A stretch of DNA of 64,000 bases from Zygnema circumcarinatum SAG 698-1b (Eukaryota; Plantae; Zygnematophyceae), in NCBI GenBank assembly GCA_037447605.1, contig CM074816.1, positions 511,873 through 575,872 on the forward strand, read 5' to 3'. Shown one piece after another: positions 1 through 64,000 of this stretch (positions within the stretch are counted from its first letter, which is position 1; the number at the start of each line of letters is the position of its first letter). The position numbers and the translations under genes were made by a program. The notes under the pieces were generated by a model. The model was given only the letters and a program-made list of their open reading frames with translations. It did not search any database and was not told the DNA's origin.

Positions 1-902
<902 letters not shown>

Positions 903-1104
903 TTAGGTCCGCATCAACTGAAACCCCCTTCGTTTGCAAACACCGTCACAACTTCGTCAAGACTTTGCAGGGTTTTCGGAAATAAAACTTTTTCAGAGAA
1001 CAGACCGTCTTGCTGTCTTTCAAATGTGCAAAGCCTCTTTCAAATGTACGGAGCGCAACATGAGAGTGCGAGAGAGCCATGGCGCAAGAGAGAGAGAGCA
1101 GCAC

Positions 1105-1362
1105 CTTCAATGTCGTCCATCAGAATGGCTTGGAGAGCCTCAATTTCCATCTCCTGCTCCTGCTCATAGTCTGCTTCATGCCCCCCCACACCACATCGCT
1201 CACATACACCGCATCACCCACTGCATCAAGGATGCTCCTAACATAAAGGCACTATCAAGAGCCAAGAAAATTCCTGAAATCCGCAAACCCTAAAATTCCA
1301 CTAACTTTGTAATACTGCTGCCGTGGATTTTCCACTAAAGGGCCGTGAGGCTCACCTGTCAT
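1105..1362 (-). CDS. RWDD1: RWD domain-containing protein 1 (GIR2-like), first two exons only
   Basis: Exon 1 1362-1356 (ATGACAG|gtgag) plus exon 2 1170-1105 (cag|ACTAT...GAAG|gtgctg) gives MTDYEQEQEMEIEALQAILMDDIE, the conserved plant RWDD1 N-terminus. Exon 3 was not found in the window. Confidence 0.88.
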
Positions 1363-1404
1363 TTTGGAGAAGGCAATGGAAGCTCCTCCCGTGCAGGGCC
1401 AAAA

Positions 1405-1430
1405 TTAGGGTTAGGGTTAGGTTAGGGTTT
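1405..1430. repeat. Short interstitial telomere-like array / telo-box (TTAGGG and TTTAGGG units) in the RWDD1 5' region
   Basis: ttagggttagggttaggttagggttt. Similar arrays at about 1597-1621, 2745-2772 and 4333-4360. Confidence 0.8.
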
Positions 1431-2020
1431 GGGCGAGCGCAGGCGCTGGAGGGCCTTCCAACGCCACGTGGCGGCTGCTCATGCTTCTCCCCTCATCCAT
1501 AGACGCCTTGTGTCCCGTCTACATGCACAGTTCCGTTGAAAGGGACTGTCCGCAGTGTTCGGCAGTACGCTTGACTGGGAGCAGCTGTCAACAAGAAACC
1601 CTAAACCTAATTCTAAACCCTCAGGAGTTTTTGGATTAGATTTGCCCCTCCAAGGGAAAGAGATGATATATTGAACTCACGATGGCAAAGCCATCCAAGG
1701 ACCTCCAAGGTCTTTTTTTACATGTCCCATAATGTCCCTTCGTCTCGCGTTGACCTTGGCCTTTGCTTGATTGTAAGTTGTCGAATATGGAACATGGAAC
1801 AACATGGGACATAGAACTGGAACAACAAGGAACAACATGGGACATGGGACATGGAACATGGAAATGCTGGAAATGTTTGTTCGTTTTCTTAAAGGCTTCC
1901 ATTCCATCGATGGTTTCAAACTCCTCGTCTCTGACTCGTTCTCGAAGTCGACTCTAGTTAGTTGCGTGAGTCGCTCCCTGATAGATAGAAAGTCATTGTA
2001 CGTAAAAATCTTTCATTACA

Positions 2021-2161
2021 ATAGTGCGACACTTCGATCATAGTGCGACACGCATGCGATTCGGGCAAAAAATGAGACGAATTCGGCGCCTCACTGTTGT
2101 GTTCACTGTGCGACATCCACGTCGCATCCAAGTCGCACTATGAACAATACGTCGCACTATG
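2021..2161. repeat. Small foldback (MITE-like) element with nested inverted repeats
   Basis: ATAGTGCGAC at 2021 and 2040 is mirrored by GTCGCACTAT at 2132 and 2151; both pairs are 19 bp apart. No clear target-site duplication. Confidence 0.55.
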
Positions 2162-2507
2162 GATGTTACGCATATTTGAACAATTCATTAACGAATTTCA
2201 GTCGAGCGAATTCCATATTCACAAATAGCCGAATTTTGAGTACTGAATTCGAAGTTCGTGAGATCAATGCCACATCCTTCGCCTTGAATTTTCTTACAAA
2301 CATACCGATAGGGGGCTGCAAATCGGGTCAGTAGGCCGGTGGATCTACCATAGGTCGGCAGATCCCATATAGGTCGGCGCCCTCGGCTCCCATTGGCAGA
2401 TATCCTAAAGTTGTGTACAAATATGTCCATTTGTAGGTCGATGCTACTCCCATAGGTCGGTCATAGGTACGGTCCTACCGCAACGTTCCAAGAACCACCT
2501 CTGCAGC

Positions 2508-2613
2508 TGACGTGTCACCTACCGCCTAAATTTGTCGTTAATAAGTAGGAAGCTTCCACGAATGCGACCTCGCTGACGCAGACTGCCACGTGGCACTGCC
2601 CGTCCCTATATAA
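2508..2613 (+). promoter_or_regulatory. Promoter of the alpha/beta hydrolase: ABRE-like ACGTGTC, palindromic G-box and TATA box
   Basis: TGACGTGTC 2508-2516, TGCCACGTGGCA 2584-2595 and TATATAA 2607-2613, about 190 bp upstream of the ATG at 2800. Confidence 0.6.
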
Positions 2614-2799
2614 GCGCGGCCAGACCCCAACCTGGCCGTCCGCCGCCTCCGTCTTCATTTTCTGAAAGCCTCGCAGCCTTCAGCGGCCTCCTCCTCCGCC
2701 CAACAATACAAGCTTACGTTTCTTGTATTTAATAATCCAGGGCTCAGGGGTTAGGGTTTAGGGTTAGGGTTACAACAGGTTCCAGCACGCGTTTGAGCG

Positions 2800-4725
2800 A
2801 TGGCGTCCCTCGCCCCGGTGTTCAAGCACGGCTCGGTCAAGGTGCGGTCTCCCGCCCATGCCCTCCTCATGCTGCGCCAGGTGCCGCCTCCTCATGATGT
2901 ATTATAGGATGATGGCCATGCTGCCATGAGAGACGTATTTCATGAGGGATTCAATGCCATGAGGGATGCATGTCATGAGCGATGCATGCCAGGGACGCAT
3001 GGACTCATGGGGCGTACCATGCGATCATGCATGAGTGCGTGTTCTTGCAGGACGTGCGCGTGGTTTCGGAGAAGACGGTGGCGGTGGAGGACGGCGGACT
3101 GCCGGGCGGGGCTAAGGGGGAGGCGTCGGAGACCTTTCTGATGGTGCCCGGATTGGGGGATTTCCGGCAGAGCTACCGCTTCCTCGCACCTCTTCTGCAG
3201 GCCGCGGTGAGTTTTCCTTCCATATCAGGTATCAGGGGCTGCAAAAAATCGCTCATTTGATCATATGAAGCCGAGAAACAAGTGCAAGACCCCTTTCTAT
3301 GTATGAGCTTTCTAACATATCTCACAAAAAACTGTTGGGTTTGATCGTGTTTGGAGATATGCAGGGTCATCGAGTGTTGGTCGCAGACCTGCGCGGCCAT
3401 GGCGGGTCCTCCGTAGGCTTCCCCTCTTACACCCCTCTCGATGTAGCCAACGATATTGTGATCATTCTCGACAGCTTCAACATCACAGAGCCCGTCATAC
3501 TTGTCGGTCATTCCCTCTCAGGGTACGGGACTCGAGACAGTTGATCTTACGGCTTAAGGCTGCTGCGTCTTTTCAATGTATTTAGGGTTTCTTATGCTTT
3601 CGTATGTGTAGGAGGGTGCATTCGTAGCCGTTGTGAGCCTAAAAAAACGTCCATAGCAGTCCGTGAAAGTGGGAAATTGGGAAGAAGCTCAAGCATTGCA
3701 AGCTCTTCCAGAACATGCTGTGATGTTGACTGGCTTTCATCCTTTCTTACTTCAAATGACTCAATGCGTTTCGCTGCGCTCGTTTTGACTCTCAGATCAT
3801 CCGTCCTGAAAGTGGCTGCCACGCATCCCGCACGTGTGAAGGCAGTTATTGGTTTGGCACCGGTTGCACGGGACCTCCCACAGGTTCGGCAAATCCATGC
3901 ATGCTGTATAACGTAAAAGAAACTAATGCCTTCACAATTTTTTAAAAAATTAGAAGCAGTCATGATTGCATCTCCACGCGCACATTCGTCCGCTTACAAT
4001 GAGATAAAACCATTCATTGATTCTATTCTGGAAATTTACATTCTGTTTTCAGCATCCCAGAGAGTAATCTTGCTTCGTACGCTTATGATGAGGTTTTGCA
4101 GGATATTTGGTTTCGCCGGCTGAGCTACTTGCTGTTTGTGTGGCCATGGGGAGTCCCTTCCTGGATGACGTTTTACAAATCACTGTTCAAGTCAACTCCT
4201 CCCTCCGACCTCCCAGAATATGCAGCTGCTATGAAAGCATCTCTGCAAGGGCGCGGCCGACTGCGAGCAGTTGCGCAGTTTGCGAGAGGCAGCAAGCAGC
4301 CTTGCTTCGAGGTCAGAGTTCCCCTAAGCCCCAAACCCTAAACCCTAACCCCTAACCCCTACATACTCACTGGCGTTGAGTGCTTATTGTTAGAAGGGTC
4401 CATGAATCTGCCCATGAATGTCTGGTCTTAGATCATGCTTTGAGTGTGTGGTGGTGCATTGGAAGATGACTAACCGCATGCTCCTTTTGTATGTACATGC
4501 AATTTGCAGTCAGCCGCCAAAGTGACCTGTCCTGTGCTGCTCATTCACGGAGAGAAGGACCCTGACTTCGCGAGTCCTCTGAAGGAAGCGCGGGAGGTCG
4601 TCCAACTTTTGACTTCGGCGCGAATCGCAAAGTACGAAATAGTTCCCGACGTGGGCCATTACCCATACGTCGAGCAGCCATGGCTGACCAGTGAACTGAT
4701 GCTTCAATTTTTGAAGGACTTATAG
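2800..4725 (+). CDS. Alpha/beta-fold hydrolase, 6 exons
   Basis: Exons 2800-2841, 3051-3206, 3365-3522, 3796-3883, 4102-4311 and 4510-4725 with GT-AG borders and consistent phases. Motifs PGLGDFRQSYRFLAP, DLRGHG, nucleophile elbow GHSLSG, acid GEKDPDF and GHYP (Ser-Asp-His triad). Confidence 0.9.
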
Positions 4726-5437
4726 TACTCAACAGGTCTATACTGGATTCTTCCTACTCTTATGGAATTAATTTTGTTAACTTGTCATAGGAGCATCGCA
4801 ACTAGGGTGCAGGGTCAAGTGGCCGAGAATGTTAGCTCCACCACTTAATGTACAGGCTACTTATTATCATATAAATTACTTCAAGTGTTAAAGTTTCCCG
4901 CAATTTTCCCCAAGATATAGCAGCATGTTCTCGAAAGCGAAAAAGCATGACGTTTCTTACTTTTGGTTTCTTTGTTTGCAATGTTTCCCTTGACCTTGTG
5001 GTAAGTACATGGAAAATGTTAGCCCTGACCTTCCTGCAAGCTATCTTAATATTCCATCCACTTGCTTTAAATATTCCTGCATGGACAAATGGCTCAACGG
5101 CTATAGATAAAAAGTAAACTTGGACGCAGGTTGACGAATCTTCTAAAGCAATGGCAAAGTTGAGTATCAGAATGAGTTAAGCTCACCAGGACAAATCATC
5201 TTCATCATAAAAAGAAATGACTGCGGCCTTTCATGAAGTTAAATCCACCTACTTTGTGCAAGACAAACATCGCGAAGGAGTCGAAAACGAAAGGGAGCAA
5301 AGACGAGTAAACGGCGACAGAATGGAAAGGGAAGCGGAAGCAGGACGGGGCCCGGGAAGGTAATTAGCGACAGAACCTGCATGCATCCATGCGGCAGCGG
5401 AGGGAGAGAGACAGTGAAATGAGAGGCCAGGCCGAGT

Positions 5438-5438
<1 letters not shown>

Positions 5439-5495
<57 letters not shown>
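5439..5495. repeat. (GA)n microsatellite
   Basis: Pure GA dinucleotide run. Confidence 0.95.
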
Positions 5496-5497
<2 letters not shown>

Positions 5498-5695
5498 GCA
5501 GCGCAGAGAAGACGGAGGCATCCGGTCAGACGCTGACCGTCAGAGAGGCTGCACGCGCGCGCTCCGTATCGAAAATACCGTCCAGGAGATATCAAGGATA
5601 TACCGTTAAAATATCGGACCAAGCCGATATTGAAACTTGGCGCGATGGTGCGAGACTCCGGCGAGAAAAAACGCAACGGCGACGCAGAGTTTGGA

Positions 5696-5975
5696 CCGTT
5701 GGATGTGTCACGTGGTCATAACAAAGGAGGAACCGTTGGATTTGTCACGTGGAAATTTGCAAAGGTTTGACCATGGATATACCACGTGGACTTTTGCAGA
5801 TGTTGAACCGTTGGATATGTCACGTGGATATCACAAAGGTAAGCCGTCGGGTGTGCCACGTGGAAAGTACAAATTGTAAGCCGTTGGATATGACACGTGG
5901 ACATCTGCGAAATTTTTACCGTTGGATGTGCCACGTACAGATTCATACAGATTTGACCGGGATATGGGCCACGGC
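5696..5975. promoter_or_regulatory. Tandem array of 7-8 degenerate units of about 37 bp, each with CCGTTGGAT and a CACGTG G-box
   Basis: Unit starts at 5696, 5733, 5771, 5808, 5844, 5881, 5919 and 5957 (period 36-38). Consensus core CCGTTGGAT-N3-CACGTGG followed by variable A/T-rich linkers. Confidence 0.8.
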
Positions 5976-6116
5976 CATCTGGAAGGCAGCGCCAAGGGAG
6001 CTAAAGGGAGAGTGGGAGGGGGAGGGTTTAGCACTGCCTTGGGAGCTTTGCCTTAGGAGCTCTGCCTCCCTCAGTTCGCCGGACGAGGGTTTTGGGCGGA
6101 GGGGAAGCAGAGGTCC

Positions 6117-9100
6117 ATGGAGGCTGTGCAGGCGGCTGGCGGGAGAGGGGCAGGTCTTGTATTCCAGAGCCTGCCGCGCGGGACCTCTTCTGCTGGCTTC
6201 AGCTTTAAGCTCGCCCCTTTCCTCGCTGGCGAAGGCGAGGCCCTGCGCTTGAGTCCGCGAGGAAACCCTAATTTCGGGAGTGCACAGCTGGGAAGGGCTG
6301 GAGGGGTTCAGAGCAGGGGAGCGGTGGTGTCTGCAGCAGGTGAAGGGCGGCAGCGGCGGCGCAGTCACCAGGAGCTGCTGCTGCGGGAGGGAGAATCTTC
6401 AAGCACGGAAGGTGGCCATGGCGGATTGGAGCTGGAGGATGTCACGTACGGTCATGACGCTTCTGAAGAGGTTGGGTTTGATAGGTGGAGGAGAGGGGAG
6501 GGAGAGGATTTTGAAGTTGGAGCCTTGGGAGAGTCCCAGAGGAGGGGTAACGGGAGGGGTGATGGGGGGAGGAGCGAGGCAGATGATGACGAGAGAGCTT
6601 ATAGGGAGGAGTCGGCAGGTTCGCCAAACCTGAGATGGCGTACTACTGGTGAGAATAGGAGTCTAGATAGGGGCAGGCAGGGAGGAGAGGGCAGGGGATA
6701 TCGGAGGGAATTGCAACAGGTGGAAAGCAGCTCTGCAAGGGCTAATGGTGCTTTTGTCTATTCTTCAAACACGAGGAATGTGAGCATTAGGGAACAAAAT
6801 TCTTATAGAAACAGAGAGGAAGGGAATGGCTTCAGAGGAGAATTGAAGGGAAACGTAGAGCTGGCTGAGCCGGTTGTACGAAGTAAAGAGAGTAAGACTT
6901 TTGTTGAGAGGCAGACGAGCAGGGGGAGGGAGGAAGATAACGATGACGACGATTCTGAGAATGAAGATGAGGCTGACATTCTCGAGAGGGGAGATGTGAG
7001 ATTTGACCTTGGGTGTGAACATTTTCAAAGGTGAGACTGGGAAATGGGAGTTATTCTATAATATGAACCCCCTTTCTTTCTCGTGAAATGCACTAATCTT
7101 GTGACTAGCAAGTTAGATTTTGTTCCTTTTCAATGTAGTTCATCTGGTTGGGTTGAACGAAGCTTCAAGTGTTTGCAAATGATCATCATTGATTAGCTAA
7201 AGCCATTTAATACACGTAACTAATTTGGTCAACGTCCAAATGATTGTAGTTGCTCAGGATGTACATTGGAGCATCGCTTGGATGAACCTCCTGTTCTGAA
7301 TGATGCCCGACGCTTTTTTAAAGGTCAAGGCTTTGATTCGTTCAGGCTGATTACTGGAGACGTGGTGAGACTCAGCGTTTGCCCCTTCCTTTTACTCTAT
7401 TTCTTTTCTGTACCTCTGTTTACAGAATTGGCAGTCGTCATGTTTGCTGATAGCTCATGATGTCAGCACGTTCTGTGGATTAATAATGGAGTCCAGTCAT
7501 GGAGAAATTTTGCAGTGGGAATGGCGTTGCCGGGCCAAATTGGCGGTTCGGGGCACAGCCGAAACTCCGGAGATAGGATTGTTCAATGAAGGCAGTCACA
7601 GAGTGGTGGACATCCCATCCTGTAAAGGTGAGCTGCCTGCCAAGGTCTGTCCATCATGGCATCATGGCGGCATCAGAGAAAGCGAGCAATCTCATTCGCA
7701 TCTTTCGTATAACTGTAACTTCTTAGCAATTTGGTTCGGCATGTAACGAATACTTGTTGCATACACTGTTGGTTTTGCCTCGTCGGAAAAAGCGCAAAGA
7801 TAGCAGCTTGGGTTCAATGGGGGCGGGGTGGTTTTGGGACGGGAGACAGCTCATCACCCAATGCTCAATACCACCGCTCAAATTGTTCGTGAAGGTATTC
7901 TCTTTCCTTGAATGTACAATGCCTTCTCGCTGTGCCCTTGGATTGTGTTCCTCACCTTCCGGCAATATCTAACGCGGAAAAGCAATGGGGAAGGTGTTTT
8001 GACGTGTGCAAAGTTGGATTGTAGTAGGTTTGCACATCTCTGCCTGTCTATCGTCTTCCTTGAATAGCGCCTTTGTCCTGACCCATCCTTTCCTTCCTTG
8101 TCTCCATGACAGCCGTGAAGCATGTTGGCATCCGACCCTACAATGAAGAGACGGGGATGGGCAGTTTGCGGTACATTCAGGTTGGCTGTCTTTTCCTTCT
8201 GCTTCTCTTTCTAATCCCAAAAAGTGCAGTGAGTTTGAAATTCTAACGTAGCAGTCCGTTCGCTGCCGTTATGCAGATGGTGCTCACAACTCATAACACA
8301 GCTCTGCCTGCAGCCCATCGCTACCACCATGGTACGCATCATCTCTGTGTCTTCCTCACTCATGGCTTTCGAATAACTTCTCTTTCAGTTAAATTTCATT
8401 TACTTCCCTATGCTATTTTGTTCTTTTAGAAGCAGTGCGAGTGCAGGTACAGACTATGCAATTCATTGCAACAGTGATTTCTGTTGCTGTCCTGAGGGTC
8501 TGAAAACTTTGGGTCTGCAGGGAAGGTTCAGCTCTCACTCGTGTGGAATGCGAGAGATGAGAAGGCGTTTGAATCGAACCTGCTAAACCCACTGGCCGAG
8601 GTTTGTAAAGCAGAAATTGGTCACTTTACTTTGTTAGGCTGTTTTGATGCAGAGCAAACACAGTTGGGCATCGGAAGCGACTTTAGCTGTCCGCACATGA
8701 GCGAATAATTCAGGAGTTCATATTTTTTACTGGAGTCATCTGCAGGAGATCTGGCGGAGAGGTGGACCAAAATCTTCTACCCCAGTGTTGCATTCTGTGT
8801 GGGCCAATTTTCAGACTACGCGTTCAAATGTAAGGTTGCTACCTGAGAACTTTCTTTGGATCATGAAGTATTTGCTAAAAAAAAAAACTCTTACTCAAAC
8901 TGGGATTGAAGCACTTGTTGGTGTCTCGAGAAGCATTGTAGTCCAGCAAGATTTCGACTTGGAGTTTTCTTTCCCTCTTTTTGACTGTTCTAGGGTAGGT
9001 TCGGCATTGGTGCAAGCGTGATTGCATCCCTCCTACAGAGAAAGAGGAGTAAAGAGGAGGGTAAGAGGAGGAAGGAGGGGAGGAGAGAGTGCTCATGGAG

Positions 9101-11170
9101 GGAGTGTTTGGACAGGTCATCTTTGGAGGCAGATGGCGATGCCTTATTGGAGAGCAGCTGATGTGGCAGCGCATAGGGAGCACTGATGTGGCCTTTACAC
9201 CTGGCAGCTTCGGACAGGCTAACTATAAGGTAGGAGCACCTGCTACCCCTTACAACTAACACCTACCCTTCTTATGTTTAAGAGTGCTGGATATGTCAGT
9301 TTAGAGCAAATTTGAGTGAGACTGTGTCTATAGCTGAGCTGGCAACATTCGATTGGTGGATTTTCGCAGGCTTTTGAAGTCCTCCTTGCTCGTCTGCACC
9401 GGGCTGTGCCACGTGGCAGCTCCGTGACGGAGCTGTATGCAGGGACTGGTGTGATTGGTCTAACGTTGGCGGTATCTCGGAGCTGCAGGTGCACATACTT
9501 TCTCTGAAGTCATGCACTTGTTTTTTTGCAGCTGGAGTGTAAAGCTGGTTGAATTTTTTTAGTTTCGGTGGGATATGTAAAGCAGCGAAAAAAATTGAAA
9601 AAAAAAAAATATTGTGGTTGGAATTCAAAAATTATAGGTTGGTTGAAGAGTCAGGCAATGCTGATTCACTTAAACCCAGAGCGGTTCGCGACAAGAGGTT
9701 GGATGTGGATTGAAGAATTTTGGATGGAGTAGTGAACTGATTAGTCCTTGCCTCGTGGCATGCAGGCGTGTACGCTGTGTGGAGGTGAACAAAGCATGCA
9801 TGGCCCCCTTTGAACAGTCCCTGCAGCGCCTTCCATCCTATGCCGCATCCGTAGTATCATGGCATGGTGCTGATGCATCTACGGTGAGTCTCTCATGCAA
9901 TACACATGACATACATAGACGTGACACTTTCATGAAGCAAAAGCAGAAACACTGCAAATGGTCAACAAGGAGGAGGCTGAGGGGGAAATGGATTTGGCTT
10001 TTCGGGGTTATGCAGACGCCGATTAAGTGGCTGGAAGGTGCGGATGTGGTGGTGGTTGATCCACCACGGAAAGGGTTGGATCCACCTGTGGTTGATGCTT
10101 TGCGGTTGGCGGCTGTGAGGGGGGAGGGGAAAGTGAGACAACCTTCAGCAGCTGCAAAAGAGAGGTGGGGACTGCTCCAAAAACTGGTTAAGCTTATGTT
10201 TCTATTTAAACTGTCTACTCTTATGTTTATGCAAGTTGAATGGGGGTTGGAGGCCTTATAATGAGGAGGCGCATGCATCTGGAGTGGACAATGGAATTTT
10301 GGAGGGTTGGTGAGAGTGTGGTTGTTGTAGAGGCCTTGTGTAGACTGTTTTTATTTGTGTGGATTGGATGAAACAGGGCCGAAAAGAGGCCATGGCTGCT
10401 AAGGGCGGAGGCGAATAAGGTGGGCGGAGGCGTAGCTCATGAGGACGAGGATGACTATGACAGTGTATGGCCAAAGACATTGATCTATGTCAGCTGCGGC
10501 TGGGAAGCTTTCAAAGAGGTGCTTATCTATCTATGTCTACTACAGCAACCTTCATGAGCTAGACATGACTTCAATGTTATGTGTGCATCCTCACTGAATT
10601 CTGGTTATTTTTAAAATTGAATGATCGTAAACGCAAACATTTGTTGGACGGCAATTGGAAATGCTGCAAATACTGTAGATGTATTTGAATGGTCCACTTT
10701 AGTAAATGCAGCGGACCTCTTTACTAAATGTGCTAATGATTTACCATGACCGTATTTTGCATGACACCTCAGGACGCAATAGCACTGACCCGTGATGACG
10801 CGTGGCACCTCTCCAAGGTCTTAGCTGTTCAATTCTTTCCTGGAACAGACAGGTACTCTATTTCTTCATTTGCTCAGCACTCATAGAGTGGTGGAGAGGC
10901 AACTGAACTTAACTGCTCACTCTTGTTGATAGGAGAAGAGCGAGAGAGAGAGAGAGAGAGCGGAGAGAGCGTCTTTTCATGTTCTCTAAATGCAGCAGCC
11001 CTTCACAGCCCCTTGGTAAAGTGTCATCAGGTCACATGAACAATGGCTGAACTGACTCCTTCCCTATTGGGTGCAGTATTGAGACATTGGCTGTTTTCAA
11101 GCGCGGCAAGAAGCCTCGAGAAAAGAATAAGAAAGCGATTCCTGGGAAGGTGAGAAGAAAGTGGAATTGA
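6117..11170 (+). CDS. TrmA/RlmD-family RNA (uracil-5)-methyltransferase, plant At3g27180-like, with a long N-terminal extension
   Basis: Exon peptides GCEHFQ, WEWRCRAKLAVRG...IGLFNEGSHRVVDIPSCK, HHPMLN, LRYIQ, HSVWANFQT, ELYAGTGVIGL, VVVVDPPRKGLD, YVSCGWEAFK, FFPGTD and IETLAVFKR; stop TGA at 11168-11170. Confidence 0.88.
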
Positions 11171-11334
11171 GGGCAGCCCGGAAATAATTTGCGGAGGAAA
11201 GAAGCTTATTGTTATTGCAAGTGAAGGTAGAGGTGAAAGTCATCATGATGGAATCATACTCCTCACTGTGTCAAACAGTGGGCTATAATGTATAAAATAC
11301 CTTTTCCACTTCAAAATTCAAGTTATTCATCATA

Positions 11335-13110
11335 TCATGTATAGTGTGCTCCCATCTCCTCCCTTGCACTCTGTCTTTCTTCACCCCCATAGCTCCGCAT
11401 GATCCTCCCCACTCCCCTGAACTCCTTCCAGTAGTGAGAAGCAACCGCCCCCCCAGCGGCTGAGAGAAGGTCCACTTGAATGCCGTCATGGCCGTACTGT
11501 CTGCCTGAGCTGTGCACATACCGCACATGCGGAGAGCAGTCTCCGACCGAGCTGTGCGCATACTGAGAGCCCTCCCACCTTCCGCTGCTGCCGCTCCCTG
11601 CTCCCACTTCCGTTCCGTTCGCGTCCAAGGGTGCAGCGAGGGAGCATGCCTGCTTGTCCTCGTCGTATTCAGGAAGAGCATCAAGAGCTATTTCAGCCTT
11701 CTCTCCTGTGGGCCCGCGATCGAGGGCGACACAGAGCCCAACGTGAGTGGCTTTCTTGCCGCTTCCAAAGAAAATCTGCAAAGGCGGCAGTATTCGAAAG
11801 TCAGACTTGATGGTCCTTCAGTTGAAGGTTAGACAAGCTATGGCAGCACTTGCATCCCAGACAAGGTTTCCTCCTATGACTTCAGCTACTGACTCAACGA
11901 GCAGTTTCGAAGAAGTGAAGGCAGAGTCCTACCAGGTCGCCAGGTGCGATACATTCAAGCGGTACAGGGGAGGAAAAAGCTTCCTGGCGCAAAAACAGAG
12001 CAGCAAAATCACAAAGAATTTCAGTCAACAGCGTTGGGAGTAGAAATAGTAGAAGAGGCATGTTGAGAAAGGCTGAGACTGCTAAAGGCAGACGAAGAAG
12101 TCCAATTAGTATTTGAAGCCTCACCTGCTGGTAGGCATCACGAGGGATCCAAATGCCCTCTGAAGCAAAGGCACGCTGCACTGCACATTGGCAAAACACT
12201 GCTGAACCCCTCAGTACCACTGAAGAAAATGCTGTCGTCCATTTAGATTTGCCTTTCTACCACCACATGACAACTTTTTACTTTTTTCCTAATCCTTCAT
12301 ACCCAGTGGCACCTGGAATGCGCATGTGGAACATTTTTGCAAGCTATGTTATTGATTGCCCTTCCTAGACATGCCATTCACAAGCCTAAGTCCTTCACCA
12401 GGCAGCTTCATGCACTTTATGGCAAAAGGTTGGGGCGATTATCTCACCCAACCCGCTGCAGTCATAGTTTGGCCCTGCGGTGCCTCCCCACAAGTACTTG
12501 TTTGGAACTTCTCCAGCCGCCAAAGCAAAGGCAACAACACTGTTCAGCCTTTCTTCGATCTCCTGCCGAGGAAAAAACTTTGGATGGAAAGCCTCCAGTT
12601 CTGAAGACGGACGCAAGGCAGACATGTCGTTGGAAGAGAGCCATCCTCCATAGTCGTCCTCCAAAAGTTTAACAAAGACCGGTTCCCTGCAATGCCGTAG
12701 TGAGCAAGAAACTCCCTGAAACCACTCACAGAAGCCATGGGTTAATTGCTCAACGCACACTCCATGCACTAAACTTTACCGTCAAATGGTGCCTTAAGAA
12801 TGTCAATCACTTAAAACAGAAATTGCTTAGGTGGCTTAAAACGCGCCATGATTAGTTCCTCCTCTCTCCCCCCTCATCAATCCCAGTAAATTCCTCTCCG
12901 TATCTCCCCTCCCATCAAGCAAAGCAAAGAAAGCTCGCCCTCCCTCCGCCCCTACACCTCCCAGAGAGGTGCATACCCTCCTCCTTCAGCCCCGGCAGGC
13001 ACGGCGACGTGCCGGCCCGCCCAGGCCTCCGTGGCAAGGTCCGTGCACGCGGCTGAGTCGAAGAGCGGCAGAGCAGGCGCCATGACCACCCTCTCATCCG
13101 CCTCCGCCAT
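11335..13110 (-). CDS. Cyanobacterial-type SH3b + NlpC/P60 (C40) gamma-D-glutamyl-diamino acid endopeptidase homolog, 5 exons, 306 aa
   Basis: Exons 13110-12977, 12686-12448, 12180-12125, 11983-11933 and 11775-11335 (921 nt, all GT-AG, phases consistent). Peptides LPLFDSAACTDLATEAWAGRHV, LLEDDYGGWLS, YLWGGTAGPNYDCSGLVQRAFASEGIWIPRDAYQQEAF, PGDLIFFGSGKKATHVGL and YVHSSGRQYGHDGIQVDLLS...FRGVGRI align motif by motif with the Anabaena/Nostoc PCP enzymes as I recall them. Confidence 0.92.
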
Positions 13111-13551
13111 GGCTCCGCGGTCACTCCCTCGCCTCCCCCGCCCCTCCCTCTGGTATAACGACATAGGGGACACGTGGCGCAATTCCAGTGGACGAAGTGG
13201 TGCCTCTAGACAGGATCACAAGTGACGTACAGTAATTTGATTGGAAAAAATGTTGGTGTCTGTAGACAGAATGACACGGAAAGTAGTGCGCGTAAGGATA
13301 GCGTTAAACGCAGAATGTAACTTGGAGAAACACAGAGCGCCTGTCGACTGGCAATGAGTAAGTTGGAACGTTGGAACGTCGCCTGCTGCGATGGTGCAGC
13401 CCTAGGGCGAGGGCGGGAGGGAGGGAGAGAGCGAGTCGGGGGGAGGGGGAGGGAGAGGGAGAGGGAGAGGGAGAGGGAGAGGGAGAGGGAGAGGGAGGGC
13501 GAGAGAGAGGGGTAGGGCAGAGAGGAGGGAGGAGAGAGAGAGAGAGAGACC

Positions 13552-15586
13552 ATGGGCTCCTTCATAGGGCACATGTTACCCGGCTCACTGTTCTTCCTGA
13601 TCGGATTGTGGCACATATGGAGCAGCATTGTGAGCTTCGTCTCCAAGCCCCGCCTGTTCCGCTCGCGCGTGTGGCATCCATGCCGCCTGCCGGGGCCTCT
13701 GCGCTACCTCGAGCTGGTGCTGCTGGTTCTGGGAAGCTTTCTAGACATGGTTCCTGTGGAGCTGCTGGCTGGAACAAGTTTTCGGCCCATTGTCGATGGC
13801 GGAATTGCTCCCGGTCATTTAAACAACTTTGAGGTGCTCTCAGGAGGCAAGAGGTTCTGAAACTGGAGGGTGCTTTGCCGCTGCTTTTGTATCAATTACG
13901 TTGGACAACCTTCGGGGCATATTTTTTCGGGCTGGTCCATGGATTGTGAGAGTTTTTGGAGGCAATTTGTGTTCGCCTTTCAGCTGTGATAAAAGAAAAC
14001 GCATTTAGTGAGGCAAAAACGAGCTATCACAGAGGGACGATTGACTCTCTGCTCAATCTTGCTTTGGTGCTGCAGCATGCGTCGATGCTGCTCCTTTTCT
14101 TCCTTTTCGGTCTGACAGTACTCATTAGTGAAACCACAAGGTACAAACCTTGGCTCTTGCATATAAGTGTATTGCAGTTTTGTATTCTCTAGAGTTGTTT
14201 GATTTAACCGCTTGTTTCGTCCCTTACTCTTAGGATGTCATTAGTGGCCAAGGAAGAAGAGAGAAAGAGAGTCTAAAGCTCAGCTTATCTATTGCACACT
14301 TTCTGAATCTTGGTAAGTGTTGTTACTTATCTCCCTATGTTACCGTTGAGCTATCTTGAGCTGAGTCTTTTGTAATTTGATTAAGGAGCATTTTAGGTGA
14401 ATTCGTTCCTTTTCAATTCCTTTGTACACAATATGCATGACATGACCAGTGGAGCTGAGCGCTAGTACAGGAAGCCTTCATACGGCTCGTATCAGAATGC
14501 AAGAAGCGAAGCACTAGAGTCCTCGCAAGAGTAATGCATACGTCATTGTGCAAGTGCCAATTTTGAACCATATTCTTTTTTGTTGTGTCTTTTCTCTGCA
14601 CTTTGCCCTCTCTGGACCTCAATAGTCTCCTGCCTCTACCGGAAGGAGCCCTGCACGTCGTGGCTGCAGCAGCATTCTCTGGAGAGTTCGTTCTCTTCTT
14701 CTTTCACTCGACGAACCACACTGGACTGGAAGCAAGATACCATACTCTGCTCTCTCTAGAGATTGCCCTCTGCATGCTTCTCGCATGCCTCTGTGCCGCC
14801 TATCCCCACAGTTTCCTTCTGGACCTCATGGGTGCGGTCGCTGTGACTCTTCAGGGCTTATGGTTCTTTCAGGCAAGCGATACATTTCTTTCCCTTTTTT
14901 CCTTGGCAGTATGTATGCCAAAGTTATGCCCACCCTGCTATCGTGGGATATAACATACTGTCAGGAATTTAATGTTTGGTGTTAATCTCTACATTACCAT
15001 TAGCATTATGGTTTGCTTGTTCAGATTCTTCATTTTATTGACTGAAATAGACCCTGGAGTAATGCTTAGGTATTTCGGAGTGTTATCAGCCAGTGCATGT
15101 ATCTGAACCCTTTCCATGCTTGTGGATTTGGTGCTGTAACCGGTTCTATCTCATGGAATATCCTGCTTGAAGATTGACTGCTGATTTTTGTCCATTTTCC
15201 GGTTCCTGTTGCTGCAGACTGCCTTCTCTCTCTATGGCTCCCTGCTGCCCACGGGATGCCACGTGAAACCCGAAGGAGTGTTCTGTGACCCAAAGTATGA
15301 AATGCGGGCCACAGGGATGGCCACTCTCCTCTTCACTGCTCACATTGCTGCTCTCATTGTCCTCGTCCTCGCTCTCTACGCCCTGGCAGTGCGCATTTGG
15401 GGCTCGGCGGAGTTGTGGGATCTTGTGGCTGCTGGAGACTACCAAGTCATAGAGAGAGAGAGAGGGGAGGGAGGCAGCGACCTCCCCTACGAGTTGAAAG
15501 TGATGGCCATGGAGGAGGAGGACGTGCCTGTGCCTCTCAGCATGCACGGAGCGCACAAGCCCAACGGAATTTTTGGCTCAAGATGA
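13552..15586 (+). CDS. TMEM45/DUF716 family membrane protein, 4 exons
   Basis: MGSFIGHMLPGSLFFLIGLWH start, NNFE|HASM, FFFHSTNHTGLEARYH and LQGLWFFQ|TAFSLY; the last intron has a GC donor at 14873. Confidence 0.9.
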
Positions 15587-16112
15587 GAATTCCTGTCATC
15601 TATTATCGTCGAAAGAATCGCTTTCTGGAAGTTTTCTATACGATATGCACGCGGCAGGTAGAGGGGCTCTTGACGTCATGGCATAGCCGGCATCAAGGTT
15701 CAGGGCAGAATCAGGGATCATTCATCGTAGTGAGTCTCGGTTCTGAATAAAATTAGGGCTTATGCCCAGGGAGCAGGAAGAGACAGGTTGCTGTCTGTGA
15801 GGGGGTTCAGGGATTCCGGCGAGTGCCAACTGTACAGTGATTGTACATTTTGAAGTTAAATTTAAAGTACACAAATCAGAGTGTAAATTAGAGTCACTTT
15901 TTTCAACTTTGTCTCTCCAAAATTGTTTGCAACCTGAGTACTGTTGTTACCTTCATTCTTATCACGATTCCATTCCTCTTTTAGTTAAATGACAAAAGAG
16001 GTTGCAAGGGACAAAGATTGAAGCAAGCGCAGGCGATAGCTCGCTTTGACGAGAGGGCATTCCTCGTAACCAGGTTATCATGTTCTCCAGTTCCATCCCG
16101 GGCCGGGAGTGC

Positions 16113-17326
16113 TCAGCCTTCCCGCCATTGATAGGAGCAGTATCTGTTGGTACATTTGTAGAACGTTGTCATGGGCTCATCCGCCGACCTGATCTGAATC
16201 TGCATGTAAAAGGCATGGCTGTTGCCGCACTTGACGCACCTCGCTGCAGCCATGGCAGGGGTAAGGGCACAGTCAGAGCGACAGGGACGAGTGAATGGCA
16301 AAGTTGAAACCATGCAAGAACACATTTCAGGATTCAAACCACTTCTCAGAACACTGAGACCAAAGACAAGATTTTGCATCGCTTCTCTAAACCTTCAGGG
16401 AAACGTCCAACGTGCCGCGAAAAAGTATTTTGGCAAATTCTTTTCAACGTCGATTCATTTGAGGTACGACTGACAGGATTGCTGCGTTACTGTTACTGAA
16501 ATTTGGAAAGATTCACAATTGGCTAAGGACCTGTTTCGTTTGACTTTGCATCCCTGTACAGAATTAGGCCAAACAGAAAAAGTCTAATTCTGTAACCAAA
16601 AAGAGTTGAGAAAGTGGCAATGAGAAAACCGTACCTTCTGTCCGGTCGACATTCTTCCACGCATCGTCCCCTCCCAACACATCGTCCACTTCCTTCATTT
16701 CCAGCTGCAGCCTTTTGGTCACCTGCCAGAGTACCCACACAGGAATAAGCACACCATAGCGAAAAAATGTCAGTTCCATGAGCAGATGGCAGGTCACCAA
16801 AATGCCCAAGTACTCCAAGAAACTCGAACAATACCAGCTATATTCTAGGTGACTAGACTTACTAACGCTTAAAGTGGAACCCACAGGGTGAAGTGTTGCT
16901 TCAGAAGGTCCCCATGGGAGGTCAGCAACTTAATGACTGCACCCCAAAACAAACGCTCGTTCTTAAGCTTAGTTAAACATAGAATTAATTCAATATCATT
17001 TCCGTCGCGTGCTTCAAGATTCACAGACTAGGCAAACGAATAACCTTTTCCAGAAACCACAAACATAAGGTGTTATTGCATGGTGTAAAACGAGCTCATG
17101 TAGACCTCTGCATCATCATCACAATTACGAATGAATCCAGCGAACATAACGTGATTTCACGCACTAGAACGAGGCACTATGTTCAATCAAAGCCTGCCAA
17201 CTGTAAACTGACCTTCCGGTCAATCCCATACACGTAGGCGCACGTCTGGCAGAAGTAGCGCACTTCCCTCCCCAGCTCCGCGTGCTCCACGAGCAGCAGG
17301 TTGGCGCAGGTCGGGCAGAACTCCAT
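16113..17326 (-). CDS. RPC10: RNA polymerase III subunit RPC10 (C11, TFIIS-like), 3 exons
   Basis: MEFCPTCANLL...YFCQTCAY, KEVDDVLGG and ARCVKCG...QIRSADEPMTTFYKC...C..QWRE: two zinc ribbons plus the acidic RSADE hairpin. Confidence 0.93.
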
Positions 17327-17689
17327 CGTCTGCTCCTTCTCGGTTCTACCTCTCTCAGCTGCAAAGTTCAAAGAAGCAAAAGAGCCAGTAATACGCCCAT
17401 TGGCGCCCTCACACTTTCATGGCGAATTGCGCGCTCGCTTCCTCTGCATCACGATGCTTGCAGGTCTTAACTCTGCATATATTTTTATTTATATTTTATA
17501 TATTTTATAGTGCATGAGACACCCTCGGGAAGGGGGGAGCCGCGAGACGGAGGCTCGGCCCGAAGCTGGCCCGAGCCAGGTCTGGCTCGCCTCGTGAAGG
17601 TATAGAATTGAATTTTTTTAAGCGAAATGTAATGTTTTTCGGGGAAATTTTCTCCATCCGTGAACTATTTCACAAGTGGGACCATTCGA

Positions 17690-17830
17690 TCGCCAACCAT
17701 TGGACAACCATTGGATGGCAATGGCTGGACGTCCAATGGTTGCCAACCATTGGCATCCACTGGCTCCGAGCCAGTCGAATGGTTGTTTCGATCTGGTGCC
17801 AATGGTTGGCAACCAGTCGAATGGTTGGTC
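17690..17830. repeat. Palindromic CAACCATTGG/CCAATGGTTG repeat cluster (non-autonomous element-like), copy 1
   Basis: Several CAACCATTGG and reverse-complement copies; a related cluster lies at 48620-48790. Confidence 0.6.
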
Positions 17831-18537
17831 TCATGGGCCGAAAAAATAGCGGCTAATTTCTTCTCCAATTCAGCCCGAGCGTTGGAACGGAACGGGCCGT
17901 AACGGAACGGAGAGGCATTGAACCCAGCGAAACGGGACGACACGGAACGGCGCATACATCTCGACGCGTCGCTATGCAGTTCGAGACAGTTGTGTGATAG
18001 CCATCCGATGGTCGTCATATGCTGCAGAGATTTGGGCAATTTAAACTGAGAGACGCACTGTGACGTTTCTATGCGAACCTCGCTCTGTGGGATGTGCTCG
18101 CAAGGCCAATGTGTTGTGGCATATGGCGGGACATGGCCGGGGATGGACATTGGACATTGGACACGCGACCTTGGACTTGTGGCAGCACTGCACGCACCAC
18201 AAGAACTTGCACTTTCCAAGGACGGCAAGAGCGAGCATGAATGGCAAGGACTAAGCTCTCGGACACTGTTCAACACAGGGCTTGGTCACTTTAAAGGGAC
18301 TGCGCAATCAAGCCAATGGAACCGCCATGGCGCCCCCTTCCGCTGTTGTCTCCAAGTCCAACACTTGCAGTCCCCTCCCCACCACTGCCACCCGATACCT
18401 CCTGCGAGCACCGACCAAGGAGCACCTGCAAGCACAGATCAGTCCCTTGACATCGCCACAAAGCCCATGAAACCTCAAGAGAGCAACAATCCTGATCCAA
18501 CAACACTTGGAGCATGAAAACCAAAAACCTAACAACC

Positions 18538-30307
<11,770 letters not shown>

Positions 30308-31426
30308 GGCGAACGTAGCAGGAGAGCTGCTTCAAAGAAATCGGAGGTAGAGAGCTGCTAAAGTCTGCCCTCCCCTCGCTCGTAACATAAAGAGGGCTAT
30401 GGAAAACGGCTTGTGGGAGAGTGCGAGAGACCTAGTGAGAGAGGTCAATCGCTTCTTGTGCCCTAAGATCTGAGCAAGTAAAGCATCGTGGGGTTTAAGG
30501 TTTGAGAGGGTGAAGCGATTGTTTACAGCCGACCATTCTCTTAGTAGACCTAATTCAATCTTTACCCTTTATTCTTCATCCTTATTTCATGACCCGTTCG
30601 TTATGTGTGCGGACTGCTCTGCATAATGAATCCCTTCTTCCTCTGCAACAAAGTCTCGTGATATGAAGACGGAATAAGGGTGTCGGAAAACGCTTGTAAT
30701 TAGCGGCATGGCCTCTTATGATTCCGCCCCTTTCCTCACGCCGGCTCTCGGAAACTCCGGAGCAGCATTGGCATGAGCTGTCGCCCTCTACAGTTGCACT
30801 GTCGTAGACGATGGAGGCTCCCTCGTGCAAAGGTCGTGGTTTGCAACTGTCCCTGGGGAGCTTGCTCCTGAAAGCGTTCATTTTAAGATGCAAATGCAAT
30901 GCAAATTCCTTTTGTTCATTCAAAATTAAAAACATGATATGCTTGACATTATTATTTGGCTCATGATCATTTTCATGTTCATGTTATGTTTCATGAATAG
31001 TCAACATTTCATTCATCACAGGGACATGTCACGCCACGATTGAGGCAAACCGTGTGCCACTTCGCCTCCTCTCACATCATGTTCACACCTTTCTCACATA
31101 TCGCCGACACTGTGGGCATTCTCTCAGCCTGGTCAGCAAGTCCCTTCTCCTGACTAAAATGGGCAGCCCCTCATTCACAAGCACCACCCCAATGTCTCCT
31201 TTTAAATAAAAAATGGAATCACATATTTTATTCATTTTTGAACAGCTGAAAGTGCAAGGGGAGCCAAATCATACAAAACTCTCTCTACCTCTCTCCCTGG
31301 TCCTCACTGGCACCCCTCTGGCTCCAATCTGTTCTCCTTAACTGCATTATTCATAAAAGGCCTTGCCTCATCATTGACTACCAAAAAGCTGTGATCCTGT
31401 TCTACTGCCACTTCATAGATACCCCT

Positions 31427-34400
31427 TCACTTCTCCACCTCCTTGAAGGTCTCCTCCTCTTTTGAGGTCTCCTCTCCGCCAGCATCGGTCAACGCAGTCA
31501 CGGAACTTCCCAAGGTCTTCACATCGTAGAATGGATATTCCCGCACACCAGGGATCACTCTGCCGCCCAATGACCTAAATAGAAATTCCAAAAGTGCCCC
31601 AAGCAGCAGCCCTACTATGGAGAAACCCAATGCGAGCAAGAATGGAGGATAATCGAATGCCTCGAAGAATGTGACATGAAGGGCATCTGCATAGCTGAGC
31701 CCATTCTGCTTCACTTTCGTCCACCAGAACAGCGATGACAGGCCAACTAAGCATCCAAAGAAGGATGCGAAGGGTGTGACTACATACTGAATCGATCGCC
31801 CTGGAATGACTCCAAGCATGAGGGGGAGAGTGGAGGTAGTAGTGATTAGGTTAGCCAGCAAGAAGAGCTGCAGAATGTTGTAACCCTGGAGGGAAACTAT
31901 GATTGGTGGAACATTGAGCACCAACACCAATGCTCGAATCCACCAGAGGCTCAATTTCACTCCAGGGAAGAGGTAGGCAGTCAATGGAGCTACAAATGTC
32001 ACACTGATAGACTCTACAATAGCATTCTGCAGACTGTCGACTGCCGATTCCGACATAGTGACTGATAGCACGCTGACAATCACAAGAATCCATGTTTGGT
32101 TGTTAAGAAGGGAGAAAAGAATAGTGTTTCCAGTGTCCTCATCACTTGCAGGGCTCCACACACCACCCCATACGGCCAGAATGCCTGCACATCGCACCAC
32201 CAAAAGAGTCAAGTCATGCAGAGCAGAATCAAGAAAAAAGAACATGAGAAGTCAAACAAACCCTCTTTTAGAACGAACCAAAAGTTCTCAACGCAAGTTG
32301 AGCTATCTCTTTCACATTCAAGGCAAGGCTCTGAAGGATGCAACCGAAGCTGTCACCAATACTAGCACACCTCTGCTACAATATACTGTAATTTAGGGGA
32401 ATCAGATAGAAAAGAACAAGCAAGGCATGCTCGGTAGCAGTGACAAAAGAATAGAATACCTCCAAATCCAAAAAGAAAGACAACGACAGTGATCGCAATA
32501 GAGCCGAAAAATCCTCCCCAAAGAAGGCTTTTACGGTTTGAAGAAGCCCAGCACCTGCATGAGTGGCCAAACCCCTTCCAAGTAAGCATTTCGGAAACAT
32601 ATCGACAAAAAAGCATAGAAAACAGAAACCGGGTTATTAGATTAAGGCTCTCCACAAAATTAAAACCATTTTCAGCCTCGCGAACAACAACTGTCATAAA
32701 GATAAGCATTTCAGGGGGGCTATTAGAAGAGCCCTAAAAAAAAACGAGCTCCTTCTCTACCTCTGCCAAATGGCTTCGCTGAAGAAGCTCGACGATATGA
32801 GAGAGATGGGCATCACGGCAATTGAAGCGAATCCAAAATAGTTATCTGCTGAGAGATTATAAGGGGAGTCTTTCCCAGGCAAAGGGCCTAGCTTCCCATC
32901 GAACGTAACCGAAACATAAATAACCATGATGAGCACCACTATAATACTTAGAAGAGCCTGCAAGGAGAGCTCAGAAGTGGCAGTCAAACTGTGAAAGGGG
33001 TGCTAAGAGACGAATGAATGAATGAATGAATAAATGAATGAATTGCAGACTGAAAAGTAAAACCGCAATCGTAGAGAACTATTAACTTCAGAGACACAAT
33101 CATTCCCCCCACACACCCCACACGACAGCAAACGTTCCCACCAAGCAGCTTTCCAAGAATTCCATCCTAACGGAATACCTGTTTTGGGTAGCACCCCTGG
33201 TGGTAGCAGCAATGTACTGCATATCAAACACAGACAAGAAACAAACCGCTGACTGGCACACTCCCTTCGCAGGCATTACCCTGGTCAGGTGCCAAGGGTC
33301 TATCTCAGCCCGCTCGTCATACCTCACTTTGGGCCATACAGTGCCCCTGTGAAGGTCTGACAGAGCAAGCACCCCTGGTGCCAAGACTAGTCAGGAGAAC
33401 AGTATAAAAAATACCGTTGTACTTTCACTTTTTGAACATGGCTACGCTACGAAAACTTCATGAAGATGGACTTCAACAGAAAGTCTGTTATCTCACAGCC
33501 AAAAGCTCCGTAAGAACAAGGAAAACGAGCTACAGGAATGAGACGAGAGGGAGTCTAAGGGTTTGTATGCCACTCCCGAAAAAACCCTAACATTATGCGA
33601 AACGTGTAGGTTTAGGGCATCACACAGAGACCATTTACACTAGTTGAAATTATAACGGGCACTCACCTGCAACTGATCTGTGATAATTGACACATATAAT
33701 CCGCCAGCTGCAGTATACAGCATGGAGACTACTCCAATAATGACCACAATTGGCCATCGACTTGAATGTATAATAAGTTCGAATAAGTCGCCAACGGCTG
33801 TAAACTCGGCCGTGAGAGCTATCCCCATGTTGAACAATGTCAACAAACCCACGTAGCTTGCCATGAATCTGCCAAAGAGGGCATACATAATCATGAGCTC
33901 CACATTCTCACCACAAACTGTCCCAAAACTATGTTCCTATCAAGTAGTCACTCATACAAAGTCAATAAGACAGTAACATTAAGAAACCTCTCAGCTCCTG
34001 CAGGAGTACAAATATAGGAGTTTAAAGAACACCAAAGGTCATCAAACTAATGAGCCCAAACCACGAACCCTGTCAGGACATGGAGGACGCGTTCAATCTA
34101 TAAAATTAAATGAACGGACTATTGATAAGCAACATAAGATGATCGCACCGCCAGCAGAAGTTTTCATTTATCAAAAAACTTACCTGCCAAACCTCCTATT
34201 AACGAAGTCCGAAAGGCCCAACACATTCGGCACAAGGTCCTGAATGACGGATCCGAAATATGCGATCACTAATACGGGGAATCCCGCTGAAACGGCGTAC
34301 ATGACTGTGCCAAGCACTCCTGCAAACAGGCAGTAGCTCGGAGCGGCGAACAGAGCCCAGGACCCCATAGCTCCTGCATAGAAAGACCTGCAAAAGAAAC

Positions 34401-34832
34401 GTGCCTGTTATTACTGTCTGCTTGTAAGCAGCCTCGCATAGACCCCTCCATCTCTTAATCTCCATTTCCCTCTGCGCTCACTTACCACTCCATTTATCTA
34501 CTTCGCGTATTTTCTTTCTCTCCTCTCCTTGTCCAGGCAGCATCCCTGTCAGCTAACGGCTGGTTAACCGCCGCACGAAACCTACGTATGTGGTTCATGC
34601 AATTAAATGGAGTAATAAATAAGAAGCAACTGAGAAACCAGAGAGAGGAGAATGGGCCTCACCATGCGATGGTGAAAGTGCCCATGGAGCCGCGGGCCGT
34701 GAGGAAGAACTCCGGCGAGTCGGCATGGCCCTGCCGCTTCTCCCGCACCCACGAGTACGCGCACGCAAAGAGTCCAAACAGTACCACAAACGCCGTCGCC
34801 ACAGGGTACGCGATGTCCTCCAGCAACGCCAT
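31427..34832 (-). CDS. Sodium:solute symporter (SSS/SLC5) family transporter, similar to the fungal DUR31-type subgroup
   Basis: FFLTARGS...AWSF...MGSWALF, SDFVNRRFG, YTAAGGLYVSIITDQLQ, FSEAIWQRCWAS and SAVDSLQNA, with many hydrophobic segments; ATG 34832, stop 31427. Confidence 0.85.
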
Positions 34833-37101
34833 GGCTTCTCTCTCTCCTCTCCCTCTCCCACTCCCTCTCCCACTCCTGCAGAGGCTGGGCCGTACAAGTG
34901 GCTGTCCGTACGGTACCCTAGGGAGCGTCCCGTCAAGCCGTACGGACGGAGGTTTTGTCCCCAATGGCGGCCCGGGGGGGGCGGAGGGGGCGCCGGGGTT
35001 CAGCGCCGCCTTTGACGTGGGAACCAGTCAGCACGCACCACGTAGGGCCGGAAAAGCGGCGCCGCCGCGCTTCGTTAGGCGGCGCCTCTGCTTTCATTGG
35101 AACACGTGGCGGTCACGGAGGAATCAAAAGGCTATGCGCACACCTCCCACGTGTCGGTGCTCCCGTTACCGATCTTCCCTTAAGTGTGCTAGACGACAAA
35201 AATCAGAGGAGTCAGAGCCGACACTCGACAGGTCCGAAAACGACACGTGTTGAAGCGACAAGCCGCAAGTGCACGTATTTGTCGTTATTGTGACAATGTT
35301 TCGCCAGTGGTGCCACGTAGATAGATATTTGTCGTTTAGCGTTTTACCGTACGACATCACGTAGGCATTTGTACGAGACTGTATGTGAAGTGACCGCAAC
35401 GGAATCTCGCCGGATTCCGCAACGGGGTCTGCAGCGAGGTCAATGGGCCACGTGTCCGAAACTGCTCCAGTGAAATGTATGCATGCATGCATGGGGGTTG
35501 TCGTGTTGCTCCCGTCGTCAGGAATCATATCGAGATAAATCGTTAATGGTCGACATTATACACGACGATGTATCGTTCTCGCTATTGATATTTACGATAT
35601 CGTATTTGGGTATTTATTTTTATAATTTTGGGGAATTATGATCGTGGTTAGGGCATCCGGCAGCCGTGGACCGTTGGATTACTTTGGGCAGGAGTGCTCC
35701 AGGACATGCCACGTGTCCTGTAAAACGTGCGACCGCGGAGCTCTTTGTCAGCTGGCTTTCGCCAACAACTGTTTTTTGGGCTTTCACATGGATCGCCGCC
35801 ACGTGTCTCGTCGCTGAAATTTAACCGTTGAGCCGCGTGCGAGTTGTGTCACTTGTCCCCGAGCCCGTGTTCTATGTCAGTTGCCCCGTCACAGCAAAAC
35901 CAACGCGCCGTTGAACAGCCCAACAGGGCACGCCTCTGAACACCGGGGGGGGGGGCTGAAGGGGCTGTGCATCTCGAAGCGATGGGCGGACTGTCAGAGG
36001 GAGGCAAGCAAACCAAGGTCGAGGTCAGCAGAAAGAATCAATGGCGAGGGGACCAAAGTCGTCAGCAGAATTACAGCGAGCAGCAAAAGTGTGCACGCTC
36101 CTCACGACCAGCATCATCGCGGGAGCAGCAAAGCCCTCATGATGCCCAAAGCGAGACAAATTTGACGACACAAGTCGGATTTGCCAACACAGTCAGCCCC
36201 AAAAGAGCACCATCCATCAGAGCAAATTGAGGTGAACCCCACCTCTCCATGGGGGGTGGGCCGAGGGGGCACCACGATTCAAAATTCATTGTATGCGAAA
36301 ACCCGTTTACTGCACCCCCGACGAGAGGCTGGGTCCTTCAGCGCACAGCGAAGGGGGAAACAATAAGATTCGCGGAAGGTACGAAAGGCCAAGTTTTGTG
36401 ACCAATTGGCAACAAACGCTTGTTCTCCTCGCTTCCTCCGATTGATTGGGCGAGTTTTTCCGACAATCTCGAGTTCCTCGGATGGCATTGATGTCATGAC
36501 CACATGTAGAAATGGGCAACCCCGTGAAAAAAGAAACAAGTGACTCACAGATTAAAAAAAAAGAAGGCAACGCGCCGAACGCGACAACTAGGCCCAAGAA
36601 ACACAACGGCCCTAAGAAGCAGCAGCAGAAGGCGAAGGTCCACGTTGCAATTTCCGAGCAGTTGCAGCATGCACCCATCCAGCCACCCTACAGCCAAGCC
36701 CACCCTCCACATGCAGCCATGCCATTACTTCCGTGTTAAAGCACTCTTTGTCGGAATACATGCATCTGCATGTGTGCCGGATTCCTTTCCATGCATCCAT
36801 TCCATTGCTGCTTGAGGCCATACGGCCTTGCTTATCCGGCTTCGACCCAACCCGCTCTTTCCCTCCGAGGCAATAACAAAAGACTGAAGCCACTGTAAAA
36901 GAGTTCAAGGAGCTTGCATAGCGAATATGTTGGAGGAGGGGGGTGAAGGGGGGTGTGCCCTTTGCATCTTCACCTCCCTTCATCTTCATCTTCATTTTCA
37001 TTTTGCTTCAAGGAGTCGCTAATGGTCTACCCGCCTGAACGGCTTCAGGCGTTCCAAAGAATCACATGCAGCCCTTGCCTCTCTATGTCTGTTTCCCAGT
37101 G

Positions 37102-37973
37102 TCAAGTTGAACAGATTCCGTTGAACCCCATATAGAGGCCGCTCTTCCAGTCCGTGTAAACCTTAGCCGACCCCCCGATGAGGATTACCACAGCGCTCAG
37201 TCCCATAAATGATGCAAGAACAAACACGAGAATGGAAGCCTTTCCAGACCTCTGCACCACTGCACGGATAATGGAGAGCCCTGTGAAGGACGCTACCACG
37301 GCAACGGATCCGAAGTACAAAGCCACCTTGATGGGAATGCGGTCAAGGAGGTAGAACTCGATCACAGACATGGAGGACGAGAAGAGGATCATGAACGAGC
37401 AGGTTGCTGCAGACACCTGCAGGCCAACCAAGTAAATGCATGAGCAGCTGAAGTGATGAAGTCATCAGCAATCCATGCTAACAGGAGTGTCATTCTGAAG
37501 CACTGCAGCCGTAGCCGGCATGCAAATCGTCCTTCGCTTTAATTTAAAAAAGTGATTCTCGGCTGAAGACATAGCCATCTTTTGTGTGCAAACCCCATTC
37601 ACCCTTTCAAGGCATATATCTTTACCTGAGGATGGAGGCCCAGCTCTAAGAGTACGGGCCCCATAACAATTGCTCCTCCAATCCCCAAAAGCCCTCCTGT
37701 AATACCGGCAAGTAGCGAATACAGCGGAGCCGTTGCGACCACGAGCAGCCCCCACTGTGTCTCCCCGTGATCGTAGTTTCCAATTGAAGACTGGCCACTA
37801 AGCCGCTCATTATGCACTGCTAGCAAGCGTGCTGCCCCCCAGGATGAGGCTGCAACAGAGACAGGCACCTGCAGAGAGGTCCAACTACGTGTGAGTGGAG
37901 ACTCTCTTGTTTACAACAACACCATGGAGCGGTAGGGGTATGTATGACAGAGCTGTACCGGCTTTCCACGAGC

Positions 37974-38062
<89 letters not shown>

Positions 38063-41000
38063 GCCCGTGTGGAGCTTACCTGCAGTGTATCCATAATCCA
38101 GAAAAGAGCCCCACACACGGGCACTTTTGACCTAATAATCTGCGCCAACAGGTAGATGAGCCACACACCTAAGATGATTGGCACCACATGCCAGTCAACG
38201 AGCTGCCAAAAGGGAGCCTGCATTTCACAGCACAAAGGGGTCCGTTAGAACTCTGCTGCTCACTTTCTCGGAAACAGGGGAGCCCTTCACGAGAAAACAC
38301 GGTTAGTAGTTGCAAGGCCTACTCGAGTGGCTGATTAAGCAAATGGAAACAGTAATTCCATTTGAAGGAAGAGATGCATGAGCTGAGGGTTTTTCGGAGA
38401 TATGCTCAGGGAGAAACTGAAGAATTGGCGGGAGGTGACAGCAGAGGAGAGGAGGACGCGGAGGGAGAGGGAGAGGAAGGGATCGGAGATGGCGGGTGCA
38501 GCAGAGTGTGGGGAGGAATGGAAAGACGCGAGGGTTCAGTGGGAAGGAGTACGGAGGGGGGGGAGAGACCACGAGAGGCGAGCAAGAGAGGGAAAAAGGA
38601 AAAAACAAACGGAAGAGATCAAGAATGAGGTAGGTATTAAAGTAATAAAATCCGCGGGATACAGCGATTTCAAATCTTTTTTTGAGGGTACAATCAAGCA
38701 TCCATACACATGCCATATTCTCATCATGCCAAAAATGTATCTACATCGAATATGGAATTTAGATCGTATCGAATTGACGGTTCTAGGTCGCTAAAATTGA
38801 CGAGTTCACAGTGAAGCATAATAGAAAAAGTCATAGAAACATAAAATGGCCTGCAAGGAGAAACAAATTAATGGAACACGAAGACAAAATGCAGAGGGAG
38901 AAAAGCCGTGAGAGGGAACAGAGATTAGGAGAGAAAACTAACCCTAGCAGGCTTGGCAGGGAGTGCAGAAGGTCGCCCAAGAAGTGGTTCTTGCAGATTA
39001 CTCGCAGCACCATTGCTTTGAGATCGTTCTTCCTCCACACTCACTACAGCTCCCGCGACATCGGATTGGGCCCCACCTTCTGCAGGCCCAAAAAAGGAAA
39101 ATATTTTTTTGAGCTACATTTGATTTGGCAAGTGACAAAACTATACCTGGCAACTGCAAACAAAACTACATTCATGAATTCCCTGGAAATTGTCGAACAG
39201 GCCGCATTTTCGAACACTCGCTGTATGATAGGGCGGAGAGAGAAGGGCACAAGACCTGGAACATGTTCTATGTCCGCTGTCTGCCTTATGGAACTTTCAG
39301 TGATTTCTTTCGCCTGCTATTCCCCCTCACATTCACGGAAACGTCAGAAAGAACCCTAAGTGAACTTCCTCCAATCTTCAGACCAACACCACCATTAACG
39401 CAGTTTCCTTAAGGTTGAACTTTACAAGACTCCGTAAAGGGCCAAAAAGGTCAGTCTGTTCTTGGCCCCCTATTCTTTCAGAACAAACCACCCCCCAGCC
39501 AAGCAGGACCTTTGGCAAAAAGAAGCACTCGCCTTCGCGTGGTGAGCCTCCTGCTTCCACGAGCTGATGCCCTTCTTTACGGTCCTATTAGTCATGACTG
39601 CAGGCCAATACTCCCGTCCCACATATACTTCAATCTGCAACTCCAAAACGCTCATGAAGCAGCCTCCTGCACTGTTGCTGAAAGTGGGGTGGGAGAGGAG
39701 GATGTGGGATGCTGGAGAGGAGGGTGTGAGAGAGGAGGTTGGGAGAGGAGGGTGTGGGAGAGGGGGTTGGGAGAGGAGGGTGTGAAAGAGGGGGTTGGGA
39801 GAGGAGGGTGTGGGAGAAGGGGTTGGGAGAGGAGGGTGTGAGAGAGGGGGTTAGGAGAGGAGGGTGTGAGAGAGGGGGTTGGGAGAGGAGGGTGTGAGAG
39901 GAGCCTACGAAAGAGCAGCAACACGAGCAGCAGCTTAATGAGCCAACTGGGGAACATCACGTTGCAGGTGACCCCTATGCTGATGCCAAGCAGTAGAGTG
40001 GGCTGCAAGAGGACCGCGATGCCTGCATCGAGAGCAGTAATATATGTTAGGGTTGAGTTTGCTTTAGGGAAGAGATTTTCTAGATTGGTTCTCCTTTTAC
40101 GGCGGATTACGATTACGATTATTAGTGAGGAAAACGTAACTGCCCTCGGATTTCATGTTCCCAACATTCCACCAATCCGAAAAGAGAGTCAACTCACCGT
40201 AATCAATCAATGCCCTATTTTGAGTCGGGTGCTTCAGTTGCACGTTAAATGTGATGCTTGCTAGTGCTCCTCCAAAAACCATAGCTGTCCAAAAATGCCA
40301 ATAACACAAACTTCAGCCTTAACTTCAGGCAACGACAGGGCATAGTTTCCAAATCATGAATGCTCCCGCATCATACCTTAACAGAGGAAAGAAAATATAC
40401 CACTGATCTGCCAAACTTATAGAATTCAATTTTTTGAGGCCCACCTTTAGAGAGGGCAGTTGAAGTCTTTGCGTCATAGCCTGATCCACACCTCAAGCAA
40501 AGAAATGACTTCAAAAAAAACGGGAGTGGAAAATCAGAAGCAGAGCGGGAGGGGGTGGTGAGTTGTAAATTACGCCAGCCCAAACCCTCAGGACTAATCT
40601 GAGAAGAGCTTCCAGATCTAAGCCAGATGGCCAGATCCAAGCTCGACTAACATTAAATTCTTGACAAATCCGGAACAGAGTTAGAAGAAGGGAGATCGTG
40701 CAAACGCAAGTGTAGCACTAATATATGTACAAGTAGATACGTTCATTGGCCCCCACTTGCTTCAAAGAGCAGATAGTGGCCCTCAAGATCAAGACACCTC
40801 AAGTCCGACTTCCACAAAAGAGAGCCCAGCAAACAGCATTTGCAGTGGCTGAATCGGACTTCATAATTTACAAGAAAGCAGTCAAAATTCTAGCACTTTG
40901 TAACTCACCCAGGAGTAGGTTGAACATGGAAACAAATAGAGGGCCTCCTCCTACCCCCCCTGCATTCGCCAAGGCGGCTCCAATGAACCCTATTACTGTG

Positions 41001-41607
41001 GCAATCGCCATCTTCCAAGAGACCTTAAATTCCTGCGCAGGGAAGCCGGCTTCAACCACATGTAAGTGGAGCCGTGCAGCATTCCACGTAAAATTTTGTT
41101 AAACTTTACTGCTACATTGCAGCCTGAGTCGGTCTCCGCATTTTAAGAAAATTTTAGGGTTAACTCCTGTCTACCTTGCCACGGCATCATATCTGTTGAA
41201 GGAAAAGTTATATTGAAGGTTACGTTTGCGAGAGGAGGTGAGATAAGGGACTAGAACGACGAGAAAGAGTAAAGACAGAGAGAGGAACAAAAGAGAAAGC
41301 GGAGATTGAGGAGATTATGCGCGCTGGAGAGAGAGGATACCGGCCACATTCGAGCATCTGCTCCACCTGGACCCGCGCCGATGAACTCCGCCATCCGCTC
41401 CCACCAGAAGAGCCCTTTCTCCGTAGTAGAGCTCCCGCCCATGGATTCCATCTCACCGTAAGCAGATCTCTCCCCTTGCCAGCTCTCTCTATATTCAAGT
41501 GCTGTTGCTGCTCCCCTGCAGAGAGGCAACGACCCCGCTAGCAGCGCCACTACCAGCACGCCCAGCAGGACGGTCGTCGTCCCCCGAACCATTCGGAAAG
41601 CAGCCAT
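37102..41607 (-). CDS. Sulfite exporter TauE/SafE family membrane protein
   Basis: Signal-like N-terminus, then AGGVGGGPLF, GYDAKTSTALSK, QPTLLLGISIGV, GGLLGIGGAIVMGPVLLELGLHPQVSAAT and MGFNGIC. Confidence 0.9.
39690..39902. repeat. 28-bp G-rich minisatellite (about 7-8 copies) in a TauE intron
   Basis: Unit AGGGTGTGRGAGAGGRGGTTGGGAGAGG; unit starts at 39721, 39749 and 39777. Confidence 0.9.
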
Positions 41608-42119
41608 GGCGACGGACTTCAGTGCGCAACAAGTTGCAGTTCACTGCCGCATCTCCCTTATCTGGCGGAGAGAGGGAGAGAGAGGAAAGAGATAGGCAGA
41701 GAGCGAGGGAGAGAGGGAGACAGGGTGGGCGAGGGATAGGGGGAGGATCGTCCGTTTAGGGTTTTCCAATAGTGGATACAGTATTGCCAGTGTGAACGCT
41801 TGGCAGGGCTTCAGACCACACTTGCCACGTGGCACGACAACATCTGCGCCGCCTGTCCAGATGCAGCGCTCGGTGTCGGTGGCGTCCAGGTGCAGCCCCC
41901 CTGTCGCGAGTCCCGACAAAACGGATCTTGGTCCTTGTGAAATGAGAATTTGATTTTCGACCTGCTACGATGTTTTGGCGGCGGGCAGGCTAAAATGTTT
42001 TTTGTGGAGGCTTCGGAAGGAATGTTGGCCCATCGCGTGATCTGAGCCGTTCGTTGTTTTTCGGTCAGGGCCTAAATGTTTGTTGGTTCACGAGAGTCGG
42101 CGCGGAACCTGCCAGCGTC

Positions 42120-42400
42120 AGCGTTACTGTTGGTTCGTTTCATTTCTATGTTCCAGTTACAGTTTGTCAAACTACGCTACAGTTACAGTTTATCTTTCTG
42201 TGTCTGTGTCACAGTTATTGCTAGTCCGTTTCGTGTCTATGTCGAAGTTACAGTTTGTAGAACTGTGTCTGTATCACAATTACTGATAATTCGTACTGTG
42301 TCTACGTCATAGTTACAGTACAGTACTGCTATTTCGTACCATGTTTATGTCACAGTTGCTGTTAGTTCGGACTGTGTCTGCGTTAGAACTGTACTGCAAT
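42120..42400. repeat. Degenerate GTTACAGT/TCACAGTT-rich repeat patch in an intergenic spacer
   Basis: Recurrent GTTACAGTT, TCACAGTT and ACTGTGTCT motifs without a fixed period. Confidence 0.45.
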
Positions 42401-42919
42401 CCCTGGTACATGGACACCCAGGGCTGGGTTCCTGTGGTTTCCTAACATCATAACAAAAACTTGTTACAGTCACACTTATAGTTACGTCGGGTGTAAAACA
42501 ACAACATTGCAACATGGCAATGTTTGGTTGCAACAAGCTCGACCTACACCTTCTTAGAAAAAACAACAAATTCGTAATAATCGCCAAGGACGCTCCAAAT
42601 CGGGAGCCTTACACCGTTCAATATTTTGCTTTAGGAGCGAGCCCACTTTCTTTTCTAGCTTTGCTAAGGCTCTGTCCATTTATACATACAAGTAGCTGCT
42701 GCCCACTGCCAATGACAAGGGCTGCTCTGCTCCCCCGAAGGCAGCACCAGCCCGCCCCTCCCTCCCTCCCTCCCTCCCTCCCTCCCTCGCTCCCTCGCTC
42801 CCTCGCTCCCTCCCCTCCCTCCCTCCCTCCCTCCCTTCCTCCCTCCCTCCCTCCTGCACAGCGATGAAGCCACAGTACTGTAGCAACCATTCGATGAGTC
42901 TGTCTGTGTTCTCTACGGA

Positions 42920-45900
42920 CTACCCGCGGAGGATGTCCTCTCGAGCGAGCCAGCCATTCCTCACGCTCTCCTCAAAGCTCCACTGCGCCCACCCCTCCCG
43001 GCCCATCCGGAGGGCCCAAAAGAACCACCCCGCCTGCGCCCTGCCATACACCCGCAGCTGCTCGTGCCCAAAGTTCTTGATGTCGCCATTGCCAACAATG
43101 GCTTTCGGGTTCAGAGCAAGCGACCACTCGCCCACAAGGACCGTTCTGCCAACGGCCTGCAGGTCATCGATCTGAGCCAGCTTCACGCGGCCCACGTAAT
43201 CTATGCAGTCCAACGCGGGCCGTTCCTCAAAATTAGGGTTAAAGGCCAGGAAGGAATGGATCTCCATAAGCACATTGGTGAATTCCAGTTCCGGCATGAA
43301 GTTTTTCAGGTCGTTAATGACTCCCTTGTAGCGCGGAGCAATGGCGACATACGCGCACGGCGAGTGCTTTCTGATGGTCTTATAGCCAGCCAGGTAGTAT
43401 GCTTTCAAATCCTCCAATTCGACCTTGTCCACAAGATTCTCGCTCAGCAGGCTGATACCCATGTAGTTTGGCCTCCCGGAATACCTGCAAAAGCCGTCAC
43501 ACCACCAGCCATATCACAGTTCATTCTTTCTTTCTTACCCTACACACTACACGAGAGCTCGAACAGAATATAGCAACGATTGTGAAGTTGAAAGTGAAGA
43601 ATGAATGAAGAATGAGGGTAGAACTCACCGGAGTGCTATCCAATCGACAGCCTCCAACAAGCGGTGCACGGGGTCCTGCAGAAAAGCTGCTGCTGCTTCC
43701 GCTTGAAAGAACTTCACATCCGGGCCACCATGCAGAGCTAACAGCACGCGAATCCCGAACTCCGCTGCAAGGTCAAATGCACGGTCCAAATACCCAATAT
43801 GATTCTGCAAGAACTCCCACTCTCCCACTGTTCTCCCATCGTCCGCGAGCCACCATCCGACCGGAATGCGGACTGCATTCACACCATTGCTCTTCATGAA
43901 ACGGAAATCTGCACGAGTCACAAAGCTCTTGTAGTGCTTCTGGAGACGGTCCTGTGCAGCCGCTACGCCGAGCTTCTTCATGAGATGCCATTCAGGACGG
44001 AGGGGGGGGTCGGCTTCCTCCTGCTTCGCATCCACTCCCTCCATCAACTCCGGGGTCATCCATGGCTCCACTACGAGCCAACCACCGAGGTTTACTCCAC
44101 GGAAGGCTTCCACCTCCATCACCTCCCTCACATAGAAGCTGCAGAGTAGGTTCTCTGCGGATGGTCAGCCCCTGGAAACCCTAAAAATTACCATCAAATC
44201 CTGCAAATCCTCTAGATTCTGAAAGGTCATGCATGTCACTTGGCTAGCCCCGTATTAAGAACTTAGGAAAGTGTTCATTTGAGCCCAAGCACTCACAAGC
44301 TCTACATTCTACTTTTCCTGACTCTCTAAGACCTTCATCTCGGAAAGGTTGGTGGCTCACCGCTCCCATGTGGATGAAGACTTTGCGTAGTGCTTCAGAA
44401 AGCCCTCGTTTGTGCAGGTCACAAAGTGTCCATCTGCTGCTCCTACGAGATTTACTTGATGCGGCTTCCCATTCTCCACCTGCCCCATAGAGAGAGAGTT
44501 TTTAGGGTTCAGAGATGCCAAGGGAGCGTTGTGTGGCCATCCATCGTCCTGCCCGAGCTAAAACCTATGACCACATTATGGTCAAGCAAACTTTTTTTTT
44601 CCCACAAACAACAGCATTTTGTGTTTGTAGAACGGTATGCTAAATGGCTGCTAGTTTCCCCTGAAGTGTGGGAAGCAGCTCGTGGTTTCTAAACTAGGCT
44701 GAGTAGTGGAGTGCTGGCAAACACTTTGTATGCGGACTATGCTGAGCTCAATATCTACTGGTAGATATTGAGCGCTGTTCGGTGTACTCATCCAAATTTA
44801 CTGAAATTTTCCCAACTTGCTGCAGAGGCCCAGTTTCAATAAGGTGAAATATATTCCACAAATTAACAAGTTTCTCGTCTCTTCTCTTCAAAGTCAGCCC
44901 TTGGCTTATATGGTAGTGCATATTTCAAAAATAAAAAAACTCGACTTCATCCGATTCTCCAAATTGCGTAATCTTATCCGATTGCACACTGAATTAGCAA
45001 GTATTGAAAGCATAGCAAAATTGACAGCAGAAGAAGGCAAAGTCCGAGAGCTGGACGGTGAGAAAGGAGAAAGGAAAACCACAAAAGAACCGAAAACTGA
45101 CGACGTAAAACCAATTAGAAATGAACCCTCTGACTGACAGTCAAACCTCGCCTATCCGTATCCAAATCCCTTCCTCACCTAACCCTAACCCCCCCCTACA
45201 GAACAATAAAGCCCCCTCCCGACCCTCACCTGCACAACAGTAAACGCCGTATCTTGCATGGAGCTCTCCCCATTGGCGGACAGAAGCTCGCTTCCTTCCT
45301 TGGCCGCGAGGTACTTGCCAGCTGGGGTGCGTAAGCGCACAGCGGTAGGGCTTACCCGCACAACTGTGAAGGCGAGAGAGGCGGGTGGAGGCACAGTCCA
45401 GTTGCAGACTACCGCCGACCAATCGGGCGAGCCGTCGCTCCGCCGAGCTGGGCCCCACCACGTGCCGTGGTGAGTTGACAGCTGGACCTGTCGCCAGCTC
45501 AGCATGCCATGTCAGACGCTGGCCTGAGCCCCCCGAGCCGCCATGGGGGTCACGGAAGCTTCAAGGGTTCAGGAGGCATGCAAAACTTTGAAGCAGGATC
45601 TTACTTTGAAAGCCCTGACCTTAGCAACAGGTTTTGGTCCGACACTAGCTATGACGCAAGCTTGAAGTTGCTAACTCAAACTACCGAGCTCTAAAACTGA
45701 CCTAACTATAATCCTAACCCTAACTCTACGCTTGACCAGAGAGAAGGCATTCAGGAAGCCTCACTGTGGATCCCGGATACATGGCGCTCGACCACCATGC
45801 GGATGTCATGCTTGGATGGCCGCTGGGGACCTTCTGGGCGCGCACCGAGCAGCACATTCCCTCACATTGTGAACCGCCCCCATACTCCACCACCTTCTCC

Positions 45901-46112
45901 ACTCCTCCTCCTCCTGCTGCAGCAGCAGCAGCAGAAGCAGAGGTCGCAGTAGCAGTAGCAGCCTCCCTCTGTTCCTCTGCCACATGCGGGAGAGGAGCAC
46001 TAGGACCGTCCCCCATAAAGTAAATCGCCACCAACACAAAGATTCCAAAGAAGGTGAAAGGACCGCCGTAAGGCCGCAGTTTCACAAGCCATTTGGAGAA
46101 AGGAGGACGCAT
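42920..46112 (-). CDS. Membrane-anchored fascin-like + GH5 (subfamily 14-like) glucanase-like protein
   Basis: N-terminal hydrophobic anchor PFTFFGIFVLVAIYFM; fascin-like repeats (VRLRTPAGKYLAA, STWERFYV); GH5 motifs GVNLGGWLVVEPWMTP, NAVRIPVGWW, YYLAGYKTIRK, VGEWS and QLRVYGRA..GWFFW. Confidence 0.88.
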
Positions 46113-46717
46113 GGCGGCCTACCCTTCTTCCTCCTCCTCCTCCTTCGTCTATTTCTCTAAAGGCTTCTATATTCTGTAAGCCTAAATCAGCCTAAGTCGT
46201 TCTGCATTTGCAGATTTGGCGTAATTTTCGGTCTGCAGGAGCCGGCACTCCCCTGCCTGCCTCCAAAAGGAAGCGCGGCTTATAGCGCCGCGTGCCGCCG
46301 CCTTCAAACGTGCCGTACTAATTTGTCGTCTGCTGAACAACGACCGATACGGCAGTTGAGTAGGTCCAAGGCCGAAGCCAATCATTGAAAGCGGGGTGCG
46401 GTCTAGGTACGGTCTGGGCCTAGGCACCGTCCGGTAGCATTACGGGCACCCCTCATGTTCGGACCTAGAGCAAACATGACCATTCATGCATGAACAATAT
46501 AATATTGTACATTCTACATCGAGACATTGATGTCTAGAACAATGTTCACGCTAGAACTTAGTACCACAAGAGGAAATAGGATGTGGCATTGATCTCACGA
46601 TGGCGATGCCATCAAATGTACATGGATAAAATAAGCATGGGAAACCAATACCAACAACACCTTAAAAGAGGCTACAGTATAGATCAAGGAGCGGAGCGTG
46701 GAAGCAGGCAGATTCCA

Positions 46718-47759
46718 GTTCAGGACAGTAAGTAGTAGTACGATATCGGCGGATCGCCTTCGTATCGATCGGGTCTGGCCGGCAGACGGTCCACGCGACG
46801 GCTGGCCGGCCGGCTGTGTACGGCATTGGCTGGTGGAAGTACGGTACGGTACCTTTTGACGTGACGCACGGTGAGATCAATGCCACATCGGATATCATTG
46901 AAAGTTCATCAGTGTCTATAATCCGGCTAATCAAGATTCAGCACGTGTTATGTTGCTGACGTGGTACGTTTCAAGTGGTCCACGTAGACATAACGACTCC
47001 ATACCGGCGGCAGTGGTTGGCGGGCGGTCGGTCGGTCGGTCGTACCTTTAGACGTCCTGAGCGGTCCACCTGCCCTCGGCCGGAAAGCGGAGGGAAGGGA
47101 CGCGGCCGACCGTACCGTGCCGGATCCAGGACGACTGTGTACGAACCCAAGGATAACGACCAGGCCTCTACAAATAAGGGAATTCCCTTAACAACCTGTA
47201 TTTTAAGGGATTTTTTTTTGAAAATGTTATGGTAGTTTAAGGGATGTGCTGCAAAACACCTCAAAATACTCAAAGGAAAAAATCACGATCCCATAGATAT
47301 CATGACATACTCTCCCCATTTTTTCCGCAAAAATGTGTACGGTATCGTACGGTATGGGTGGAGCGGTTGGAGCCGCACTGGGTCGTTTGGCGATGGGGTG
47401 GGGAGGGTCCCCTGCCGTACGGTAGGGCCGTACAGTTGGGCCGCGGTAACTATGGCGCGAGATCGCGGTGCAAGGGAACCTGAGTCGGAGGCGTCAGCAA
47501 TCTTGTCCTAGCCAATTCGACTTGCGTCAGCAATGTTGTTTTAGCCAATCAGGAGGCAAACCTATATTTGCCCACCAGGAGGGACAAACCGTACGGCTCG
47601 TGGCGACGAGTCGGGCAGTCTTCGGTTCAGGACAGTAAGTAATAATACTATATCGGCGAATCGCCGGCGTATCGCCAGCGTATCGGATCTCAGCGACAGA
47701 CGGTCCACGCGCCGGCCGGCCGCGATTGTGTACGGCACTGGCCGCGGACGTACGGTACC
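46718..47759. repeat. Two diverged direct repeats of about 135 bp (46718-46853 and 47625-47759)
   Basis: Shared GTTCAGGACAGTAAGTA...ATATCGGCG.ATCGCC...CAGACGGTCCACGCG...GGCCGGCC...TGTGTACGGCA.TGG...GTACGGTACC. Confidence 0.75.
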
Positions 47760-48619
47760 AACCGGCACGAGAAGGCAGCAGGCGCCGGCACCGGCAAGTT
47801 ATAACTCCCATACGACAAGATTGGCTGGCCGACCTACCACTGCCGTACCCGACACGTGGTTGGTGACGCCGTGGATTTTCATGGTCCTTCGGGAACGGTT
47901 GGCTTCCCGTGGTTTGTTGTCCAATGTTGTTGTTGTTGTTGTTGTTGTTGCCGTGTGCCATGCATACATAGCGAGACCGTGCCGGGTGTGGGCCACCTCA
48001 CAACTATTTGGCTGGGTAAGTGAAGCTTAGGAAAGCCAGAGGGTTAGGACAAATGACCTGAAATTGTAGTATTTGTTATTCTAGTAAATACAGAATTTAC
48101 AGAATTAAACATCTCCAGATTTCATGCAACCGGACGACTCTATGGAGTCGAAACCTGAGGCTGTGGGATTCTCAACTTACAATCGGATTCTGACGTTCTT
48201 CAACCTCCAACACTTGAACATTTTGCAACCTTTTACCTCAGCATCCAACCTTTACGGGCTGAGCGTGGTCGAAAGGCCAAAAGAGCGCACTTGAGGGTCT
48301 GCCGCTGCAGGAAATAAGTCCGCCATTTGGGGTCGACGTGACATCCATGCCATGCATGCATGCCGGACTGACAGCACAGAAGTCAACGGCAGGTCGCCGA
48401 ATGATTAGGCGTTGGTGCCCTGTGCCACGTGGCAACATGCGGGTTGCAGTGTTGTTGCGCCTCATGCTCGTCCTTGACGTTTTTCTTCCCCAGATTGTTT
48501 CAATTTTTTCACCTCAAAATTTCGCTAACATACAAACGTGTTAGCCGATTGAAGAATTTAAAAAATAAAAATAGAAAAGCCGTGTAAACACACCGACACT
48601 CGCAACACTACTCAGATCG

Positions 48620-48790
48620 AGCCATTGGCATTCCCTTTTGCAAACAATGGTTGCAATCATTGGCATTGGTTGCAACCACTTCCTATGGTGGATTGAGTCC
48701 ACCAATGAAGGTTGGCTACCATTGCCCATTGGTAATCTACGTTTGCAACCATTGGTATTTCAACCATCACTATTGCCAACGGTTGGCTGG
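48620..48790. repeat. CAACCATTGG/CAATGGTTG repeat cluster, copy 2
   Basis: Same motif family as 17690-17830. Confidence 0.55.
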
Positions 48791-49252
48791 GTTTCCCAAC
48801 CCACCCATCCTCCCAACCCCAAAAGCGGGTCGCCCTGTGCCCGGCGTGGCCGCCTGCTGAACAACAACGGAACTGCGAACCGGACTGCCCGCATGGTTTG
48901 CGGCTCTGCGCCAAAATATCGGCCGCAAATCCATCCCAATCTCAATCAAATCGTACCGCCGCATTTGCCGTACGTGTACCTGTACTGTTCCTGACCTCGA
49001 ACCGACCCTAAGCCGGACCTGTACCCCAGGCAGAGTTTACGGTGCGGCAGTGGTGTACGAACTGTAGAACTGTGTCACCATGGCTGCTACCGAGCCTGTC
49101 TCGAGCCTATCCGTCCGGCTTGGAAGTACCATACTCTAATAGCTGGCCCCCGCCGCCTCCTGTGACCCTGTCCTTCCCTGAACCTCCCTTGACACGTGCC
49201 GCAAGGGCCGCCATGGCTGCCCTGCTCCGAGGCTGCCGACGGTAGTGGGAAG

Positions 49253-52200
49253 ATGCGTCTGCTTCCGCTCAAGGCCGCCACCGCCGCGCGTTTCTCGATG
49301 GCGGCCATGGCCACGGTGCAGGAGCTGCTTTGTCCTGCTGGAGGTGGAGCACGTCTCAGGCTCGCTGGGCACAGTGACAGGAGCTTTTTGAAGTTGGGAG
49401 AGGTGGCATCGCGGAGCTTGTCAAGGCTTCGAGTCTGCGTTGAGAGAGTACAAGACTGCAGGAATGGCAGTATTGATCGTAAATTTGTCCCTGAATTTCG
49501 TGTTGATGTTTCTGCCGCAACTAGGGTTCTCGATTGCAAGGGAGCGTACTGGCTTGGAAGTGCCAAGAAGGGTCGGTTATTTCACTCCGCTTCGCTTCTT
49601 CGATTGGGAGAAAATGAGGCTGGCTCTTGCTCAGCGTCGTATGGTAGCTCCAGAACTGAAAGTGAAGCAGGTATTTCAAGGGAAGAGAATTTTAACGGAG
49701 TTAGTGGAGGAGAGAACGAAGAAGAAGACGGTGGGAGGTCGTCGATGGCTGAGTATACGACGTCTCAGGAAGGCTCACAAGTTCTAATGAAGGATTTGAG
49801 CACTTCTGCAGACTCCAAGCAATTGAGACAACGGAAAACTGATAAGGAGTTGAACGAAAAAGATGATGCACAGGCAGCGAATGTTGAGAAAAGGAGGCGG
49901 AGGAAGAGTGTGCCGGAGTTTTCTGACCTGCGAACCGTGCCCGGCATCGGATTGAAGACGCTGGAGAAGCTGAAGGCGAAGGGCATTCTCGAGGTGGCTG
50001 GCTTGAAGCAATTATACTTGGAAAAGGCAAGAAGCTCCTTCATGCGTTCATTATATTCTTTTGGTTTTGAACATGAAGTCATTGGCTGCTGTTTCTTGGC
50101 CAGGTTTTGCATATATGATGGAATTTTTAGCCATGATTCATCAAGAGAAAGCCATGTCGCTTTGTTCTTTATGGACTGAAGGCCAGAAAGGACTCATGCT
50201 TGTTTTGCATTAAACTAGACTATTTGAACGAGTTTAGTTGCGGTTCTTCAAATTTCGCTTCAATAAGCATACAGTATCAGGTTTTGTGTTCATGAGTGAG
50301 TGTTGTCAATCGGCGTTTTCCGTCATTGATGGTTGTGATTTTTGTCCCGGAAAATTACCTTTTTTGGTTCCTAAAGTAATGCCTAGTAGCACCCTGGGTC
50401 TTGTGAATCTGCCTCAGGGAGTTGGCATTTGTAGTTCAGTGAGAGTGAGCGCTAAGAAAGTTTCTAAAGCTGATTTTCAGGTAGTGCTGTTAACAGAAGG
50501 GCTCTCTTCTCTTAATATATGGCTATACCGAATATGCCAGCAACGTCTACCCTTTTTCCTGGACAAACATATTCACTGAGAGTTTCGTTCGTCCTAAGTT
50601 GACACTTTTCAAACACCTTATGTTGTCCTGAAGTTGCTTCTCTCCAGTTTTATGATGGCGCTGGCAACAACTAGCAGTGCTGCTCCGTCGCATTCTGTAA
50701 TTTGAACGATTTTACGTCTCTCTTATTTGTCATTTAGGAACTCTAAGGCATTTCCTTGGACTGACTGCTTCTAATTGGTTACGTTCTTCATATTCCGTTG
50801 TGCAGTTTGGAGGAGATGGTAGCTCTGAGGAAATGGCGAAGTACCTTCGTAGTGATGTTGGAGTCATGAAGAACCATGCTGCTGCCATTGCCAACTTTGT
50901 ACGGAAAAAAGTAGAAGAAGAGCTGCAAGCTGCGGAAGCAAATGAAGGAGAAGGACAGACAAGTGCGAAGCAAAAGAAGCGACGTTTGACTTTTTGTGTG
51001 GAAGGAAACATCAGTGTGGGCAAAACAACCTTTTTGCAGAAAATAGCTGATCAGATTGTGGAGCTCAGGGATTTGGTGGAGATTGTGCCAGAGCCAGTTG
51101 GGAAATGGCAAGATATTGGCGAAGGGGGTTACAACATCCTTGATGCCTTCTATACTGACCCACGACGATATGCTTACACATTTCAAAACTACGTATTTGT
51201 AACAAGAATGATGCAGGAAAAAGAGAGCTCTAACGGTTTGAGACCCCTGCGGCTGATGGAGCGGTCTGTTTTCAGTGATAGAATGGTGAGAGCACTGACA
51301 GCCGAGCAGCATCCCCTTGCAAATGGAGTGGCTTTGTCGAGCTTGCAGTCATGAATGGTTTTGGACCCTAAAGCCTAGATTAGGATGCAGCCGGTATAGA
51401 AGCACTAAAAGGATGCACGCCCTTCTCTCACTTGGTCCACGGACGTAGTATCTAGTTATTTGAGTGTGCAGGATTATGAAGTTCACCCCCCTTTTTTTGG
51501 ATTCCTTCGCTATTGTGAAAGTTCTACAATGACAAATAGTCGAAACTTGTTACTTCTGGAGGGCTTTTGTTTTTCGCTATGCACGGATTTGGGAGGCCTG
51601 GGAGAAAGAATATTATAGGTTTTTTTGCCAGTTCAGTTCTGTCTTCTCACTTTCTGAATCACCCCGAGCACTCTCTAATAGAAGTGTCTGACTCATCACT
51701 TGAACTATGCCAACAGGTCTTTGTTCGTGCTGTTCATGAGGCCAAGTGGATGGACAGTATGGAGTTGAGTATTTATGACTCATGGTTTGACCCCATGGTA
51801 TCGACTCTACCTGGGCTTGTTCCTGATGGCTTTATATATCTACGTGCGGAGCCGGGTACTTGCCATAAGCGTCTGCAGACAAGGGCCAGGGGTGAAGAAG
51901 CAGGAGTAAGCCTAGAATATTTGATTGACCTACATGAAAAGCATGAGCAGTGGTTGCTCCCAGCTGAAAGAGCGGGAGGCAGCAGCGGCCTTCTGGGAGT
52001 TAGCCAGTGGAGGGAAAGCGAGCTCGTGAAAAAGCCTGATAGCATCGATGTAGTTTCTCTAAGAGGAGACCATGTACACTCCTCCATTCGAGAGGTGAGT
52101 CCATGTGCAAACTGCAGAGTTGTAATATCCGGAAATAGGGACTCTGATGCATGATTAGCGCATGTACAGTGGACCTGAAAGTTGATATGGTGCTATTCTG

Positions 52201-52830
52201 AACGAGAAGGTAAATGTCCCGCTGGCTCTGAGCCATACAGCTCTGTAGATGCGTTCTTAAACACACGAAAGTCATCCTAAGTGATGAGAGTGATTTTCTG
52301 CAGGTACCGGCATTGGTACTGGATTGCGACAATCACATTGATTTTACGCGGGATTTGAGTGCTCAAGCAGAGTAATTATACTTCTTAACCTTTAAACGAT
52401 TCAGCCAATCTTGTCGTTGAACTGTGCTTGCAATAATAATAGTAATACTGTAATAGATCGATGTGTAAATAGAGATTGACTGGAGAAAGTTTACCTTCTA
52501 TAGCAATTGGAATAATCGTGTTTATTTGTCGAGGGAAACTTAGCTTACTTCCTTAGCAGTTTGTACATGAACCATGAAAGCCCTACCCACAGTCGATATA
52601 AAAACACAGAGACCCCTTCTCATTAATTTCTTGTCTGGCGATAATGCAGGTATGCGCGACAGGTGGCTGATTTCTTCGAATACGTAACTAAGATGAAAGA
52701 AGCTCAAGAGGCTCAAAAAGTTCAAGATAGACGGCTGGTTGTTTCTGGCGGCTCTTCTTTGATAATTCCATCAGGCTCTTTGCTTCGAAAAGACTATAAA
52801 ACTCTTCAGCATTCGAGATCGTTTATATGA
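49253..52830 (+). CDS. Deoxynucleoside kinase (plant dNK/TK2-like) with a transit peptide-like N-terminus and an HhH motif
   Basis: DLRTVPGIGLKTL (HhH), RLTFCVEGNISVGKTTFL (P-loop), YAYTFQNYVFVTR, LMERSVFSDRM, VPDGFIYLRA and YARQVADFF; stop TGA 52828-52830. The first intron has a GC donor at 50027. The start codon choice is uncertain. Confidence 0.92.
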
Positions 52831-53393
52831 AAGCATGAGTATGTGAGTTTACCAACAGCAATTGCTGGCATGCAGTCGAGTAATGCAGACGGAAGTTACT
52901 TTCAGGAAGTTGTTGGGATGGAATCTGCGGTTCCAATTCATAAATGTTGGCAGGTGGCTGGCTTATGGGCTCAAGCAAGCATGCCAACTATTCAGCACTG
53001 CTGTGCATAGTAGAGCAACCACAAAGAAGTGTAGGAGGCAATGATGGCGAAGATGGCTTGATCCAAGAGACCGCGGATATGTGCCTGAAGCTGCTGGTAT
53101 TTAGAGGAATAGGTATAAAGTTACAAATAGGTAGCAGCTGATGAGCATGGTGCCTGTAGAAGCAGGTTTTAGTCAACGGGAAGGGTCCATCTGGTCCCTT
53201 AAAGTGATCGGCATGGATAGGATTTCAGGAGCTGATTCAAGTCAGCATCGGATACCTCGCTTAGTGCTCAAAGGTGGGGTTGTACAGACGACTAGCTTCA
53301 AAAGAGGGCTGGTGAACCGCTTTCATGTGAACAATAATTGGCTCAGGCATGTGCTGGGCCCGGAAGTAGTGAGGGCGCCATGAACCTGCTGAA

Positions 53394-53512
53394 GATCGAC
53401 CACACCGGAGGCTCCTTTTGGTAGTAGTTTTGGTCGACCACACCGGAGGCTCCTTCTTTTAGTGGTTTTGGTCGACCACATTGGAGGCTCCTCTTGCTAT
53501 TAGTTTTGGTCG
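53394..53512. repeat. 38-bp tandem repeat, about 3.3 copies, downstream of the dNK gene
   Basis: TTTTGGTCGACCACACCGGAGGCTCC core; TCGAC at 53396, 53434 and 53472, partial copy at 53510. Confidence 0.85.
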
Positions 53513-55249
53513 GTGAATGCGCAGGGGCTAATGCAGGCTCCGTTTGTGTACATACTTGCCTTTGATAATAATGTCTGCTGCTTATAGCCACTTCGCTCAT
53601 TTTTTATTCGCCTTCTCTGCTAGGGTTTGTAGGTCTGCGGGTTTTCGGGTTTGCATACTCCGCCGTCCTGTATTTGTAGGTTGGCGAGTTTGCAGGTTTG
53701 TGGGTTTGGTTTGCGATCTGTTGTTTTGAACGTTCAAGGCGTCTGCAGTGCGATACATTGAATGTAGCGTGACTGGATCGCCCGGTCGGAGGTAGTGTAA
53801 AGGTTGCATGACGCCAGATCCAACTCGGAAACTGTGAAAGCATTGTTCGATAGCTCAGTGTGGAAGAATTGCGAAGTGACGGCTAATGCCTAATGCTTCG
53901 GAAAGGTGAATTTACACATTCGATGCTTGACGATTTCATGGTGTCTAGAAAACAGTTGACTACAGTAACAAATGACAGGATAGCATGCCATTTACTGGAG
54001 ATGGATGCATCATTATCTCTTCATTATGTGCAGCATTTTCTTGGCAAGACTCGTGTGTGCGCAGTAAGTCGGCGTACATTAGATTGCCATGGGGGTTAGA
54101 TGAGGTATGAATTGTATTGAAGGTGTAAGATGGAGGAATGGCTTGATACTATAGCAAGTGTAGCAGTGGCGGCTCCACGTGCTGCTATCAGAGAGAATAG
54201 AACGGGAGGAAGAATGCGCCCTCGAGTTGTTTTGGGCCAATGACCGGGGACAATGGCGCATTCTCGTTGGCGGAAGAAGGTGAACATCGATGCAGAAATG
54301 TGTTTCGAAACCTCTGTTGTTGTTAGTACAGTGAATTGAACGATAGGAGGCAGACTCAGCTTCTTTCGGAAAACATATCTATTTTACACGGGATAAATGA
54401 ATCTTCTTTTCTGCTGTTGTGACTGTCAAGTGTTTATTGCAAATCCGGTTTGTTTGACGTTCGTGATGATATTGTTTGGTGAACGTTCTTTGAAAACCAT
54501 CATGAAAACATTACTCTGGCTATTCTCCCTCCCCGCACAATTTTCCCAGCCAGCAATCCACACATCATTCTTTCGGTCAACTGCCAAGGTTTGGATATCG
54601 CTCGTTGAAGCAGGAGAACCGCAGACATTCGATAAACGCACACCTTAAGGGTTAGAATGCGACAGTGCTCCTAATGTATGATCCGCACATCTGCCCGCCC
54701 TCGCCTCTCATTGAATCATACGCAGCAGCTTGGAGCAAACAGGGCAGGCCGGTCGACTCCACAACGGAAGCAGCCTAAAAAAATGGCCGCTTGCGAAAAA
54801 TCCCGCCTAAGAACTTTCCCTGTTTCCATGGAAGATACCTGACAAGCTCGGATTCGCTGCAAAGGTTTTCCAGGTGGCTTTCTGGTTGTTTTGTTCTAAC
54901 ATGGGCAGCCCGACGGCGCCGAACCAGCGAGCGCTTGCAGGATAAAAAAGAAAATATGAGAAACTCAAGCTGTGCAGGGGTGCTGGTCGCTGGTCGCTTT
55001 TGGAGGGGAGCTCCAGGAGCAGCCTGAGCCCTTCCCTACAGAGCTGCTTGAAGCTGAATGTTGCAGGAGCTTCTTATGATTCATGTGCATTGAGCGGAGA
55101 ACGGCTGCAATATCCATGGCTATTCTGATCATAACGGGGATTTAAGTTAACTAGTGTCCACAAGGATGGATCTTTGGATTGATGACGATGAAGGCATTGT
55201 CATAACCAGGTATGGTTCGCGTACCCCTACTGAAAGTGGTGATCGCATT

Positions 55250-55850
55250 TGGTTGAAGAGATAGTACTTGCTGCTAAAAGTCACTTCGTAGCGCAGTCTT
55301 CTGCTGCTTTGATTGACGATGAACTGCCAACCTTTGAAAATTGAAGCGACCTGAAGACGATTGGGAAGATGGTGGCTGAAATTAAGAAGGCGCTCTCATA
55401 TGCTGCCGATTCAGGGGCACTTTTCTGAGATGGCAGCGACTCTCAAGCAAGAGTTGAGGAGTACTGAAGACAGTCTGAAGGCATGCATGTAAGCTAGTAT
55501 TGCCGAGGGCAATTCGTTGCTATACATTATGGTGCATTGGCCGGAAATTAAGTCAGAATTCTCCCGCTGGAAGAGTTTATTTTGCGAGGTACTCTGCCTG
55601 CTCACGTCCAATGTTTCCCTCGACCTCTGGACGAGGAAGGTCTTGCATGGGGCTCAGCTAATTGAAACTGCTGGCATTTCCATGTTACAACTTGCAGTTC
55701 AACGGAAGGCTGGGAAAACTGGAGTTAGACATGCAAACAAAGTTCAAACGAAACTTTGAGATGAAAGAGTATCAATACAAGTGCTCTACCAAAGCATGGA
55801 GTCACTTTTGGAAAAATGTGATCCCTGCAGTGAGGAGCGAGCAATCCTTC
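55250..55850 (+). pseudogene. Possible decayed coding remnant, perhaps the C-terminus of a hAT-type transposase
   Basis: Long semi-open frames broken by single stops; W..IKSEFSRWK and NKVQTKL(TGA)DERVSIQVL loosely resemble hAT dimerisation-domain endings. Weak. Confidence 0.25.
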
Positions 55851-56934
55851 CATGCACCAATGACTCCTTTCGTGCATTCCATGATGCCAAATGATGGTTA
55901 TTTTTTCAATTTCCAGCCCATTGAAATTAGCAACAAGGAAGACCTTCTCCACCACCATTGACAACCCGTCCTGCCGATTTCCTAGCTCTGCAAGGGCACT
56001 AAGTACAGGAGGGCCCATCTTCTAAGGGCCTCAGACCCCTCCCAACCCTCTGTCTGTTGCATTTGCACTCAAGCAGGAGGAGAGGTGGAAGGACCGAGGC
56101 CTCCAAACTCTGCCGGACGAGTACCACTCACTGCCCTGCTATGTCTTATAGGACACAGAGAGAGGAAGGAAGAGAGAGAGAGATAGGGGGAGAGAGAGAT
56201 AGGGGGGGAGAGAGAGAGAGAGGGAGAAGAGAGAGGCTACATGAGCATGCGCTCCATACCTTGAAAGTCCACTTCTTCCGTCATTCATTAGTCAGCTGAA
56301 TTGAAATAGCCTCCGCCTTGGTTAGCAGCTCTCCACAGCTTCCCATTCAGGTGGCCCCATATGGAGATGCAGCCTTGAGGATGAAAGAGACAGAGAGAAA
56401 AGGAGGGATCGGCTTCTCAGCCAAAGTTGCGTTCCGATTGGAGTTCTTCTTGACCTCCTCTTTCACGAAATCTGAAGTTACTGTACTTAATTTCAGATAT
56501 TGAAAAGACTGTCTTGCAGCAGCACCTAACCCCTCCTCTATAATAACTCGCCGTTTTTGCTGCGTTTCCTACTGCATATTGCTCAACTAGTCAGAGAAGT
56601 CAACATCACATTGCCAAAGACACCCCCAGGTCGCCTCACTGCACCTGATGATTCTCTCCGGCTGCTGAGTCATGCAAAAAGGATTTCTATGTCCGTACCT
56701 ACTTTCCACAACAGCGCTCAATTTCCATGCTAGAAGCTCTTGGAGTCCCAACAGTTCCATTTGGTGGCAAGTAGTCCTTAAATGACTATGCACTTCCCAA
56801 CGGACTTATGCATTTGATGGGACTCCTAAGAAAGTAACCGCCGGATGGCATTTGTACAGACACAGGAATGCGAAATCTTATCCTGTCCAGCGGAAGGACG
56901 ATCCTGTACATGGCTCCGCATTGAGGCATGTACA

Positions 56935-59057
56935 CTATTGGACGGTGCAGCTGCATGCTTGCCCATTGTCGCTGTCGTCGTCTTCAGACTCCCCAGACTC
57001 ACTGTCAACATCACACGGGAAACAGAAAAGTGTCACTTTCAAATGCAGCATCGTTTGGAAACATGAGCCACTGAGGAGTGTGCTTCTGCCATCTGCTTTC
57101 CCTCACTATTCAGAACATGAGCCAAATCACATCGATGTTCCAACCAAGGACGAGCCAAGGAGGAATCACCCCATACAGTACTCCCAACTAAGGAGCACCT
57201 TTCTAAGTGGTGGTCCCTCTCCAAATGATCAAAGTTAAGAATTGTAACTGCATCCCCTCTAATTGGCCGCCAATAATAACTGCCGTATCATCAGACAAGG
57301 ACTGACGAAATGTCACATATACATCCGTTCTAGTGCGCACAGTTCAGTCTTCTGCAATACTTGCCGATGCAGTTTACAATATCGCATGCGATGCGTGAAG
57401 CACCGCACATGTGAGTCGCACGTACTCACCCCCTAACTTGATGCCTCTGTAAATGGCTCTCTCGCCCATTACTAAATCATTCAATCACATCCACCGTCGG
57501 GAACATTTAAAAGCGGGAGTACTGTATTCTGGATTGTGGAAGGGAACTCCGATGTAGGCAGCTCAGAATCCAACAGCTTATATGGGGAAGTCTAAGAGGC
57601 ACATATGAAGCGGCACTCAAGCATCAGACATTTGAAAAGGCTTTTTGCAGTCATCACAAAGCAAAAAATCAGCTCAAAACTTTCATCGAACCAACAAGCT
57701 TCTCGGACACTCAGAGCTGGAGACGCGTGCTTTGCACTTCTTAGCAATTAAATCTTTTGCATCTTATGACCAGCTGGATAAGCTCGTCCATCCTTGATCA
57801 GAACAAAACTTAGCATGCTGACCTGCAATACTGTTTCAAGGTGGGCGCTCGAAAAAACCTCGTAATTCTGCGGTATGTACTCAATGAACAGTAAAAAAAA
57901 TCTCCCTTATAGACGACCTCATGCATGTCAGCTGCATAATCCCCTCTCTGATGGCGCTGGTTTAACCGGTTAACAACCAATTCACTCTAGAAGGAATGCT
58001 GGCTGAGAGGGCAGGAGAATCTAATACAGCTCACAGAGAGACGACAGAAAAGCTATCACGCATCGCACCGCAAAAGATTGGAAAATGAAAAATTGTGTGA
58101 AAATTTTCCACACACGGACTGAGAGCACAATTAACGCACTCCGGGATGGCAAGCGCAATCCTGCTTGCAGGCAGAAAGTGTGTATTTAAGAGAATATGGC
58201 CCTTTTTTGTTGCTTTGAATTTGGGAAGACGAGCAGGGAATAGCCTAATAGCAGCTTAAGGGGACACGCACAAGTAACTAATCGGTATAGGCCTTCACCC
58301 AAGTCGGGCTGCTTCTCTGTCACTTACTTCCGCCTAATTTCCATCTTTCCTTCAGGATGATATGACGACGGATGATATGACGACGGATGATCTGACGAGT
58401 ATCAGAGAAGGCAATGCTATCTTCCCCCTTACGTCGAGCAGCTAGCCGCCCTACAAACCCTAAAAACATTCATAAGAGAAAAAACTTGGAAGCAAAGGTC
58501 GGCCTGAGAACGTTTTGCAGGATTGAAAGCAGATGGCTTAACAAAAAGAGTGCCGGTGCCCTGAATGCAGGCTCTCACCTTGGTTCAAATTCCTTCACAA
58601 ACGTAAGACTTCCTCCATGTTCATCCGGCCAGCGTACTGTCCTTTTCGCGCGGACTCTCTGCTCCTCCTCTCCCTCCGGCTTCTCTGCTTCAACGCCTCC
58701 CAACACTGGGCCTCCCCCTCTCCCCAAAAGCACAGCTTCCGCTATGCCATTGTGCTCCAAGTCCAGACCGACTTCCAAACCCGGCTCCTTCCCCCCCGGA
58801 TCAATGAAAAATGATGCATCGCCATTTCCAGCGTTGCCAGCATGCCCTGTCGTTATCGAATGGTTTTCAGAATTCGTGTGCGTATGCGATGCAGGGAGAT
58901 GTATGGTCTCTGAAAAACAATTGGATACGCTTGAAGAAATAGGTGCAGACGGGGCATCAACTGAAGTTTTAGGGTTTGCTGGGGTGTGCTGCGGAGGCAG
59001 CGACTCTTGCGGAGCCAGCGGAGCCCCCTTTAAGGGCGAAAGCCCCGGATGTTCCAC
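56935..59057 (-). CDS. Small (181 aa) disordered protein with a conserved VxW-D-x2-G-x2-L-x2-V-EFEPS motif and C-terminal CaaX (At1g22790-like family)
   Basis: Exon 1 59057-58579 ends ...KRTVRWPDEHGGSLTFVKEFEP-AG|gtgag. Exon 2 57001-56935 (gacag|T GAG...) gives SESGESEDDDSDNGQACSCTVQ*. Total 546 nt. Confidence 0.85.
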
Positions 59058-60564
59058 CTTGCCGGCAGCAGGGAGGGAGGCTAAAGCCTAAGGTTTGAAT
59101 GCTCCTTTGCTGGCTACAGCGCTTTGCCTGCCTCTCTCGCCCTCTCCTTCTCTCCCTTCCTCTCTCTCTCTCTCTTTCTCTCTCTCTCGCTCCCCCTCAC
59201 TCTTCCCGACAACCTCCAGCCTCAGCTTGTTTCCTCTTGCGCACCACCGAGCAGAATGTAGAGTAAGAAATCTCTTCACATGTGAGCTCACGTCGAGTCA
59301 ACCGGCATAGATTAGGGTATGGGCGGGGAGAAGATTGGCGAGCCGGGGGGACACCCCCTTCCTGGACCGGGCTTCATACGTGAGATGCGTGCAGAATTCT
59401 TAAACGTCTTGCTGCATGAGTGCTGAAAGGATCTGAGCTCCTACAGCACCACCTCGGGCCCTTTTCCCCCATACGAGCTCTTGCTCGCTCTACGAGCTCC
59501 CAAGCTCTCGAGCTAATCCATATTTGAGAGCAGAAAGGGAATGTTGAAGTAAGCAGCAGCGAGATGCAGTGGATGAGTCGGGGCGAGACCTCACTACTGA
59601 GCGACTAACAGGGCTGTGACAGCGAGAGAGAGAGCGAGAGAGAGAGAGAGAGAGAGCGAGTGAGAGAGGGAGAGGGAGGGAGGGAGGGGAACTTGAACGC
59701 TGTCTTCTATTGCCTTTCTAATAGTCCACGCATCTTCCAATGAGAATTCGCCACGTTTGCAGACTTGTCCATGTGGCGAGCTCTGATTGCATGATGCTAG
59801 AGGAGTGAGCGCGCGGGACTTGGACAGGAAATTTTGCGATCGCAAAAAAAAAAAACAGGGAGCGCCAAATTTAAAAGTTCACCGTCCAAACATGGCATGC
59901 CACGTATGCAAACCTTTGCACGTGGCACTCTGCGATTGGCAGTGATGCCAATTGCGGCCCTCAATTGGTTCCACTGAAGTTACCTCCACCCTTCGAGCCG
60001 GCGGATCCACCTCGACCTGCCAGGTGGCGGCCTCTGGGGAGACGGGCCGGGGGGCCCGCGCCACGTGCCGGGTTCTGCGGGCAGGCTCATTCTGCCGGGT
60101 GGAACAGGCCGAGTGGAATCTCGTCGGCGTGGATCCGAACCATTGATCTGGCGCTTGGTTTACCCATCAGTAGAGCACCTCCCAACAGCGTTTCGCCACG
60201 TGTTTCTTAAATTTCTTTGACTCCTAAACACTGGCATGCTGCCTCTCCATGTTACCGTATGTCCCACCACTGTGAGGCCACTCACTGCCTTTGGCAGTTT
60301 CGCATAGGAAGTGGGCAAGTTCATTCTCTGAACATGTGAGGATGATCATGTTTTATAAAGGGGAAACAAAGAGATACAATTTACTGAAGTTGATGAGAGA
60401 GAAAGGGTGCATTGCCATCCACTTGTCCTCAACTATACAAAATTTAGGTTAAGCGCATGTTTCATTCATTTCAAAGCACTGTCATTGCCTCAGTGCTTCT
60501 TCCTCCTCCTCCTGCTCAAGAGGGTGCTCATCCTTTTGCTCAAAAACCCATCAACGGAGGGTGC

Positions 60565-64000
<3,436 letters not shown>

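Follow-up and report, generated by a model that had tools for sequence, protein, structure and literature searches.

A spliced nuclear gene of the streptophyte alga Zygnema circumcarinatum encodes a predicted cyanobacterial-type murein-peptide amidase

We analyzed a stretch of 64,000 nt, in the following called the window, from Zygnema circumcarinatum SAG 698-1b (GCA_037447605.1, CM074816.1, positions 511,873-575,872 of the forward strand). On its minus strand, at 13110..11335, the window carries a gene of five exons with a 921-nt ORF for a protein of 306 amino acids, here termed Zygnema PCP. This gene model had been proposed in a previous sequence-only reading and was confirmed by RNA contigs from four runs, in which the four introns, all of the GT-AG type, were spliced at exactly the modeled sites. 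Exon 1 (12977-13110, minus strand, as are all the exons) contains the start codon and encodes the first half of an SH3b domain (residues 1-45, the final codon being split), and its donor joint 12976/12977 was present in the contigs. Exon 2 (12448-12686) encodes the second SH3b half, a linker and the start of an NlpC/P60 domain as far as the motif DCSGL, with Tyr57 (12650-12652) and Cys121 (12458-12460) assigned from the alignment. Exon 3 (12125-12180) was defined by the gene model, the RNA contigs and the alignment, and exon 4 (11933-11983; EAFSSPVPLECIAPGDL) by the gene model and the RNA contigs. Exon 5 (11335-11775) encodes His171 (11743-11745), a long insert, His248 (11512-11514), the C-terminal strands and the stop codon (11335-11337), and was unbroken over 11074-11775 in the contigs of all four runs. 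The spliceosomal introns and the eukaryotic neighbors indicate that the gene is nuclear. A second PCP gene copy was not found within the 64-kb window, and eight large ORFs of the window gave no Pfam family.

The RNA data also revealed that intron 1 can be spliced to a second acceptor at 12715, which extends exon 2 by 29 nt (12687-12715, minus strand) and causes a frameshift, the translation giving a truncated product of 101 amino acids. The corresponding joint 12714/12976 was found in runs X2 and X3, and in X3 it was the sole intron-1 joint recovered, which counts against the interpretation favored below. The sequence-only reading had mentioned neither this acceptor nor the 65-residue insert nor the homologs in other green algae.

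A spacer of 442 bp (13111-13551) is shared with a head-to-head TMEM45/DUF716-like gene on the plus strand, whose start codon is located at 13552 and whose RNA contigs begin at 13558. An Atlas look-up of the first exon of this neighbor yielded the label 'Streptophyta, TMEM45-like'. A CCACT-N9-CCACG dyad with a G-box was detected by dyad search at 13173-13191, and a (CT)n/(CCCTCT)n microsatellite spans 13403-13557. An in-frame ATG (13162-13164, minus strand) lies outside the transcript; as claimed before, translation from this codon would add 18 basic, Arg/Gly-rich residues (MSLYQREGRGRRGSDRGA). RNA depth over 13139-13472 was zero in the four runs and no joint led upstream, although the true 5′ end may be located somewhat upstream of 13138, as the RNA evidence consists of assembled contigs, which lose low-coverage ends. 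An upstream exon supplying a transit peptide, which had been named in advance as the finding that would speak against a cytosolic enzyme, was ruled out by the RNA depth in all four runs and by the divergent neighbor. The protein begins with MAEADERVV and, in line with the earlier statement that it starts at the SH3b domain, only 12 residues precede the first conserved strand of this domain. Among the first 30 residues, six are acidic and one is basic. The N-terminus is shorter than that of the cyanobacterial proteins; the proteins of Chlorokybus and Mesostigma and that of the Tara B gene have the same kind of start. Judged by composition, length and comparison with homologs, together with the lack of upstream RNA and the neighbor 442 bp away, the earlier view that there is no evident transit peptide holds, and the N-terminal transit peptide of plastid-targeted peptidoglycan machinery appears to be absent from Zygnema PCP.

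Zygnema PCP consists of one SH3b domain followed by an NlpC/P60 cysteine peptidase. The motifs DCSG (Cys121), ATHVG (His171) and YVHSS (His248) and the SH3b string LPLFDS..C..LATE...GRH...LEDDYGGWLS, all of them noted before, were recovered, and the catalytic triad Cys121-His171-His248 is intact and aligns with the triad of the cyanobacterial homologs. Pfam matching was performed with exon pieces. SH3_16 (PF18348) matched exon 1 with profile positions 1-23 (E 6.5e-4) and exon 2 with positions 31-48 (E 6e-3). NLPC_P60 (PF00877) matched exon 2 with a 17-residue piece only (positions 3-19, E 0.013), this match being partial, as four exons each encode a part of the domain. LysM gave no Pfam match in the exon pieces. 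When the spliced protein was used for BLASTP, it aligned over residues 14-290 with cyanobacterial C40 peptidases (E 5e-59) that carry PF00877 and PF18348. In a profile search of solved structures, the best matches were 2EVR/2FG0 (NpPCP, 4.1e-60) and 2HBW (AvPCP, 1.3e-59), with the next match at 2e-13; the assignment to the cyanobacterial PCP type made from the sequence was thus supported with E values of about 1e-60. The alignment with NpPCP is colinear over SH3b and NlpC/P60.

Tyr109, Trp111, Asp120 and Ser122 of Zygnema PCP correspond to the S1/S2 residues Tyr226, Trp228, Asp237 and Ser239 of BcYkfC (PMC2954226). The S1/S2 residues, Tyr57 and Asp139 included, and the triad agree with those of both BcYkfC and AvPCP (PMC2954226). 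Recycling amidases are distinguished from lysins by the pair Tyr64/Asp144 (PMC4600125), in place of which the lysins have Ala and Asn (PMC4600125, PMC2954226). In the alignment, both markers of stem-peptide recycling amidases are present in Zygnema PCP as Tyr57 (EDDYGGW) and Asp139 (PRDAYQQ), the latter being located 18 residues past the catalytic Cys as in AvPCP. By its sequence features, Zygnema PCP belongs to the NlpC/P60 family (MEROPS C40) and would be one of the recycling amidases of the PCP/YkfC type and not one of the cell-wall lysins of the LytE/CwlS type. Another name for such an amidase is gamma-D-glutamyl-meso-diaminopimelate endopeptidase (MEROPS C40).

The two catalytic histidines are separated by a spacing of 77 in Zygnema PCP, whereas the spacing is 12 in 131 of the 134 bacterial homologs measured. 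According to the alignment, an acidic, Gly/Ser-rich insert of 65 residues (179-243; 11527-11721, minus strand) is located in this hairpin. The gene models called for the remaining eukaryotic members give a spacing of 17 to 54, and the hairpin is expanded in every eukaryotic member found and in almost no bacterial ones, Zygnema having the largest. Zygnema PCP therefore does not share the 12-residue hairpin of the cyanobacterial single-SH3b PCP clade, and the expansion characterizes a clade and does not define the family. A cryptic intron within the insert was ruled out, as no joint was present within exon 5 in the four runs and the GC3 of the insert equals that of the remaining coding sequence. 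The length and sequence of the insert vary from lineage to lineage, and in Zygnema PCP it probably forms a flexible surface loop. Its location in the very hairpin that bears two of the triad residues counts against the interpretation favored below.

A family-motif scan of 185,579 species identified at least 593 related prokaryotic loci, the best 80 of which were cyanobacterial apart from two doubtful MAG labels. In two profile searches, the named bacterial relatives among the best 120 matches of each were essentially all cyanobacteria. Eukaryotic homologs were found in Mesostigma, Chlorokybus, Spirogloea and Closterium and on two marine picoeukaryote contigs. Atlas clusters near Chlorokybus P0084 were all bacterial and mostly cyanobacterial. 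No land-plant homolog was among the matches listed in the two profile searches (best 120 of each, with some known members missing), and the moss context in which the sequence-only reading had placed the enzyme is therefore ill-fitting. A named core chlorophyte homolog was likewise not among the matches listed in the searches of protein collections. The protein of Zygnema PCP itself was absent from both collections searched, suggesting that the gene may be unannotated or the genome not covered by them.

In a tree calculated with LG+C20, which is unrooted and has an unresolved cyanobacterial backbone, seven green-lineage rows were split from 53 bacterial rows with a support of 95/97. A grouping with non-cyanobacterial bacteria, which would have spoken against an endosymbiotic origin, did not occur. 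The eukaryotic clade is located on a long branch and has substitutions of its own, e.g., QRAF and GHDGI; the long branch of P0201 results from the gene having been called through an intron. Introns 2, 3 and 4 of the four introns are identical in codon and phase in Closterium L086, i.e., both introns flanking exon 3 and both flanking exon 4 are common to the two genes. The gene would have been acquired early in green-lineage evolution from a cyanobacterium, most simply the plastid ancestor, and would then have gained introns and been inherited vertically. With these data, endosymbiotic transfer would look the same as a transfer of equal age from a free-living cyanobacterium.

Zygnema PCP resembles AvPCP of Anabaena variabilis and NpPCP of Nostoc punctiforme (2HBW, 2EVR, 2FG0) in having an N-terminal SH3b and a C-terminal NlpC/P60 domain, a Cys-His-His triad and no signal peptide, with about 50% identity outside the insert. 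In contrast to these proteins, it is encoded by a eukaryotic nuclear gene with four introns, has 65 additional hairpin residues (spacing 77 versus 12) and a shorter, acidic N-terminus, and shows the clade-specific replacements of QAAF by QRAF, GRNGI by GHDGI and YPGW by YGGW. A role in the recycling or catabolism of murein peptides has likewise been proposed for YkfC of Bacillus and Bacteroides and for dipeptidyl-peptidase VI of B. sphaericus (3H41, 3PVQ, 3NPF), but these enzymes have two SH3b domains, are distant in sequence (E 1e-11 to 1e-12 versus 1e-60 for the PCPs) and, unlike Zygnema PCP, are in some cases secreted. MpaA of E. coli is a functional analog, as it is cytoplasmic and cuts the free murein tripeptide (PMC4600125), but this gamma-D-Glu-mDAP amidase is a zinc enzyme with an unrelated fold and another, metallo-carboxypeptidase-like mechanism. 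The LysM-M23 proteins of the DipM/NlpD type from Cyanophora and moss are, like Zygnema PCP, nuclear-encoded proteins of a bacterial, wall-active type from lineages with plastid peptidoglycan. They are, however, of the M23 metallopeptidase type with LysM wall-binding repeats and, being targeted to the plastid envelope, act on the polymer where division takes place (PMC4015805), whereas Zygnema PCP has neither the repeats nor a leader and carries the signature of an enzyme limited to free stem peptides.

We consider it fairly probable that this expressed streptophyte gene encodes a cytosolic murein-peptide amidase of the PCP/YkfC type that acts on stem peptides of the plastid wall; substrate, compartment and physiological role are inferred here. 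The SH3b domain would pack on the papain-like NlpC/P60 domain and close off the substrate groove at its upstream end, and only glycan-free stem peptides, L-Ala-gamma-D-Glu-mDAP(-D-Ala), would fit. Cys121, His171 and His248 would then cleave the gamma-D-Glu-mDAP bond, yielding L-Ala-D-Glu and mDAP. Peptidoglycan synthesis in plastids has been reported for streptophyte algae, and the peptidoglycan precursor of moss contains D,L-DAP (PMC9434261). The cyanobacterial PCP homologs have no signal peptide and are therefore regarded as cytoplasmic enzymes (PMC2954226). Since Zygnema PCP has no N-terminal import signal, it is most likely located in the cytosol, where it would degrade stem peptides shed from plastid peptidoglycan plus bacterial ones reaching this compartment. 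A point against this location is that the stroma, not the cytosol, is the equivalent of the cyanobacterial cytoplasm, i.e., of the ancestral compartment.

An internal or non-canonical targeting to the plastid or the intermembrane space would still be compatible with these data, and the enzyme might thus act on the same substrate within the stroma or the intermembrane space, with a signal that is internal, very short or non-canonical, and serve recycling as in the ancestor. We judge this to be unlikely, although the compartment equivalent to that of the cytoplasmic cyanobacterial homologs is the stroma (PMC2954226) and the lysine synthesis that mDAP supplies is plastidial (PMC9434261). In Closterium P0053, SH3b is preceded by about 20 residues that include Ser, Ala and Arg, and the unused ATG at 13164 would provide Zygnema PCP with a basic, Arg/Gly-rich 18-mer, but position 13164 was not reached by RNA in the four runs, no upstream joint was present, and even the extended protein would have only about 30 residues before the fold. 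The actual N-terminus is acidic with 12 residues to the domain, and those of Chlorokybus, Mesostigma and Tara B are alike.

Dense bacterial consortia accompany algae, which favors an alternative in which the enzyme is unconnected with the plastid wall and cleaves muropeptides from bacteria that live with the alga or are ingested by it, be it as a source of nutrients (D-Glu, DAP, nitrogen) or to shape muropeptide signals. A leaderless, presumably cytosolic enzyme is indeed not situated at the plastid wall, and the published recycling enzymes accept all DAP-type stem peptides in which L-Ala is free (PMC4600125). We nevertheless regard this alternative as improbable: for free stem peptides to enter the cytosol, a route of uptake would be required, and the members found are from streptophyte algae, which are reported to have kept plastid peptidoglycan synthesis, as may hold for the picoeukaryote contigs, with neither land plants nor named core chlorophytes represented among the matches listed (PMC7455551). 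Even less credit is given to a re-use of the protein for a gamma-glutamyl or other amide substrate outside peptidoglycan or for a non-catalytic role, with the hairpin insert as its mark. The expanded His-His hairpin of all eukaryotic members, largest in Zygnema, and the long eukaryotic branch with its own substitutions (QRAF, GHDGI) would fit such a re-use, but the triad and all residues contacting L-Ala and D-Glu were kept over a very long eukaryotic time, and the insert differs among lineages in both length and sequence, as expected for a tolerated loop. Bacterial contamination or a decaying pseudogene, to which the absence of the protein from the collections searched might point, is refuted by the spliced RNA contigs with four confirmed spliceosomal introns, by eukaryotic genes on both sides with a shared promoter and a 3′ overlap, by the intact ORF with all functional residues conserved, and by the three intron positions common to Closterium, and is practically eliminated.

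Previous work on plastid peptidoglycan has cataloged the genes for its synthesis (MurA-G, MraY, PBP, DDL) and a small number of hydrolases that cleave the polymer. In surveys and reviews of plastid peptidoglycan we found no mention of a turnover or recycling of stem peptides, and no published description of such an enzyme in plastid-bearing eukaryotes was found. This family of enzymes and the chemistry involved are already well known, and homologs are present in databases as hypothetical proteins. A conserved and expressed gene of the cyanobacterial type with the signature for free stem peptides suggests that these algae turn over the wall of their plastids and process the resulting fragments, and the lack of a plastid-import leader would make Zygnema PCP a first candidate for the breakdown of fragments of the chloroplast wall layer. 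This single protein opens two questions, i.e., whether plastid peptidoglycan is turned over and which compartment handles its fragments. It is conceivable, albeit speculative, that algae with plastid peptidoglycan have kept part of the cyanobacterial wall recycling and moved it partly to the cytosol. In such an organelle-to-cytosol salvage of muropeptides, the peptides would exit via the outer envelope and be cleaved by the leaderless PCP, with the hairpin insert as a regulatory or docking module. For tracing the gene through the green lineage, the eukaryote-wide expansion of the hairpin and the three intron positions common to Closterium represent a clean marker.

The peptidase gene lies on the minus strand and consists of five exons (13110-12977, 12686-12448, 12180-12125, 11983-11933, and 11775-11335). 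All four introns have GT-AG borders, and the joined exons form a 921-nt open reading frame encoding 306 residues. In RNA contigs assembled from public data of the same organism (four runs), joints matched each of the four introns exactly and exon 5 was covered without a break (11074-11775), which showed that the gene is real, spliced, and expressed. The five-exon structure at 11335-13110 proposed by the sequence-only reading was thus correct, and the catalytic and SH3b motifs named there are present in the spliced protein. A second acceptor of intron 1 at 12715 (minus strand) adds 29 nt (12687-12715) and shifts the frame, resulting in a truncated product of 101 residues. Since no other intron-1 joint was recovered in run X3 (in run X2 this joint was minor), the gene may be regulated by unproductive splicing. 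The last exon of a convergent gene on the plus strand (10375-11170; introns 10517-10770 and 10850-11073, stop near 11170) reaches into the peptidase 3′ UTR, and for this reason the unstranded RNA contigs merge both transcripts.

Because the introns split the domains, Pfam detected only fragments: exon 1 matched positions 1-23 of the SH3_16 profile (E 6.5e-4), and exon 2 matched positions 31-48 of the same profile (E 6e-3) as well as the beginning of NLPC_P60 (E 0.013). Residues 14-290 of the spliced protein aligned with cyanobacterial "C40 family peptidases" (E about 5e-59), with an identity of about 50% when an insert between the two catalytic histidines was left out. Solved structures were searched with a profile that combined the exon pieces with two homologues from algae. 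The best matches were the peptidoglycan cysteine peptidases (PCP) of Nostoc punctiforme (2EVR/2FG0, 4.1e-60) and Anabaena variabilis (2HBW, 1.3e-59), followed at around 1e-13 to 1e-11 by a bare NlpC/P60 domain and then YkfC (3H41) and dipeptidyl-peptidase VI. Alignment with named cyanobacterial proteins identified Cys121, His171, and His248 as the catalytic triad, which had been claimed to be intact and is. In the same alignment, Tyr109 and Trp111 lie within YLWGG, Asp120 and Ser122 within DCS, Tyr57 within EDDYGGW of the SH3b domain, and Asp139 18 residues past the catalytic Cys; the residues aligned here are the S1/S2 residues for L-Ala-gamma-D-Glu in structural papers (PMC2954226). The sequence thus bears the complete set of marks of a stem-peptide recycling amidase rather than those of a wall-lytic enzyme. 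Every defining sequence feature tested places the protein in the single-SH3b PCP clade within the YkfC-type NlpC/P60 recycling amidases, from which it differs by its eukaryotic, nuclear, and intron-bearing gene, a greatly expanded His-His hairpin, and a trimmed N-terminus.

Cyanobacterial members of this clade lack signal peptides (PMC2954226). In the algal protein only 12 residues precede the first conserved SH3b strand, fewer than in cyanobacteria, and residues 1-30 include six acidic and one basic residue; the proteins of Chlorokybus, Mesostigma, and one marine picoeukaryote (Tara B) start in the same manner. An upstream exon encoding a transit peptide was not supported, as the assembled contigs of the four runs had zero depth over 13139-13472 and contained no splice joint leading upstream, and a divergent gene encoding a TMEM45/DUF716-like membrane protein (13552-15300, plus strand), transcribed from 13552-13558, is located 442 bp away. 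The earlier statement that no transit peptide is evident agrees with these data. The in-frame ATG at 13164 lies beyond the RNA-covered region and has a poor context. Just upstream of it, at 13173-13191 (minus strand; 63-81 nt upstream of the peptidase ATG), CCACT-N9-CCACG overlaps a CACGTG G-box. This element deviates at one base from the promoter dyad CCAAT-N9-CCACG, of which the window contains 20 instances when up to one mismatch is allowed (3.06 expected; 8 in the highest shuffle), and its location agrees with transcription starting downstream of 13164. Since assembled contigs lose low-coverage ends and the N-terminus was judged by composition, length, and comparison, import by a non-canonical route is possible, and we consider a plastid location reached in this way unlikely.

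An exhaustive HMMER search of 1.84 billion cluster representatives with exon 2 yielded just 74 at E ≤ 0.001, and those with names came from cyanobacteria and green algae (Mesostigma viride, Spirogloea muscicola, and four Closterium proteins). A profile search added a Chlorokybus homologue. Two further clusters sit on Tara Oceans contigs, one carrying cytochrome-b5 desaturase, HMG/DEK, and Myb genes, the other proteasome, VPS35L, ubiquitin hydrolase, and DXP synthase genes; both are from compact genomes of plastid-bearing picoeukaryotes. In one of these homologues (P0201; L083 8001-8744 plus downstream frame) the gene caller had run through an intron after LPRD; the true C-terminal half, where THVG and YVHSS are found, is encoded in a different frame, and the streptophyte intron occupies another position. 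Among the matches listed in the cluster-representative, profile, and cluster-neighbour searches, no homologues of land plants, red algae, glaucophytes, or named core chlorophytes were seen. A motif-based scan of prokaryotes (one genome per species, 185,579 species) found no fewer than 593 relatives; among the 80 best, all but one Poribacteria-labelled MAG and one "uncultured bacterium" were cyanobacterial.

In an unrooted tree of 60 sequences (LG+C20+F+G4), a branch with support values of 95% (ultrafast bootstrap) and 97% (SH-aLRT) divided the seven green-lineage rows from the 53 bacterial ones, and the cyanobacterial backbone was not resolved. A quick tree and FastTree gave the same split, but Mesostigma shifted its place in the former. 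Two features not used in the tree, hairpin length and intron positions, support the same eukaryotic grouping. Compared with its bacterial relatives, the protein has 65 extra residues between ATHVG and YVHSS; in bacteria, the His-to-His spacing was 12 in 131 of the 134 proteins measured and 16 in three. It is 77 in the window protein and, in called eukaryotic models, 17 (Chlorokybus), 22 (Tara A, the other picoeukaryote), 31 (Mesostigma), 46-54 (Closterium), and 49 (Spirogloea); Tara B has 16 once its intron is removed. The acidic, Gly/Ser-rich insert is probably a tolerated surface loop, as its length and sequence vary among lineages; given its place in the strand pair bearing two triad residues, it might instead have a regulatory role. 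Introns 2 (after DCSGL, phase 1), 3 (after AYQQ/AFQQ, phase 0), and 4 (after GDL, phase 0) coincide in codon and phase with those of the Closterium sp. NIES-68 gene. The latter (L086 3001-5430) also has an Ala/Pro-rich insertion of roughly 100 residues within the SH3b domain and, in its model, a 53-nt gap at residues 190/191 that is possibly not a true intron. Read most simply, these sequence comparisons indicate that the gene was acquired once, long ago, from a cyanobacterium, then gained introns and was inherited vertically. Of the endosymbiont origin proposed initially, the cyanobacterial type stood, based on the best 80 of at least 593 relatives and the structure matches; endosymbiotic gene transfer, as opposed to another cyanobacterial donor, is economical but not proven, given that the tree has neither a root nor a resolved cyanobacterial backbone.

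The active site of the SH3b-NlpC/P60 recycling type is complete, the N-terminus leaderless, and the gene expressed. Enzymes with this signature cut gamma-D-Glu-mDAP in free stem peptides only (PMC4600125), D,L-DAP is present in the moss plastid precursor (PMC9434261), and the synthesis pathway is reported as kept in streptophyte algae (PMC7455551, PMC13519894). We propose that amidases would release stem peptides from the plastid wall, which the window enzyme would degrade, most likely in the cytosol, to L-Ala-D-Glu and mDAP. Foreign bacterial muropeptides are distinctly unlikely to be the main substrate, and re-use of the protein for another substrate is highly improbable. With joints at all introns, an artefact can practically be dismissed. 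Full-text searches (NlpC/P60, C40, or recycling with plastid or algae) found no mention of the enzyme in plastid-bearing eukaryotes; the plastid peptidoglycan surveys and the review consulted treat synthesis genes only, and on NlpC/P60 the DipM paper says merely that LytE-like proteins are not evident in cyanobacteria. Homologues are already in databases as hypothetical proteins, and the interest of the gene is biological more than mechanistic.

In the same RNA runs, expression of the divergent TMEM45/DUF716-like gene far exceeded that of the peptidase gene. RNA contigs defined the exons of the former at 13552-13831, 14074-14138, and 14624-14869 (plus strand), and an extra joint 14869/15215 had non-canonical ends (CA..TG). 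A long microsatellite of (CT)n/(CCCTCT)n repeats (13403-13557) occupies much of the 442-bp spacer, and RNA contigs break off there.

Follow-up and report, generated by a model that had tools for sequence, protein, structure and literature searches.

A putative exon in the streptophyte green alga Zygnema circumcarinatum carries a predicted PP1-docking string in the GM/PTG contact register, with a candidate CaaX tail downstream

The window analysed here is a 64,000-nt stretch of the Zygnema circumcarinatum SAG 698-1b genome (GCA_037447605.1, contig CM074816.1, forward-strand positions 511,873 to 575,872), and all positions below are those of the window. On its minus strand we find an open frame whose 3' end is a splice donor and which bears, near that end, a string laid out like the PP1-anchoring segment of the animal glycogen-targeting subunits, while a short frame ending in a CaaX-like box lies further downstream (Table 1). 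The string, the donor and both acceptors quoted in the original prediction are all present with the letters and at the coordinates it gave.

Table 1. Features of the locus, in positions of the window.
Feature	Position	Strand	Remarks
ORF ending at splice donor	58579-59057	minus	coding-like part about 58880-58579; no in-frame ATG
Best internal acceptor, ...ccaattgtttttcag/AG	58909-58935	minus	exon start 58909; possible true exon start
PP1-anchoring string KRTVRWPDEHGGSLTFVKEFE	58584-58646	minus	near end of open frame, before the donor
Splice donor AAG/GTGAGAG	58572-58581	minus	phase-2 junction; PWM score 6.1 (plant-type matrix)
Proposed intron, 1,577 nt	57002-58578	minus	Pfam-negative ORFs; Rfam-negative; holds a single 15-nt tandem repeat (58355-58398)
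Candidate last exon, (S)ESGESEDDDSDNGQACSCTVQ + stop	56935-57001	minus	phase fits; CaaX Cys 56947-56949, second Cys 56953-56955

Upstream of the locus lies a MutS2-like gene (60565-63690, minus strand, continuing past the window end), in which MutS domain V occupies 62914-63123 and the MutS2/Smr-associated SH3 domain 60568-60780. The locus itself is flanked by (GA)n/(CT)n microsatellites (59132-59203, 59624-59686 and 56171-56235); many more of these are found across the window, often in intergenic DNA, and they inflate ORF lengths on both strands. Other features of the window include a deoxynucleoside kinase (dNK) gene on the plus strand (50800-52154), one intron of which maps precisely to 51286-51716 (431 nt), and a multi-exon membrane-protein gene on the minus strand (31427-34964) with a Pfam-negative last exon of 272 codons and two donors, 34183 and 33666, that are among the strongest in the window. 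A stretch of about 1.7 kb at 22799-24562 consists of tandem repeats that leave several frames open on both strands. Their plus-strand reading is one of Pro/Ser-rich units (PSFKRITPTPSL, PSPPSRESLPPL) over up to 576 codons, which may represent an extensin-like wall protein or just a minisatellite.

The frame that contains the string extends without interruption from the in-frame stop at 59091-59093 to 58579, and a scan of its whole length from that stop to the donor found no Met codon. Codon usage was scored with a table derived from 12 long ORFs of the window, and Pfam support was obtained for 6 of the 10 ORFs scanned (dNK, GH5, MutS domain V and the MutS2 SH3 domain). On this scale the frame reaches +0.17 bits/codon overall, and +0.24 within 58578-58817, values that compare with 0.14-0.28 for the neighbouring, Pfam-supported exons used in training, with its 5' half weak at 0.10 bits/codon. 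Only this frame is positive, the other two frames and a 225-aa ORF on the antisense strand scoring zero or less. A single-sequence AlphaFold2 model predicts disorder for the exon (mean pLDDT 42), which is what one would expect of a protein with a short linear motif. At its 3' end the frame runs into a donor in the context CCA AG/GTGAGAG, with the GT at 58578-58577, and if left unspliced it would read AGG TGA and stop there. In the 128 kb made up by both strands of the window only 11 GT sites score 6 or more; the donor at the locus is one of them, and most of the others close long open frames of recognisable exons. By comparison, 0.23% of six-frame ORF ends sit on a donor-like site of this kind. 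Moreover, the intron-side bases of the donor (GTGAGAGC) are identical to those of the dNK donor at 51286.

From the coding-like frame and its strong donor we consider the ORF probably a genuine exon, internal or first-coding, of a spliced gene. On the opposing explanation the frame is non-coding, open by chance within GC-rich DNA (5' or intergenic) downstream of the MutS2-like gene, and the PP1 string within it is a coincidence that came of looking with many motifs in view. Such a view would accommodate the lack of an ATG, the weak 5' half and the fact that the opposite strand is open over 225 aa as well. However, a positive codon score confined to the motif's own frame, with the antisense ORF at 0, is hard to reconcile with it, as is the termination of the frame on one of the 11 best donors, and we regard the non-coding explanation as improbable, a judgement to which the database searches and the string itself also contribute (see below).

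If the exon is genuine, its 5' boundary may lie within the open frame rather than at its upstream stop. The codon score of the motif's frame drops below zero over about 58955-58895 and becomes positive again from about 58880, and the best internal acceptor falls inside this dip, which suggests that the ATG is found in an upstream exon. An exon start at 58909 is possible, and would place the ATG in a separate exon further upstream; when ATG-plus-donor exons upstream were enumerated, all had either weak donors or an exon of non-coding character. Two other accounts of the 5' end were rejected. A frameshift at the G7 run, which would allow a start at the ATG at 58843, conflicts with a negative codon score in the frame of that ATG and a positive one in the motif's frame upstream of the run. 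Likewise the exon is not the 3' part of the MutS2-like gene, which stops at 60565 after the SH3 domain (MSSS), and no Smr-like frame was found in the 1.4 kb that follow this stop.

The string had been singled out as conserved-looking, a description that our searches do not bear out, since protein, PDB and metagenome searches found no relative of any kind; conservation, by which short motifs are usually shown to be functional, was not found. Pfam gave zero matches for the exon, for the tail ORF and for ten minus-strand ORFs (45-68 aa) between 56590 and 58578, and Rfam had no family at the locus. No match was returned by word-indexed protein searches with the 160-aa frame and with residues 52-101 of a 101-aa piece, nor by phmmer against 1.84 billion representatives, in which the query itself was missing too. 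Searching all PDB chain sequences with phmmer at E values up to 10, using 61-aa and 26-aa queries, gave no match and retrieved neither GM, GL nor PTG. Metagenome DNA was likewise negative, whether scanned with the protein or with a degenerate DNA pattern for the string. The ESM Atlas yielded sub-threshold clusters of streptophyte 'hypothetical proteins' (0.81-0.89), a lead at most. The absence of any relative or self-match among so many representatives would fit the non-coding explanation; however, by exact look-up the protein collection also lacks six other ORFs of the window, and the neighbouring 327-aa ORF is matchless too, so these blanks are uninformative on annotation or expression and the missing self-match says nothing about this locus. 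The frame had further been assigned to a loosely annotated Arabidopsis family, 'At1g22790-like'; this membership is unsupported, though not refuted, and the gene code At1g22790 has no mention in the searchable literature.

The argument for PP1 docking comes from the string at the exon end. Its core is R-T-V-R-W, and counted from the Trp it has Asp at +2, Leu at +8, Val-Lys at +11/+12 and Phe at +14. With the preceding Lys the core (K-R-T-V-R-W) fits both the loose [RK]-x(0,1)-[VI]-{P}-[FW] pattern and the strict RVxF pattern. The original prediction named [RK]-x-V-x-[FW] as the docking motif, and taken alone such a core carries no weight, as cores of this type occur in the window at random frequency (loose pattern, 136 six-frame matches where random sequence gives 153; strict pattern, 13 where it gives 12.6). 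The extended string is another matter. The pattern [RK].?V.[FW].D.{5}L..VK.F has a single match in the window, against none in any of 300 random windows, and its analytic expectation is 2e-5 per window, a figure to be read with the pattern having been fixed post hoc, such that about 250,000 windows would be enough to give a handful of chance matches. A relaxed form of the extended pattern occurs 0.01 times per window, and a DNA pattern for the string has one match in the window and none in 100 shuffles. A search of the exon frame for two further PP1-binding motifs, SILK ([GS]IL[KR]) and MyPhoNE, found neither.

What gives the extended pattern its meaning is the set of contacts seen in solved PP1 complexes. 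In the GM:PP1 complex, V66 and F68 of 65RVSF68 occupy the RVxF groove, D70 forms a salt bridge to PP1 R261, L76 acts as a lid over an adjacent hydrophobic pocket, V79-K80 is the PhiPhi motif that pairs with PP1 strand beta-14, and F82 enters a pocket beside P298; the RVxF-to-PhiPhi spacer is described as the longest observed among PP1 regulators (PMC6235537). The PTG:PP1 complex is built similarly, with V85, F87 and L95 buried and F101 in a second groove, that is, with Val-to-Leu and Phe-to-Phe distances of +10 and +14 (PMC9582199). Seven structurally defined contact positions coincide in KRTVRWPDEHGGSLTFVKEFE, at exact spacing and ungapped, and this counts against a chance origin of the frame, even with the post hoc choice of pattern on the other side of the balance. 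The claim that the string matches PPP1R3A (GM) almost position for position is correct for these seven contacts, with Trp at the position of F68. It does not extend to the residues around them: Thr takes the place of the Arg right before the Val, with Lys-Arg immediately ahead of the Thr, and His and Gly replace F72 and F74. Because the extended register matches the GM and PTG contacts and is rare, PP1 docking is a good reading of the string, and it has stronger backing than the original prediction offered, the contact residues of GM and PTG both being kept in register. That the exon encodes a small disordered PP1-interacting protein is accordingly graded lower than exon status itself, and we favour it slightly.

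Where the transcript goes after the donor bears on whether such a protein could be membrane-bound. The candidate last exon is preceded by a well-formed acceptor (...ttgacag/ before 57001) with a branch-like TGAC, a pyrimidine run and the first AG; joined to the donor, the phase (AG+T) gives Ser, and the product reads SESGESEDDDSDNGQACSCTVQ with its stop at 56935-56937. The final C-T-V-Q is the C-terminus only with this candidate splice, 58579 to 57001. PRL phosphatases with CCVQ and CCIQ ends are farnesylated, and in H-Ras the palmitoylated Cys sits two residues upstream of the CaaX Cys. C-T-V-Q followed by a stop matches the rule for farnesyltransferase, by which X is A, C, Q, M or S (PMC3927097; PMC12609287). 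In the window, 13 of 4730 six-frame ORF ends (0.27%) are farnesylation-like and 2 of 4730 (0.04%) are of the C-x-CaaX form. The exon candidate scores +4.0 bits over 21 codons, which is equalled by 16% of open non-coding windows and stands at the 36th percentile of true exon windows, and so does not set it apart.

Nearer acceptors would give a different protein. Splicing to 58459, 119 nt from the donor, gives the tail ...EFEP-RVCRAASCST-stop, and splicing to 58391, 187 nt from the donor, gives RSSVVISSVVISS and a stop, both without a CaaX box. A soluble PP1-docking protein, made by such a short intron and with the CaaX-ending frame 1.6 kb away as a coincidence, is an alternative that we hold to be somewhat unlikely. 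In crude acceptor scores 58459 (4.33) and 58391 (3.88) both exceed 57001 (3.38), a verified neighbouring acceptor scoring 2.3; however, acceptor-like sites of comparable quality occur once per about 200-250 nt in the proposed intron stretch, so that the presence of such sites proves little. Intron length also speaks for the nearer sites: the neighbouring introns that could be placed exactly measure 144 nt (GH5) and 431 nt (dNK), and in the transporter and MutS2 genes the distances from one exon ORF to the next, mostly below 700 nt, suggest introns shorter than about 700 nt. Codon scores over 57100-58500 are negative in all three frames. About 60 ORF ends lie within the proposed intron, and the probability of a chance CaaX-like find there is 3-16% (0.03-0.16). 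Against the soluble alternative, the tail from 58391 falls inside a tandem repeat, in which the 15-nt unit GGATGATATGACGAC recurs 2.9 times at 58355-58398 and yields the SSVVISSVVISS reading that the original prediction had named as its alternative C-terminus, and a stretch like 56935-57001, which is in the correct phase and has an acidic Ser/Asp/Glu run together with C-x-C-a-a-Q, is harder to obtain by chance. Given a real exon, we put forward the lipid-anchored CaaX model tentatively, at somewhat less than even confidence. The full proposal of a membrane-anchored PP1 targeting subunit, that is, a disordered protein with the GM/PTG-type string alone, farnesylated and S-acylated at C-S-C-T-V-Q, is doubtful when all its parts are required together: its docking half gains from our analysis, while its anchor half hangs on a single candidate splice that needs a 1,577-nt intron.

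Taken together, these observations suggest a model in which the locus belongs, as one of its exons, to a spliced nuclear gene of this conjugating-type streptophyte green alga, and encodes a small, intrinsically disordered PP1-docking protein. A single uninterrupted string at the exon end would do the docking, with the Val and Trp of R-T-V-R-W entering the RVxF groove, the Asp at +2 pairing with PP1 Arg261, the Leu at +8 closing as a lid, the Val-Lys at +11/+12 adding a beta-strand to the PP1 sheet at the PhiPhi site and the Phe at +14 filling the second pocket. The binding mode would be of the GM/PTG type, without a carbohydrate-binding domain. The transcript is predicted to continue past the donor at 58578 into at least one further exon, and if this is 57001-56935 the protein would end in an acidic run followed by C-S-C-T-V-Q, a putative farnesylation box that offers another Cys for S-acylation. 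A tail lipidated in this way would hold PP1 at the membrane.

The model is at present a well-defined hypothesis about one locus, with no conservation found and an incomplete gene model. To our knowledge, few PP1 regulators are known from plants and their algal relatives, compared with about 200 in animals, and the docking mode of the glycogen subunits is regarded as an animal and fungal feature. If the reading is right, the lid, PhiPhi and Phe register of a streptophyte alga would provide a concrete, mutable handle on PP1 targeting in the plant lineage, particularly should the protein be lipid-anchored, and it would bear on whether the GM/PTG binding mode is ancient or convergent. Should the anchored-subunit version hold, docking of the G-subunit type would either be older than the opisthokont fusion to CBM21 or have been reinvented residue for residue.

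Among known systems the PPP1R3 subunits (GM/PPP1R3A and PTG/PPP1R3C) are the closest in the string itself, which keeps their register of V, W/F, D+2, L+8, VK+11/+12 and F+14, long spacer included. In proteins of the PPP1R3 family the anchoring segment is followed, towards the C-terminus, by a CBM21 carbohydrate-binding domain. One might on this basis take the locus for a true glycogen- or starch-targeting PPP1R3 member with its carbohydrate-binding domain in missed exons, and the register, with its unusually long RVxF-to-PhiPhi spacer, is what invites the idea. However, Pfam scans of the exon and of the ten downstream minus-strand ORFs detect no CBM21 and no domain of another kind, the PDB search with phmmer shows no statistical sequence similarity to the family, and the locus belongs to a plant-lineage alga, whereas G subunits are animal or fungal. 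Lacking both CBM21 and detectable homology, the locus falls outside the PPP1R3 family despite the match in the anchoring segment, and true membership seems to us very improbable.

In size and disorder the predicted peptide is more like the SBG1 family, Inhibitor-2 and RSS1/TdRL1, which are short disordered proteins that bind plant PP1 (TOPP) in an RVxF-dependent manner (PMC13652734; PMC12109034). The rice PP1 binder RSS1 carries KTVIF, a plant precedent for Thr before the Val with the same Thr-Val arrangement as at the locus (PMC12109034). There are also differences. SBG1 and SBG1L1 have a SILK motif upstream of RVxF (PMC13652734), whereas the locus frame is without [GS]IL[KR], the exon has no Pfam match to inhibitor families I-2 and I-3, and for none of SBG1, Inhibitor-2 and RSS1/TdRL1 has a CaaX box or a GM-type lid/PhiPhi/Phe register been reported. 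For the anchored form of the model, with the candidate CaaX exon included, the architecture would instead be that of TIMAP (PPP1R16B) and MYPT3 (PPP1R16A), animal PP1 regulatory subunits held at the membrane through C-terminal CaaX prenylation (PMC6737228). These are large ankyrin-repeat proteins of the MYPT family, whereas the algal locus would join the same two ends, PP1 docking and a lipidated tail, through a disordered peptide only.
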